Part shown: positions 1-64,000 of the stretch, piece after piece
How the letters are laid out: each line of letters starts with the position of its first letter
Numbering within the stretch: the stretch's first letter is position 1
DNA from: Eledone cirrhosa
Lineage: Eukaryota
Reading direction: 5' to 3'
Length of the DNA: 64,000 nucleotides
Assembly (NCBI GenBank): GCA_964016885.1
Contig: OZ024741.1
Span: 413,230,001 to 413,294,000 of the forward strand
Translations under genes and position numbers: made by a program
The notes under the pieces: generated by a model
The model's database searches: none
Seen by the model: the letters and a program-made list of their open reading frames with translations, nothing else
Told to the model about the DNA's origin: nothing

Positions 1-2490
1 ACTACACTACATTGCACTATCAGTTAGTATCTAGGGCACTACACTATCACAGTTAGTATCTAGTGCACTACACTACACTAAACTATCAGTTAGTATCTAG
101 GGCACTATACTACACTATCAGTTATTATCTAGGGCACTACACTACACTATCCAAGTTAGTATCTAGGGCACTATACTACACTATCAGTTAGTATCTAGGG
201 CACTAAACTATACTACACTATCACAGTTAGTATCTAGGGCACTACACTACACTATCAGTTAGTATCTAGGGCACTAAACTATACTACACTATCACAGTTA
301 GTATCTAGGGCACTACACTACACTATCAGTTAGTATCTAGGGCACTATACTACACTATCACAGTTAGTATCTAGAGCACTACACTACACTATCAATTAGT
401 ATCTAGGGCATTACACTACACTACACTATCACAGTTAGTATCTAGGGCACTACACTACACTACACTATCAGTTAGTATCTAGGGCACTACACTACACTAC
501 ACTACATTACCACAGTTAGTATCTAGGGCACTACACTACACTACACTATCAATAGTATCTAGCGTACTACACTATCAGTTAGTATCTAGGGCATTGTACT
601 ACACTACACTATCAGTTAGTATCTAGGGCACTACACTACACTATCAGTTAGTATCTAGGGCACTACACTACACTATCAGTTAGTATCTAGGGCACTACAC
701 TACACTACACTATCAGTTAGTATCTAGTGCACTACACTACACTACACTATCAGTTAGTATCTAGGGCACTATACTACACTATCACAGTTAGTATCTAGGG
801 GACTACACTACACTATCAGTTAGTATATAGGGCACTACCATACACTACACTATCAGTTAGTATCTAGGGCACTACACTATCACAGTTAGTATCTATGTCA
901 CTACACTACACTACACTACACTACTCTATCAGTTAGTATATAGGGCACTACACTACACTATCAGTTAGTATCTACGGCACTACACTACACTATCAGTTAG
1001 TATATAGGGCACTACACTACACTATCAGTTAGTATCTACGGCACTACACTACACTAGACTATCAGTTAGTATCTAGGGCACTACACTACACTACACTATC
1101 ACAGTTAGTATCTAGGGAACTACACTACACAGGGCACTACACTACACTGCACTATCAGTTAGGATCTAGGGCACTATACTACACTATCACAGTTACTATC
1201 TAGTGTACTACACTACACTTTCAGTTAGTATCTAGGGCACTATACTACACTATCAGTTAGTATCTAGGGCACTATATTACACTACACTATACAATCAGTT
1301 AGGTCTAGGTTACTACACTACACTACACAATCAGCGAGTATCTAGGGCACTATACTACACTACACTATCAATTAGTATCTAGGGTACTTCACTACACTAT
1401 CAGTTAGTATCTAGGGCACTACACTACTCTATCAGTATCTAGGGCACTACACTACACTATCAGTTAGTATCTAGGGCACTACACTACACTACACTATCAG
1501 TTAGTATCTAGGGCACTACACTACACTACACTATCACAGTTAGTATCTAGGGCACTACACTACACTATCACTATCAGCTAGTATCTAGGGCACTACACTA
1601 TCAGTTAGTATCTAGGGCACTACACTACACTATCAGTTAGTATTTAACGCACTACACTATACTATGACAGTTAGTATCTAGGGCACTATACTACACTACA
1701 CTATCACAGTTAGTATCTAGGGCACTACACTACACTACACTCACACAGTTAGTATCTAGAGCACTACACTACACTATCAGTTAGCGTCTAGTGGACTACA
1801 CTACACTACACTATCAGTTAGTGTCTAGTGCACTACACTACACTACACTATCAATTAGTATCTATGGCACTACACTATCAGTTAGTATCTATGGCACTAC
1901 ACTATCAGTTAGTATCTAGGCCACTATACTACACTATCACAGTTACTATCTAGGGTACTACACTACACTTTCAGTTAGTATCTAGGGCACTATACTACAC
2001 TATCAGTTAGTATCTAGGGCACTACACTACACTATCAGTTAGTATCTAGGGCACTATACTACACTGTCACAGTTAGTATCTAGCACACTACACTACACTA
2101 TCAGTTACTATCTAGGGCACTACACTATCAGTTAGTATCTAGGGCACTACACTACACTATCAGTTAGTATCTAGGGCACTACACTACACTATCAGTTAGT
2201 ATCTAGGGCACTACACTACACTATCAGTTAGTATCTGGTGCACTACATTACACTACACTATCAGTTAGTATCTAGGGCACTATACTACACTATCAGTTAC
2301 TATCTAGCGCACTACACTACACTATCAGTTAGTATCTAGCGCACTACACTACACTACACTATCAGTTACTATCTAGGGCACTACATTACACTACACTATC
2401 AGTTAGTATCTGGCGCACTACACTACACTATCAGTTAGTGTCTAGGACACTACCCTACACTACACTACACTATTAGTTAGTATCTAGGGC
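1..2490. repeat. Tandem minisatellite: ATCAGTTAGTATCTAGGGC core plus variable (ACTAC)n
   Basis: Core recurs throughout with a variable number of ACTAC pentamers; the array runs off the window start. Confidence 0.97.
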
Positions 2491-2559
2491 CCTATAATAT
2501 TTGTCCAGCCAATTTCAACGAAAGCTATTGATTATAATGATTAACACCACACAGGTCTG

Positions 2560-3132
2560 TCTGGTGGTGGTGTGGTGTTGGTGGTGGTGTGGTGGTGGTG
2601 TGGTGGTGGTGGTGGTGTGGTGGTGGTGTGGTTTGGTGGTGGTGGTGTTGTGTTGGTGGTGGTATGGTTGTGTTGGTGGTGTTGTGTTTGTTGTAGTGTG
2701 GTGGTGGTGGTGGTGTGGTGGTGTGGTGTGGTGGTGGTGGTGTGGTGGTGGTGATGGTGTGGTGGTGGTGGTGATGTGGTGGTGGTTTGGTGTGGTGGTG
2801 GTGGTGTTGTGTTGGTGGTGGTTGTGTGGTGTGGTGTGGTGTGGTGGTGGTGGTGTTGTGGTCGTGGTGTGTTGGTGTTGGTGATGTGGTGGTGGTGTGG
2901 TGTGGTGGTGGTGGTGGTGTGGTGTTGCTGGTGGTGTGGTGGTGGTGTGGTGGTGGTGGTATGGTGTGGTGGTGGTGGTGGTGTGGTGGTGGTTTGGTGT
3001 GGTGGTGTGGTGGTGGTGTTGTGGTGGTGGTGGTATGGTGGTGGTAGTGGTGTTGTGTGGGTGGTGTGGTGGTGGTGTTGTGCTGGTGGTGGTCGTGGTG
3101 TGGTGTGGTGGTGTGGTCGTGCGGTCGTGGTG
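2560..3132. repeat. Degenerate (GGT)n/(GTGTG)n simple repeat
   Basis: Directly visible; gives low-complexity ORFs in all frames. Confidence 0.95.
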
Positions 3133-3216
3133 TAACAATTTTGTCTAGCTTAGCCAGTTTTCTAGTTACAGCTTCTCTCCACTTGCTCCTGCCAATACTT
3201 TCTATTGTTGAATAAA

Positions 3217-4666
3217 ACAGCAACAACAGCAACAACAACAGCAACAACAGCAACAACAGCACAGCAGCAACATCACCAACAACAGCAACATCACCAACAA
3301 CAGCAACAACAGCAACAGCAACAACAACAGCAACAACAGCAACAGCAACAACATCAGCAACAGCAACAACAGCAGCCACAGCAGCAACATCACCAACAAC
3401 AGCAACAACAACAGCAACAACAGCAACAACAACAGCAACAACAGCAACAACAGCAACAGCAACAACAACAACAACAACATCAGCCACAACAACAACAGCA
3501 GCAACAACACAACAACAACAGCAACAGCAGCAACATCCACAACAACAGCCACAGCAACAACATCAGTAACAGCCACAACAGCAACAACAGCAACAACAGC
3601 AACAACAACAGCAACAACAGCAACAGCAACAACAGCAACAACAGCAACAACAACAGCAACAACAGCAACAACAGCAACAACAGCAACAACAACAACAACA
3701 GCAACAACAGCAACAGCAACAACAACACAGCAACAACAGCAACAGCAGCAACATCCACAACAACAGCCACAGCAACAACATCAGTAACAGCCACAACAGC
3801 AACAACAGCAACAACAACATCAGCAACAACAACAACAGCAACAACAACAGCAACAACAGCAACAACAGTAACAGCCACAACAGCAACAACAGCACCAACA
3901 GCAACAACAACAGCAACAACAGCAACAACAGCAACAACAGCAACAACAACATCAACAACAACAGCAACAACAGCAACAGCAACAACAACAACAGCAACAA
4001 CAGCAACAACAACATCAGCAACAACAACAACAGCAACAACAACAGCAACAACAGCAACAACAGCAACAACAACAGCAACAACAGCAACAGCAACAACAGC
4101 AACAACAGCAACAACAGCAACAACAACAACAACAACAACAGCAACAACAGCAACAGCAACAACAACACAGCAACAACAGCAACAGCAGCAACATCCACAA
4201 CAACAGCCACAGCAACAACATCAGTAACAGCCACAACAGCAACAACAGCAACAACAACATCAGCAACAACAACAACAGCAACAACAACAGCAACAACAGC
4301 AACAACAGTAACAGCCACAACAGCAACAACAGCACCAACAGCAACAACAACAGCAACAACAGCAACAACAGCAACAACAGCAACAACAACATCAACAACA
4401 ACAGCAACAACAGCAACAGCAACAACAACAACAGCAACAACAGCAACAACAACATCAGCAACAACAACAACAGCAACAACAACAGCAACAACAGCAACAA
4501 CAGCAACAACAGCAACAACATCAGCAACAGCAACAGCAACAACATCAGCAACAACATCAGCCACAACAACAACAACAACAGCAACAACAGCAACAACAGC
4601 AACAGCAACAACAGCAGCCACAGCAACAACATCAGCAACAACAGCAACAACAGCAACAGCAACATC
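3217..4666. repeat. (CAA/CAG)n compound microsatellite with internal ~440-bp duplication
   Basis: Marker AACATCCACAACAACAGCCACAGCAACAACATCAGTAACAGCC recurs at ~3532, ~3750 and ~4190. Confidence 0.95.
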
Positions 4667-4687
4667 GCCATCATCATCATCAATAAA

Positions 4688-5305
4688 AACAATAATAATA
4701 ATAATTTCTAATTTTGGCACAAGGCCAGCAATTTTGTGGGGAAGAGGAATGTGGATTAAATAGAACCTAGTACATGACTGGTACTTTATTTTATCAAGTC
4801 CATAGGGGTGACCTCTACAGGATTTGAACTGAGAATGTAAAGGGATATAACTCTGTGCTGCAAAGCATATTGTCTACCGATTACTGCCAAATAATAATTG
4901 TTTCTACTTTAGGCACAAGGCCAGCAATTTGAAGGGGAGTGGGGAAAAGTTGATTAAATGAACCCCAGTGTATTACTGGTACTTTATTTTATTGACCCTG
5001 TATAGATGAAAGGCAAAGCTAACTTTGGCAGGATTTGAACTCAGAACGTAAAGGGCCCTAACTCTATGCTGCAAATCGAGTTGTCCAATGCTGTGCCGAT
5101 TACTGTTGATAATAATAATTGTTTCTACTTTTGGCACAAGGCCAGCAATTACTCCAGTGTATTACTGGTACTTTAATTTATTGACCCTGTAAGGCTGAAA
5201 GGCAAAGTTAACCTCGGTGGGATTGGAACTCATAACGTAAAGGGCCATAACTATATGCTAGAAAGCATGGCGTCTAACCCGCTACCAATACTGCCAATCC
5301 ACCAC
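4688..5305 (-). mobile_element. Three head-to-tail copies of a tRNA-derived SINE (octopus OK-like)
   Basis: Three units starting ~4700, ~4896, ~5117 share GGCACAAGGCCAGCAATT...CTGGTACTTTA...GATTTGAACT (reverse B-box GTTCAAATC), each with an (ATT)n tail; same family at 46550 and 63605. Confidence 0.8.
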
Positions 5306-5394
5306 CATCTTTAATAATAATAATATTAATAATAAATCTATTGTCGTCCAACCCATGAAACATGGAAGAATAAGACAAGGATGTTTAATGATGA

Positions 5395-8300
5395 CGATGT
5401 TGGTGGTGGTGGTGATGATTGTGGTGGTGGTGTTTAGTAATGTTGTGGTGGTGGTGGTGTTTAGTAATGTTGTGATGGTGGTGGTGGTGGTGGTGCTGGT
5501 GTTTGGTAATGTGATGGTGATGGTGGTGGTGGTAATGTTGTGTTGGTGGGGGTGGTGGTGGTAGTGTTGTGTTGGTGGTGGTGTTTAGTGATGTTGTGAT
5601 GGTGATGATGGTGGTGGTAATGTTGTGATGGTGATGTTTGGCAATGTTGTGGTGGTGGTGGTGGTAATGTTGTGTTGGTGGTGGTGTGTGTGTGGTGGGG
5701 GGGTTTGTTTGGTAATATTGTGATGTTGGTTGTGGTGGTGTTTAGTAATGTTGTGGTGGTGTTTAGTAATGTTGTGATGGTGGTGGTGGTGTTTAGTAAT
5801 GTTGTGTTGGTGGTGGTGGTGTTTAGTAATGTTGTTGTGGTGGTGGTGGTGTTATTTTGTAATGTTGTGATGTTGGTGGTGGTGGTGGTGTTTAGTAATG
5901 TTGTGATGGTGGTGGTGTTGGTGGTGTTTAGTAATGTTGTGATGGTGGTGGTGGTGTTTAGTAATGTTGTGATCGTGGTGGTGATGGTGGTGTTTCCTAA
6001 TGTTGTGATGGTGGTGGTGTTTAGTAATGTTGTGATGGTGGTGGTGTTGTTTTGTAATGTTGTGTTGGTGGTGGTGTTTGGTAATATTGTGATGTTGGTG
6101 GTGGTGGTGTTTAGTAATGTTGTGTTGGTGGTGGTGGTGGTGTTTAGTAATGTTGTGATGGTGGTGGTGGTGGTGGTGGTGTTTAGTAATGTTGTGTTGG
6201 TGGTGGTGGTGGTGTTTGGTAATGTTGTGATGGTGGTGGTGGTGGTGTTTAGTAATGTGATGGTGGTGGTGGTGGTGGTGTTTGGTAATGTTGTGATGGT
6301 GGTGGTGGTGGTGTTTAGTAATGTTGTGATGGTTGTGGTGGTGGTGGTGTTTGGTAATGTTGTGATGGTGGTGGTGGTGGTGTTTAGTAATGTTGTGTTG
6401 GTGGTGGTGGTGGTGGTGGTGGTGTTTAGTAATGTTGTTATGGTGGTGGTGTTTAGTAATGTGATGGTGGTGGTGCTGTTTAGTAATGTTGTGATGGTGG
6501 TGGTGGTGGTGTTTAGTAATGTTGTGATGGTGGTGGTGGTGGTGTTTAGTAATGTTGTGTTGGTGGTGGTGGTGGTGGTGGTGCTTAGTAATATTGGTGG
6601 TGGTGTTTAGTAATGTAGTGATGGTGGTGGTGGTGTTTAGTAATGTTGTGATGGTGGTGGTGGTGTTTAGTAATGTTGTGATTGTGGTGGTGGTGCTGTT
6701 TAGTAATGTTGCGTTGGTGGTGGTGGTGGTGTTTGGTAATGTTGTGATGGTGGTGGTGGTGGTGTTTGGTAATGTTGTGATGGTGGTGATGGTGGTGGTG
6801 GTGTTTGGTAATGTTGTGATGGTGGTGGTGCTTGGTAATGTTGTGATGGTGGTGCTGTTTAGTAATGTTGTGTTGGTGGTGGTGGTGGTGTTTGGTAATG
6901 TTGTGATGGTGGACGTGGTGGTGTTTAGTAATGTTGTGATGGTGGTGGTGGTGGTGTTTGGTAATGTTGTGATGGTGGTGGTGGTGGTGTTTAGTAATGT
7001 TGTGATGGTGGTGGTGGTGTTTAGTAATGTTGTGATGGTGGTGGTGGTGGTGTTTAGTAATGTTGTGATGGTGGTGGTGGTGGTGTTTGGTAATGTTGTG
7101 ATGGTGGTTGTTGTGGTGTTTAGTAATGTTGTGATGGTGGTGGTGGTGGTGTTTTGTAATGTTGTAATGGTGGTGGTGGTGTTTAGTAATGTTGTGTTGG
7201 TGGTGGAGGTGGTGTTTGGTAATATTGTGATGGTGGTGGTGGTGGTGTTTAGTAATGTTGTGATGGTGGTGGTGGTGGTGTTTGGTAATATTGTGATGGT
7301 GGTGGTGGTGTTTAGTAATGTTGTGATGGTGGTGGTGGTGGTGTTTAGTAATGTTGTGATGGTGGTGGTGGTGGTGTTTAGTAATGTTGTGATGGTGATG
7401 GTGGTGTTTAGTAATGTTGTGATGGTGGTGGTGGTGTTTAGTAATGTTGTGATGGTGGTGGTGCTGTTTAGTAATGTTGTGATGGTGGTGGTGGTGGTGT
7501 TTGGTAATGTTTTGATGGTGGTGGTGGTTCTGTTTAGTAATGTTGTGTTCGTGGTGGTGGTGGTGTTGGTAATGTTGTGATGGTGGTGGTGGTGTTTGGT
7601 AATGTGGTGATGGTGGTGGTGGTGTTTAGTAATGTTGTGATTGTGGTGGTGGCGTTGTTTGGTTATGTTGTGATGGTGGTGGTGGTGGTGTTTAGTAATG
7701 TTGTGATGGTGGCGGAGGTGGTGGTGTTTGGTAATGTTGTGATGGTGGTGGTGGTGGTGTTTAGTAATGTTGTGTTGGTGGTGGTGGTGTTTGGTAATGT
7801 TGTGATGGTGATGGTGGTGTTGTTTAGTAATGTTGTGATGGTGGTGGTGGTGGTGTTTGGTAATGTTGTGATGGTGGTGGTGGTGTTTGGTAATGTTGTG
7901 ATGGTGGTGGAGGTGGTGCTATTTAGTAATGTTGTGTTGGTGGTGGTGGTGGTGTTTGGTAATGTTGCGATGGTGGTGGTGGTGGTGTTTGGTAATGTTG
8001 TGATGGTGGTGGTGGTGGTGTTTGGTAATGTTGTGATGGTGGTGGTGGTGCTGTTTAGTAATGTTGTGTTGGTGGTGGCGGTGGTGTTTGGTAATGTTGT
8101 GATGGTGGTGGTGGTGGTGTTTAGTAATGTTGTGATGGTGGTGGTGTCTGGTAATGTTGTGATGGTGGTGGTGGTGTTTAGTAATGTTGTGATGGGGGTG
8201 GTGGTGGTGTCTGGTAATGTTGTGATGGTGGTGGTGGTGTTTAGTAATGTTGTGATGGGGGTGGTCGTGTTTAGTAATGTTGTGATGGTGGTGGTGGTGT

Positions 8301-11300
8301 TTAGTAATGTTGTGATGGGGGTGGTGGTGTTTAGTAATGTTGTGATGGTGGTGGTGGTGGTGTTTGGTAATGTTGTGATGGTGGTGGTGGTGCTGTTTAG
8401 TAATGTTGTGTTGGTGGTGGTGGTGGTGTTGGTAATGTTGTGATGGTGGTGGTGGTGGTGTTTCCTAATGTTGTGATGCTGGTGGTGTTTAGTAATGTTG
8501 TGATGGTGGTGGTGGTGTTTAGTAATGTTGTGATCGTGGTGGTGATGGTGGTGTTTCCTAATGTTGTGATGGTGGTGGTGTTTAGTAATGTTGTGATGGT
8601 GGTGGTGGCGTTTAGTAATGTTGTGTTGGTGGTCGTGGTGTTTGGTAATGTTGTGATGTTGGTGGTGGTGGTGTTTAGTAATGTTGTGATGGTGGTGGTG
8701 TTTGGTAATGTTGTGATGGTGGTGGTGTTTAGTAATGTTGTGTTGGTGGTGGTGGTGGTGTTTAGTAATGTTGTGATGTTGGTGGTGTTTAGTAATTTTG
8801 TGTTGGTGGTGGTGGTGGTGTTTAGTAATGTTGTGATGGTGGTGGTGGTGGTGTTTAGTAATTTTGTGATGGTGGTGGTGGTGTTTAGTAATGTGGTGAT
8901 TGTGGTGGTGTGGTTGTTTGGTTATGTTGTGATGGTGGTGGTGGTGGTGTTTAGTAATGTTGTGATGGTGGTGCTGGTGGTGTTTAGTAATGTTGTTATG
9001 GTGGTGGTGGTGGTGTTTAGTAATGTTTTGATGGTGGTGGTGGTGTTTAGTAATGTGGTGATTGTGGTGGTGTGGTTGTTTGGTTATGTTGTGATGGTGG
9101 TGGTGGTGGTGTTTAGTAATGTTGTTGTGGTGGTGGTGGTGCTGGTGTTTAGTAATGTTGTGATGGTGGTGGTGGTGTTTAGTAATGTTGTGTTGGTGGT
9201 GGTGTTTGGCAATGTTGTGATGGTGGAGGTGGTGGTGTTTACTAACGTTGTGATGGTGGTGGTGGTGGTGTTTGGTAATGTTGTGATGGTGGTTGTGGTG
9301 TTTAGTAATGTTGTGATTGTGGTGGTGGCGTTGTTTGGTTATGTTGTGATGGTGGTGGTGGTAGTGTTTAGTAATGTTGTGATGGTGGTGGTGGTGGTGT
9401 TTGGTAATGTTTTGATGGTGGTGGTGGTTCTGTTTAGTAATGTTGTGTTCGTGGTGGTGGTGGTGTTGGTAATGTTGTGATGGTGGTGGTGGTGTTTGGT
9501 AATGTGGTGATGGTGGTGGTGGTGTTTAGTAATGTTGTGATTGTGGTGGTGGCGTTGTTTGGTTATGTTGTGATGGTGGTGGTGGTGGTGTTTAGTAATG
9601 TTGTGATGGTGGCGGAGGTGGTGGTGTTTGGTAATGTTGTGATGGTGGTGGTGGTGGTGTTTAGTAATGTTGTGTTGGTGGTGGTGGTGTTTGGTAATGT
9701 TGTGATGGTGATGGTGGTGTTGTTTAGTAATGTTGTGATGGTGGTGGTGGTGGTGTTTGGTAATGTTGTGATGGTGGTGGTGGTGTTTGGTAATGTTGTG
9801 ATGGTGGTGGAGGTGGTGCTATTTAGTAATGTTGTGTTGGTGGTGGTGGTGGTGTTTGGTAATGTTGCGATGGTGGTGGTGGTGGTGTTTGGTAATGTTG
9901 TGATGGTGGTGGTGGTGGTGTTTGGTAATGTTGTGATGGTGGTGGTGGTGCTGTTTAGTAATGTTGTGTTGGTGGTGGCGGTGGTGTTTGGTAATGTTGT
10001 GATGGTGGTGGTGGTGGTGTTTAGTAATGTTGTGATGGTGGTGGTGTCTGGTAATGTTGTGATGGTGGTGGTGGTGTTTAGTAATGTTGTGATGGGGGTG
10101 GTGGTGGTGTCTGGTAATGTTGTGATGGTGGTGGTGGTGTTTAGTAATGTTGTGATGGGGGTGGTCGTGTTTAGTAATGTTGTGATGGTGGTGGTGGTGT
10201 TTAGTAATGTTGTGATGGGGGTGGTGGTGTTTAGTAATGTTGTGATGGTGGTGGTGGTGGTGTTTGGTAATGTTGTGATGGTGGTGGTGGTGCTGTTTAG
10301 TAATGTTGTGTTGGTGGTGGTGGTGGTGTTGGTAATGTTGTGATGGTGGTGGTGGTGGTGTTTCCTAATGTTGTGATGCTGGTGGTGTTTAGTAATGTTG
10401 TGATGGTGGTGGTGGTGTTTAGTAATGTTGTGATCGTGGTGGTGATGGTGGTGTTTCCTAATGTTGTGATGGTGGTGGTGTTTAGTAATGTTGTGATGGT
10501 GGTGGTGGCGTTTAGTAATGTTGTGTTGGTGGTCGTGGTGTTTGGTAATGTTGTGATGTTGGTGGTGGTGGTGTTTAGTAATGTTGTGATGGTGGTGGTG
10601 TTTGGTAATGTTGTGATGGTGGTGGTGTTTAGTAATGTTGTGTTGGTGGTGGTGGTGGTGTTTAGTAATGTTGTGATGTTGGTGGTGTTTAGTAATTTTG
10701 TGTTGGTGGTGGTGGTGGTGTTTAGTAATGTTGTGATGGTGGTGGTGGTGGTGTTTAGTAATTTTGTGATGGTGGTGGTGGTGTTTAGTAATGTGGTGAT
10801 TGTGGTGGTGTGGTTGTTTGGTTATGTTGTGATGGTGGTGGTGGTGGTGTTTAGTAATGTTGTGATGGTGGTGCTGGTGGTGTTTAGTAATGTTGTTATG
10901 GTGGTGGTGGTGGTGTTTAGTAATGTTTTGATGGTGGTGGTGGTGTTTAGTAATGTGGTGATTGTGGTGGTGTGGTTGTTTGGTTATGTTGTGATGGTGG
11001 TGGTGGTGGTGTTTAGTAATGTTGTTGTGGTGGTGGTGGTGCTGGTGTTTAGTAATGTTGTGATGGTGGTGGTGGTGTTTAGTAATGTTGTGTTGGTGGT
11101 GGTGTTTGGCAATGTTGTGATGGTGGAGGTGGTGGTGTTTACTAACGTTGTGATGGTGGTGGTGGTGGTGTTTGGTAATGTTGTGATGGTGGTTGTGGTG
11201 TTTAGTAATGTTGTGATTGTGGTGGTGGCGTTGTTTGGTTATGTTGTGATGGTGGTGGTGGTAGTGTTTAGTAATGTTGTGATGGTGGTGGTGGTGGTGT

Positions 11301-14300
11301 TTAGTAATGTTGTGTTGGTGGTGGTGGTGTTTGGTAATGTTGTGATGGTGGTGGTGGTGGTGTTTAGTAATGTTGTGTTGGTGGTGGTGGTGTTTGGTAA
11401 TGTTGTGATGGTGATGGTGGTGTTGTTTAGTAATGTTGTGATGGTGGTGGTGGTGGTGTTTGGTAATGTTGTGATGGTGGTGGTGGTGTTTGGTAATGTT
11501 GTGATGGTGGTGGAGATGGTGCTATTTAGTAATGTTGTGTTTGTGGTGGTGGTGGTGTTTGGTAATGTTGTGATGGTGGTGGTGGTGGTGTTTGGTAATG
11601 TTGTGATGGTGGTGGTGGTGGTGTTTGGTAATGTTGTGATGGTGGTGGTGGTGCTGTTTAGTAATGTTGTGTTGGTGGTGGCGATGGTGTTTGGTAATGT
11701 TGTGATGGTGGTGGTGGTGGTGTTTAGTAATGTTGTGATGGTGGTGGTGGTGGTGTTTGGTAATGTTGTGATGGTGGTGGTCGTGTTTAGTAATGTTGTG
11801 ATGGTGGTGGTGGTGTTTAGTAATGTTGTGATGGGGGTGGTGGTGTTTAGTAATGTTGTGATGGTGGTGGTGGTGGTGTTTGGTAATGTTGTGATGGTGG
11901 TGGTGGTGCTGTTTAGTAATGTTGTGTTGGTGGTGGAGGTGGTGTTTGGTAATATTGTGATGGTGGTGGTGGTGGTGTTTAGTAATGTTGTGATGGTGGT
12001 GGTGGTGGTGTTTGGTAATATTGTGATGGTGGTGGTGGTGTTTAGTAATGTTGTGATGGTGGTGGTGGTGGTGTTTAGTAATGTTGTGATGGTGGTGGTG
12101 GTGGTGTTTAGTAATGTTGTGATGGTGATGGTGGTGTTTAGTAATGTTGTGATGGTGGTGGTGGTGTTTAGTAATGTTGTGATGGTGGTGGTGCTGTTTA
12201 GTAATGTTGTGATGGTGGTGGTGGTGGTGTTTGGTAATGTTTTGATGGTGGTGGTGGTTCTGTTTAGTAATGTTGTGTTCGTGGTGGTGGTGGTGTTTGG
12301 TAATGTGGTGATGGTGGTGGTGGTGTTTAGTAATGTTGTGATTGTGGTGGTGGCGTTGTTTGGTTATGTTGTGATGGTGGTGGTGGTGGTGTTTAGTAAT
12401 GTTGTGATGGTGGCGGAGGTGGTGGTGTTTAGTAATGTTGTGATGGTGGTGGTGGTGGTGTTTAGTAATGTTGTGTTGGTGGTGGTGGTGTTTGGTAATG
12501 TTGTGATGGTGGTGGTGGTGGTGTTTAGTAATGTTGTGTTGGTGGTGGTGGTGTTTGGTAATGTTGTGATGGTGATGGTGGTGTTGTTTAGTAATGTTGT
12601 GATGGTGGTGGTGGTGGTGTTTGGTAATGTTGTGATGGTGGTGGTGGTGTTTGGTAATGTTGTGATGGTGGTGGAGGTGGTGCTATTTAGTAATGTTGTG
12701 TTGGTGGTGGTGGTGGTGTTTGGTAATGTTGTGATGGTGGTGGTGGTGGTGTTTGGTAATGTTGTGATGGTGGTGGTGGTGGTGTTTGGTAATGTTGTGA
12801 TGGTGGTGGTGGTGCTGTTTAGTAATGTTGTGTTGGTGGTGGCGGTGGTGTTTGGTAATGTTGTGATGGTGGTGGTGGTGGTGTTTAGTAATGTTGTGAT
12901 GGTGGTGGTGTCTGGTAATGTTGTGATGGTGGTGGTGGTGTTTAGTAATGTTGTGATGGGGGTGGTGGTGGTGTCTGGTAATGTTGTGATGGTGGTGGTG
13001 GTGTTTAGTAATGTTGTGATGGGGGTGGTCGTGTTTAGTAATGTTGTGATGGTGGTGGTGGTGTTTAGTAATGTTGTGATGGGGGTGGTGGTGTTTAGTA
13101 ATGTTGTGATGGTGGTGGTGGTGGTGTTTGGTAATGTTGTGATGGTGGTGGTGGTGCTGTTTAGTAATGTTGTGTTGGTGGTGGTGGTGGTGTTGGTAAT
13201 GTTGTGATGGTGGTGGTGGTGGTGTTTCCTAATGTTGTGATGCTGGTGGTGTTTAGTAATGTTGTGATGGTGGTGGTGGTGTTTAGTAATGTTGTGATCG
13301 TGGTGGTGATGGTGGTGTTTCCTAATGTTGTGATGGTGGTGGTGTTTAGTAATGTTGTGATGGTGGTGGTGGCGTTTAGTAATGTTGTGTTGGTGGTCGT
13401 GGTGTTTGGTAATGTTGTGATGTTGGTGGTGGTGGTGTTTAGTAATGTTGTGATGGTGGTGGTGTTTGGTAATGTTGTGATGGTGGTGGTGTTTACTAAT
13501 GTTGTGTTGGTGGTGGTGGTGGTGTTTAGTAATGTTGTGATGTTGGTGGTGTTTAGTAATTTTGTGTTGGTGGTGGTGGTGGTGTTTAGTAATGTTGTGA
13601 TGGTGGTGGTGGTGGTGTTTAGTAATGTTGTGATGGTGGTGGTGGTGTTTAGTAATGTGGTGATTGTGGTGGTGTGGTTGTTTGGTTATGTTGTGATGGT
13701 GGTGGTGGTGGTGTTTAGTAATGTTGTGATGGTGGTGCTGGTGGTGTTTAGTAATGTTGTTATGGTGGTGGTGGTGGTGTTTAGTAATGTTTTGATGGTG
13801 GTGGTGGTGTTTAGTAATGTGGTGATTGTGGTGGTGTGGTTGTTTGGTTATGTTGTGATGGTGGTGGTGGTGGTGTTTAGTAATGTTGTTGTGGTGGTGG
13901 TGGTGCTGGTGTTTAGTAATGTTGTGATGGTGGTGGTGGTGTTTAGTAATGTTGTGTTGGTGGTGGTGTTTGGCAATGTTGTGATGGTGGAGGTGGTGGT
14001 GTTTAGTAACGTTGTGATGGTGGTGGTGGTGGTGTTTGGTAATGTTGTGATGGTGGTTGTGGTGTTTAGTAATGTTGTGATTGTGGTGGTGGCGTTGTTT
14101 GGTTATGTTGTGATGGTGGTGGTGGTAGTGTTTAGTAATGTTGTGATGGTGGTGGTGGTGGTGTTTAGTAATGTTGTGTTGGTGGTGGTGGTGTTTGGTA
14201 ATGTTGTGATGGTGGTGGTGGTGGTGTTTAGTAATGTTGTGTTGGTGGTGGTGGTGTTTGGTAATGTTGTGATGGTGATGGTGGTGTTGTTTAGTAATGT

Positions 14301-17300
14301 TGTGATGGTGGTGGTGGTGGTGTTTGGTAATGTTGTGATGGTGGTGGTGGTGTTTGGTAATGTTGTGATGGTGGTGGAGATGGTGCTATTTAGTAATGTT
14401 GTGTTTGTGGTGGTGGTGGTGTTTGGTAATGTTGTGATGGTGGTGGTGGTGGTGTTTGGTAATGTTGTGATGGTGGTGGTGGTGGTGTTTGGTAATGTTG
14501 TGATGGTGGTGGTGGTGCTGTTTAGTAATGTTGTGTTGGTGGTGGCGATGGTGTTTGGTAATGTTGTGATGGTGGTGGTGGTGGTGTTTAGTAATGTTGT
14601 GATGGTGGTGGTGGTGGTGTTTGGTAATGTTGTGATGGTGGTGGTCGTGTTTAGTAATGTTGTGATGGTGGTGGTGGTGTTTAGTAATGTTGTGATGGGG
14701 GTGGTGGTGTTTAGTAATGTTGTGATGGTGGTGGTGGTGGTGTTTGGTAATGTTGTGATGGTGGTGGTGGTGCTGTTTAGTAATGTTGTGTTGGTGGTGG
14801 AGGTGGTGTTTGGTAATATTGTGATGGTGGTGGTGGTGGTGTTTAGTAATGTTGTGATGGTGGTGGTGGTGGTGTTTGGTAATATTGTGATGGTGGTGGT
14901 GGTGTTTAGTAATGTTGTGATGGTGGTGGTGGTGGTGTTTAGTAATGTTGTGATGGTGGTGGTGGTGGTGTTTAGTAATGTTGTGATGGTGGCGTTGGTG
15001 TTGTTTAGTAATGTTGTGATGGTGGTGGTGGTGGTGTTTAGTAATGTTGTAATGGTGGTGGTGGTGGTGTTTGGTAATGTTGTGATGGTGGTGGTGGTGG
15101 TGTTTGGTAATGTTTTGATGGTGGTGGTGGTTCTGTTTAGTAATGTTGTGTTCGTGGTGGTGGTGGTGTTGGTAATGTTGTGATGGTGGTGGTGGTGTTT
15201 GGTAATGTGGTGATGGTGGTGGTGGTGTTTAGTAATGTTGTGATTGTGGTGGTGGCGTTGTTTGGTTATGTTGTGATGGTGGTGGTGGTGGTGTTTAGTA
15301 ATGTTGTGATGGTGGCGGAGGTGGTGGTGTTTAGTAATGTTGTGATGGTGGTGGTGGTGGTGTTTAGTAATGTTGTGTTGGTGGTGGTGGTGTTTGGTAA
15401 TGTTGTGATGGTGGTGGTGGTGGTGTTTAGTAATGTTGTGTTGGTGGTGGTGGTGTTTGGTAATGTTGTGATGGTGATGGTGGTGTTGTTTAGTAATGTT
15501 GTGATGGTGGTGGTGGTGGTGTTTGGTAATGTTGTGATGGTGGTGGTGGTGTTTGGTAATGTTGTGATGGTGGTGGAGGTGGTGCTATTTAGTAATGTTG
15601 TGTTGGTGGTGGTGGTGGTGTTTGGTAATGTTGTGATGGTGGTGGTGGTGGTGTTTGGTAATGTTGTGATGGTGGTGGTGGTGGTGTTTGGTAATGTTGT
15701 GATGGTGGTGGTGGTGCTGTTTAGTAATGTTGTGTTGGTGGTGGCGGTGGTGTTTGGTAATGTTGTGATGGTGGTGGTGGTGGTGTTTAGTAATGTTGTG
15801 ATGGTGGTGGTGTCTGGTAATGTTGTGATGGTGGTGGTGGTGTTTAGTAATGTTGTGATGGGGGTGGTGGTGGTGTCTGGTAATGTTGTGATGGTGGTGG
15901 TGGTGTTTAGTAATGTTGTTATGGGGGTGGTCGTGTTTAGTAATGTTGTGCTGCTGGTGGTGGTGTTTAGTAATGTTGTGATGGGGGTGGTGGTGTTTAG
16001 TAATGTTGTGATGGTGGTGGTGGTGGTGTTTGGTAATGTTGTGATGGTGGTGGTGGTGCTGTTTAGTAATGTTGTGTTGGTGGTGGTGGTGGTGTTGGTA
16101 ATGTTGTGATGGTGGTGGTGGTGGTGTTTCCTAATGTTGTGATGCTGGTGGTGTTTAGTAATGTTGTGATGGTGGTGGTGGTGTTTAGTAATGTTGTGAT
16201 CGTGGTGGTGATGGTGGTGTTTCCTAATGTTGTGATGGTGGTGGTGTTTAGTAATGTTGTGATGGTGGTGGTGGCGTTTAGTAATGTTGTGTTGGTGGTC
16301 GTGGTGTTTGGTAATGTTGTGATGTTGGTGGTGGTGGTGTTTAGTAATGTTGTGATGGTGGTGGTGTTTGGTAATGTTGTGATGGTGGTGGTGTTTAGTA
16401 ATGTTGTGTTGGTGGTGGTGGTGGTGTTTAGTAATTTTGTGTTGGTGGTGGTGGTGGTGTTTAGTAATGTTGTGATGGTGGTGGTGGTGTTTAGTAATGT
16501 TGTGTTGGTGGTGGTGTTTGGCAATGTTGTGATGGTGGAGGTGGTGGTGTTTAGTAACGTTGTGATGGTGGTGGTGGTGGTGTTTGGTAATGTTGTGATG
16601 GTGGTTGTGGTGTTTAGTAATGTTGTGATTGTGGTGGTGGCGTTGTTTGGTTATGTTGTGATGGTGGTGGTGGTAGTGTTTAGTAATGTTGTGATGGTGG
16701 TGGAGGTGGTGGTGTTTAGTAATGTTGTGATGGTGGTGGTGGTGGTGTTTAGTAATGTTGTGTTGGTGGTGGTGGTGTTTGGTAATGTTGTGATGGTGGT
16801 GGTGGTGGTGTTTAGTAATGTTGTGTTGGTGGTGGTGGTGTTTGGTAATGTTGTGATGGTGATGGTGGTGTTGTTTAGTAATGTTGTGATGGTGGTGGTG
16901 GTGGTGTTTGGTAATGTTGTGATGGTGGTGGTGGTGTTTGGTAATGTTGTGATGGTGGTGGAGATGGTGCTATTTAGTAATGTTGTGTTTGTGGTGGTGG
17001 TGGTGTTTGGTAATGTTGTGATGGTGGTGGTGGTGGTGTTTGGTAATGTTGTGATGGTGGTGGTGGTGGTGTTTGGTAATGTTGTGATGGTGGTGGTGGT
17101 GCTGTTTAGTAATGTTGTGTTGGTGGTGGCGATGGTGTTTGGTAATGTTGTGATGGTGGTGGTGGTGGTGTTTAGTAATGTTGTGATGGTGGTGGTGGTG
17201 GTGTTTGGTAATGTTGTGATGGTGGTGGTCGTGTTTAGTAATGTTGTGATGGTGGTGGTGGTGTTTAGTAATGTTGTGATGGGGGTGGTGGTGTTTAGTA

Positions 17301-20300
17301 ATGTTGTGATGGTGGTGGTGGTGGTGTTTGGTAATGTTGTGATGGTGGTGGTGGTGCTGTTTAGTAATGTTGTGTTGGTGGTGGTGGTGGTTTTGGTAAT
17401 GTTGTGATGGTGGTGGTGGTGGTGTTTGGTAATGTGGTGATGGTGGTGGTGGTGTTTAGTAATGTTGTGATTGGGGTGGTGGCGTTGTTTGGTTATGTTG
17501 TGATGGTGGTGGTGGTGGTGTTTAGTAATGTTATGATGGTGGTGAAGGTGGTGGTGTTTAGTAATGTTGTGATGGTGGCGTTGGTGTTGTTTAGTAATGT
17601 TGTGATGGTGGTGGTGGTGGTGTTTAGTAATGTTGTAATGGTGGTGGTGGTGGTGTTTGGTAATGTTGTGATGGTGGTGGTGGTGGTGTTTAGTAATGTT
17701 GTTATGGTGGTGGTGGTGGTGTTTAGTAATGTTGTGATGGTGGTGGTGGTGTTTAGTAATGTTGTGATGGTGGTGGTGGTGTTTAGTGATGTTGTGATCG
17801 TGGTGGTGATTATGGTGTTTCCTAATGTTGTGATGGTGGTGGTGTTTAGTAATGTTGTGATGGTGGTGGTGGTGTTTAGTAATGTTGTGATCGTGGTGGT
17901 GATGGTGGTGTTTCCTAATGTTGTGATGGTGGTGGTGTTTAGTAATGTTGTGATGGTGGTGGTGGTGTTTAGTAATGTTTTTGGTGGTGGTCGTGGTGTT
18001 TGGTAATGTTGTGATGTTGGTGGTGGTGGTGTTTAGTAATGTTGTGATGGTGGTGGTGTTTGGTAATGTTGTGATGGTGGTGGTGTTTGGTAATGTTGTG
18101 ATGTTGGTGGTGGTGGTGTTTAGTAATGTTGTGTTGGTGGTGGTGGTGGTGGTGTTTAGTAATGTTGTGATGTTGGTGGTGTTTAGTAATTTTGTGTTGG
18201 TGGTGGTGGTGGTGTTTAGTAATGTTGTGATGGTGGTGGTGGTGGTGTTTAGTAATGTTGTGATGGTGGTGGTGGTGGTGTTTGGTAATGTTGTGATGGT
18301 GGTGGTGGTGGTGTTTAGTAATGTTGTGATGGTGGTGGTGGTGGTGTTTAGTAATGTTGTTATGGTGGTGGTGGTGGTGTTTAGTAATGTTGTGATGGTG
18401 GTGGTGGTGTTTAGTAATGTTGTGATGGTGGTGGTGGTGTTTAGTAATGTTGTGATCGTGGTGGTGATGGTGGTGTTTCCTAATGTTGTGATGGTGGTGG
18501 TGTTTAGTAATGTTGTGATGGTGGTGGTGGTGTTTAGTAATGTTGTGGTGGTGGTGGTGGTGTTTGGTAATGTTGTGATGTTGGTGGTGGTGGTGTTTAG
18601 TAATGTTGTGATGGTGGTGGTGTTTGGTAATGTTGTGATGGTGGTGGTGTTTGTAATGTTGTGATGTTGGTGGTGGTGGTGTTTAGTAATGTTGTGTTGG
18701 TGGTGGTGGTGGTATTTAGTAATGTTGTGATGTTGGTGGTGTTTAGTAATGTTGTGTTGGTGGTGGTGGTGGTGTTTAGTAATGTTGTGGTGATGGTGGT
18801 GGTGGTGTTTAGTAATGTGATGGTGGTGGTGATGGTGGTGTTTGGTAATGTTGTGATGGTGGTGGTGGTGGTGTTTAGTAATGTTGTGTTGGTAGTGGTG
18901 GTGGTGTTTAGTAATGTTGTGATGGTGGTGGTGGTGGTGGTGTTTGGTAATGTTGTGATGGTGGTGGTGGTGTTGTTTAGTAATGTTGTGTTGGTGGTGG
19001 TGGTGGTGTTTAGTAATGTTGTGATGTTGGTGGTGTTTAGTAATGTTGTGATGGTGGTGGTGGTGGTGTTTAATAAGGTTGTGTTGGTGGTGGTGGTGGT
19101 GTTTAGTAATGTTGTGATGGTGGTGGTGGTGGTGTTTGGTAATGTTGTGATGGTGGTGGTGGTGTTTAGTAATGTGATGGTGGTGGTGGTGTTTAGTAAT
19201 GTTGTGATGGTGGTGGTGTTTAGTAATGTTGTGATGGTGGTGTTTAGTAATGTTGTGTTGGTGGTGTTTAGTAATGTTGTGATGGTGGTGGTGGTGGTGT
19301 TTAGTAATGTTGTGATGGTTGTGGTGGTGTTTAGTAATGTTGTGTTGGTGGTGGTGCTGGTGTTTGGTAATGTTGTTATGGTGGTGGTGGTGGTGTTTGG
19401 TAATGTTGTGATGGTGGTGGTGGTGCTGTTTAGTAATGTTGTGTTGGTGGTGGTGGTGTTTGGTAATGTTGTGATGGTGGTGGTGTTTAGTAATGTTGTG
19501 ATGGTGGTGGTGTTTAGTAATGTTGTGTTGGTGGTGGTGGTGTTTAGTAATGTTGTGTTGGTGGTGGTGGTGTTTAGTAATGTTGTGATGGTGGTGGTGT
19601 TTAGTAATGTTGTCATGGTGGTGGTGGTGTTGTTTAGTAATGTAGTGATGGTGGTCGTGGTGGTGTTTAGTAATGTTGTGTTGGAGGTGGTTGTGGGGGT
19701 GGTGCTTAGTAATGTTGGTGGTGTTTAGTAATGTTGTGATGGTGGTGGTGGTGGTGTTTAGTAATGTTGTGATGGTGGTGGTGGTGGTGTTTAGTAATGT
19801 TGTGATGGTGCTGTTTTGGATATGTTATGTTGGTGGTGGTGGTGGTGTTTGGTAATGTTGTGATGGTGGTGGTGGTGGTGTTTGGTAATGTTGTGATGGT
19901 GGTGATGTTGGTGGGGGTGTTTAGTAATGTTGTGATTGTGGTGGTGGTGTTGTTTGGTTATGTTGTGATGGTGGTGGTGGTGGTGTTTAGTAATGTTGTG
20001 ATGGTGGTGGTGGTGGTGTTTAGTAATGTTGTGATGGTGGTGGTGGCGTTTAGTAATGTTGTGGTGGTGGTCGTGGTGTTTGGTAATGTTGTGATGTTGG
20101 TGGTGGTGGTGTTTAGTAATGTTGTGATGGTGGTGGTGTTTGGTAATGTTGTGATGGTGGTGGTGTTTAGTAATGTTGTGTTGGTGGTGCTGGTGGTGTT
20201 TAGTAATGTTGTGATGTTGGTGGTGTTTAGTAATTTTGTGTTGGTGGTGGTGGTGGTGTTTAGTAATGTTGTGATGGTGGTGGTGGTGGTGTTTAGTAAT

Positions 20301-23300
20301 GTTGTGTTGATGCTGGTGGTGGTGTTTGGTAATGTTGTGATGGTGGTGGTGGTGGTGTTTAGTAATGTTGTGATGGTGGTGGTGGTGGTGTTTAGTAATG
20401 TTGTGATGGTGGTGGTGGTGGTGTTTAGTAATGTTGTTATGGTGGTGGTGGTGGTGTTTAGTAATGTTGTGTTGGTGGTGGTGGTGGTGGTGTTTAGTAA
20501 TGTGGTGATGTTGGTGGTGTTTAGTAATTTTGTGTTTGTGGTGGTGGTGGTGTTTAGTAATTTTGTGTTGGTGGTGGTGGTGGTGTTTAGTAATGTTGTG
20601 ATGGTGGTGGTGGTGGTGTTTAGTAATGTTGTGATGGTGGTGGTGGTGGTGTTTGGTAATGTTGTGATGTGGTGGTGGTGGTGTTTAGTAATGTTGTGAT
20701 GGTGGTGGTGGTGGTGTTTAGTAATGTTGTTATGGTGGTGGTGGTGGTGTTTAGTAATGTTGTGATGGTGGTGGTGGTGTTTAGTAATGTTGTGATGGTG
20801 GTGGTGGTGTTTAGTAATGTTGTGATCGTGGTGGTGATGGTGGTGTTTCCTAATGTTGTGATGGTGGTGGTGTTTAGTAATGTTGTGATGGTGGTGGTGG
20901 TGTTTAGTAATGTTGTGATCGTGGTGGTGATGGTGGTGTTTCCTAATGTTGTGATGGTGGTGGTGTTTAGTAATGTTGTGATGGTGGTGGTGGTGTTTAG
21001 TAATGTTGTGGTGGTGGTGGTGGTGTTTGGTAATGTTGTGATGTTGGTGGTGGTGGTGTTTAATAATGTTGTGATGGTGGTGGTGTTTGGTAATGTTGTG
21101 ATGGTGGTGGTGTTTGGTAATGTTGTGATGTTGGTGGTGGTGGTGTTTAGTAATGTTGTGTTGGTGGTGGTGGTGGTGTTTAGTAATGTTGTGATGTTGG
21201 TGGTGTTTAGTAATGTTGTGATGGTGGTGGTGGTGTTTAGTAATGTTGTGTTGGTGGTGGTGGTGTTTAGTAATGTTGTTGTGGTGGTGGTGGTGTTATT
21301 TTGTAATGTTGTGATGTTGGTGTGTGGTGGTTGTGTTTAGTAATGTTGTGATGGTGGTGGTGTTGGTGGTGTTTAGTAATGTTGTGATGGTGGTGGTGGT
21401 GTTTAGTAATGTTGTGATCGTGGTGGTGATGGTGGTGTTTCCTAATGTTGTGATGGTGGTGGTGTTTAGTAATGTTGTGATGGTGGTGGTGTTGTTTTGT
21501 AATGTTGTGTTGGTGGTGGTGTTTGGTAATGTTGTGATGTTGGTGGTGGTGGTGTTTAGTAATGTTGTGTTGGTAGTGGTGGTGGTGTTTAGTAATGTTG
21601 TGATGGTGGTGGTGGTGGTGGTGTTTGGTAATGTTGTGATGGTGGTGGTGGTGTTGTTTAGTAATGTTGTGTTGGTGGTGGTGGTGGTGTTTAGTAATGT
21701 TGTGATGTTGGTGGTGTTTAGTAATGTTGTGATGGTGGTGGTGGTGGTGTTTAATAAGGTTGTGTTGGTGGTGGTGGTGGTGTTTAGTAATGTTGTGATG
21801 GTGGTGGTGGTGGTGTTTGGTAATGTTGTGATGGTGGTGGTGGTGTTTAGTAATGTGATGGTGGTGGTGGTGTTTAGTAATGTTGTGATGGTGGTGGTGT
21901 TTAGTAATGTTGTGATGGTGGTGTTTAGTAATGTTGTGTTGGTGGCGTTTAGTAATGTTGTGATGGTGGTGGTGGTGGTGTTTAGTAATGTTGTGATGGT
22001 TGTGGTGGTGTTTAGTAATGTTGTGTTGGTGGTGGTGGTGGTGGTGTTTGGTAATGTTGTTATGGTGGTGGTGGTGGTGTTTGGTAATGTTGTGATGGTG
22101 GTGGTGGTGCTGTTTAGTAATGTTGTGTGTGTGGTGGTGGTGGTGTTTGGTAATGTTGTGATGGTGGTGGTGTTTAGTAATGTTGTGATGGTGGTGGTGT
22201 TTAGTAATGTTGTGTTGGTGGTGGTGGTGTTTAGTAATGTTGTGTTGGTGGTGGTGTTTAGTAATGTTGTGATGGTGGTGGTGTTTAGTAATGTTGTGAT
22301 GGTGGTGGTGGTGTTGTTTAGTAATGTAGTGATGGTGGTCGTGGTGGTGTTTAGTAATGTTGTGTTGGAGGTGGTTGTGGGGGTGGTGCTTAGTAATGTT
22401 GGTGGTGTTTAGTAATGTTGTGATGGTGGTGGTGGTGGTGTTTAGTAATGTTGTGATGGTGCTGTTTTGGATATGTTATGTTGGTGGTGGTGGTGGTGTT
22501 TGGTAATGTTGTGATGGTGGTGGTGGTGGTGTTTGGTAATGTTGTGATGGTGGTGATGGTGGTGGTGTTTAGTAATGTTGTGATTGTGGTGGTGGTGTTG
22601 TTTGGTTATGTTGTGATGGTGGTGGTGGTGGTGTTTAGTAATGTTGTGATGGTGGTGGTGGTGGTGTTTAGTAATGTTGTGATGGTGGTGGTGGTGGTGT
22701 TTAGTAATGTTGTGTTGGTGGTGGTGGTGGTGTTTGGTAATTTTGTGATGGTGGTGGTGTTTGGTAATGTTGTGGTGATGGTGGTGGTGGTGTTTAGTAA
22801 TGGTGTGATGGTGGTGGTGGTGGTGTTTGGTAATGTTGTGATGGTGGTGGTGGTGGTGTTTAGTAATGTTGTGATGTTGGTGGTGGTGTTTAGTAATGTT
22901 GTGATGGTGGTGGTGGTGGTGTTTGGTATTGTTGTGATGGTGGTGGTGGTGGTGTTTCTGTAATGTTGTGATGGTGGTGTTGGTGCTGTTTAGTAATGTT
23001 GTGTTGGTGGTGATGGTGGTGTTTGGTAATGTTGTGATGGTGGTGGTGGTGGTGTTTGGTAATTTTGTGATGGTGGTGAGGTGGTGCTATTTAGTAATGT
23101 TGTGATGGTGGTGGTGGTGGTGTTTAGTAATGTTGTGATGGTGGTGGTGGTGGTGTTTAGTAATGTTGTGATGGTGGTGTTTAGTAATGTTGTGATGGTG
23201 GTGGTGGTGGTGTTTGGTAATTTTGTGATGGTGGTGAGGTGGTGCTATTTAGTAATGTTGTGATGGTGGTGGTGGTGGTGTTTAGTAATGTTGTGATGGT

Positions 23301-26300
23301 GGTGGTGGTGGTGTTTGGTAATTTTGTGATGGTGGTGAGGTGGTGCTATTTAGTAATGTTGTGATGGTGGTGGTGGTGGTGTTTAGTAATGTTGTGTTGG
23401 TGGTGGTGGTGGTGTTTGGTAATTTTGTGATGGTGGTGAGGTGGTGCTATTTAGTAATGTTGTGATGGTGGTGGTGGTGGTGTTTAGTAATGTTGTGATG
23501 GTGGTGGTGGTGGTGTTTAGTAATGTTGTGATGGTGGTGTTTAGTAATGTTGTGATGGTGGTGGTGGTGGTGTTTGGTAATTTTGTGATGGTGGTGAGGT
23601 GGTGCTATTTAGTAATGTTGTGATGGTGGTGGTGGTGGTGTTTAGTAATGTTGTGATGGTGGTGGTGGTGGTGTTTGGTAATGTTGTGATGGTGGTGGTG
23701 GTGGTGTTTAGTAATGTTGTGATTGTGGTGGTGGTGGTGTTCGGTAATGTTGTGATGTTGGTGGTGGTGTTTAGTAATGTTGTGATGGTGGTGGTGGTGT
23801 TTAGTAACGTTGTGATGGTGGTGGTGGTGTTTGGTAATGTTGTGATGGTGGTGGTGGTGCTGTTTAGTAATGTTGTGTTGGTGGTGGTGGTGGTGTTTGG
23901 TAATGTTGTGATGGTGGTGGTGGTGGTGTTTGGTAATGTGGTGATGGTGGTGGTGGTGTTTGGTAATGTTGTGATGGTGGTGGTGGTGGTGTGTAGTAAT
24001 GTTGTGTTGGTGGTGGTGTTTGGTAACGTTGTGATGTTGGTGCTGGTGGTGTTTAATAATGTTGTGATGGTGGTGGTGGTGTTTGGTAATGTTGTGATGG
24101 TGGTGGTGGTGTTGTTTAGTAATGTTTTGATGGTGGTGGTGGTGGTGATTAGTAATGTTGTGATTGTGGTGGACGCGTTGTTTGGTTATGTTGTGATGGT
24201 GGTGGTGGTGGTGTTTAGTAATGTTGTGATGGTGGTGGTGGTGTTGTTTAGTAATGTTGTGTTGGTAGTGGTGTTTGGTAATGTTGTGATGTTGGTGGTG
24301 GTGGTGTTTAATAATGTTATGATGGTGGTGGTGGTGGTGTTTGGTAATGTTGTGATGGTGGTGGTGGTTTTGTTTAGTAATGTTTTGATGGTGGTGGTGA
24401 TTAGTAATGTTGTGATGGTGGTGGTGGTGGTGTTTGGTAATGTCGTGATGGTGGTGGTGGTGTTTAGTAATGTTGTGATGGTGGTGGTGGTGGTGTTTAG
24501 TAATGTTGTGATGGTGGTGGTGGTGGTGTTTAGTAATGTTGTGATGGTGGTGGTGGTGGTGTTTAGTAATGTTGTGTTGGTGGTGGTGGTGGTGTTTAGT
24601 AATGTTGTGATGGTGGTGGTGGTGGTGTTTAGTAATGTTGTGTTGGTAGTGGTGGTGGTGTTTAGTAATGTTGTGATGGTGGTGGTGGTGGTGTTTAGTA
24701 ATGTTGTGTTGGTGGTGGTGGTGGTGTTTAGTAATGTTGTGATGGTGGTGGTGCTGTTTAGTAATGTTGTGTTGGTGGTGGTGGTGGTGTTTAGTAATGT
24801 TGTGATGGTGGTGGTGGTGGTGTTTAGTAATGTGGTGGTGGTGTTTAGTAATGTTGTGATGGTGGCGGTGTTTAGTAATGTTGTGATGGTGGTGGTGGTG
24901 GTGTTTAGTAATGTTGTGATGGTGGTGGTGTTTAGTAATGTTGTGTTGGTGGTGGTGGTGTTTAGTAATGTTGTGTTGGTGGTGGTGGTGGTGTTTGGTA
25001 ATGTTGTGATGGTGGTGGAGGTGGTGCTATTTAGTAATGTTGTGATGGTGGTGGTGTTTAGTAATGTTGTGATGGTGGTGGTGGTGGTGTTTGGTAATGT
25101 TGTGATGGTGGTGGTGGTGGTGTTTGTTAATTTTGTGATGGTGGTGGTGGTGGTGTTTGGTAATGTTGTGATGGTGGTGGTGGTGCTGTTTAGTAATGTT
25201 GTGTTGGTGGTGGTGGTGGTGTTTGGTAATGTTCTGATGGTGGTGGTGGTGGTGTTTAGTAATGTTGTGATGGTGGTGGTGGTGGTGTTTGGTAATGTTG
25301 TGATGGTGGTGGTGGTGTTTAGTAATGTTGTGATGGTGGTGGTGGTGTTTAGTAATGTTGTGATGGTGGTGGTAGTGTTTAGTAATGTTGTGATGGTGGT
25401 GGTGGTGGTGTTTGGTAATTTTGTGATGGTGGTGGTGTTTGGTAATGTTGTGGTGATGGTGGTGGTGGTGTTTAGTAATGGTGTGATGGTGGTGGTGGTG
25501 GTGTTTGGTAATGTTGTGATGGTGGTGGTGGTGGTGTTTAGTAATGTTGTGATGTTGGTGGTGGTGTTTAGTAATGTTGTGATGGTGGTGGTGGTGGTGT
25601 TTGGTATTGTTGTGATGGTGGTGGTGGTGGTGTTTCTGTAATGTTGTGATGGTGGTGTTGGTGCTGTTTAGTAATGTTGTGTTGGTGGTGATGGTGGTGT
25701 TTGGTAATGTTGTGATGGTGGTGGTGTTTAGTAATGTTGTGTTGGTGGTGGTGGTGGTGTTTGGTAATTTTGTGATGGTGGTGAGGTGGTGCTATTTAGT
25801 AATGTTGTGATGGTGGTGGTGGTGGTGTTTAGTAATGTTGTGATGGTGGTGTTTAGTAATGTTGTGATGGTGGTGGTGGTGGTGTTTGGTAATTTTGTGA
25901 TGGTGGTGAGGTGGTGCTATTTAGTAATGTTGTGATGGTGGTGGTGGTGGTGTTTAGTAATGTTGTGATGGTGGTGGTGGTGGTGTTTGGTAATGTTGTG
26001 ATGGTGGTGGTGGTGGTGTTTAGTAATGTTGTGATTGTGGTGGTGGTGGTGTTCGGTAATGTTGTGATGGTGGTGGTGGTGTTTAGTAATGTTGTGATGG
26101 TGGTGGTGGTGTTTAGTAACGTTGTGATGGTGGTGGTGGTGTTTGGTAATGTTGTGATGGTGGTGGTGGTGCTGTTTAGTAATGTTGTGTTGGTGGTGGT
26201 GGTGGTGTTTAGTAATGTTGTGATGGTGGTGGTGGTGGTGTTTGGTAATGTGGTGATGGTGGTGGTGGTGTTTGGTAATGTTGTGATGGTGGTGGTGGTG

Positions 26301-29300
26301 GTGTTTAGTAATGTTGTGTTGGTGGTGGTGTTTGGTAACGTTGTGATGTTGGTGCTGGTGGTGTTTAATAATGTTGTGATGGTGGTGGTGGTGTTTGGTA
26401 ACGTTGTGATGGTGGTGGTGGTGTTGTTTAGTAATGTTTTGATGGTGGTGGTGGTGGTGATTAGTAATGTTGTGATTGTGGTGGACGCGTTGTTTGGTTA
26501 TGTTGTGATGGTGGTGGTGGTGGTGTTTAGTAATGTTGTGATGGTGGTGGTGGTGGTGTTTAGTAATGTTGTGTTGGTAGTGGTGTTTGGTAATGTTGTG
26601 ATGTTGGTGGTGGTGGTGTTTAATAATGTTGTGATGGTGGTGGTGGTGGTGTTTGGTAATGTTGTGATGGTGGTGGTGGTTTTGTTTAGTAATGTTTTGA
26701 TGGTGGTGGTGATTAGTAATGTTGTGATGGTGGTGGTGGTGGTGTTTGGTAATGTCGTGATGGTGGTGGTGGTGTTTAGTAATGTTGTGATGGTGGTGGT
26801 GGTGGTGTTTAGTAATGTTGTGATGGTGGTGGTGGTGGTGTTTAGTAATGTTGTGATGGTGGTGGTGGTGGTGTTTAGTAATGTTGTGTTGGTGGTGGTG
26901 GTGGTGTTTAGTAATGTTGTGATGGTGGTGGTGGTGGTGTTTAGTAATGTTGTGTTGGTAGTGGTGGTGGTGTTTAGTAATGTTGTGATGGTGGTGGTGG
27001 TGGTGTTTAGTAATGTTGTGTTGGTGGTGGTGGTGGTGTTTAGTAATGTTGTGATGGTGGTAGTGCTGTTTAGTAATGTTGTGTTGGTGGTGGTGGTGGT
27101 GTTTAGTAATGTTGTGATGGTGGTGGTGGTGGTGTTTAGTAATGTGGTGGTGGTGTTTAGTAATGTTGTGATGGTGGCGGTGTTTAGTAATGTTGTGATG
27201 GTGGTGGTGGTGGTGTTTAGTAATGTTGTGATGGTGGTGGTGTTTAGTAATGTTGTGTTGGTGGTGGTGGTGTTTAGTAATGTGGTGGTGGTGTTTAGTA
27301 ATGTTGTGATGGTGGCGGTGTTTAGTAATGTTGTGATGGTGGTGGTGGTGGTGTTTAGTAATGTTGTGATGGTGGTGGTGTTTAGTAATGTTGTGTTGGT
27401 GGTGGTGGTGTTTAGTAATGTTGTGTTGGTGGTGGTGGTGGTGTTTGGTAATGTTGTGATGGTGGTGGAGGTGGTGCTATTTAGTAATGTTGTGATGGTG
27501 GTGGTGGTGGTGTTTAGTAATGTTGTGATGGTGGTGGTGGTGGTGTTTGGTAATGTTGTGATGGTGGTGGTGGTGGTGTTTGTTAATTTTGTGATGGTGG
27601 TGGTGGTGGTGTTTGGTAATGTTGTGATGGTGGTGGTGGTGCTGTTTAGTAATGTTGTGTTGGTGGTGGTGGTGGTGTTTGGTAATGTTCTGATGGTGGT
27701 GGTGGTGGTGTTTAGTAATGTTGTGATGGTGGTGGTGGTGGTGTTTGGTAATGTTGTGATGGTGGTGGTGGTGTTTAGTAATGTTGTGATGGTGGTGGTG
27801 GTGTTTAGTAATGTTGTGATGGTGGTGGTAGTGTTTAGTAATGTTGTGATGGTGGTGGTGGTGGTGTTTGGTAATGTTGTGATGGTGGTGGTGGTGCTGT
27901 TTAGTAATGTTGTGTTGATGCTGGTGGTGGTGTTTGGTAATGTTGTGATGCTGGTGGTGGTGGTGGTGTTTGGTAATGTGGTGATGGTGGTGGTGGTGTT
28001 TAGTAATGTTGTGATTGTGGTAGTGGCATTGTTTGGTTATGTTATGATGGTGTTGGTGTTGGTGTTTATTAATGTTGTGATGGTGGTGGAGCTGGTGGTG
28101 TTTAGTAATGTTGTGATGGTGGTGGTGGTGGTGTTTAGTAATGTTGTGTTGCTGCTGGTGTTTGGTAATGTTGTGATGGTGGTGGTGGTGGTGTTTAGTA
28201 ATGTTGTGATGGTGATGGTGTTGTTGTTTAGTAATGTTTTGATGGTGGTGGTGGTGGTGATTAGTAATGTTGTGATGGTGGTGGTGGTGGTGTTTGGTAA
28301 TGTTGTGATGGTGGTGGTGCTGGTGTTTAGTAATGTTGTGATGGTGGTGGTGGTGGTGTTTAGTAATGTTGTGATGGTGGTGGTGGTGGTGGTGTTTGGT
28401 AATGTTGTGATGGTGGTGGTAGTGGTGTTTAGTAATGTTGTGTTGGTGGTGGTGGTGGTGTTTAGTAATGTTGTGTTGGTAGTGGTGGTGGTGTTTAGTA
28501 ATGTTGTGATGGTGGTGGTGGTGGTGTTTAGTAATGTTGTGTTGGTGGTGGTGGTGGTGTTTAGTAATGTTGTGATGGTGGTGGTGCTGTTTAGTAATGT
28601 TGTGTTGGTGGTGGTGGTGGTGTTTAGTAATGTTGTGATGGTGGTGGTGGTGGTGTTTAGTAATGTGGTGGTGGTGTTTAGTAATGTTGTGATGGTGGCG
28701 GTGTTTAGTAATGTTGTGATGGTGGTGGTGGTGGTGTTTAGTAATGTTGTGATGGTGGTGGTGTTTAGTAATGTTGTGTTGGTGGTGGTGGTGTTTAGTA
28801 ATGTTGTGTTGGTGGTGGTGGTGGTGTTTGGTAATGTTGTGATGGTGGTGGAGGTGGTGCTATTTAGTAATGTTGTGATGGTGGTGGTGTTTAGTAATGT
28901 TGTGATGGTGGTGGTGGTGGTGTTTGGTAATGTTGTGATGGTGGTGGTGGTGGTGTTTGTTAATTTTGTGATGGTGGTGGTGGTGGTGTTTGGTAATGTT
29001 GTGATGGTGGTGGTGGTGCTGTTTAGTAATGTTGTGTTGGTGGTGGTGGTGGTGTTTGGTAATGTTCTGATGGTGGTGGTGGTGGTGTTTAGTAATGTTG
29101 TGATGGTGGTGGTGGTGGTGTTTGGTAATGTTGTGATGGTGGTGGTGGTGTTTAGTAATGTTGTGATGGTGGTGGTGGTGTTTAGTAATGTTGTGATGGT
29201 GGTGGTAGTGTTTAGTAATGTTGTGATGGTGGTGGTGGTGGTGTTTGGTAATTTTGTGATGGTGGTGGTGTTTGGTAATGTTGTGGTGATGGTGGTGGTG

Positions 29301-32300
29301 GTGTTTAGTAATGGTGTGATGGTGGTGGTGGTGGTGTTTGGTAATGTTGTGATGGTGGTGGTGGTGGTGTTTAGTAATGTTGTGATGTTGGTGGTGGTGT
29401 TTAGTAATGTTGTGATGGTGGTGGTGGTGGTGTTTGGTATTGTTGTGATGGTGGTGGTGGTGGTGTTTCTGTAATGTTGTGATGGTGGTGTTGGTGCTGT
29501 TTAGTAATGTTGTGTTGGTGGTGATGGTGGTGTTTGGTAATGTTGTGATGGTGGTGGTGTTTAGTAATGTTGTGTTGGTGGTGGTGGTGGTGTTTGGTAA
29601 TTTTGTGATGGTGGTGAGGTGGTGCTATTTAGTAATGTTGTGATGGTGGTGGTGGTGGTGTTTAGTAATGTTGTGATGGTGGTGTTTAGTAATGTTGTGA
29701 TGGTGGTGGTGGTGGTGTTTGGTAATTTTGTGATGGTGGTGAGGTGGTGCTATTTAGTAATGTTGTGATGGTGGTGGTGGTGGTGTTTAGTAATGTTGTG
29801 ATGGTGGTGGTGGTGGTGTTTGGTAATGTTGTGATGGTGGTGGTGGTGGTGTTTAGTAATGTTGTGATTGTGGTGGTGGTGGTGTTCGGTAATGTTGTGA
29901 TGGTGGTGGTGGTGTTTAGTAATGTTGTGATGGTGGTGGTGGTGTTTAGTAACGTTGTGATGGTGGTGGTGGTGTTTGGTAATGTTGTGATGGTGGTGGT
30001 GGTGCTGTTTAGTAATGTTGTGTTGGTGGTGGTGGTGGTGTTTGGTAATGTTGTGATGGTGGTGGTGGTGGTGTTTGGTAATGTGGTGATGGTGGTGGTG
30101 GTGTTTGGTAATGTTGTGATGGTGGTGGTGGTGGTGTTTAGTAATGTTGTGTTGGTGGTGGTGTTTGGTAACGTTGTGATGTTGGTGCTGGTGGTGTTTA
30201 ATAATGTTGTGATGGTGGTGGTGGTGTTTGGTAACGTTGTGATGGTGGTGGTGGTGTTGTTTAGTAATGTTTTGATGGTGGTGGTGGTGGTGATTAGTAA
30301 TGTTGTGATTGTGGTGGACGCGTTGTTTGGTTATGTTGTGATGGTGGTGGTGGTGGTGTTTAGTAATGTTGTGATGGTGGTGGTGGTGGTGTTTAGTAAT
30401 GTTGTGTTGGTAGTGGTGTTTGGTAATGTTGTGATGTTGGTGGTGGTGGTGTTTAATAATGTTGTGATGGTGGTGGTGGTGGTGTTTGGTAATGTTGTGA
30501 TGGTGGTGGTGGTTTTGTTTAGTAATGTTTTGATGGTGGTGGTGATTAGTAATGTTGTGATGGTGGTGGTGGTGGTGTTTGGTAATGTCGTGATGGTGGT
30601 GGTGGTGTTTAGTAATGTTGTGATGGTGGTGGTGGTGGTGTTTAGTAATGTTGTGATGGTGGTGGTGGTGGTGTTTAGTAATGTTGTGATGGTGGTGGTG
30701 GTGGTGTTTAGTAATGTTGTGTTGGTGGTGGTGGTGGTGTTTAGTAATGTTGTGATGGTGGTGGTGGTGGTGTTTAGTAATGTTGTGTTGGTAGTGGTGG
30801 TGGTGTTTAGTAATGTTGTGATGGTGGTGGTGGTGGTGTTTAGTAATGTTGTGTTGGTGGTGGTGGTGGTGTTTAGTAATGTTGTGATGGTGGTAGTGCT
30901 GTTTAGTAATGTTGTGTTGGTGGTGGTGGTGGTGTTTAGTAATGTTGTGATGGTGGTGGTGGTGGTGTTTAGTAATGTGGTGGTGGTGTTTAGTAATGTT
31001 GTGATGGTGGCGGTGTTTAGTAATGTTGTGATGGTGGTGGTGGTGGTGTTTAGTAATGTTGTGATGGTGGTGGTGTTTAGTAATGTTGTGTTGGTGGTGG
31101 TGGTGTTTAGTAATGTGGTGGTGGTGTTTAGTAATGTTGTGATGGTGGCGGTGTTTAGTAATGTTGTGATGGTGGTGGTGGTGGTGTTTAGTAATGTTGT
31201 GATGGTGGTGGTGTTTAGTAATGTTGTGTTGGTGGTGGTGGTGTTTAGTAATGTTGTGTTGGTGGTGGTGGTGGTGTTTGGTAATGTTGTGATGGTGGTG
31301 GAGGTGGTGCTATTTAGTAATGTTGTGATGGTGGTGGTGGTGGTGTTTAGTAATGTTGTGATGGTGGTGGTGGTGGTGTTTGGTAATGTTGTGATGGTGG
31401 TGGTGGTGGTGTTTGTTAATTTTGTGATGGTGGTGGTGGTGGTGTTTGGTAATGTTGTGATGGTGGTGGTGGTGCTGTTTAGTAATGTTGTGTTGGTGGT
31501 GGTGGTGGTGTTTGGTAATGTTCTGATGGTGGTGGTGGTGGTGTTTAGTAATGTTGTGATGGTGGTGGTGGTGGTGTTTGGTAATGTTGTGATGGTGGTG
31601 GTGGTGTTTAGTAATGTTGTGATGGTGGTGGTGGTGTTTAGTAATGTTGTGATGGTGGTGGTAGTGTTTAGTAATGTTGTGATGGTGGTGGTGGTGGTGT
31701 TTGGTAATGTTGTGATGGTGGTGGTGGTGCTGTTTAGTAATGTTGTGTTGATGCTGGTGGTGGTGTTTGGTAATGTGGTGATGGTGGTGGTGGTGTTTAG
31801 TAATGTTGTGATTGTGGTAGTGGCATTGTTTGGTTATGTTATGATGGTGTTGGTGTTGGTGTTTATTAATGTTGTGATGGTGGTGGAGCTGGTGGTGTTT
31901 AGTAATGTTGTGATGGTGGTGGTGGTGGTGTTTAGTAATGTTGTGTTGCTGCTGGTGTTTGGTAATGTTGTGATGGTGGTGGTGGTGGTGTTTAGTAATG
32001 TTGTGATGGTGATGGTGTTGTTGTTTAGTAATGTTTTGATGGTGGTGGTGGTGGTGATTAGTAATGTTGTGATGGTGGTGGTGGTGGTGTTTGGTAATGT
32101 TGTGATGGTGGTGGTGCTGGTGTTTAGTAATGTTGTGATGGTGGTGGTGGTGGTGTTTAGTAATGTTGTGATGGTGGTGGTGGTGGTGGTGTTTGGTAAT
32201 GTTGTGATGGTGGTGGTAGTGGTGTTTAGTAATGTTGTGTTGGTGGTGGTGGTGGTGTTTAGTAATGTTGTGGTGGTGGTGGTGGTGGTGTTTAGTAATG

Positions 32301-35300
32301 TTGTGTTGGTGGTGGTGTTTAGTAATGTTGTGATGGTGGTGGTGGTGGTATTTAGTAATGTGATGGTGGTGGTGGTGTTTAGTAATGTTGTGATGGTGGT
32401 GGTGTTTTGTAATGTTGTGATGGTGGTGTTTAGTAATGTTGTGTTGGTGGTGGTGGTGTTTAGTAATGTTGTGATGGTGGTCGTGGTGGTGTTTAGTAAT
32501 GTTGTGATGGTGGTGGTGTTTAGTAATATTGTGATGGTGGTGGTGTTTTGTAATGTTGTGATGGTGGTGGTGGTGTTTAGTAATGTTGTGATGGTGGTGG
32601 TGTTTAGTAATGTTGCGATGGTGGTGGTGTTTAGTAATGTTGTGATTGTGGTGGTGGTGGTGTTCGGTAATGTTGTGATGGTGGTGGTGGTGTTTAGTAA
32701 TGTTGTGATGGTGGTGGTGGTGTTTAGTAACGTTGTGATGCTGGTGGTGGTGTTTGGTAATGTTGTGATGGTGGTGGTGGTGCTGTTTATTAATGTTGTG
32801 ATGGTGGTGGTGGTGGTGTTTGGTAATGTGGTGATGGTGGTGGTGGTGTTTGGTAATGTTGTGATGGTGGTGGTGGTGGTGTTTAGTAATGTTGTGTTGG
32901 TGGTGGTGTTTGGTAACGTTGTGATGTTGGTGCTGGTGGTGTTTAATAATGTTGTGATGGTGGTGGTGGTGTTTGGTAATGTTGTGATGGTGGTGGTGGT
33001 GTTGTTTAGTAATGTTTTGATGGTGGTGGTGGTGTTGATTAGTAATGTTGTGATTGTGGTGGACGCGTTGTTTGGTTATGTTGTGATGGTGGTGGTGGTG
33101 GTGTTTAGTAATGTTGTGATAGTGGTGGTGGTGGTGTTTAGTAATGTTGTGTTGGTAGTGGTGTTTGGTAATGTTGTGATGTTGGTGGTGGTGGTGTTTA
33201 ATAATGTTGTGATGGTGGTGGTGGTGGTGTTTGGTAATGTTGTGATGGTGGTGGTGGTTTTGTTTAGTAATGTTTTGATGGTGGTGGTGATTAGTAATGT
33301 TGTGATGGTGGTGGTGGTGGTGTTTGGTAATGTCGTGATGGTGGTGGTGGTGTTTAGTAATGTTGTGATGGTGGTGGTGGTGGTGTTTAGTAATGTTGTG
33401 ATGGTGGTTGTGGTGGTGTTTAGTAATGTTGTGATGGTGGTGGTGGTGGTGTTTAGTAATGTTGTGTTGGTGGTGGTGGTGGTGTTTAGTAATGTTGTGA
33501 TGGTGGTGGTGGTGGTGTTTAGTAATGTTGTGTTGGTGGTGGTGTTTAGTAATGTTGTGATGGTGGTGGTGTTTAGTAATGTTGTGATGGTGGAGGTGTT
33601 TGGTAATGTTGTGATGTTTACCGTGGTGGTGTTTAGTAATGTTGTGATGGTGATGGTGGTGGTATTTAGTAATGTGATGGTGGTGGTGGTGTTTAGTAAT
33701 GTTGTGATGGTGGTGGTGTTTTGTAATGTTGTGATGGTGGTGTTTAGTAATGTTGTGTTGGTGGTGGTGGTGTTTAGTAATGTTGTGATGGTGGTCGTGG
33801 TGGTGTTTAGTAATGTTGTGATGGTGGTGGTGTTTAGTAATATTGTGATGGTGGTGGTGTTTTGTAATGTTGTGATGGTGGTGGTGGTGTTTAGTAATGT
33901 TGTGATGGTGGTGGTGTTTAGTAATGTTGTGATGGTGGTGGTGTTTAGTAATGTTGTGATGGTGGTTGTGTTTAGTAATATCGTGTTGGTGGTGGTGGTG
34001 GTTAGTAATGTTGTGTTGGTGGTGGTGGTGTTTAGTAATGTTGTGATGGTGGTGGTGTTTAGTAATGTTGTGATGGTGGTGGTGGTGTTGTTTAGTAATG
34101 TTGTGATGGTGGTCGTGGTGGTGTTTAGTAATGTGATGGTGGTGGTGGTGTTTAGTAATGTTGTGATGGTGGTGGTGGTGTTTAGTAATGTTGTGATGGT
34201 GGTGGTGGTGGTGTTTAGTAATGTTGTGATGGTGGTGGTGGTGTTTAGTAATGTTGTGTTGGTGGTGGTGGTGGTGGCGTTTGGTAATGTCGTGATGGTG
34301 GTGGTGTTTGGTAATGTTGTGATGGTGGTGGTGGTGCTGTTTAGTAATGTTGTGTTGGTGGTGGTGGTGTTTGGTAATGTTGTGATGGTGGTGGTGTTTA
34401 GTAATGTTGTGTTGGTGGTGGTGGTGGTGTTTGGTAATGTTGTTATGGTGGTGGAGGTGGTGCTATTTAGTAATGTTGTGACAGTGGTAGTGATGGTGTT
34501 TAGTAATGTTGTGATGGTGGTGGTGTTTGGTAATGTTGTGATGGTGGTGGTGGTGGTGTTTGGTAATGTTGTGATGGTTGTGGTGGTGGTGTTTGGTAAT
34601 GTTGTGATGGTGGTGGTGGTGCTGTTTAGTAATGTTGTGTTGGTGGTGGTGGTGGTGTTTGGTAATGTTGTGATGTTGGTGGTGTTTAGTAATGTTGTGA
34701 TGGTGGTGGTGGTGGTGTTTGGTAATGTTGTGATGGTGGTGGTGGTGTTTAGTAATGTTGTGATGGTGGTGGTGGTGTTTAGTAATGTTGTGATGGTGGT
34801 GGTGGTGGTGTTTGGTAATGTTGTGTTGGTGGTGGTGTTTGGTAATGTTGTGATTGTGGTGGTGGTGGTGTTTGGTAATGTGGTGATGGTGGTGGTGGTG
34901 TTTAGTAATGTTGTGATTGTGGTGGTGGTGTTGTTTGGTTATGTTGTGATGGTGGTGGTGTTTAGTAATGTTGTGATGGTGGTGGTGGTGGTGTTTAGTA
35001 ATGTTGTGATGGTGGTGGTGGTGGTGTTTAGTAATGTTGTGTTGGTGGTGGTGTTTAGTAATGTTGTGATGGTGGTGGTGGTGGTGGTGTTTAGTAATGG
35101 TGTTGATGATTGTGGTGGTGGTGGTGTTTGGTAATGTTGTGATGGTGGTGGTGGTGGTGTTTAGTAATGTTGTGATGGTGGTAGTGGTGTCTAGTAATGT
35201 TGTGATGGTGGTGGTGGTTAGTAATGTTGTGGTGGTGGTGGTGTTTGGTAATGTTGTGATGGTGGTGGTGGTGTTGTTTAGTAATGTTTTGATGGTGGTG

Positions 35301-35748
35301 GTGGTGGTGTTTAGTAATGTTGTGATGGTGGTGGTGGTGGTGTTTGGTAATGTTGTGATGGTGGTGGAGGTGGTGCTATTTAGTAATGTTGTGATGGTGG
35401 TGGTGGTGGTGTTTAGTAATGTTGTGATGGTGGTGGTGGTGGTGTTTGGTAATGTTGTGATGGTGGTGGTGGTGGTGTTTAGTAATGTTGTGATGGTGGT
35501 GGTGGTGGTGGTGTTTGGTAATGTTGTGTTGGTGGTGGTGGTGGTGTTTAGTAATGTTGTGATGGTGGTGGTGGTGGTGTTTGGTAATGTTGTGATGGTG
35601 GTGGTGGTGGTGTTTAGTAATGTTGTGATGGTGGTGGTGGTGGTGTTTAGTAATGTTGTGATGGTGGTGGTGGTGGTGGTGGTGTTTGGTAATGTTGTGA
35701 TGGTGTTGGTGGTGTTTAGTAATGTTGTGATGGTGGTGGTGGTGTTTG
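5395..35748. repeat. ~30-kb minisatellite, unit TTT(A/G)GTAATGTTGTG(A/T)TG(GTG)n, with higher-order repeats
   Basis: Unit visible throughout; length varies mostly in 3-nt GTG steps; kb-scale blocks recur (7577-8443 and 9477-10343 give identical translations). Confidence 0.98.
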
Positions 35749-35945
35749 GACAGAATGGGTGGGGATTGATGGTGTGTTTGTTCACCTGTATATCTGACCT
35801 AGTGTGTTGCATGATATTCCGGAGTGAGAGAGGGAGAGAGAGAGGTAGAGGGAGAGAGAGATGCTGCAGTTGTGTGACATACAATAGATGAGATGTGAAG
35901 ATTTTCATGGTGGCTGCATCAAATATATGAGAGTGACTAACTATT

Positions 35946-36285
35946 GTGGTGGTGGTGGTGGTGGTTTTGGTGGTGGTGGTGGTGGTCTTGGTGGTGGTGG
36001 TGGTGGTGGTGGTGGTGGTGGTGGTGGTGGTGGTGGTGGTGTTGGTGGTGGTGGTGGTGGTGGTCTTGGTGGTGGTGTTGATGGTTGTGGTGGTGGTGGT
36101 GGTGGTGGTGGTGGTGGTGGTGGTGGTGGTGGTGGTGGCAGTGGTGTTGGTGGTGGTGGTGGTGGTGGTGCCGGTGGTGGTGGTGGTGGTCTTGGTGGTG
36201 GTGGTCTTGGTGGTGGTGGTGGTGGTGGTGGTGGTGGTGGTGGTGGTGGCGGCGGCAGTGGTGGTATTGTTGTTGTTGTTTTTGT
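35946..36285. repeat. (GGT)n microsatellite
   Basis: Directly visible. Confidence 0.95.
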
Positions 36286-36529
36286 TATTCACCTGTAAAG
36301 TGCTGCGAGATAGTCAGAGTGGTGTAAAGAGAGAGAGAGAGAGAGATGATGCTTGAATGATGAGAGATGAGAGATGAGAAGATTTGATGGCACCATTAGA
36401 CATGTCTAATATCTGGAACTAACCAAAATTCTCTTTGATATTTTCATCTATTTATTTATATATTTCTTATTTAATTTAAAAAAAAAATATTTCATGTTCA
36501 ATTTCCAAAAAGAAACAAAGGATTATTTC

Positions 36530-36672
36530 AGCTCCTTCCAGTGTTGTTGTTGTTGTTGTTGTAACTCCCTCCACTGTTGTTGTTGTAACTCCCTCAGTGT
36601 TGTTGTTGTTACAACTCCCTCCAGTGTTGTTGTTACAACTCCCTCCAGTGCTGTTGTTACAACCCCCTCCAC
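36530..36672. repeat. Short tandem repeat AACTCCCTCCAGTGTTGTTGTT-like, ~5 copies
   Basis: Directly visible, degenerate. Confidence 0.8.
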
Positions 36673-36749
36673 TGACACCAATACCAACACTGCTAACATA
36701 TATTTAGGTTATCTTCTTTAAGCCACACACTGGATATTGATCTGTTTGC

Positions 36750-37310
36750 TTCATATTCTTTCACTGGTTTCACTCACTGGACTATGGCCATGCTGGGGTA
36801 CTACAACCTTCAACGGATTTTTAGTCAGATTGAATCAACGTCAATACATTGTTTTCTTTTTTTTTTCAAGTCTGGTTCGGCTACTTATTTTTATCAATCT
36901 CTGTTTGTTGAATCGCTAAGTTAGAGGACATAAAAAGGTCACAACATAAACAGACCTTATACCAGTTCACTACTTATTTTTATCAATCTCTGTTTGTTGA
37001 ACGGCTAAGTTATAGGACATAAAGGGATGCAACGTAAACAGAACTTATTTCAGCCATGGTAATGGTACTTATTTTATCGATCTCTCTTTGTCAAACAGCT
37101 AAGTTATGCCACATAAATGATACACAATATAACATACACAGAACATAAACCAAACTACCAAATATTGTGCCATACGCCCCTCGGAAGACATTGGTCAACC
37201 CAAGGCTGTAGTAGAAAATATTTTCCCAAATTACTGCACAGTGGAATCAAATGACAATCAACTTCAGGGATCATGGGGTCATGAAGTGAACCTCTTAACC
37301 ACATACCTGC
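36750..37310 (-). mobile_element. Degenerate SINE (octopus OR-like) with internal triplication
   Basis: GGCCATGCTGG...TACTTATTTTTATCAATCTCT...GCTAAGTTA and GGCTGTAGTAGAA...CCCAA resemble a cephalopod SINE I recall; the TACTTATT...GCTAAGTTA block occurs at ~36882, ~36971, ~37066. Confidence 0.6.
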
Positions 37311-38128
37311 ATTTGCACTTATTCCTTAAAAACCTCAACAGGTTTTTGTATTTTCCAAATTTTTCAAGGGTCTACTTTATTTCTGTCCCTCTTCATTCAA
37401 ACGTGGATTGTTAAAACTAATTATATTTCATGGATAAACTGTTCAATGGTTCTGGATTATTACAAACTCACTGATTCAGGATTAATACATAACAAACTTA
37501 TTAATACTTATTAATACATGATTATTGGATTTTATCTGGACTTCATCTGTGTGATTTAAGGATTTCTTCACTAACTCCAAACTAATTCATTTATTTTACT
37601 TCCTTTCACATCACTTTACAAGTTCTGTAACCCTTTTAATAAAAACCCCAGCAAAAACTGGATCTGGTTCTAGGAAACAAATTCACCCATTTTAAAGGGT
37701 TTTATTTAAATTATAAACATCCAATATAATAATATATAAGGACCATATATTAAGTTAATATTTTAGTAATTAAATAATTAATAATTTAAGTAAATGACTA
37801 AAAGTTCTTCGTTAATTTAAATAGATGGTATTTTATTGGAAATACAATAATCAAAGGGTTTATCAATAATTAAAAAAGCTCATGTTTCATATTTCATTGT
37901 GTACCCAAACATTAATTTGCACCTTGTTACACCAACAATAAGAAACGGTTTAAGGCTTATATTCTCTATTAAGGTAGGGGTTAGCCTTGTACAGGGCACA
38001 TAATAGATTCATTCACATAATAGGATCCTTTTTAAGGCAGTGTTCTATAATTGCAGGGATACAGTATCCCTGTTCTAAACAAGCCTTTTTGGTTCCCTCT
38101 TATGAAATACAATCACATGGTTACAGTT

Positions 38129-39637
38129 TACCTATTGTAAACCAGATATACCCAGGGATACAGTGTACCTATTGTAAACCAGATATACACAGGGATACAG
38201 TGTACCTATTGTAAACCAGATATACACAGGGATACAGTGTACCTATTGTAAACCAGATATACACAGGGATACAATGTACCTATTGTAAACCAGATTTACA
38301 CAGGGATACAGTGTACCTGTTGTAAACTAGATATACATAGGGATAAAGTGTACCTATTGTAAACCAGATATACCCAGGGATACAGTGTACCTATTGCAAA
38401 CCAGATACATGGGGATACAGTGTACCTATTGTAAACCAGATTTACACAGGGATACAGTGTACCTATTGTAAACTAGATATACACAGGGATACAGTGTACC
38501 TATTGTAAACCAGATACACAGGGATACAGTGTACCTATTGTAAACTAGATATACCCAGGGATACAGTGTACCTATTGTAAACCAGATATACCCAGGGATA
38601 CAGTGTACCTATTGTAAACCAGATATACCCAGGGATACAGTGTACCTATTGTAAACCAGATATACACAGGGATACAGTGTACCTATTGTAAACCTGATAT
38701 ACACAGGGATACAGTGTACCTAGTGTAAACCAGATACACACAGGGATACAGTGTACCTATTGTAAACCAGATATACCACAGGGATACAGTGTACCTATTG
38801 TAAACCAGATATACCCAGGGATATAGTGTACCTATTGTAAACCAGATATACACAGGGATACAGTGTACCTATTGTAAGCCAGATGTACACAGGGATACAG
38901 TGTACCTATTGTATACCAGATATACATAGGGATACAGTGTACCTATTGTAAACCAGATATACCCAGGGATACAGTGTACCTATTGTAAACCAGATATACA
39001 CAGGGATACAGTGTACCTATTGTAAACCAGATATACACAGGGATACAGTGTACCTATTGTAAACCAGATATACCCAGGGATACAGTGTACCTATTGTAAA
39101 CCAGATATACCCAGGGATACAGTGTGCCTATTGTAAACCAGATATACCCAGGGATACAGTGTACCTATTGTAAACCAGATATACCCAGGGATACAGTGTA
39201 CCTATTGTAAACCAGATAAACACAGGGATACAGTGTACCTATTGTAAACCAGATATACCCAGGGATAAAGTGTACCTATTGTAAACCAGATATACACAGG
39301 GATACAGTGTACCTATTGTAAACCAGATATACACAGGGATAAAGTGTACCTATTGTAAACCAGATATATCAGGGATACAGTGTACCTATTGTAAACCAGA
39401 TATACACAGGGATACAGTGTGCCTATTGTAAACTAGATATATACAGGGGTACTGTGTACTTATTGTAAACCAGATATACACAGGGATACAGTGTACCTAT
39501 TGTAAACCAGATATACACAGGGATACAGTGTACCTATTGTAAGCCAGATATACACAGGGATACAGTGTACCTATTGTAAACCAGATATACACAGGGATAC
39601 AGTGTACCTATTGTAAACCAGATATACACAGGGATAC
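38129..39637. repeat. 37-bp minisatellite GGGATACAGTGTACCTATTGTAAACCAGATATACACA, ~41 copies
   Basis: Period 37 (GGG at 38155 and 38192); highly homogeneous. Confidence 0.98.
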
Positions 39638-39867
39638 ACACAATTTATACAATAAATATGATTTACAAAACTGACAGATCAAGAAAAATGTGTTAGAGAA
39701 AAAACCAGGAGGGAAGACAGACATTCTGTTCCACAGCACAACAGGAAATGTTGGTGTTTTGAGGCAAGCCAAAGTATTTCAAGCATTATCATGGGTGAAA
39801 TAGCCAAATACCATCACCAGCAAAACCTGATACATCAGTAAGAATATGTGACAGCGTGGCTAAAACA

Positions 39868-40036
39868 CTGGAATAGCCAAGCACCACCTAAGATTTCAGT
39901 AAGATAGTGTGATGGTGAGACTAAGACAATAGAATAGCCAAGCACCCTCACAAGCACCACCTAAGATTTCAGTAAGGCTGTATGATGGTGGGACTAAGAC
40001 ATGGAACAGCCAAGCACCACCTGAGATTTCAGTAAG
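39868..40036. repeat. Degenerate direct repeats of AGCCAAGCACCACCTAAGATTTCAGTAAG
   Basis: Three near copies plus a partial. Confidence 0.8.
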
Positions 40037-40182
40037 ACCAGGTTTTAGCAAGACTAAGGTTCTAAAATAGCCAAATGCCCTCACAACTAGAACCTAATAA
40101 TTTCTTAAGATGAACAAACCTGATTGCCAGCAGCCCTGCTCCCCTCCAAGCATCTTAACTGCTACAAGCTGAAAAATAGAAA

Positions 40183-40230
40183 CATCATCATCGTTTAACA
40201 TCCATTTTCCACGTTAGCATGGGTAGGACA
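40183..40230 (-). mobile_element. RTE LINE 3'-terminal remnant (further copies at ~40358-40403 and ~41215-41260)
   Basis: CATCATCATCGTTTAAC.TCC...CCA.G.T.GCATGGG is the reverse of the tail ending the RTE at 44788-46083. Confidence 0.75.
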
Positions 40231-40498
40231 GGCTGTCCCTTTGTGAGATATCAGAACAGGGGGCTATATTTCACTCACATGTTTTTACTATTCAGGATAA
40301 TCAAAATCCATTTATAAATCTATAATTTCGTCCTATGTGAACCACAGAAACATATTTCATCATCATCATCGTTTAACGTCCATCTTCCACGCTTGCATGG
40401 GTTTGTATGTATATATATATATATATCTTTCGTTAAACTTTACCTCTGATTTGGTTATTTATAATTTGTATAGGAATATATATATATAACTAATACAT

Positions 40499-40542
<44 letters not shown>

Positions 40543-41047
40543 TTATACATATATCTGAATACATGTTTATGAGAATGTATACCCATTATACACATTACTC
40601 CAATATTGATTTGCATCCGTATATTTACATTTATTTGGCTTGATTGATATGTAATTATAGACTGGTTATCTTATATAGACTACAAACAATTTACAATAAT
40701 CAGACCCTGTCTAATAACTCTCCTATCATACATAGTTTTCTATCAAACTATGTATATATTATATATTATATATATATATACATGCATACACTTGTGTATA
40801 GGTTTGAGTGATTAGAAAATAAAAAATTAAAAAGCCAGGTGTATGATGCATGAAAAGCTGGCTACTTAGGACAAGTGTACCTGTGAGTTGATAGCAGTGG
40901 TGATTAATTTGATGTAAGTTCAACATGCCAACCATTTCCTCAGGTAAGCCCAAATATTTCTTACTTTTGCAGTCACTAACGATGGCTTAAAACAAAGCTT
41001 CAATTATCAATAATATTATCTAAAAAAAACAACCTTATTACTTGTTT

Positions 41048-41227
41048 ATCATCACCATCACCGTCATGATCATCATCACCATCACCACCATCACCACCAT
41101 CATCATCATCCTCATCACCATCATCACCATCATCACCACCATCATCATTACCATCACCATCATCATCACCATCATCGTCACCATCATCATCATCACCACC
41201 ACCATCATCATCATCATCACCATCATT
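41048..41227. repeat. (CAT/CAC)n microsatellite, probably an expanded RTE tail
   Basis: Abuts an RTE 3'-end motif at ~41230. Confidence 0.9.
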
Positions 41228-41689
41228 ATTTAATGTCTGCTTTTCATGCTGGCATGGGTTGTATGTGTTGTCACAGACCAAGTCATTATTTAGTTGGGAT
41301 TACTGTCCTACTATATAGGTCAGGGGTCATATTTTGCTTATATATCTGTATGTCTTTCATATTACCAATCACTTTACAGAGTGTACTGGGTGCATTTTAT
41401 TGTGATGCCAGCACTACCACTTTACTGAGTACACTGGGGGCATTTTATTGTGTCACCTGTAGTAATTCTTTACAGAGTGTACTGGGTGTATTTTATCATG
41501 TCACAAATTCTAGAGTCAAGGCCTTTCTATCCTAATTATATACAATGAAATTATTTGTTAATAACAGAAAAATGTTTATTTTCTCTCTGCTCTTAATATA
41601 TTTAATTCTATATTTGATTTGATTTCATTTCATTCCAATTACTGTTGTTAAAGTGCTGGATGAAATGTCTCTGTATTTCTTTCAGATCT

Positions 41690-41752
41690 TTGTATTTTCA
41701 GTTCAAATTCTGCTGAGGTCAGATTTGCTTTTCATCCTTTTGGGGTTGATAA
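41690..41752 (+). mobile_element. SINE fragment (OK-like)
   Basis: GTTCAAATTCTGCTGAGGTC...TTTCATCCTTTTGGGGTTGATAA matches the SINE at 46550. Confidence 0.65.
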
Positions 41753-41914
41753 CTAATGTACTAATCCATGGGTAGTGGGTTGGTAGAATTGTTAAAGAGT
41801 CAGACAACATGCTTTGCAGTCAGTATCTTTTTTGGCTCTGTACATTCTGAGTTAAAATTCCACCTCCTATCATAAAAAAACAGTAACTCTTCTGCCAGGA
41901 ATTGTGGCTTGGAG

Positions 41915-41975
41915 ACAGTATCAGTAATGGAAAGACCAATAGAAACATTGCAAGCGTGGAAGATGGACGTTAAAC

Positions 41976-42011
<36 letters not shown>

Positions 42012-42945
42012 TAGAAAGACCAATGGAAATATTGTATTCTTGGTCTGGTCAGATAGTATCAGTAATGGAAAGACCAATGGAAATATTGTATTCTTGGTCT
42101 GGTCAGATAGTATCAACAATGGAAAGACCAATGGAAACATTGTATTCTTGGTCTGGTCAGATAGTATCAACAATGGAAAGACCAATGGAAACATTATATT
42201 CTTAGTCTGGTCAGATAGTATCAGTAATGGAAAGACCAATGGAAACATTGTATTCTTAGTCTGGTCAGATAGTATGAACAATAGAAAAACCAATGGAAAC
42301 ATTGTATTCTTAGTCTGGTCAGATAGTATCAACAATGGAAAGACCAATGGAAACATTATATTCTTAGTCTGGTCAGATAGTATCAACAATGGAAAGACCA
42401 ATGGAAACATTGTATTCTTGATCTGGTCAGATAGTATCAACAATGGAAAGACCAATGGAAACATTGTATTCTTAGTCTGGTCAGATAGTATCAACAATAG
42501 AAAGACCAATAGAAACATTGTATTCTTGGTCTGGTCAGATAGTATCAACAATGGAAAGACCAATAGAAACATTGTATTCTTGGTCTGGTCAGATAGTATG
42601 AACAATAGAAAGACCAATGGAAACATTATATTCTTAGTCTGGTCAGATAGTATCAACAATGGAAAGACCAATGGAAACATTGTATTCTTGGTCTTGTCAG
42701 ATAGTATCAACAATAGAAAGACCAATGGAAACATTGTATTCTTGGTCTTGTCAGATAGTATCAACAATAGAAAGACCAATGGAAACATTGTATTCTTGGT
42801 CTTGTCAGATAGTATCAACAATAGAAAGACCAATGGAAACATTATATTCTTAGTCTGGTCAGATAGTATCAACAATGGAAAGACCAATAGAAACATTGTA
42901 TTCTTGGTCTGGTCAGATAGTATCAACAATAGAAAGACCAATAGA
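41915..42945. repeat. 54-bp minisatellite (~17 copies); first unit interrupted by an RTE 3' tail at 41950-42010
   Basis: Unit AATGGAAAGACCAATGGAAACATTGTATTCTTGGTCTGGTCAGATAGTATCAAC; insert GCAAGCGTGGAAGATGGACGTTAAAC(GAT)n. Confidence 0.96.
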
Positions 42946-43372
42946 TACAGAATATGGTTGTGGTCTAATGTTGTTTTATGAGGGCATGAGGGAATGATCC
43001 ATATGTATAGACTTTTCATTGTCTTTGCCCTGTGCACCCCCTATTTTGAATTTATATTCTAAAGACTTGCAGGCTTTTTTTGAAGCTATCATATATTAGA
43101 CATCACACTACCTGATCTGTTTACCTCTATTCTCCCTTCGTTATCAGTTGACACACTTGCGATGCTTTTTCTTCTATATTTGTGTAATTGGCCCAAAGAC
43201 ATAACTTATCTCTACTTGTTTTGTTATGTCCCAATGTGCACTGGAATGTATAGTGTCAACCTTTATGTACTGCAACCATAGTGATTTCTAGAGGTTGACT
43301 GAGGAGATGGGACTGTCTGTCTTTCCATTGTTTTTTCCATTGTCCTTGTCCTGTGCACCCCCTATTTTGAGA

Positions 43373-43399
<27 letters not shown>

Positions 43400-43403
<4 letters not shown>

Positions 43404-43510
43404 GGTTTGTTGGTTCACCACTGGATAGAACTGGTCATTCCATATAGTAATGAAATGATCATAGTATAATAAACCTTTTAAGGAATTACACCAGTCCAGC
43501 CTCCTGTCAT
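43400..43510 (+). mobile_element. Penelope-like terminal fragment, homologous to 63160-63265
   Basis: GAAATGATCATAGTA...AAACCTTT.AAGGA.TTACACCAGTCCAGCCTCCTG is the reverse-complement homolog of 63163-63218; keeps only the 3' half of the hammerhead. Confidence 0.6.
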
Positions 43511-43539
43511 TTTATAATATATATATAGAGAGAGAGATA

Positions 43540-43728
43540 CATACAAACAAAAAAGGCAAGATGGAGTAGATAGAGCAAGATTAGAAGAATGGGGAAACAC
43601 CGAGGAGCAGGAATAACCATTGAAAAGGTCACAACTTGTGTGACGTAAGAATTAATTAAACAAGCAACTGGATAATAAACTAAAGTGAAACTCAATGTGC
43701 ATGTGTTTTCTTGGGAGCATAATCTTCC

Positions 43729-43732
<4 letters not shown>
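43540..43732 (+). mobile_element. Diverged solo copy of the pseudo-LTR that forms the 52285-52815 palindrome
   Basis: Colinear similarity: ACAAACAAAA...GGTCACA-N5-TGTGACG...AAGTGAAA...GTGC.TGTGTTT...CTTCCC. Confidence 0.7.
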
Positions 43733-43771
<39 letters not shown>

Positions 43772-44095
43772 ATTCAAGTGCAAATGTCCTGTATAGAAAT
43801 ATATCAAACAATAAAACAGGAGATAATTTTCAAAGAATGTCAGAACATATCAATCACCAATGAGCATTATAGACAGTTTAACAAAATATCAAACGGTACA
43901 TACCGGATATCAAATAATTATTTACCTCTCTCATGCATAATTCCTTAAAGGCTACAGAACCATGTTTCACCTTTGGAATGGCTAGTTCTATGGTTTGTAA
44001 TAAGAGCTCAGAATTTATCGTTAAGCTTTCATTCCAGGCAATATGGCACATGGCTTTAATTTTCTCAGACATGACATTTTTATTCATTTTAGTCA

Positions 44096-44214
44096 TATAT
44101 ATATATATATATATATATTCTGTATATATATGTGTGTGTGTATGGCTATGTTTGTGTATGTGTATGCTTGTACACACACATGTGTATGTGTGTGTATGTG
44201 TATGTGTGTATATG

Positions 44215-44245
<31 letters not shown>

Positions 44246-44425
44246 ATGCGTGTGTGTGTGTGTGTGTATATGTATGTGTGTGTGTGTGTGTGTATATGTA
44301 TTAATGTATGTATGTGTATATGTGTGTATATATGTGTATGTGTATGTAAGTGTACGTTTTATATATATGTGTATATGTATATATGTATGCGTACATATAT
44401 ATATGTATATATGTATGTGTGTGTA
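44096..44425. repeat. (TA)n/(TG)n compound microsatellite
   Basis: Directly visible. Confidence 0.95.
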
Positions 44426-44732
44426 AGTATGCTTTTGGGTTTTTTTGTGTGTGTGTTTGCATGTGTAGTTTTATTTTATTTTTCCTTTCCTTCTCCCTTC
44501 TCCAGCCTCACTTTCATATAGATTGCATTTTTGTTTTTATAATCCAAATTCAATAAACAAACCAGGATTTTTTCATTCTGAGGATTGAAAGCAAAACCTT
44601 TTGCTTTTAAGAAACCACTGGTAAATGGAATAATTGCCTTATGTTGTTTATTACATAATAATAATAATTAAGCTCTGTTGCCTACATAGAGCACTCTTTT
44701 TTCCTGGACTTTTCCGATGGAATTACTTCATT

Positions 44733-44787
<55 letters not shown>

Positions 44788-44789
<2 letters not shown>

Positions 44790-46079
44790 ATGGCCGAGCT
44801 AGAGAAGAAATTCCAAACATGGAAGCACGGCCTAGAGTCAAAAGGACTTAAAATTAACCTGGCTAAGACCAAAGTTCTAGTTTGTAGGAAAGAAAACAAG
44901 GCGGCGGTCCCTTCTGGGAAATGGTCGTGCTCGGTGTGTAGGAAAGGCGTAGGTAGAAACTCCATTTTGTGTCCTAAATGCAAAGTATGGGTGCATAAAA
45001 GATGTAGTGGGATCACAGGTAAGCTAACTAAGAACATAGATTTTACATGTGGCCGGTGTTCTGGTGCAATAAGTAGCAGCAAGTGCCCACACAATACTAG
45101 CTCTTTCAATTGCGCAGAGGGTTCTATAGAAATAGTGGACAGCTTCCGTTACCTGGGCGATAAAATCAGCAGTGGGGGAGGGTGCTCTGAAAGTACTGTA
45201 GCTAGAGTCAGAACTGGTTGGAAAAAGTTCAGAGAGCTTATACCACTATTAGCTGCTAAAGGGTTCTCCCTAAAAATGAAAGGCAGGTTGTACGATGCCT
45301 GCATACGAACAGCAATGTTGCATGGCAGTGAGACCTGGGCATTGTGTGCAGAGGATATACGCAGACTAGAGAGGAACGAAGCTTGCATGCTCCGCTGGAT
45401 GTGTAACAGTAATATACGTGAACGGCAAAGCATAAACGAACTAAGGAAAAAATTAGAGATAAGAGGGATCAGATGTTGTTTACTCGAGAGAAGGCTACGT
45501 TGGTATGGACACGTGATGCGCATGAAAGTCGATAGCTGTATAACAAAGTGCAGGGCAATAAAGATAGACGGTAGCCACGGAATAGGCAGACCTAGAAAAA
45601 CCTGGGACGAGCTGATAAACTCCGACCTCACACACTTACACCTCTCCAAGACAATGTCACTGGACCGAGACCTTTGGCGGTACTCAGTAACAGAGAAGAC
45701 CCGCCTTGCCAGTAGGCATCTCTAACAAAATACACCCCGTCCCACCACCACCACCCCCACCCCATCCACACCACCCCGTCCTATGTAAAGTTATGTTGGT
45801 GCCGCGCCATCCGGGCCGAAACAAATGAGATCGTGTAGGTGTCACGACAAAAAAACACACAGTCCACGCTGTAATGTGGCCGTGTAGGCAACACGGTAAA
45901 AACCTCCCAGACCCACACTGTAAATGTGGTTGGTGTTAGGAAGGGCATCCAACTGTAGAAAACCTGCCAGACAGTCCTATGCGAGCAAGACAATCACTCT
46001 TGCCTCAAGTGGGACTACCCCCGTCCAAACCCATGCAAGCGTGGAAACGGACGTTAAACGTTGATGATGATGATGATGA

Positions 46080-46083
<4 letters not shown>
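44788..46083 (+). mobile_element. 5'-truncated RTE-clade LINE (family A): RT C-terminal half, ~340-nt 3'UTR, (GAT)n tail
   Basis: Motifs GLKINLAKTK, FRYLG, LHGSETW, RRLRWYGHVMR, GRPRKTW, DRDLWR; stop at 45725; flanked by (TA)n. Confidence 0.93.
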
Positions 46084-46120
<37 letters not shown>

Positions 46121-46241
46121 CACCAAAATGGCCGACAGAATACACACGTGTCTTTCTTTCCTCCGTTTTTCTCTGTTTTTTTCCTGTTCCTTCCTCTTCT
46201 CACTCTCTATCTTTCTATTTTATCTTTTATTTCTAACTCTA

Positions 46242-46276
46242 TCTTCTGATGAAGGACTAGTGTCCGAAATGTTAAA
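46242..46276 (+). ncRNA. Minimal type I hammerhead ribozyme motif in a PLE-like fragment (~46120-46365)
   Basis: CTGATGA-A-GGAC-TAGT-GTCC-GAAA-TGTTA; stem II perfect, stem I eroded. Confidence 0.7.
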
Positions 46277-46549
46277 ACTCTTTTCCTATTATTTCAAACG
46301 TTAAACTAATATATTTCTTCAAAGTATTGTGTTGTTTGCTTTGTTATTTCTATTTACTTTTTACATACATATATATAAATATACTGTGTACACACACAAT
46401 AGACAACAGAGGCCACGTGTTGTCCCTCTCTGACTAAAAACTTTCCCCCTCGCAAAACCCCCATTTGATGGATGCGAAATCCAAAATATAGGGACAATTA
46501 AATCACTTCCAAGGTAACTCTATCTCGTGTTATTATTTTTACACTCTTT

Positions 46550-46702
46550 AGGGCAGTGCTTTGACGCATAGAGTTACGGCCCTTGCCATTCTGAGTTCAA
46601 ATCCTGCCGAGGTTAACTTTGCCTTTCATCCTTACGGGGTCGATAAAATAAAGTACCAGTAATGTACTATTAATTGCTGGCCTTGTGCCAATAGTAGAAA
46701 CA
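46550..46702 (+). mobile_element. 5'-truncated tRNA-derived SINE with 18-bp target-site duplication
   Basis: B-box GAGTTCAAATCC; ATTATTTTTACACTCTTT at both 46532-46549 and 46703-46720. Confidence 0.88.
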
Positions 46703-46862
46703 ATTATTTTTACACTCTTTCCTATGTTCCTCTACACCCTATACGTCTCATTCTATATTTCCTTACATCTCCCTCATTACCACCTGATTCTGTTACTCGG
46801 AGATTTACCCATCTTCATTGTTGAGGCTTCCAAAACGACCAATTTTATATATATATATATAT

Positions 46863-47630
46863 ATCATCATCATCATCGTCTATCTTCCATGCTAGCATGG
46901 GTTTAGACGGGAATTGTCCCACTTGAGGCAAGATTGATTGTCTTGCTCGTATAGGACTGTCTGGTGGGTTTTATACGGCTGGATGCCCTTCCTAACACCA
47001 ACCACGTTTACAGTGTGGACTGGGAGGTTTTACCGTGTTACCTACACGGCCACATTACAGCGTGGACTGTGTGTTTTTTTGTCGTGACACCTACACAACC
47101 TCATTTATTTAGGTCTGGATGTTGTGGTACCAACATAACTTTACAGCGAAAGGGGTAGTGTAGATGGGGGTGGTGGTAGGGGTAGTGGGAGGGGGGCGGG
47201 GGTGTATTTTTGGTTAAGAGGTGTCTACTGACTGTAGGTTTTGATTTGTACATAGGCAAGGCGGGTCTTCTGTATTACTGCATAGCACCAAAGGTCTCAG
47301 TCCAGTGACATTGTCTTGGAGAGGTGTAAGTGTGTAAGGTCGGAATTTATCAAATCATCCCAGGTTTTTCTGGGTCTACCTACTCCATAACTACCATCAA
47401 TTTTATACAGCTGTCGTCTTTCATGCGCATCATGTGACCATACCAACGTAGTCTTCTCTCGAGTAAACAGCATCTGATCCCTCTTATTCCTAATTTCTCA
47501 CTTAGTTCATTTATGCTTTGCCGTTCACGTATATTACTATTACACATCCAGTGGAGCATGCAAGCTTCGTTCCTCTCCAGTCTGCGCAGTTCCTCTGCAC
47601 ACAAAGCCCATGTCTCACTGCCATGTAACA
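46863..47630 (-). mobile_element. RTE family A 3' fragment with small internal deletion
   Basis: MLHGSETWALCAEELRRLERNEACM...RRLRWYGH nearly identical to the 44788 copy; tail at 46863. Confidence 0.92.
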
Positions 47631-47817
47631 TATATATATATATAAAGTTTATCCCGGGTTCAATTGAGGGTAACCACAGTAAGTAAGGTACTTACTCAAT
47701 ACATAGCCGAGTATAAATGTTTAATATATAATTATTTAATATATTTAATATAGAAATGGCTTCTACAGGACTAGAACTGTTTCATTCGGGAGAAAGCCAT
47801 TTCTATATTAAATATGA

Positions 47818-48158
<341 letters not shown>

Positions 48159-48543
48159 TCAATGACACACGACCGTGACTTCTGGCGTCACGCAGTAATA
48201 CAGGGTACCCGACCTCCCATGGGTACATGCTGAAGCATATAAACAATATGCCCCCCCCCCCCCCACCCCCCACCGCAAGGTGGTCGTGGAGGTGCCACGG
48301 CAAAAAAGCACCCAGCCCACACTGTAAAGTGGACGTGTAGGCGCCAAAGCACCCAGCACTCACTGTAAATGAGGTTGGTGTTAGGAAGGGCATCCAGCTG
48401 TAGAAATCAAGCCAGATCAGTTCCTGTATGAGCAAGGCATGGTCAGCCGACCAGACACTGCCCACAACAGGACAACCCGTCTAACCCATGCTAGCGTGGA
48501 AGAACGGACGTAAAACGGTGATGATGATGATGATGATGATGAT
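48159..48543 (+). mobile_element. RTE 3' end, variant subfamily
   Basis: [12 protein letters not shown] end motif; UTR GTTGGTGTTAGGAAGGGCATCCAGCTGTAGAAA; hairpin and (GAT)n tail. Confidence 0.88.
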
Positions 48544-49587
48544 ATATATATGTGTATGATGGTAGCTAAGATGCTTCCATGGGCGGTAGCCTGTTGAGCA
48601 CTCTATGCTCTTACAGAGCAGAGTATGATATAATAGAAAATGGAAAATCAGTGATGCGTCCGAACTTATTGTGTGTTACAATTGATTTGCCGGCGGACAG
48701 CTCGAGACACAATCATTGTGTGGATCTGTCTGAATCTGGACCCGCAGGTTAAACGGACACGTCTAATGATTTCGGAGCATATTCTCTCACTGGGGTATCT
48801 GACCCTCTGGGCCAGTACCGTCAAAAACTTCATCCTCTTCGCACGTTCTGTGATTGGCCGCTGGTTATCGACGTCACCATAATTCTGACCACAGGTACCA
48901 GTCCGCTGACCATCAGGGCGTTAGCTGTCCCATGTCTGCTACACTTCAATAAATTACTGCTGTGTTTGGTTGTTCACACAACCACGCGCGCACACACACA
49001 CACACACAAGCACATAGATAATGACAGTTGTACGCAGAGATGCCCGCTATACACACACATTTAATGAGAACATATAAACATAGGCAGACATGCATCCAGA
49101 GAGGCACGTACACACATAGACACATGCTCACATGTCTATATACATCAACATACACACACACATACATGTGCATACACATGCATACACGTGTATATACATG
49201 AACACACAAACATGTACAGACATATACATAGACCCCCCCCCTCCACCCACGCACACATATACACATACACATATACATATATACATACACAGTTATACAC
49301 TCACTTGCAAACACACATATATATATATATATACACACAAACAAGCCCTTTCCCTACAGTGGGTGCTTGTACACACACACACACACACTGGCTCATATAC
49401 ACTCTTACAAATATGCGCATATTCATTTGCACACCCACGCACGCGTAAAAATATATATATATACATAAAAAGAATATACACACAAAGTCATATAAAGATA
49501 CACAATGGGTCATACATGAAAGGATGCATCTTGTTATAAATATATAAATATATCAAAAAAATACATACACACATATATATATATACA

Positions 49588-50675
49588 CTAGCAGAGGTAT
49601 CCGGCGTTGCTCGGGTATTAAATAGCAGTTATGTATACCATTTATGTCATTACTTCAGTGCTACTTCGAAAACAATACTTTTACAAAATCATCGGCTTTT
49701 TCCAAAAGGGGGTTCCTGCCCCCAGGGGTCCCCTACTCAATATGTGCCAATTCTGAGAGTTCACATTCATCTGTAGGACAGGCGTAGCCCATGTATCAAG
49801 TTTTGTGAAAATCGGTTGCGAACTCCAGAAGTTATGACGTTTTGTTGCATTGCACTGCAGTTCTTTAGTCGACTCCAAGGAAGCGGTTGAAGGGGGGTTA
49901 TCTGCCAGGAGGCCCTATAATAAATATCTGGAAAAATGAAAGTGCCCATGACCATCCGGAGTACATAAGTAACCTATGTCTTAAGTTTGGTGAAAATACT
50001 GTAGAAAAGCATAAGGTTTATACACGCGCACGCTCGTGTGTGTGTGTGTTTGTGTGTGTGTGTGTAGGGGGGGGGGGGTATGTATTTGTGTGTGCGTATG
50101 TATGTGTATGTCCGTCGGGGCATACGTATGTACTGGCTTAAATCTTCACTATTTACTTTTACTATTTTAATAACCTCTGTCATTTTCGTTTTCAATTTTA
50201 TTTACATCATTCTTAAACTCCGTGGCTGGAAATCATTCTGTTATGTTAAATAGAATATTAGTCTAACGACTCCATTTATACCATAAACTTGGTCTTGTCT
50301 TTGCATGAAATTGTTCTTCTCGCTCCACATAACAACGTATTATCCTCGCTTTTTTCCTGTTCATTGCCAGGGAATGTCTTCACGAACCAAAATATCGTCT
50401 TCCTGTTTTCGTTCGGGTGCAACGTTTCTCGAAATATTTACTTCTGCATTCACAGATTACTCTCAGTTCAATTTGAATGGGAAATTCCTGTTTCATAGAT
50501 TTTCTCCGTAACCATGGAAGCTTGTACCCTAAAAGTCAACCCAACGCCTCTTCGGGTCATTCTGAATAACTGTGTAAATTTTCGCTGCATTCCACCAAGC
50601 CGTTTCGACGTTTATTCGACTACACCTACTTACTTAAATATACAACGTCTGACCACTTCCAATTTATATAGTAAA
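49588..50675 (-). mobile_element. Non-autonomous Helitron
   Basis: Minus-strand 3' end CCCGAGCAACGCCGG hairpin ~9 nt before terminal CTAG|T; 5' end A|TTTACTATATAAA (degenerate TC start); no TSD; internal microsatellite. Confidence 0.75.
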
Positions 50676-51323
50676 TATATATATAAAAATGTATAAAAAT
50701 ATACATATAACGGCACATAAAGATACACAGTGTGCTATACATGAAAGGGTGCACCTTGTTATATGTGTCTACAGAGATGTTGTTACATTGCAAACATAGA
50801 TCAATCCACATATGGAATCTTCACGCAAAGCCACATAATGGGCGTTCATGGTATTACAGTAAATAGTACGTGCAGACCGTACATAGAAAATGTGTGCAGA
50901 AAATATATACAAAAAGAAGAAGGAACGTGTATGCGTTTGAGATAGTACATAAGAGAAGTATGAGATACACACGTGGGTCTGTATACGGAATATACATTAG
51001 GTGTTACAAAATGGAATGCGTGGAGAGTATGCACCTCTACTGAAAAGATACACATGCAGGGGGGTGCGTGGACCGGCGATACTGGAGTATGTCACTGTGG
51101 TTGAGGTATAGTGTCTTATTGGTGTAAGGCACTTGACTGAATATCAATGGAATCCGGGTCAATCTGTCCAGGCTCAGGCGATGTTCTTGCCTAGGGTGAC
51201 GTACAGAGTCGGGTATGCATCGTGGGTTATTTTGGCTTACCCCACGGGGCGTATGTAGTCAACAGGGTATGGTGTCTGAACCCATTTCGCCACTCTGGTC
51301 AGCGTGTGCTCCGCTGCGTGCCT

Positions 51324-51730
51324 TTAGCCTGGGCTGCTCGGTGGATTCCATACGGAGAGTGTCCACCTTCTCTGGTGTCTGCACGTCATGATTATTTTTG
51401 ATTTCAGGTTGACTGCATCATCCTTCAGTCTGACTATCTCCATGGCCTCGGATAGGCATAGGCTACACATTCTATTTCCAGCCGAGTATGCATTCGCGTG
51501 CCGAACGATACTCCAGTTGAGGGCATATGGGGTGCCTTTGTCTTTCAAGTCCCACACCAGGTCCGCCAGCCTAGTAGAGTGCCTCTTGCTCCAGTCCTTG
51601 AAAGAGTTTGTGTGGTTATACATCCGCAATTTAAAGGTTGTGGATGTTGCGCCGATGTTGGTGCGCTTTATATTGTGCGTGCTAACCACACATTTATATA
51701 CCAGGCCCTTCGTTAGGCATCTTCCCTGCA
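51324..51730 (-). mobile_element. Penelope-like element C-terminal GIY-YIG endonuclease remnant
   Basis: [12 protein letters not shown]...TNIGATSTTFKLRMYNH...STRLADLVW...CSLCLSE...VN...CRH; stop at 51324; 5'-truncated at (TA)n. Confidence 0.85.
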
Positions 51731-51748
51731 TATATATATATATATATA

Positions 51749-51812
<64 letters not shown>

Positions 51813-51824
51813 AATGTATATGTA

Positions 51825-52260
51825 TTTGCCTATGTACAAAGCGAAATCTACAGTCAGTAGGCACCTCTTAACCAAATATACACCCCAATCCACTACCCCT
51901 ACTCTATCCTCCCACTCCCACCAACACCACTCTCTCTCTGTAAAGTTGGTACCACAACATCCAGTGCAAATAAATGACATAATGAAATGGAGATTGTGTA
52001 GGTGTCATGACAAAAAAAACACACGGTCCAAGCTGTAATGTGGCCGTGTAGGTAACATGGTAAAAAGCTCCCGGTCCACACTATAAATGTGGTTGGTGTT
52101 AGGAAGGACATCCAGCCATATAAAACCTGCCAGACAGTCCTATATGAGCGAGATGAGCGAGACACGGTCACCCGACCAAACTTGCCTCAAATTGGGACAA
52201 CTCCCGTCTAACCCATGCTAGCATGGAAGATGGACGTTAAACGATGATGATGATGATGAT
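51825..52260 (+). mobile_element. RTE family A 3'UTR and tail
   Basis: Homologous to 45710-46083 and 59740-60155; (GAT)n tail. Confidence 0.9.
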
Positions 52261-52441
52261 ATATATATATATATATATATATACATTGTTATACTTTGGG
52301 AGGGTCATGTTGCCAATAAGAAACACACGCACCAGTTGCTTTCACTTCAATTTAATTTAATATATATTTATAAATTTACAAATTTATAAATTTCTGGTTG
52401 GTTGGTTGGTTCCACAACCAGATAGTTGTTTATATATATAT

Positions 52442-52486
52442 AGTCATAGTTCTTTCGTCACACACTCTGTGACCTCTTCAGTGACT
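52442..52486 (-). ncRNA. Hammerhead ribozyme motif, left palindrome arm
   Basis: Mirror copy of 52614-52658. Confidence 0.8.
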
Positions 52487-52613
52487 GGGGATTTCTTTCT
52501 TCGTTTCTGTGCCTTTCCTTTCTTCTATCCTACGCCATTTTGTTTGTGTGTCACAAACAAAATGGCGTAGGATAGAAGAAAGGAAAGGCACAGAAACGAA
52601 GAAAGAAATCCCC

Positions 52614-52658
52614 AGTCACTGAAGAGGTCACAGAGTGTGTGACGAAAGAACTATGACT
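52614..52658 (+). ncRNA. Hammerhead ribozyme motif, right palindrome arm
   Basis: AGTCA-CTGAAGA-G-GTCACA-GAGTG-TGTGAC-GAAA-GAAC-TA-TGACT: 5-bp stem I, intact core, 6-bp stem II, minimal stem III. Confidence 0.82.
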
Positions 52659-53137
52659 ATATATATATAAACAACTATCTGGTTGTGGAACCAACCAACC
52701 AACCAGAAATTTATAAATTTGTAAATTTATAAATATATATTAAATTAAATTGAAGTGAAAGCAACTGGTGCGTGTGTTTCTTATTGGCAACATGACCCTC
52801 CCAAAGTATAACAATATCGGTTTCAACACACGATTTCAGATAAAGAATCTTGCTAAACAAATTCAGAAACGAAATATATATATACACATATACATATATA
52901 TAAAGAGAGAGCGAGAGAGAGAGAGATTTAAAAGAGTCGAAGTCAGTGTTGCAGTATATGTAGAAACTTTATTTGTATATTACAATTATTTCAATATTGA
53001 TCAGTTGAGGGTATAATCAAGGTGACAGGCTCCGACTGTTTTTTGACATCTTGTCAGATATACAAAAACACATCTAAACATCATAATAGCATTGAGTGCT
53101 TCAAATGGCACACCACCTTAACTGTGTTACACAACTA

Positions 53138-53445
53138 ACACACACATATATATACACACATATATATACACACATACACATATATATACACACACACATA
53201 TATACTTTTTATAAAATAGGCAATGTAAATATGTGTGTATTGGTGTGTGTGTGTGAGAGTGTGTATGAGTGTGTGTGTGTGTATGTGTGAGTGTGTGTGT
53301 GTATGAGTAGGTGTGTGGGTGGGTGTGTGAGTGTATGAGTGTGTGTGTATGTATGTGAGTATGAGTGTGTGTTGTGTATGAGTGTGTGAGTGTGTGAGTG
53401 TGTGTTGTGTATGTGAATGTGTGTGTGTGTGAGTGTGTGTTGTGT
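53138..53445. repeat. (CA/TA)n and (GT)n compound microsatellites
   Basis: Directly visible. Confidence 0.9.
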
Positions 53446-53719
53446 ATTTAAAGCTGTCCCAGAATCTCTGTATTTGAAGTAAAACATCTGTTGCTTCAAT
53501 CAATCTTTAAACAATGTTTATATCACATGTCCTGTTGTAACAACTGAGTCATATTTGGTGCTGTTGTTGTTCTTCTTCATTTTCTTCTCCCCCCTCCTCC
53601 TCCTCATCCCCCTCCTCCTCGTCCCCCCTCCTTCTTGTCCTCCTCTATGTGGTAAAGGAGTTGTGACAGACTGAACCAACAGCTGTTAAGCATATGATAC
53701 ATATATATACATCTGTATG

Positions 53720-53990
53720 TTTGACTAAGTCATAAGCTTGGTTTGATTCCCCACGCCCTGTGGTACATTGTGTCCTTGAGCAAGGTACTTCATTTTACTC
53801 CCTGTTGCTCCAGTCCACTCAGGTGGAAAAAATGTGTTGTACCCATAATTCAAAAGAACCAGTTGTGTCATATGCTGCATCATGCCGAATCTCCCTGAGA
53901 ATTACGTGGAGGGTACACATGTCTGTGACATTCTCAACCACTTATACATTTATTTCATGGGTAGGTTGTTGTGTTGTTCAAACACCCACT
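53720..53990 (+). mobile_element. Degenerate SINE (related head fragment at 56995-57108)
   Basis: TGTGTCCTTGAGCAAGG...TTGCTCCAGTCCACTCAG matches TTAGCAAGACACTTTATTTCACATTGCTCCAGTTTACTCAGCTG at ~57055; B-box-like motif upstream. Confidence 0.6.
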
Positions 53991-54208
53991 GGGGGTTGGG
54001 AAGACATTTTTATTTTTCTAGTTATTTTTTGTGTTTTCAACTAATCTGACCTCCGACTTGTGTGTAATCGCCTTCCTTTCAAAGAATAGAATTGGGTGAG
54101 GGGACCCTCGGATTCTCCCAACCTTGGAGTATTCTTCAGTGTGAATAACAAAGACAGGAAAAGAGGAGGACACACAGAGTTATCGATAAGCACCTCCCAG
54201 CTGTTTAA

Positions 54209-54417
54209 CCCTTTAGCATTTAAACCGGCCATATCCGGCCAGAATTCTCTCCCATCTTTCTGTTCAAACCGGCTGTAACCAGCCACTCATACTAATGTTA
54301 TGGTATTGTTCTCAAAATAAATAATATCAAAATCTCATAGATCTGGTATTATGAGAGATAATTAGGTGAGGTAAAGCCTTTACCACGAAAATGCAATAGT
54401 ATATATAGCATAATGGG
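54209..54417. mobile_element. piggyBac-type MITE
   Basis: TTAA|CCCTTTAGC ... GCATAATGGG|TTAA: TTAA duplication with CCC/GGG termini. Confidence 0.65.
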
Positions 54418-54750
54418 TTAAATTTATAGAAAAGCAATCCCCTGATACTGAGAGCTGTGATCTTGTTTTCTTCATTTGCTCTCCTCTTGCTATCATTTCT
54501 GTGGACCAACACACTTCTAGCCACTGATTTCTGTCCTTTCAGGTAATATTTTACCTGATGCCATCATTAAAGGCATTTTACTGTTTTAACAGCTTTTCTT
54601 GTGTTGAGTTCCTCTCATTGTTCTATGAATTCTAATACTCTTGCGCTTCAACTTGATCTCCGAGAAAACTTTTATATATATATATATATATAATATATAG
54701 GATAAGGAAAAGCGAAGTAGTTTCAGATGTTCAAGTCCTTTAATAATAAT

Positions 54751-54824
54751 GCTGCGATACATATTTCAATGGTGACAGTGGCCACACTGTTCCATGCGCC
54801 AGTGCCACAACATAGTCAGACAGC
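54751..54824 (-). ncRNA. Degenerate hammerhead motif (G8 lost, extended stem II region)
   Basis: GCTGT-CTGACTA-...ATGGAACAGTG-TGGC-CACTGTCACCAT-T-GAAA-TATGTA-TC-GCAGC. Confidence 0.5.
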
Positions 54825-55257
54825 TTGTTACATAATAAGGTTATGTTTCCGAGGCAATCCAAATTGAATCGACATGGGAACGGACGAAGTGTGTGCTCTT
54901 GGGTTCTTCATCTGTCCCCTTGTGAGTACCAATTCACCCCCACCGGTCTGCGCAGGCGCAGGTCCGAAGGAAGTTGACCATCAGCTACCGCAGAGTTCAA
55001 CGAAATTGTCCTAGGCAGTTCCCCCTCTCAACCAAACAATGACCTATTCAGGCCTGTAATATATAGCTTACTGCTAGCCACCCCATCAGTGGCGGTCAAC
55101 CGAAAGCTAGTGGGGTTGGGAGAGTATGAGTATCAATAGGTCTCAATACTACCCTACATTAAGCATGGACAGTAGAATTGACCATCAACCTCTAAGAGAA
55201 AATATACTTAATTCTAGGTATTATGGTTTCACAGTGGAAATTATGAATGAGAGTTGG

Positions 55258-55340
55258 AAATTAAAATTAAAAATTAAAAATTAAAAATTAAAAATTAAAA
55301 ATTAAAAATTAAAATTAAAATTAAAATTAAAAATTAAAAA
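55258..55340. repeat. (AAAATT)n hexamer/heptamer repeat
   Basis: Directly visible. Confidence 0.92.
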
Positions 55341-56033
55341 GATTTACAAGTGAGAACCTAGATTGAAGTGAGTAAAAAAAATATGTGCACCTATACTAAC
55401 TAATATGTAGGGAGATGTTTAAGTAAGAAGTTTTGAAAGGGGCATCAATGTTACAGATATATTATCTACATACTGAACGATAGTACCGTACAGTAGAACG
55501 GAGGGTAAATTTCAGTATGAAAGGTAGTAGTTAGACGGGTACCTAGTTAGAATGTCCATCACATGGAACAAAACCCCAAAAAAACACAGATATAAATAAA
55601 ATACACAAAAAAAAACACAAAAAATACATACAGTACATATATGCAAAATGAGATAGGAGATACATGATTAATATGACTGTCAATTTGTCCATATATAGAT
55701 GGAATTGAGGGGGCTTCTGTTAAAATGCAATTTGGTGCAGGAAAATAAAGGTTTATCGTTGTTTTTGTTTCCGCGTATTTATCCTGTCAAAAGTTAGTTT
55801 ATAATTTTATGTACGTCCAGTATCAGGGATTTCCATCCCCATGGTAAAGGGAATTTCCGGGTGTAGCTGGTGGCTGGTTCCTCTCTTCTCCACTATATCG
55901 GTTACATCATAGAGCGTTCAACTAATTGGAGCTAAATTCTTAAGGTAAACATTGATGCAATTCAATTCAAGAATTCAAGCACTTAGCGTACTTATTCCAC
56001 ATAGGAGTGACAGAGAAAATATCGAATAAGGAA

Positions 56034-56090
<57 letters not shown>

Positions 56091-56194
56091 CTATATATAT
56101 ATATATATATATATACATATACAATATATATATATATATATTGTATATAGTGACGAAACATAAGTCAATTGCATGAACTCATAATCCTTTATTT

Positions 56195-56250
56195 ACTGCT
56201 ATATATATTTCGATGATAGCCATTGAGTGGCTATGACCTCATCAGGCAGT
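56195..56250 (-). ncRNA. Type I hammerhead ribozyme motif with fully canonical core
   Basis: ACTGC-CTGATGA-GGTCATAGCCA-CTCAA-TGGCTATCATC-GAAA-TATATA-TA-GCAGT: 5-bp stem I, 11-position stem II with G-C closure, self-complementary stem III. Confidence 0.85.
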
Positions 56251-56317
56251 TAGTCAGTTCTTAGATATGCCAGCTCTGTGTTTATGGTGTTGATGGTATC
56301 AGAGCCTTGGAACATAT

Positions 56318-56388
<71 letters not shown>

Positions 56389-56500
56389 TATATTGGGACA
56401 TAGATTGTGTATATATATATATATACATATATATATTAGAAAGTGAGGTTTTTTTTACAAAATGAAAAATAACCGAGGTGTCCTACACGAGTGAAAGTAT

Positions 56501-56757
56501 AAAGAAAAAAAGATGAAATCTAAAATGCAACTGGATTCTTATTTTAAAATAGATATATTTATTTGGTTCCTTTACCGGTTTTGCACTTCTTCTGCTTTTC
56601 AAAAGTAGAGTTGAGATGGAGATTCTGTGGTTTTTCTCTCAACTCTACTTTTGAAAAGCAGAAGAACTGCGAAACCGGTAAAGGAACCAAATAAATATAT
56701 ATATATTTTTTTTTAATAAGACTCCAGTTGCATTTTCGATTTCATCTTTTTTTCTTT
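56501..56757. repeat. Imperfect inverted repeat (~116-bp arms, 20-nt spacer) with mirrored hammerhead-like motifs
   Basis: 56501-56616 vs 56637-56757; right arm CTT-TTGAAAA-GCAG-AAGAA-CTGC-GAAA-CCGG-TA-AAG at 56648-56683. Confidence 0.88.
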
Positions 56758-56980
56758 CATCATCATCATCATCATCATCGTTTAACGTCCGTGTTCCATG
56801 CTTGCATGGGTTTGGACGGGAGTTTTCCCACTTGAGGCAAGAGTGGTTGTCTTGCTCGCATAGGACTGTCTGGCGGGTTTTCTACAGTTGGATGCCCTTC
56901 CTAACACCAACCACATTTACAGTGTGGGGCTGGGAGGTTTTTACCGTGTTGCCTACACGGCCACATTACAGTGTGGACTG
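56758..56980 (-). mobile_element. RTE family A 3'UTR and tail
   Basis: Reverse complement of 45860-46083. Confidence 0.9.
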
Positions 56981-57132
56981 TATATATATATATATGGCCT
57001 TGCAATCGAAAGGTTGTGAGCTCAATTCTCAGTTCGGGTGATGTGTTGTTTCCTTTAGCAAGACACTTTATTTCACATTGCTCCAGTTTACTCAGCTGTA
57101 GAAATGAGATGATAGGACTGGGGTCCCTATCA

Positions 57133-57298
57133 TCCCACTGCAAAGTGGTCGTGGAGGTGTCACGGAAAAAGCACCCAGCACTCACTGTAAATGAGGTTGG
57201 TGTTAGAAAGGGCATCCAGCTGTAGAAATCAACCCAGAATCAGTTCCCATCCCACCCTTGCAAGCAGGGAAAACGTAAAATGATGATGATGATGATGA
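57133..57298 (+). mobile_element. RTE 3'UTR fragment joined to a family B tail
   Basis: 57133-57247 matches 48270-48424; then CCCACCCTTGCAAGCAGGG...AAAATGATGATG. Confidence 0.75.
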
Positions 57299-57423
57299 TT
57301 ATATATATATATATATATATTACATATATATAGTAATAGAAGATCCCGTTAAGGGTGAAAGCAGCGATTCTTTGCTTAAACTTTAATCTGTTATTTTAAT
57401 AAATATTATATATATATATATAT

Positions 57424-57455
<32 letters not shown>

Positions 57456-58278
57456 TTTACGTCCGCTTTTCCCTGCTTGCAAGGGTGGGACGGGTCTTAT
57501 TCAGCACAGCATCTCTCCACTCGTCACGGTCCCTCGTCATCTCCACCGTGAGCTTCAATGATCTGAGGTCTGTTCTCACCACCTCCGCCCATGTTTTTCG
57601 TGGTCTACCTCTACCACGTCTTCCTTCAACTGGCATTTCCTGGCACTTCTTCACCCATCGGTCATCCTCCATGCGCATCACATGTCCATACCACCTCAGT
57701 CTCCTCTCCCGTACACTACATTCTATCCCTCTCAGACACAGTTTCTCTCTCAACACATTTATGCTGGGTCGTTCACGCACATTTACACTGCACATCCAAC
57801 GGAGCATGCTTGCCTCATTTCTCTCCAGCCGTTGCATATCCTCTGCGGTTGCTGCCCATGTCTCACTACCATGCAGCATCGCGCTCCTCATACAGGCATC
57901 ATACAACCGGCCTTTCGTACGCAGGGAGAAACCCTTCTTCGTCAACAGAGGAAGCAGCTCCCTAAACTTCTTCCAACCCGTCCTTATTCTAGATACTATA
58001 GCCTCGGAACACCCGCCTCCCATGCTAATCTGATCTCCTAGGTACCGGAAGCTATTCACCACTTATATAGCGCCCTCTCGCATTTGAAAAATGTGTCTAT
58101 CAGTGCGACTTCTACTGTCTAATTTCCCTGTACATCTACTGCATACATATTTCTCCCTACCTGTTAGTTTGCCTGCTATCCCACTACATCTCTTGTGTAC
58201 CCAGGACCTGCATTGTGTGCATTTTATAGAATTTATGCCAGTTCCTTTTCTGCATATCGAACATGGCCATTTCCCTGA
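57424..58278 (-). mobile_element. 5'-truncated RTE LINE (family B), one premature stop
   Basis: SGKWPCSIC...GAI*VVNSFRYLG...LHGSETW...RRLRWYGHVMR...GRPRKTW...DRDEWR; stop at 58063-58065; ORF ends at the (GAT)n tail. Confidence 0.93.
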
Positions 58279-58366
58279 TATATATATTATATATATATAT
58301 TATATATATATATATTATATATATATTATATATATATATATTATATATATATATATTATATATATA

Positions 58367-59580
58367 TAGGGTGCGGGCAATATTTGTTCGCAAGATTACT
58401 GTCTAGGAAAAAATAACACAGTAGTTTTATTTTTTTAAATATATTTATCAAACTTGGGTCAGTTTGTCTTCATGACTTGTTCTTTCGATCTAACTCGATA
58501 AACCCGCCATTGGCTTTGATGACGGCCTCAAGGCAGCCTCGGAACCGGCTAAAGGCCTTCGTCACTGTCCCCCGACTTATTTCATATTGCAGCTAGATCT
58601 GTTGGTGTCTTGTCCCACTGCGCCCACTGCACAAAGAAGTCGAGGGGGTTGCAGTCAGGCGAGCTGGGAGGCCAGATGTCAAGTGGAGTATGGTCGACGA
58701 AGTTTCTGACAGCCAGGCTTGGATCTTTCGGCTGGTATGGCAGGGCGCTGAGTCTTGCTGCAACACGTACGGCCTACCTGTAGCTACCTGGTCAATCCAG
58801 GGCTTTACTACCTTGCTCAGAACGCGGATGTAGCCATCAGTGTTCAACTTGAGGCCCTCAGGGAAGAAGTGAGGTGGCATGACGTCACCTTGACTGCTGA
58901 CGACACCTAAGGCCAATGTTGTCGCTGGAAACTTTGTCTGCATGACTCTGGGCATGTCTTTGGATGAGACAGCGAGCCACCTGTTGTTCTGGGAGGTGAT
59001 CTTCTGGTCTTGGCAGAAGTTTTTCTCGTCGGAGAAAAACCACAGCATGTCTGGCTCCAGTGTGTGTTTCAACTTGTTGATCAGTTTCTTTGCGTGCTTC
59101 AGTCGCTTTTCTTGCATCACCTTTGACAGAAATTGTCCTTTATTCATCTTGTATGAAACGTAGCGAATGTCTTCATGTACCACCAGCCTAATGAGCTTTT
59201 CATCCACGCCTTTCACCCTTGCAATAGCACGAATCAACTTGCTAGGTTCATTGTTGATGATATCCTGAACTTCAGCGACGAACTCGGGCGTTCTGAAGGC
59301 GTCGGATCATCGATCATGTGTTTTCCTCTCTGCTTCCAATTCCTTTCTGACCTTTTCCACCATTCTCCTGCTAACGCTGAGAAAGTCTGAAATTTTCATA
59401 TTTGTCCTCCCTGCGCAGATTCCAAGAAGAACTCTGTGTCTCTTCCACAAATTTGGAGGTTCAAAATTATTCATAATCAATTATTCTGAAAATATGAAGA
59501 CAAGAGTGACAATGGAAGTAAAAAAAAATGTGCATAAAATTAGCAGTTGAAAATTGCGAACAAATATCGTCCACACCCTG
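58367..59580 (-). mobile_element. Tc1/mariner-superfamily DD37D (maT) transposon, frameshifted transposase
   Basis: 27-bp imperfect TIRs (58367-58393, 59554-59580; CAGGGTG...ATATTTGTTCGCAA) with TA flanks; FSDEKNF, QQDSAPCH, WPPSSPDCNPLD; 37 residues between the last two Asp after restoring one base near 58703. Confidence 0.92.
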
Positions 59581-59600
59581 TATATATATATTATATATAT

Positions 59601-60155
59601 AGGTGGAAGCTACGGAGTAGGCAGACCCAGAAAAACCTGGGACGATTTGATAAATTCTGACCTTACACACTTACACCTCTCCAAGACAATGTCACTGGAC
59701 CGAGATCTTTGGCGCTACGCAGTAATACAGAAGACCCTCCTTGCCTAAGTACAAAGCAAAACCTACAGTCAGTAGGCACCTCTTCACCAAATATGCAACC
59801 CCCCCCCCATCCTACTACTCTACCCCCAACCCCATCTACAACATCCGTTTTTCTGTAAAGTTATGTTGGTACCACACCATCCAGTCCTAAATAAATGAGG
59901 TCGTGTAGGTGTTACGACAAAAAAACACACAGTCCATGCTGCAATGTGGCCGTGGAGGTAACTCGGTAAAAACCTCCCAGTCCACACTGTAAACGTGGTT
60001 GGTGTTAGGAAGGGCATCCAGCTGTAGAAAACCCGCCAGATAGTCCTATACGAGCGAGACAACCAATCTTGCTTCACGTGGGACAATTCCCATCTAAACC
60101 CATGCTAGCTTGGAAGATAGACGTTAAACAATGATGATGATGATGATGATGATGA
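59601..60155 (+). mobile_element. RTE family A 3' fragment
   Basis: GRPRKTWDDLINSDL...DRDLWRYAV, UTR and (GAT)n tail. Confidence 0.92.
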
Positions 60156-60156
60156 T

Positions 60157-60198
60157 ACCCTTGCAAGCAGGGGAAAGCGGATGTAAAATGATGGTGAT
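60157..60198 (+). mobile_element. Isolated RTE family B terminal hairpin and tail (another at ~62787-62847)
   Basis: CCCTTGCAAGCAGGGGAAAGCGGATGTAAAATGATG matches the end of 57424-58278. Confidence 0.8.
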
Positions 60199-60210
60199 AT
60201 ATATATAATA

Positions 60211-60245
<35 letters not shown>

Positions 60246-60255
<10 letters not shown>

Positions 60256-60312
60256 TCACCAGAATCAAAGCTATGTTCAAAACATAGCTTTGATTCTTGT
60301 GAATTCTATATA
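60246..60312. repeat. Hairpin: 32-bp arms (1 mismatch), 3-nt loop
   Basis: TATAGAATTCACCAGAATCAAAGCTATGTT-CAA-AACATAGCTTTGATTCTTGTGAATTCTATA. Confidence 0.92.
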
Positions 60313-60448
60313 ACTGCTCTGTAGAGCAACTGATGTTCTTACATTGAGCTATTTCCCTTACTGGTAATAAGGTAGTAATAAATTACTGACCTTCCCTGTT
60401 TATAGTTTAAAATATACATAACTATAAATAGTATCCTTAATATTATAT

Positions 60449-60572
60449 AGTCCTATGCGAGCAAGACAGTCCTATGCGAGCAAGACAACCACTCTTGCCT
60501 CAAGTGGTAAAACTCCCGTCCAAACCCATGCAAGCGTGGAACATGGACGTTAAACGATGATGATGATGATGA

Positions 60573-60575
<3 letters not shown>
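60449..60575 (+). mobile_element. Short RTE family A 3' end with 19-bp tandem duplication at its 5' junction
   Basis: AGTCCTATGCGAGCAAGAC twice, then hairpin and (GAT)n. Confidence 0.85.
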
Positions 60576-60629
<54 letters not shown>

Positions 60630-60636
<7 letters not shown>

Positions 60637-62104
60637 GGATATACGACACCTAAAAAATAAACGCAACCATGCCTCTCCTGGTCTTGATGGTGTTACGTAC
60701 CTGCTTCTTAAATGTGGTGGGTACTTCCTTCTGCACCAGTTATCATGCTTCTTCCAATTCTGTCTGAACAACAGTGCTACTCCAGAACAGTGGAAAACTG
60801 CCAGTGTAATTCCTCTGTTCAAAAAGGGTGACCGCACATCACCTGTGAACTATCGTCCAGTCAGTCTTACTAGTTGCATCGCCAAACTGATGGAATCCTG
60901 TGTCAGAGAAACACTTTGGAACTTCTGGAGCTCTCACAGTCTTATCCGGCCCTCGCAATTTGGATTTATCCCCAACTCCAGCTGCTGTGATACACTTATA
61001 GAGTTTCTTGAGGACATCACCTGGATCACTGATATCGGCTCATGGGTGGATGTTGTTTACCTTGACTTTGCGAAAACCTTCAATTCTGTGCCACACAAAA
61101 GGCTTATGGCATAAAGAATGCCACGGTACTAAAGTACGCAGATGACATCAAGCTGTACCTTGAGATAAAAAGGACAGATCCTGAACACTATAGATCTTGC
61201 TTGCAGTCTGACCTGGACACAATGCAACAATGGATCTCAGACTGGCAACTCAAGTTAGCTGTGGATAAGTGCACCACCATGCATTTTGGGAGTAAAAACA
61301 CACTGTCCACATACTCCCTCCACAGCACTAATATCAAGAAGTCTTCTTGTGACTGTGACCTGGGCATTACGGTCAGCAGCGATTTGCGTTGGACGAAGCA
61401 CGTCTCTAAAATTATCAAGAGGGCCAAGGGTGTCTTAGCATCACTCAGCAAGACCTTTGTCAGCCGCTCTCCAGATATCTATTTAAGGCTGTACATGGCT
61501 ATGGTGCGGCCACACTTAGAATTTGCATCACCAGTCTGGAACCCCCATCTTGCTCAGAACATTGACCGCCTGGAAACTGTTCAGAGACGTGCAACCAAGT
61601 GAATACCCTCCATCAGGCATCTACCATACTCTGAGCGCCTTGCTTCCCTGGGCATGGATACATTGAAGCTCCGACGCCTGGCAACTGACTTGGTAAACAC
61701 CCACAAAATTGTTAACCATCTTGCCAACAACAACCCTGAGTACCTTTTTGATTTCCATGTGTCTAACACACGTGGACATGCCCACAAAGTCAGAAAACAG
61801 CACAGCTCCCATGACTTTCTGAAACATTTTTTCACGCTCAGAGTTGCTGAAGCATGGAACAAACTACCTGCATCAGTTGTTAGCTGTCGAGACACTGCAT
61901 CCTTTAAGGCCTCCATGCTTCCTGAGATCCGCCAACACTACAGCTATTGTTCCCCCCCCATACACATACACACATGTATACCATGACTCATACTCTATTC
62001 ACTTCCCTGACATTTGTGTATTATTCTATGTACTATACATACACCTTTGACGAGTTGTAGTGCACCTGAGCACTTTACACAATAATTTCATTATTATTAT
62101 TATT
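60630..62104 (+). mobile_element. CR1-type LINE, RT pseudogene with internal deletion
   Basis: SPGLDG, WKTASVIPLFKKGD, NYRPVSLTS, QFGF, YLDFAK, KYADDIK (~61135), VRPHLEFASPVWNP, VQRRATK, TRGH, WNKLP; GVPQGS block missing at ~61110; TGA at 61600; (ATT)n tail. Confidence 0.93.
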
Positions 62105-62191
62105 ATATATAATATATATATATATATGATATATATATATATATATAATATATATATATATAATATATATAATATATATATTTATATATAT

Positions 62192-62447
62192 ATCATCATC
62201 ATCATCATCATCGTTTAATGTCCATGTTCCACGCTTGCATGGGTTTGGACGGGAGTTTTCTCACTTGAGGCAAGAGTGGTTGTCTTGTTCGCATAGGACT
62301 GTCTGGCGGGTTTTCTACAGCTGGATGCCCTTCCTAACACCAACCACATTTACAGTGTGGGGCTGGGAGGTTTTTACCGTGTTGCCTACACGGCCACATT
62401 ACAGCGTGGACTGTGTGTTTTTTTGTCGTGACACCTACACGATCTCA
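62192..62447 (-). mobile_element. RTE family A 3'UTR and tail
   Basis: Near identical to 56758-56980. Confidence 0.9.
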
Positions 62448-63203
62448 TATATATATATATAGTGGTAGAACACTGGAAGGTAATATCCATACTGGTAGAG
62501 CACTCAGTCCATGGGACGTGTTAGGTAGATGTGGTTACACAACAGTTAGTTCACGATACCGAGAACAATTGTTTCACCTTAGCGGATCCTCAGCTCGTAA
62601 TGGGCATGGTTATATGGAACAGGAACGACAACCGTACGAGCGCGCATGTGCAGAAACCTGTCACCTCACACAGGCAATGCTAAAATGCGAGCGAGAGGTG
62701 TAAGGGAGATAACTGCGAAAGTCCAAAAAGTTTTTAGTTGATGAGAAAATTATGATGTTGTAATTCAATCTGGAGCTTTGTAGTTATGTCCCACCCTTGC
62801 AAGCAGGGAAAAGCGGACGTAAAATGATGATGATGATGATGATGATGTAAGAGGTGTTTCGAAACGTGTGGAAAACGTGTGAAGAATTCATTTCTCGTGT
62901 TTAGGCAATCACTATTGCATAATCTCTTTAGAATATTTATTCACTCATCAATACATAGTCCACAACGGATTTCCCCTTGCGTAGTGAAGGCTTTCCATTG
63001 AATGGAGTAGTCTATACTTGAGTCCTTGAGTGACTATACATGACACGCGAGTTTCGTGGATGAACATCTGTCTGGGTACCTAAAGGTCGACTGGTGGTTC
63101 AGGAAACGTTCCTTAAATCACCCTCCACCATGCCCACATATATATATATATAAATAAAAATAACAGGAGGCTGGACTGGTGTAAATCCTTGAAAGGTTTA
63201 TTT

Positions 63204-63259
63204 TACTATGATCATTTCAATGACCGGGTTCCATCTGAATCCGGTGATATCATCAGGTA
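63204..63259 (-). ncRNA. Hammerhead motif (partly decayed) in a PLE-like terminal fragment
   Basis: TAC-CTGATGA-TATCACCGGATTC-AGATG-GAACCCGGTCATT-GAAA-TGATCA-TA-GTA; palindromic stem III ATGATCAT. Confidence 0.65.
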
Positions 63260-63604
63260 TTTGAAATATAACAAAGGAATATGTATATGTAAAAACCATG
63301 GGTCCGAAAAATCAGAGACAGAGAGGACGACTGACCAACTAGCTGTCTTCACCTCGGCCAGTCGCCATCAAAGTGATGGCAACTCGATCTGCTAATGACC
63401 ATCTGGTGAGGGGGCGAAGGCTTATAATGTACTACCACTCTCCGTCAAAGAATAAAAAATAAAAAAGGGGAAGAAAGAAAGAAAGAGAGAAGAAAAAAAA
63501 GAAAAAAAGGAAGAAGTCAGCGTAGGAGTCACACTACAGTCAAGCTAGAAAACGCCGCGAAAAACGTTATTCTAAAGAATCAATATTTTAACAAAGGCAT
63601 ATAT

Positions 63605-63787
63605 AATTGTTTCTACTTTAGGCACAACACCAGCAATTACCCAGTGCATTACTGGTACTTTATTTTATCGACCCCGTAAGGATGAAAGGCAAAGTCAACC
63701 TCGGTGGGATTTGAATTCAGATCGTAAAGGGACGTAACTATGGTGGAAAGCATGGCGTCCGACCCTCTACCAATACTGCCAATCCAC
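63605..63787 (-). mobile_element. tRNA-derived SINE (OK-like)
   Basis: Close match to 5117-5305 and reverse of 46550-46702. Confidence 0.85.
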
Positions 63788-64000
63788 AATGGGTGTCTGC
63801 ATGGTCTAATGTGTGAACAGAAACTTGGAACGTTAAACTTATGTTACGAATTATAGGATGAAATTAAATTAAAAAATAATAAATTGAAAATTGGAAAATA
63901 AATAAACAAAATATTTAATGAACTTACAGAGAGAGTCTTATATGAAAAAGTTAATCTCGATAAGATATCAGGGTGAGATAAAGATTAAATCCTTCGAATG

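Follow-up and report, generated by a model that had tools for sequence, protein, structure and literature searches.

The palindrome and its setting

The window, by which we mean the whole stretch of DNA analysed here, comprises 64,000 nucleotides of Eledone cirrhosa (contig OZ024741.1, positions 413,230,001 to 413,294,000). At the locus under study lies an inverted repeat with two arms of 264 nt (52285-52548 and 52552-52815), 100% complementary to each other and separated by 3 nt, a perfect pairing far above chance expectation. The palindrome is flanked on both sides by (TA)n, and its right arm is prolonged by 57 nt, up to the last base of codon 27 in the opening part of an ORF (Table 1). A preliminary description of this sequence had reported 264-bp arms, both of which were recovered here. 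It had also placed a 3-nt loop at the centre: the spacer TGT is indeed present, but it is templated, being the reverse complement of an ACA in the natural upstream sequence of the Penelope-like element (PLE) concerned, so that the left arm measures 267 nt and the join is flush. The ORF-start tail described at ATG 52792 stands as well, since it reads MTLPKYNNIGFNTRFQIKNLAKQIQKR and natural tandem copies extend it into an RT-endonuclease ORF. At the junction, the left arm begins at an A, and there is a G where the natural sequence has a C.

Table 1. Features of the head-to-head insertion, numbered from the first letter of the window
Feature	Position	Strand	Remarks
(TA)n target remnant, left	52259..52284	.	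adjoins the (GAT)n tail of another repeat
Left arm, inverted untailed PLE end module, 267 nt including TGT	52285..52551	-	terminus at site 1 (AACAAT), an internal start site
Minimal type I hammerhead, mirror copy	52442..52486	-	mirror of 52614-52658; predicted cut after 52447, minus strand
YY1-like motif CAAAATGGCG, mirror copy	52533..52542	-	mirrored position; compare the L1 motif CAAGATGGCCG (PMC2912911)
Flush head-to-head junction of type T|C, read as G|A on the minus strand	52549..52553	.	G:C clamp, presumed cap-derived
Right arm, pseudo-LTR spanning the putative transcript start to site 1 (PLE end module)	52552..52815	+	inverted-repeat match
YY1-like motif CAAAATGGCG	52558..52567	+	immediately 3' of the junction zone
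Minimal type I hammerhead	52614..52658	+	motif and minimal-hammerhead description (PMC4209133); predicted cut after A52653
First 27 codons of the PLE ORF (MTLPKYNNIGFNTRFQIKNLAKQIQKR)	52792..52872	+	identical start opens the 1318-aa ORFs in L144/L145
57-nt tail, internal start site 1 to site 2	52816..52872	+	comparison with element copies
(TA)n-rich target remnant, right	52873..52901	.	sequence

The parent element

The palindrome derives from a young PLE, of which it represents the end module (pseudo-LTR); the intact ORFs of this PLE, 1318 aa long, contain the motifs YVDD and VYSIRC..YIGET. A Pfam search with the whole 1318-aa ORF returned no match; an 863-aa piece of it matched RVT_1 with E=1e-3, below the Pfam cut-off. 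The look-alikes found by the Atlas language model are RT and GIY-YIG proteins (0.96-0.97), and there is a weak match to an intron endonuclease (E=0.23). With a single ORF that joins an RT to a GIY-YIG domain at its C-terminus, the parent belongs to the endonuclease-positive PLEs. The linker before the endonuclease, CIDKKCITC, fits the CX2-5CxxC pattern that, together with a (TA)n target, defines the Neptune and Nematis clades (PMC8557442), and by this linker and target the parent would be Neptune/Nematis-like. One of the intact ORFs (L145:1575-5531) carries a long Asn/His/Thr-rich N-terminal insert, longer than in the other subfamily, which resembles the N-rich inserts of Adineta Penelopes.

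Searches of the species' own genome (3.0 Gb) with exact sequence patterns give 4381 + 4414 = 8,795 matches to the 30-nt core of the hammerhead ribozyme (HHR), with 0 for the reversed control, and 2,493 exact matches to the marker of the window's subfamily. Pseudo-LTRs also occur in partial tandems that overlap the ORF start (L031, L144/145, L151 and L153).

The zone in which the head-to-head junctions fall lies between GCGCATGCGC, a putative NRF1-like motif, and the YY1-like CAAAATGGCG. The middle base of the YY1-like motif is A, G, T or C depending on the copy, and the form found in a third subfamily, CAAGATGGCG, is nearly identical to the YY1 site of L1, CAAGATGGCCG. In D. virilis the Penelope promoter lies inside the pseudo-LTR (PMC2377424), and the L1 YY1 site directs transcription starts to nearby purines (PMC2912911).

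The hammerhead ribozymes

An intact, outward-pointing hammerhead core had been claimed for each arm, and both cores are present. In the right arm, helix I pairs AGTCA (52614-18) with TGACT (52654-58), and the core consists of CTGAAGA (52619-25), an extra G (52626) and GAAA (52644-47). Helix II pairs 52627-32 with 52638-43, helix III has only 2 bp, and the CUA triplet ends at A52653. This identification comes from the motif and from the published description of minimal HHRs, whose features are all found here (the CUGANGA/GAAA/NUH core, the extra base before G10.1-C11.1, a long helix II and a minimal helix III), rather than from a family model: Rfam returned no hammerhead match for 101 bases even at E<=10, only spurious microRNA-hairpin matches below the cut-offs. 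Across 383 sampled copies, some of them from overlapping loci, variation exceeds 10% at only 4 of the 45 HHR positions, namely in loop II, in loop III, at H17 (A/U) and at the end of helix I. Since the common variants are confined to tolerated positions, the motif is, judging from this variation, under selection in the parent element.

Published minimal HHRs cleave poorly alone or require a protein (PMC4209133, PMC11167929). A dimer in cis is impossible in the palindrome, whose two HHRs occupy opposite strands. As regards the palindromic loop III through which minimal HHRs can dimerise, a self-duplex of the loop here (AGAACU) is predicted to contain two A-A mismatches, at +1.4 kcal/mol. The preliminary description had envisaged a switch in which the ribozyme competes with the duplex. 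Such a switch is unlikely according to the predicted folds: the central 301 nt of the duplex alone reach -281 kcal/mol as compared with -11.7 for the isolated HHR, and in a read-through transcript, where the sense HHR sits in the second arm, the pair probability of helix II against the duplex is 0.0. A read-through transcript of the palindrome is thus predicted to be a closed duplex.

HHR cleavage was considered as the origin of the arm starts and ruled out, as the cut site lies about 100 nt downstream of the points where the arms start. The same distance indicates that the RNA templates were uncleaved, in line with the PLE PAc discussed below.

Abundance and age of the short palindromes

This genome contains about 900 short PLE insertions in head-to-head arrangement, among them the palindrome described here. 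Head-to-head junctions fall in a zone of about 25 nt just upstream of TGGCGTAGG at 695 + 75 + 142 loci, counted with three loosened junction patterns that are disjoint by length or sequence and include a few local duplicates. Patterns of like design found only 9 and 3 junction loci in zones further upstream; in the downstream zone, which lies just upstream of the HHR, element junctions account for about 5 of 28 matches, the other 23 being other repeats or chance matches that were not counted. The short class makes up 17 of the 33 opposite-strand pairs among the first 100 listed of the 2,493 subfamily matches. For the detailed analysis, the 50 listed of the 75, the 50 listed of the 695 and 40 of the 50 listed of the 142 loci were taken, plus others, and 134 junctions were parsed; these are the first loci listed per search rather than a random sample, lie mostly on contigs C1-C5 and include local duplicates (L104, L170/171, L220-222).

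Arm divergence ranges across loci from 0 to over 20 differences. Perfect arms occur at 29 of the 64 sampled loci of the window's subfamily as compared with 1 of 45 in other subfamilies, and the median arm difference within loci is 0. Of the other sampled copies of the subfamily, 25 of 63 show zero substitutions relative to the window's tailed arm, so the suggestion of a recent insertion is borne out, and the window's arms are perfect because the subfamily is young. The suspicion that the palindrome is a fold-back artefact of the library or assembly, or else an old insertion homogenised by gene conversion, is hardly credible. Palindromes are notoriously hard to assemble, but the two arms here differ by a biologically defined tail, their flanks are unique and different, and hundreds of loci are built in the same way; gene conversion is unneeded, since the distance between loci is tiny too (median 0.8%).

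One tail per insertion

Among the 110 short loci with both ends resolved, the tail is present on exactly one arm in 109, on both arms in 0 and on neither arm in 1 (24 of the 134 were dropped because an end was unrecognised). The same rule holds in 28 of 28 longer pairs, after 5 of 33 loci with a single terminal arm only were dropped. (TA)n borders both ends in 109 of 109 short loci, and in 0 of 109 does the sequence continue into the ORF. At both start sites, 1 and 2, ATAT comes next in the element, as in the (TA)n target. In vivo, each insertion appears to draw once on each of the two internal start sites. The initial reading of the locus as an inverted PLE pseudo-LTR with an ORF-start tail was right; the parent ORF starts with the tail peptide. 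One pair of near full-length copies in head-to-head orientation (L047+L048, G000:C1:13322500-13336000) forms an inverted repeat of 11.5 kb, likewise with one tail.

It had also been suggested that the palindrome might represent a non-coding mobile unit, a hairpin transcribed and re-inserted whole, and other copies with the same centre junction had been proposed as a check. Such copies exist: the exact 35-nt junction occurs at 6 unlinked loci on 5 contigs with differing flanks, and is hence not unique; each of two junction classes is seen more than 15 times, and one haplotype is found in 5 of the 6 same-junction loci. That haplotype, however, is the commonest in the subfamily anyway (37 of 64), and the tail side is free of the junction (right in 4 and left in 2 of the six loci, 21 versus 20 overall). 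One haplotype may carry 3-4 junction types and one junction type several haplotypes, dozens of junction variants exist, and the same haplotypes extend into ORF-bearing copies. The hairpin moreover lacks the upstream promoter half, and its read-through transcript would fold as the closed duplex predicted above. With junctions that cut across haplotypes and a tail side that varies, there is no fixed centre or pair of ends that is inherited, and a self-propagating unit is very improbable; junctions that are independent of haplotypes indicate that they are made anew at each insertion.

The junction signature

In the window's subfamily, the junction zone consists entirely of A and C, so that in parsing a join there is no doubt over which arm could have supplied a given base. 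Of its flush joins, 44 of 46 are of the type G|A or T|C (expected fraction 0.49; P 5e-12). In most of them the G is also assignable to the other arm, and only the cases with an inserted G are unambiguous. The two arms start 1 nt apart in 34 of the 46, where shuffles give a mean of 11 and 0 of 20,000 reach 34. The arms begin at A residues of ACACACAAAC, ACAAAC and AAAATGG, and the arm starting at A is the tailed one in 21 loci and the untailed one in 20. A third subfamily (CAAGATGG, 21 loci) was left out of these statistics because its natural reference is missing.

The 100 listed of the 153 AAAATGG junctions were classified by hand. A G that comes from neither arm stands just before the A-run in 38 of them, 17 of which have 5-6 A instead of 4; 10 have an extra A only, 49 are natural and 3 are of other kinds. 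About half of those listed show ordinary microhomology of 1-2 nt and no G. The comparison of G with A is biased, as an extra A is often absorbed into the natural A-rich sequence. Five inserted-G loci that were fetched belong to a subfamily without any G in the zone, and the single-base insertions at parsed junctions are G:C pairs in 6 of 6. A natural deletion variant was considered as the source of the G and rejected; only 2 copies of it exist genome-wide. From the arm starts it may be inferred that transcription begins at the A residues of GCAACCCACACACAAACAAAATGG and that the junction zone is the cluster of start sites, and the extra G would then derive from the cap. No report of a cap-like G or of start-site clustering at inverted PLE junctions was found in the main text of the PLE papers covered by the search.

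Two further observations concern junctions. Those of L132 and L135 contain the arm start 2-3 times in tandem, each copy templated, a pattern that recurrent slippage or jumping while the ends are joined would produce. Among the AAAATGG junctions, that at G000:C1:241865375 is one example in which the G has 5-6 A after it, as against C and 4 A in natural copies; this may record polymerase stuttering at initiation.

Proposed origin of the insertions

We propose, with a probability of about 0.65, that a short head-to-head (TA)n insertion would consist of two cDNAs primed on opposite strands of the target, each of which runs off where the RNA begins, at its capped 5' end, before the two are joined. 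Transcription of the PLE would start some 230-250 nt upstream of the ATG, at A residues of a CA-rich tract that is bounded by the NRF1-like and the YY1-like motif. The PLE protein would nick both strands of the (TA)n target and the RT would begin inside the RNA, as published in vitro for another PLE. It would do so at two start sites, one per strand, that lie near the beginning of the ORF at a distance of 57 nt, which would yield the observed pattern of one tailed and one untailed arm; with priming at the pair that comes first on the RNA, about 265 and 320 nt would be copied before the cDNAs arrive at the 5' end. Opposite the cap a C would be added to each cDNA, and the 3' ends would be held by one or two G:C pairs, in many cases with a T-T mismatch at the centre, to be extended on each other. 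Two cDNAs ending in GTC would anneal as G:C, T-T and C:G and give rise, with random polarity, to the centres TG-T-CA and TG-A-CA, which are the commonest ones and whose polarity is random. In the window, the C of the left cDNA would pair with the next G inward, which would produce the offset of 3 nt. The hammerheads would be passengers from uncleaved RNA, and the product a dead-end insertion.

The individual elements of this scheme have precedents: PAc uses two internal RT starts and extends both strands while its HHR is dispensable (PMC11167929), and twin priming, YY1-directed starts and a G from the reverse-transcribed cap are known from L1 and SVA (PMC2912911). That twin priming is obligatory, with one start site per strand, that the clamp is a cap-copied C and that the palindromes amount to a fossil map of 5' ends, we hold to be slightly better than an even bet.

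Twin priming might also operate with a zone that is a site of RT stalling or RNA processing, the extra C being a non-templated addition independent of the cap. It is known that RTs add non-templated bases. The near-symmetric mid-ORF junctions of five longer pairs (L041, L079, L146, L149 and L155) also fit such a zone, as they indicate that symmetry alone needs no transcript start. Yet the zone has a sharp upstream edge and directly precedes the conserved YY1-like motif, the G stands before an A whose natural predecessor is C, the extra A after the G suggests slippage at initiation, and the HHR cut lies about 100 nt away from where the arms start; this alternative appears unlikely.

Self-priming on an antisense template has been proposed for palindromic PLE junctions (Arkhipova et al. 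2013, PMC3846280). Here, a single cDNA or antisense RNA would snap back at the junction, copy itself and halt 57 nt short, which would account for identical arms, near-symmetric centres and the private variants common to both arms, and the 3-nt loop of the window is sterically possible. The 1-nt "loop" of the commonest centres, however, is too tight for an intramolecular snap-back, and the process must start from a tailed cDNA, whereas in 20 of 41 loci, the present one included, it is the untailed arm that starts at A. Annealing through a G-T wobble, rejected as a source of the joins, would yield T|A or G|C, seen in 2 of 46. Self-priming is, on this evidence, quite improbable.

Comparison with known systems

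Inverted pseudo-LTRs, one-sided tails, palindromic junctions and twin HHRs on opposite strands are already published. The endonuclease-positive PLE units with inverted pseudo-LTRs (Arkhipova 2013, PMC3846280; Craig 2021, PMC8557442) share with the present insertions a 5'-truncated copy inverted head to head, an ORF-start tail at one end, a palindromic junction and the (TA)n target, and partial tandems occur elsewhere in the family in both cases. Contrary to those units, the insertions described here have no ORF body, a tail of 57 nt instead of 30-40, and about 900 copies with their junctions in one zone; those papers attribute the palindromes to self-priming on an antisense template, and no cap-like G is mentioned in their available text. 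How the inverted repeats of PLEs and their one-sided tail are formed is named there as an open question (PMC8557442, PMC3846280).

The dual minimal HHRs of S. mansoni (Cervera and De la Pena 2014, PMC4209133), on opposite strands and 100-700 bp apart, have the same layout, with a short helix I, a long helix II and an extra base before G10.1, and exist, as here, in thousands of copies from truncated PLEs; the available text of that paper gives them one sentence, in which junctions, tails and mechanism are not analysed. PAc, a Poseidon element studied in vitro (Frangieh et al. 2024, PMC11167929), shares internal start sites that define the tail and the cutting and extension of both strands, and HHR cleavage is unneeded there too. 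However, it belongs to another clade, its starts are not homologous to the target, whereas here ATAT follows at both ends, and its inverted junction is unexplained in the available text.

In L1 (Kojima 2010, PMC2912911), cDNAs from both ends of the target are likewise annealed mid-way, with a cap G and a YY1 motif just inside the start, but its two cDNAs span different parts of the RNA, whereas here they span the same part and result in a perfect palindrome. The non-LTR retrozymes (bioRxiv 10.64898/2026.07.22.740005) are also small, non-coding, PLE-derived and HHR-bearing; they form head-to-tail tandems with their HHRs on one strand, whereas the present insertions are head to head, with no sign of self-propagation. 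An identity with retrozymes was rejected, as the two HHRs lie on opposite strands.

Significance and neighbouring features

Taken alone, the locus is what a known class of retrotransposons ordinarily produces, and its value is that of a sample from a large young set. If true, the twin-priming reading would settle the in vivo origin of PLE inverted repeats, against antisense self-priming. The one-tail rule, the narrow zone and the G signature constitute three numerical predictions that can be tested in the existing in vitro system. If transcribed, about 900 near-perfect hairpins of 0.5 kb may supply double-stranded RNA, or they may act as fragile sites.

Other repeats are found in the same window. 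At 51324-51730, on the minus strand and 550 bp from the palindrome, lies a 3' fragment of a different PLE (its endonuclease end, CSLCLSE..CRH), cut at (TA)n. An older, imperfect palindrome at 56501-56757, with arm pieces of 71 and 49 nt at 92-94%, stands beside an (ATC)n tail and is perhaps what decay has left of a short insertion from a different family. A hairpin with 32-nt arms (60246-60312) directly follows (TA)n, with a similar start after (TA)n in L021, and may belong to another (TA)n-targeting family. The stretches 44634-45725, 57457-58062, 58593-59306 and 60554-61986 are presumably fragments that look like RTE-type LINEs, a Tc1/mariner transposase and a CR1/L2-type LINE. Finally, 5412-35744 is occupied by a 30-kb satellite with a G/T-rich unit of 33 bp in about 950 copies and an extreme strand skew.
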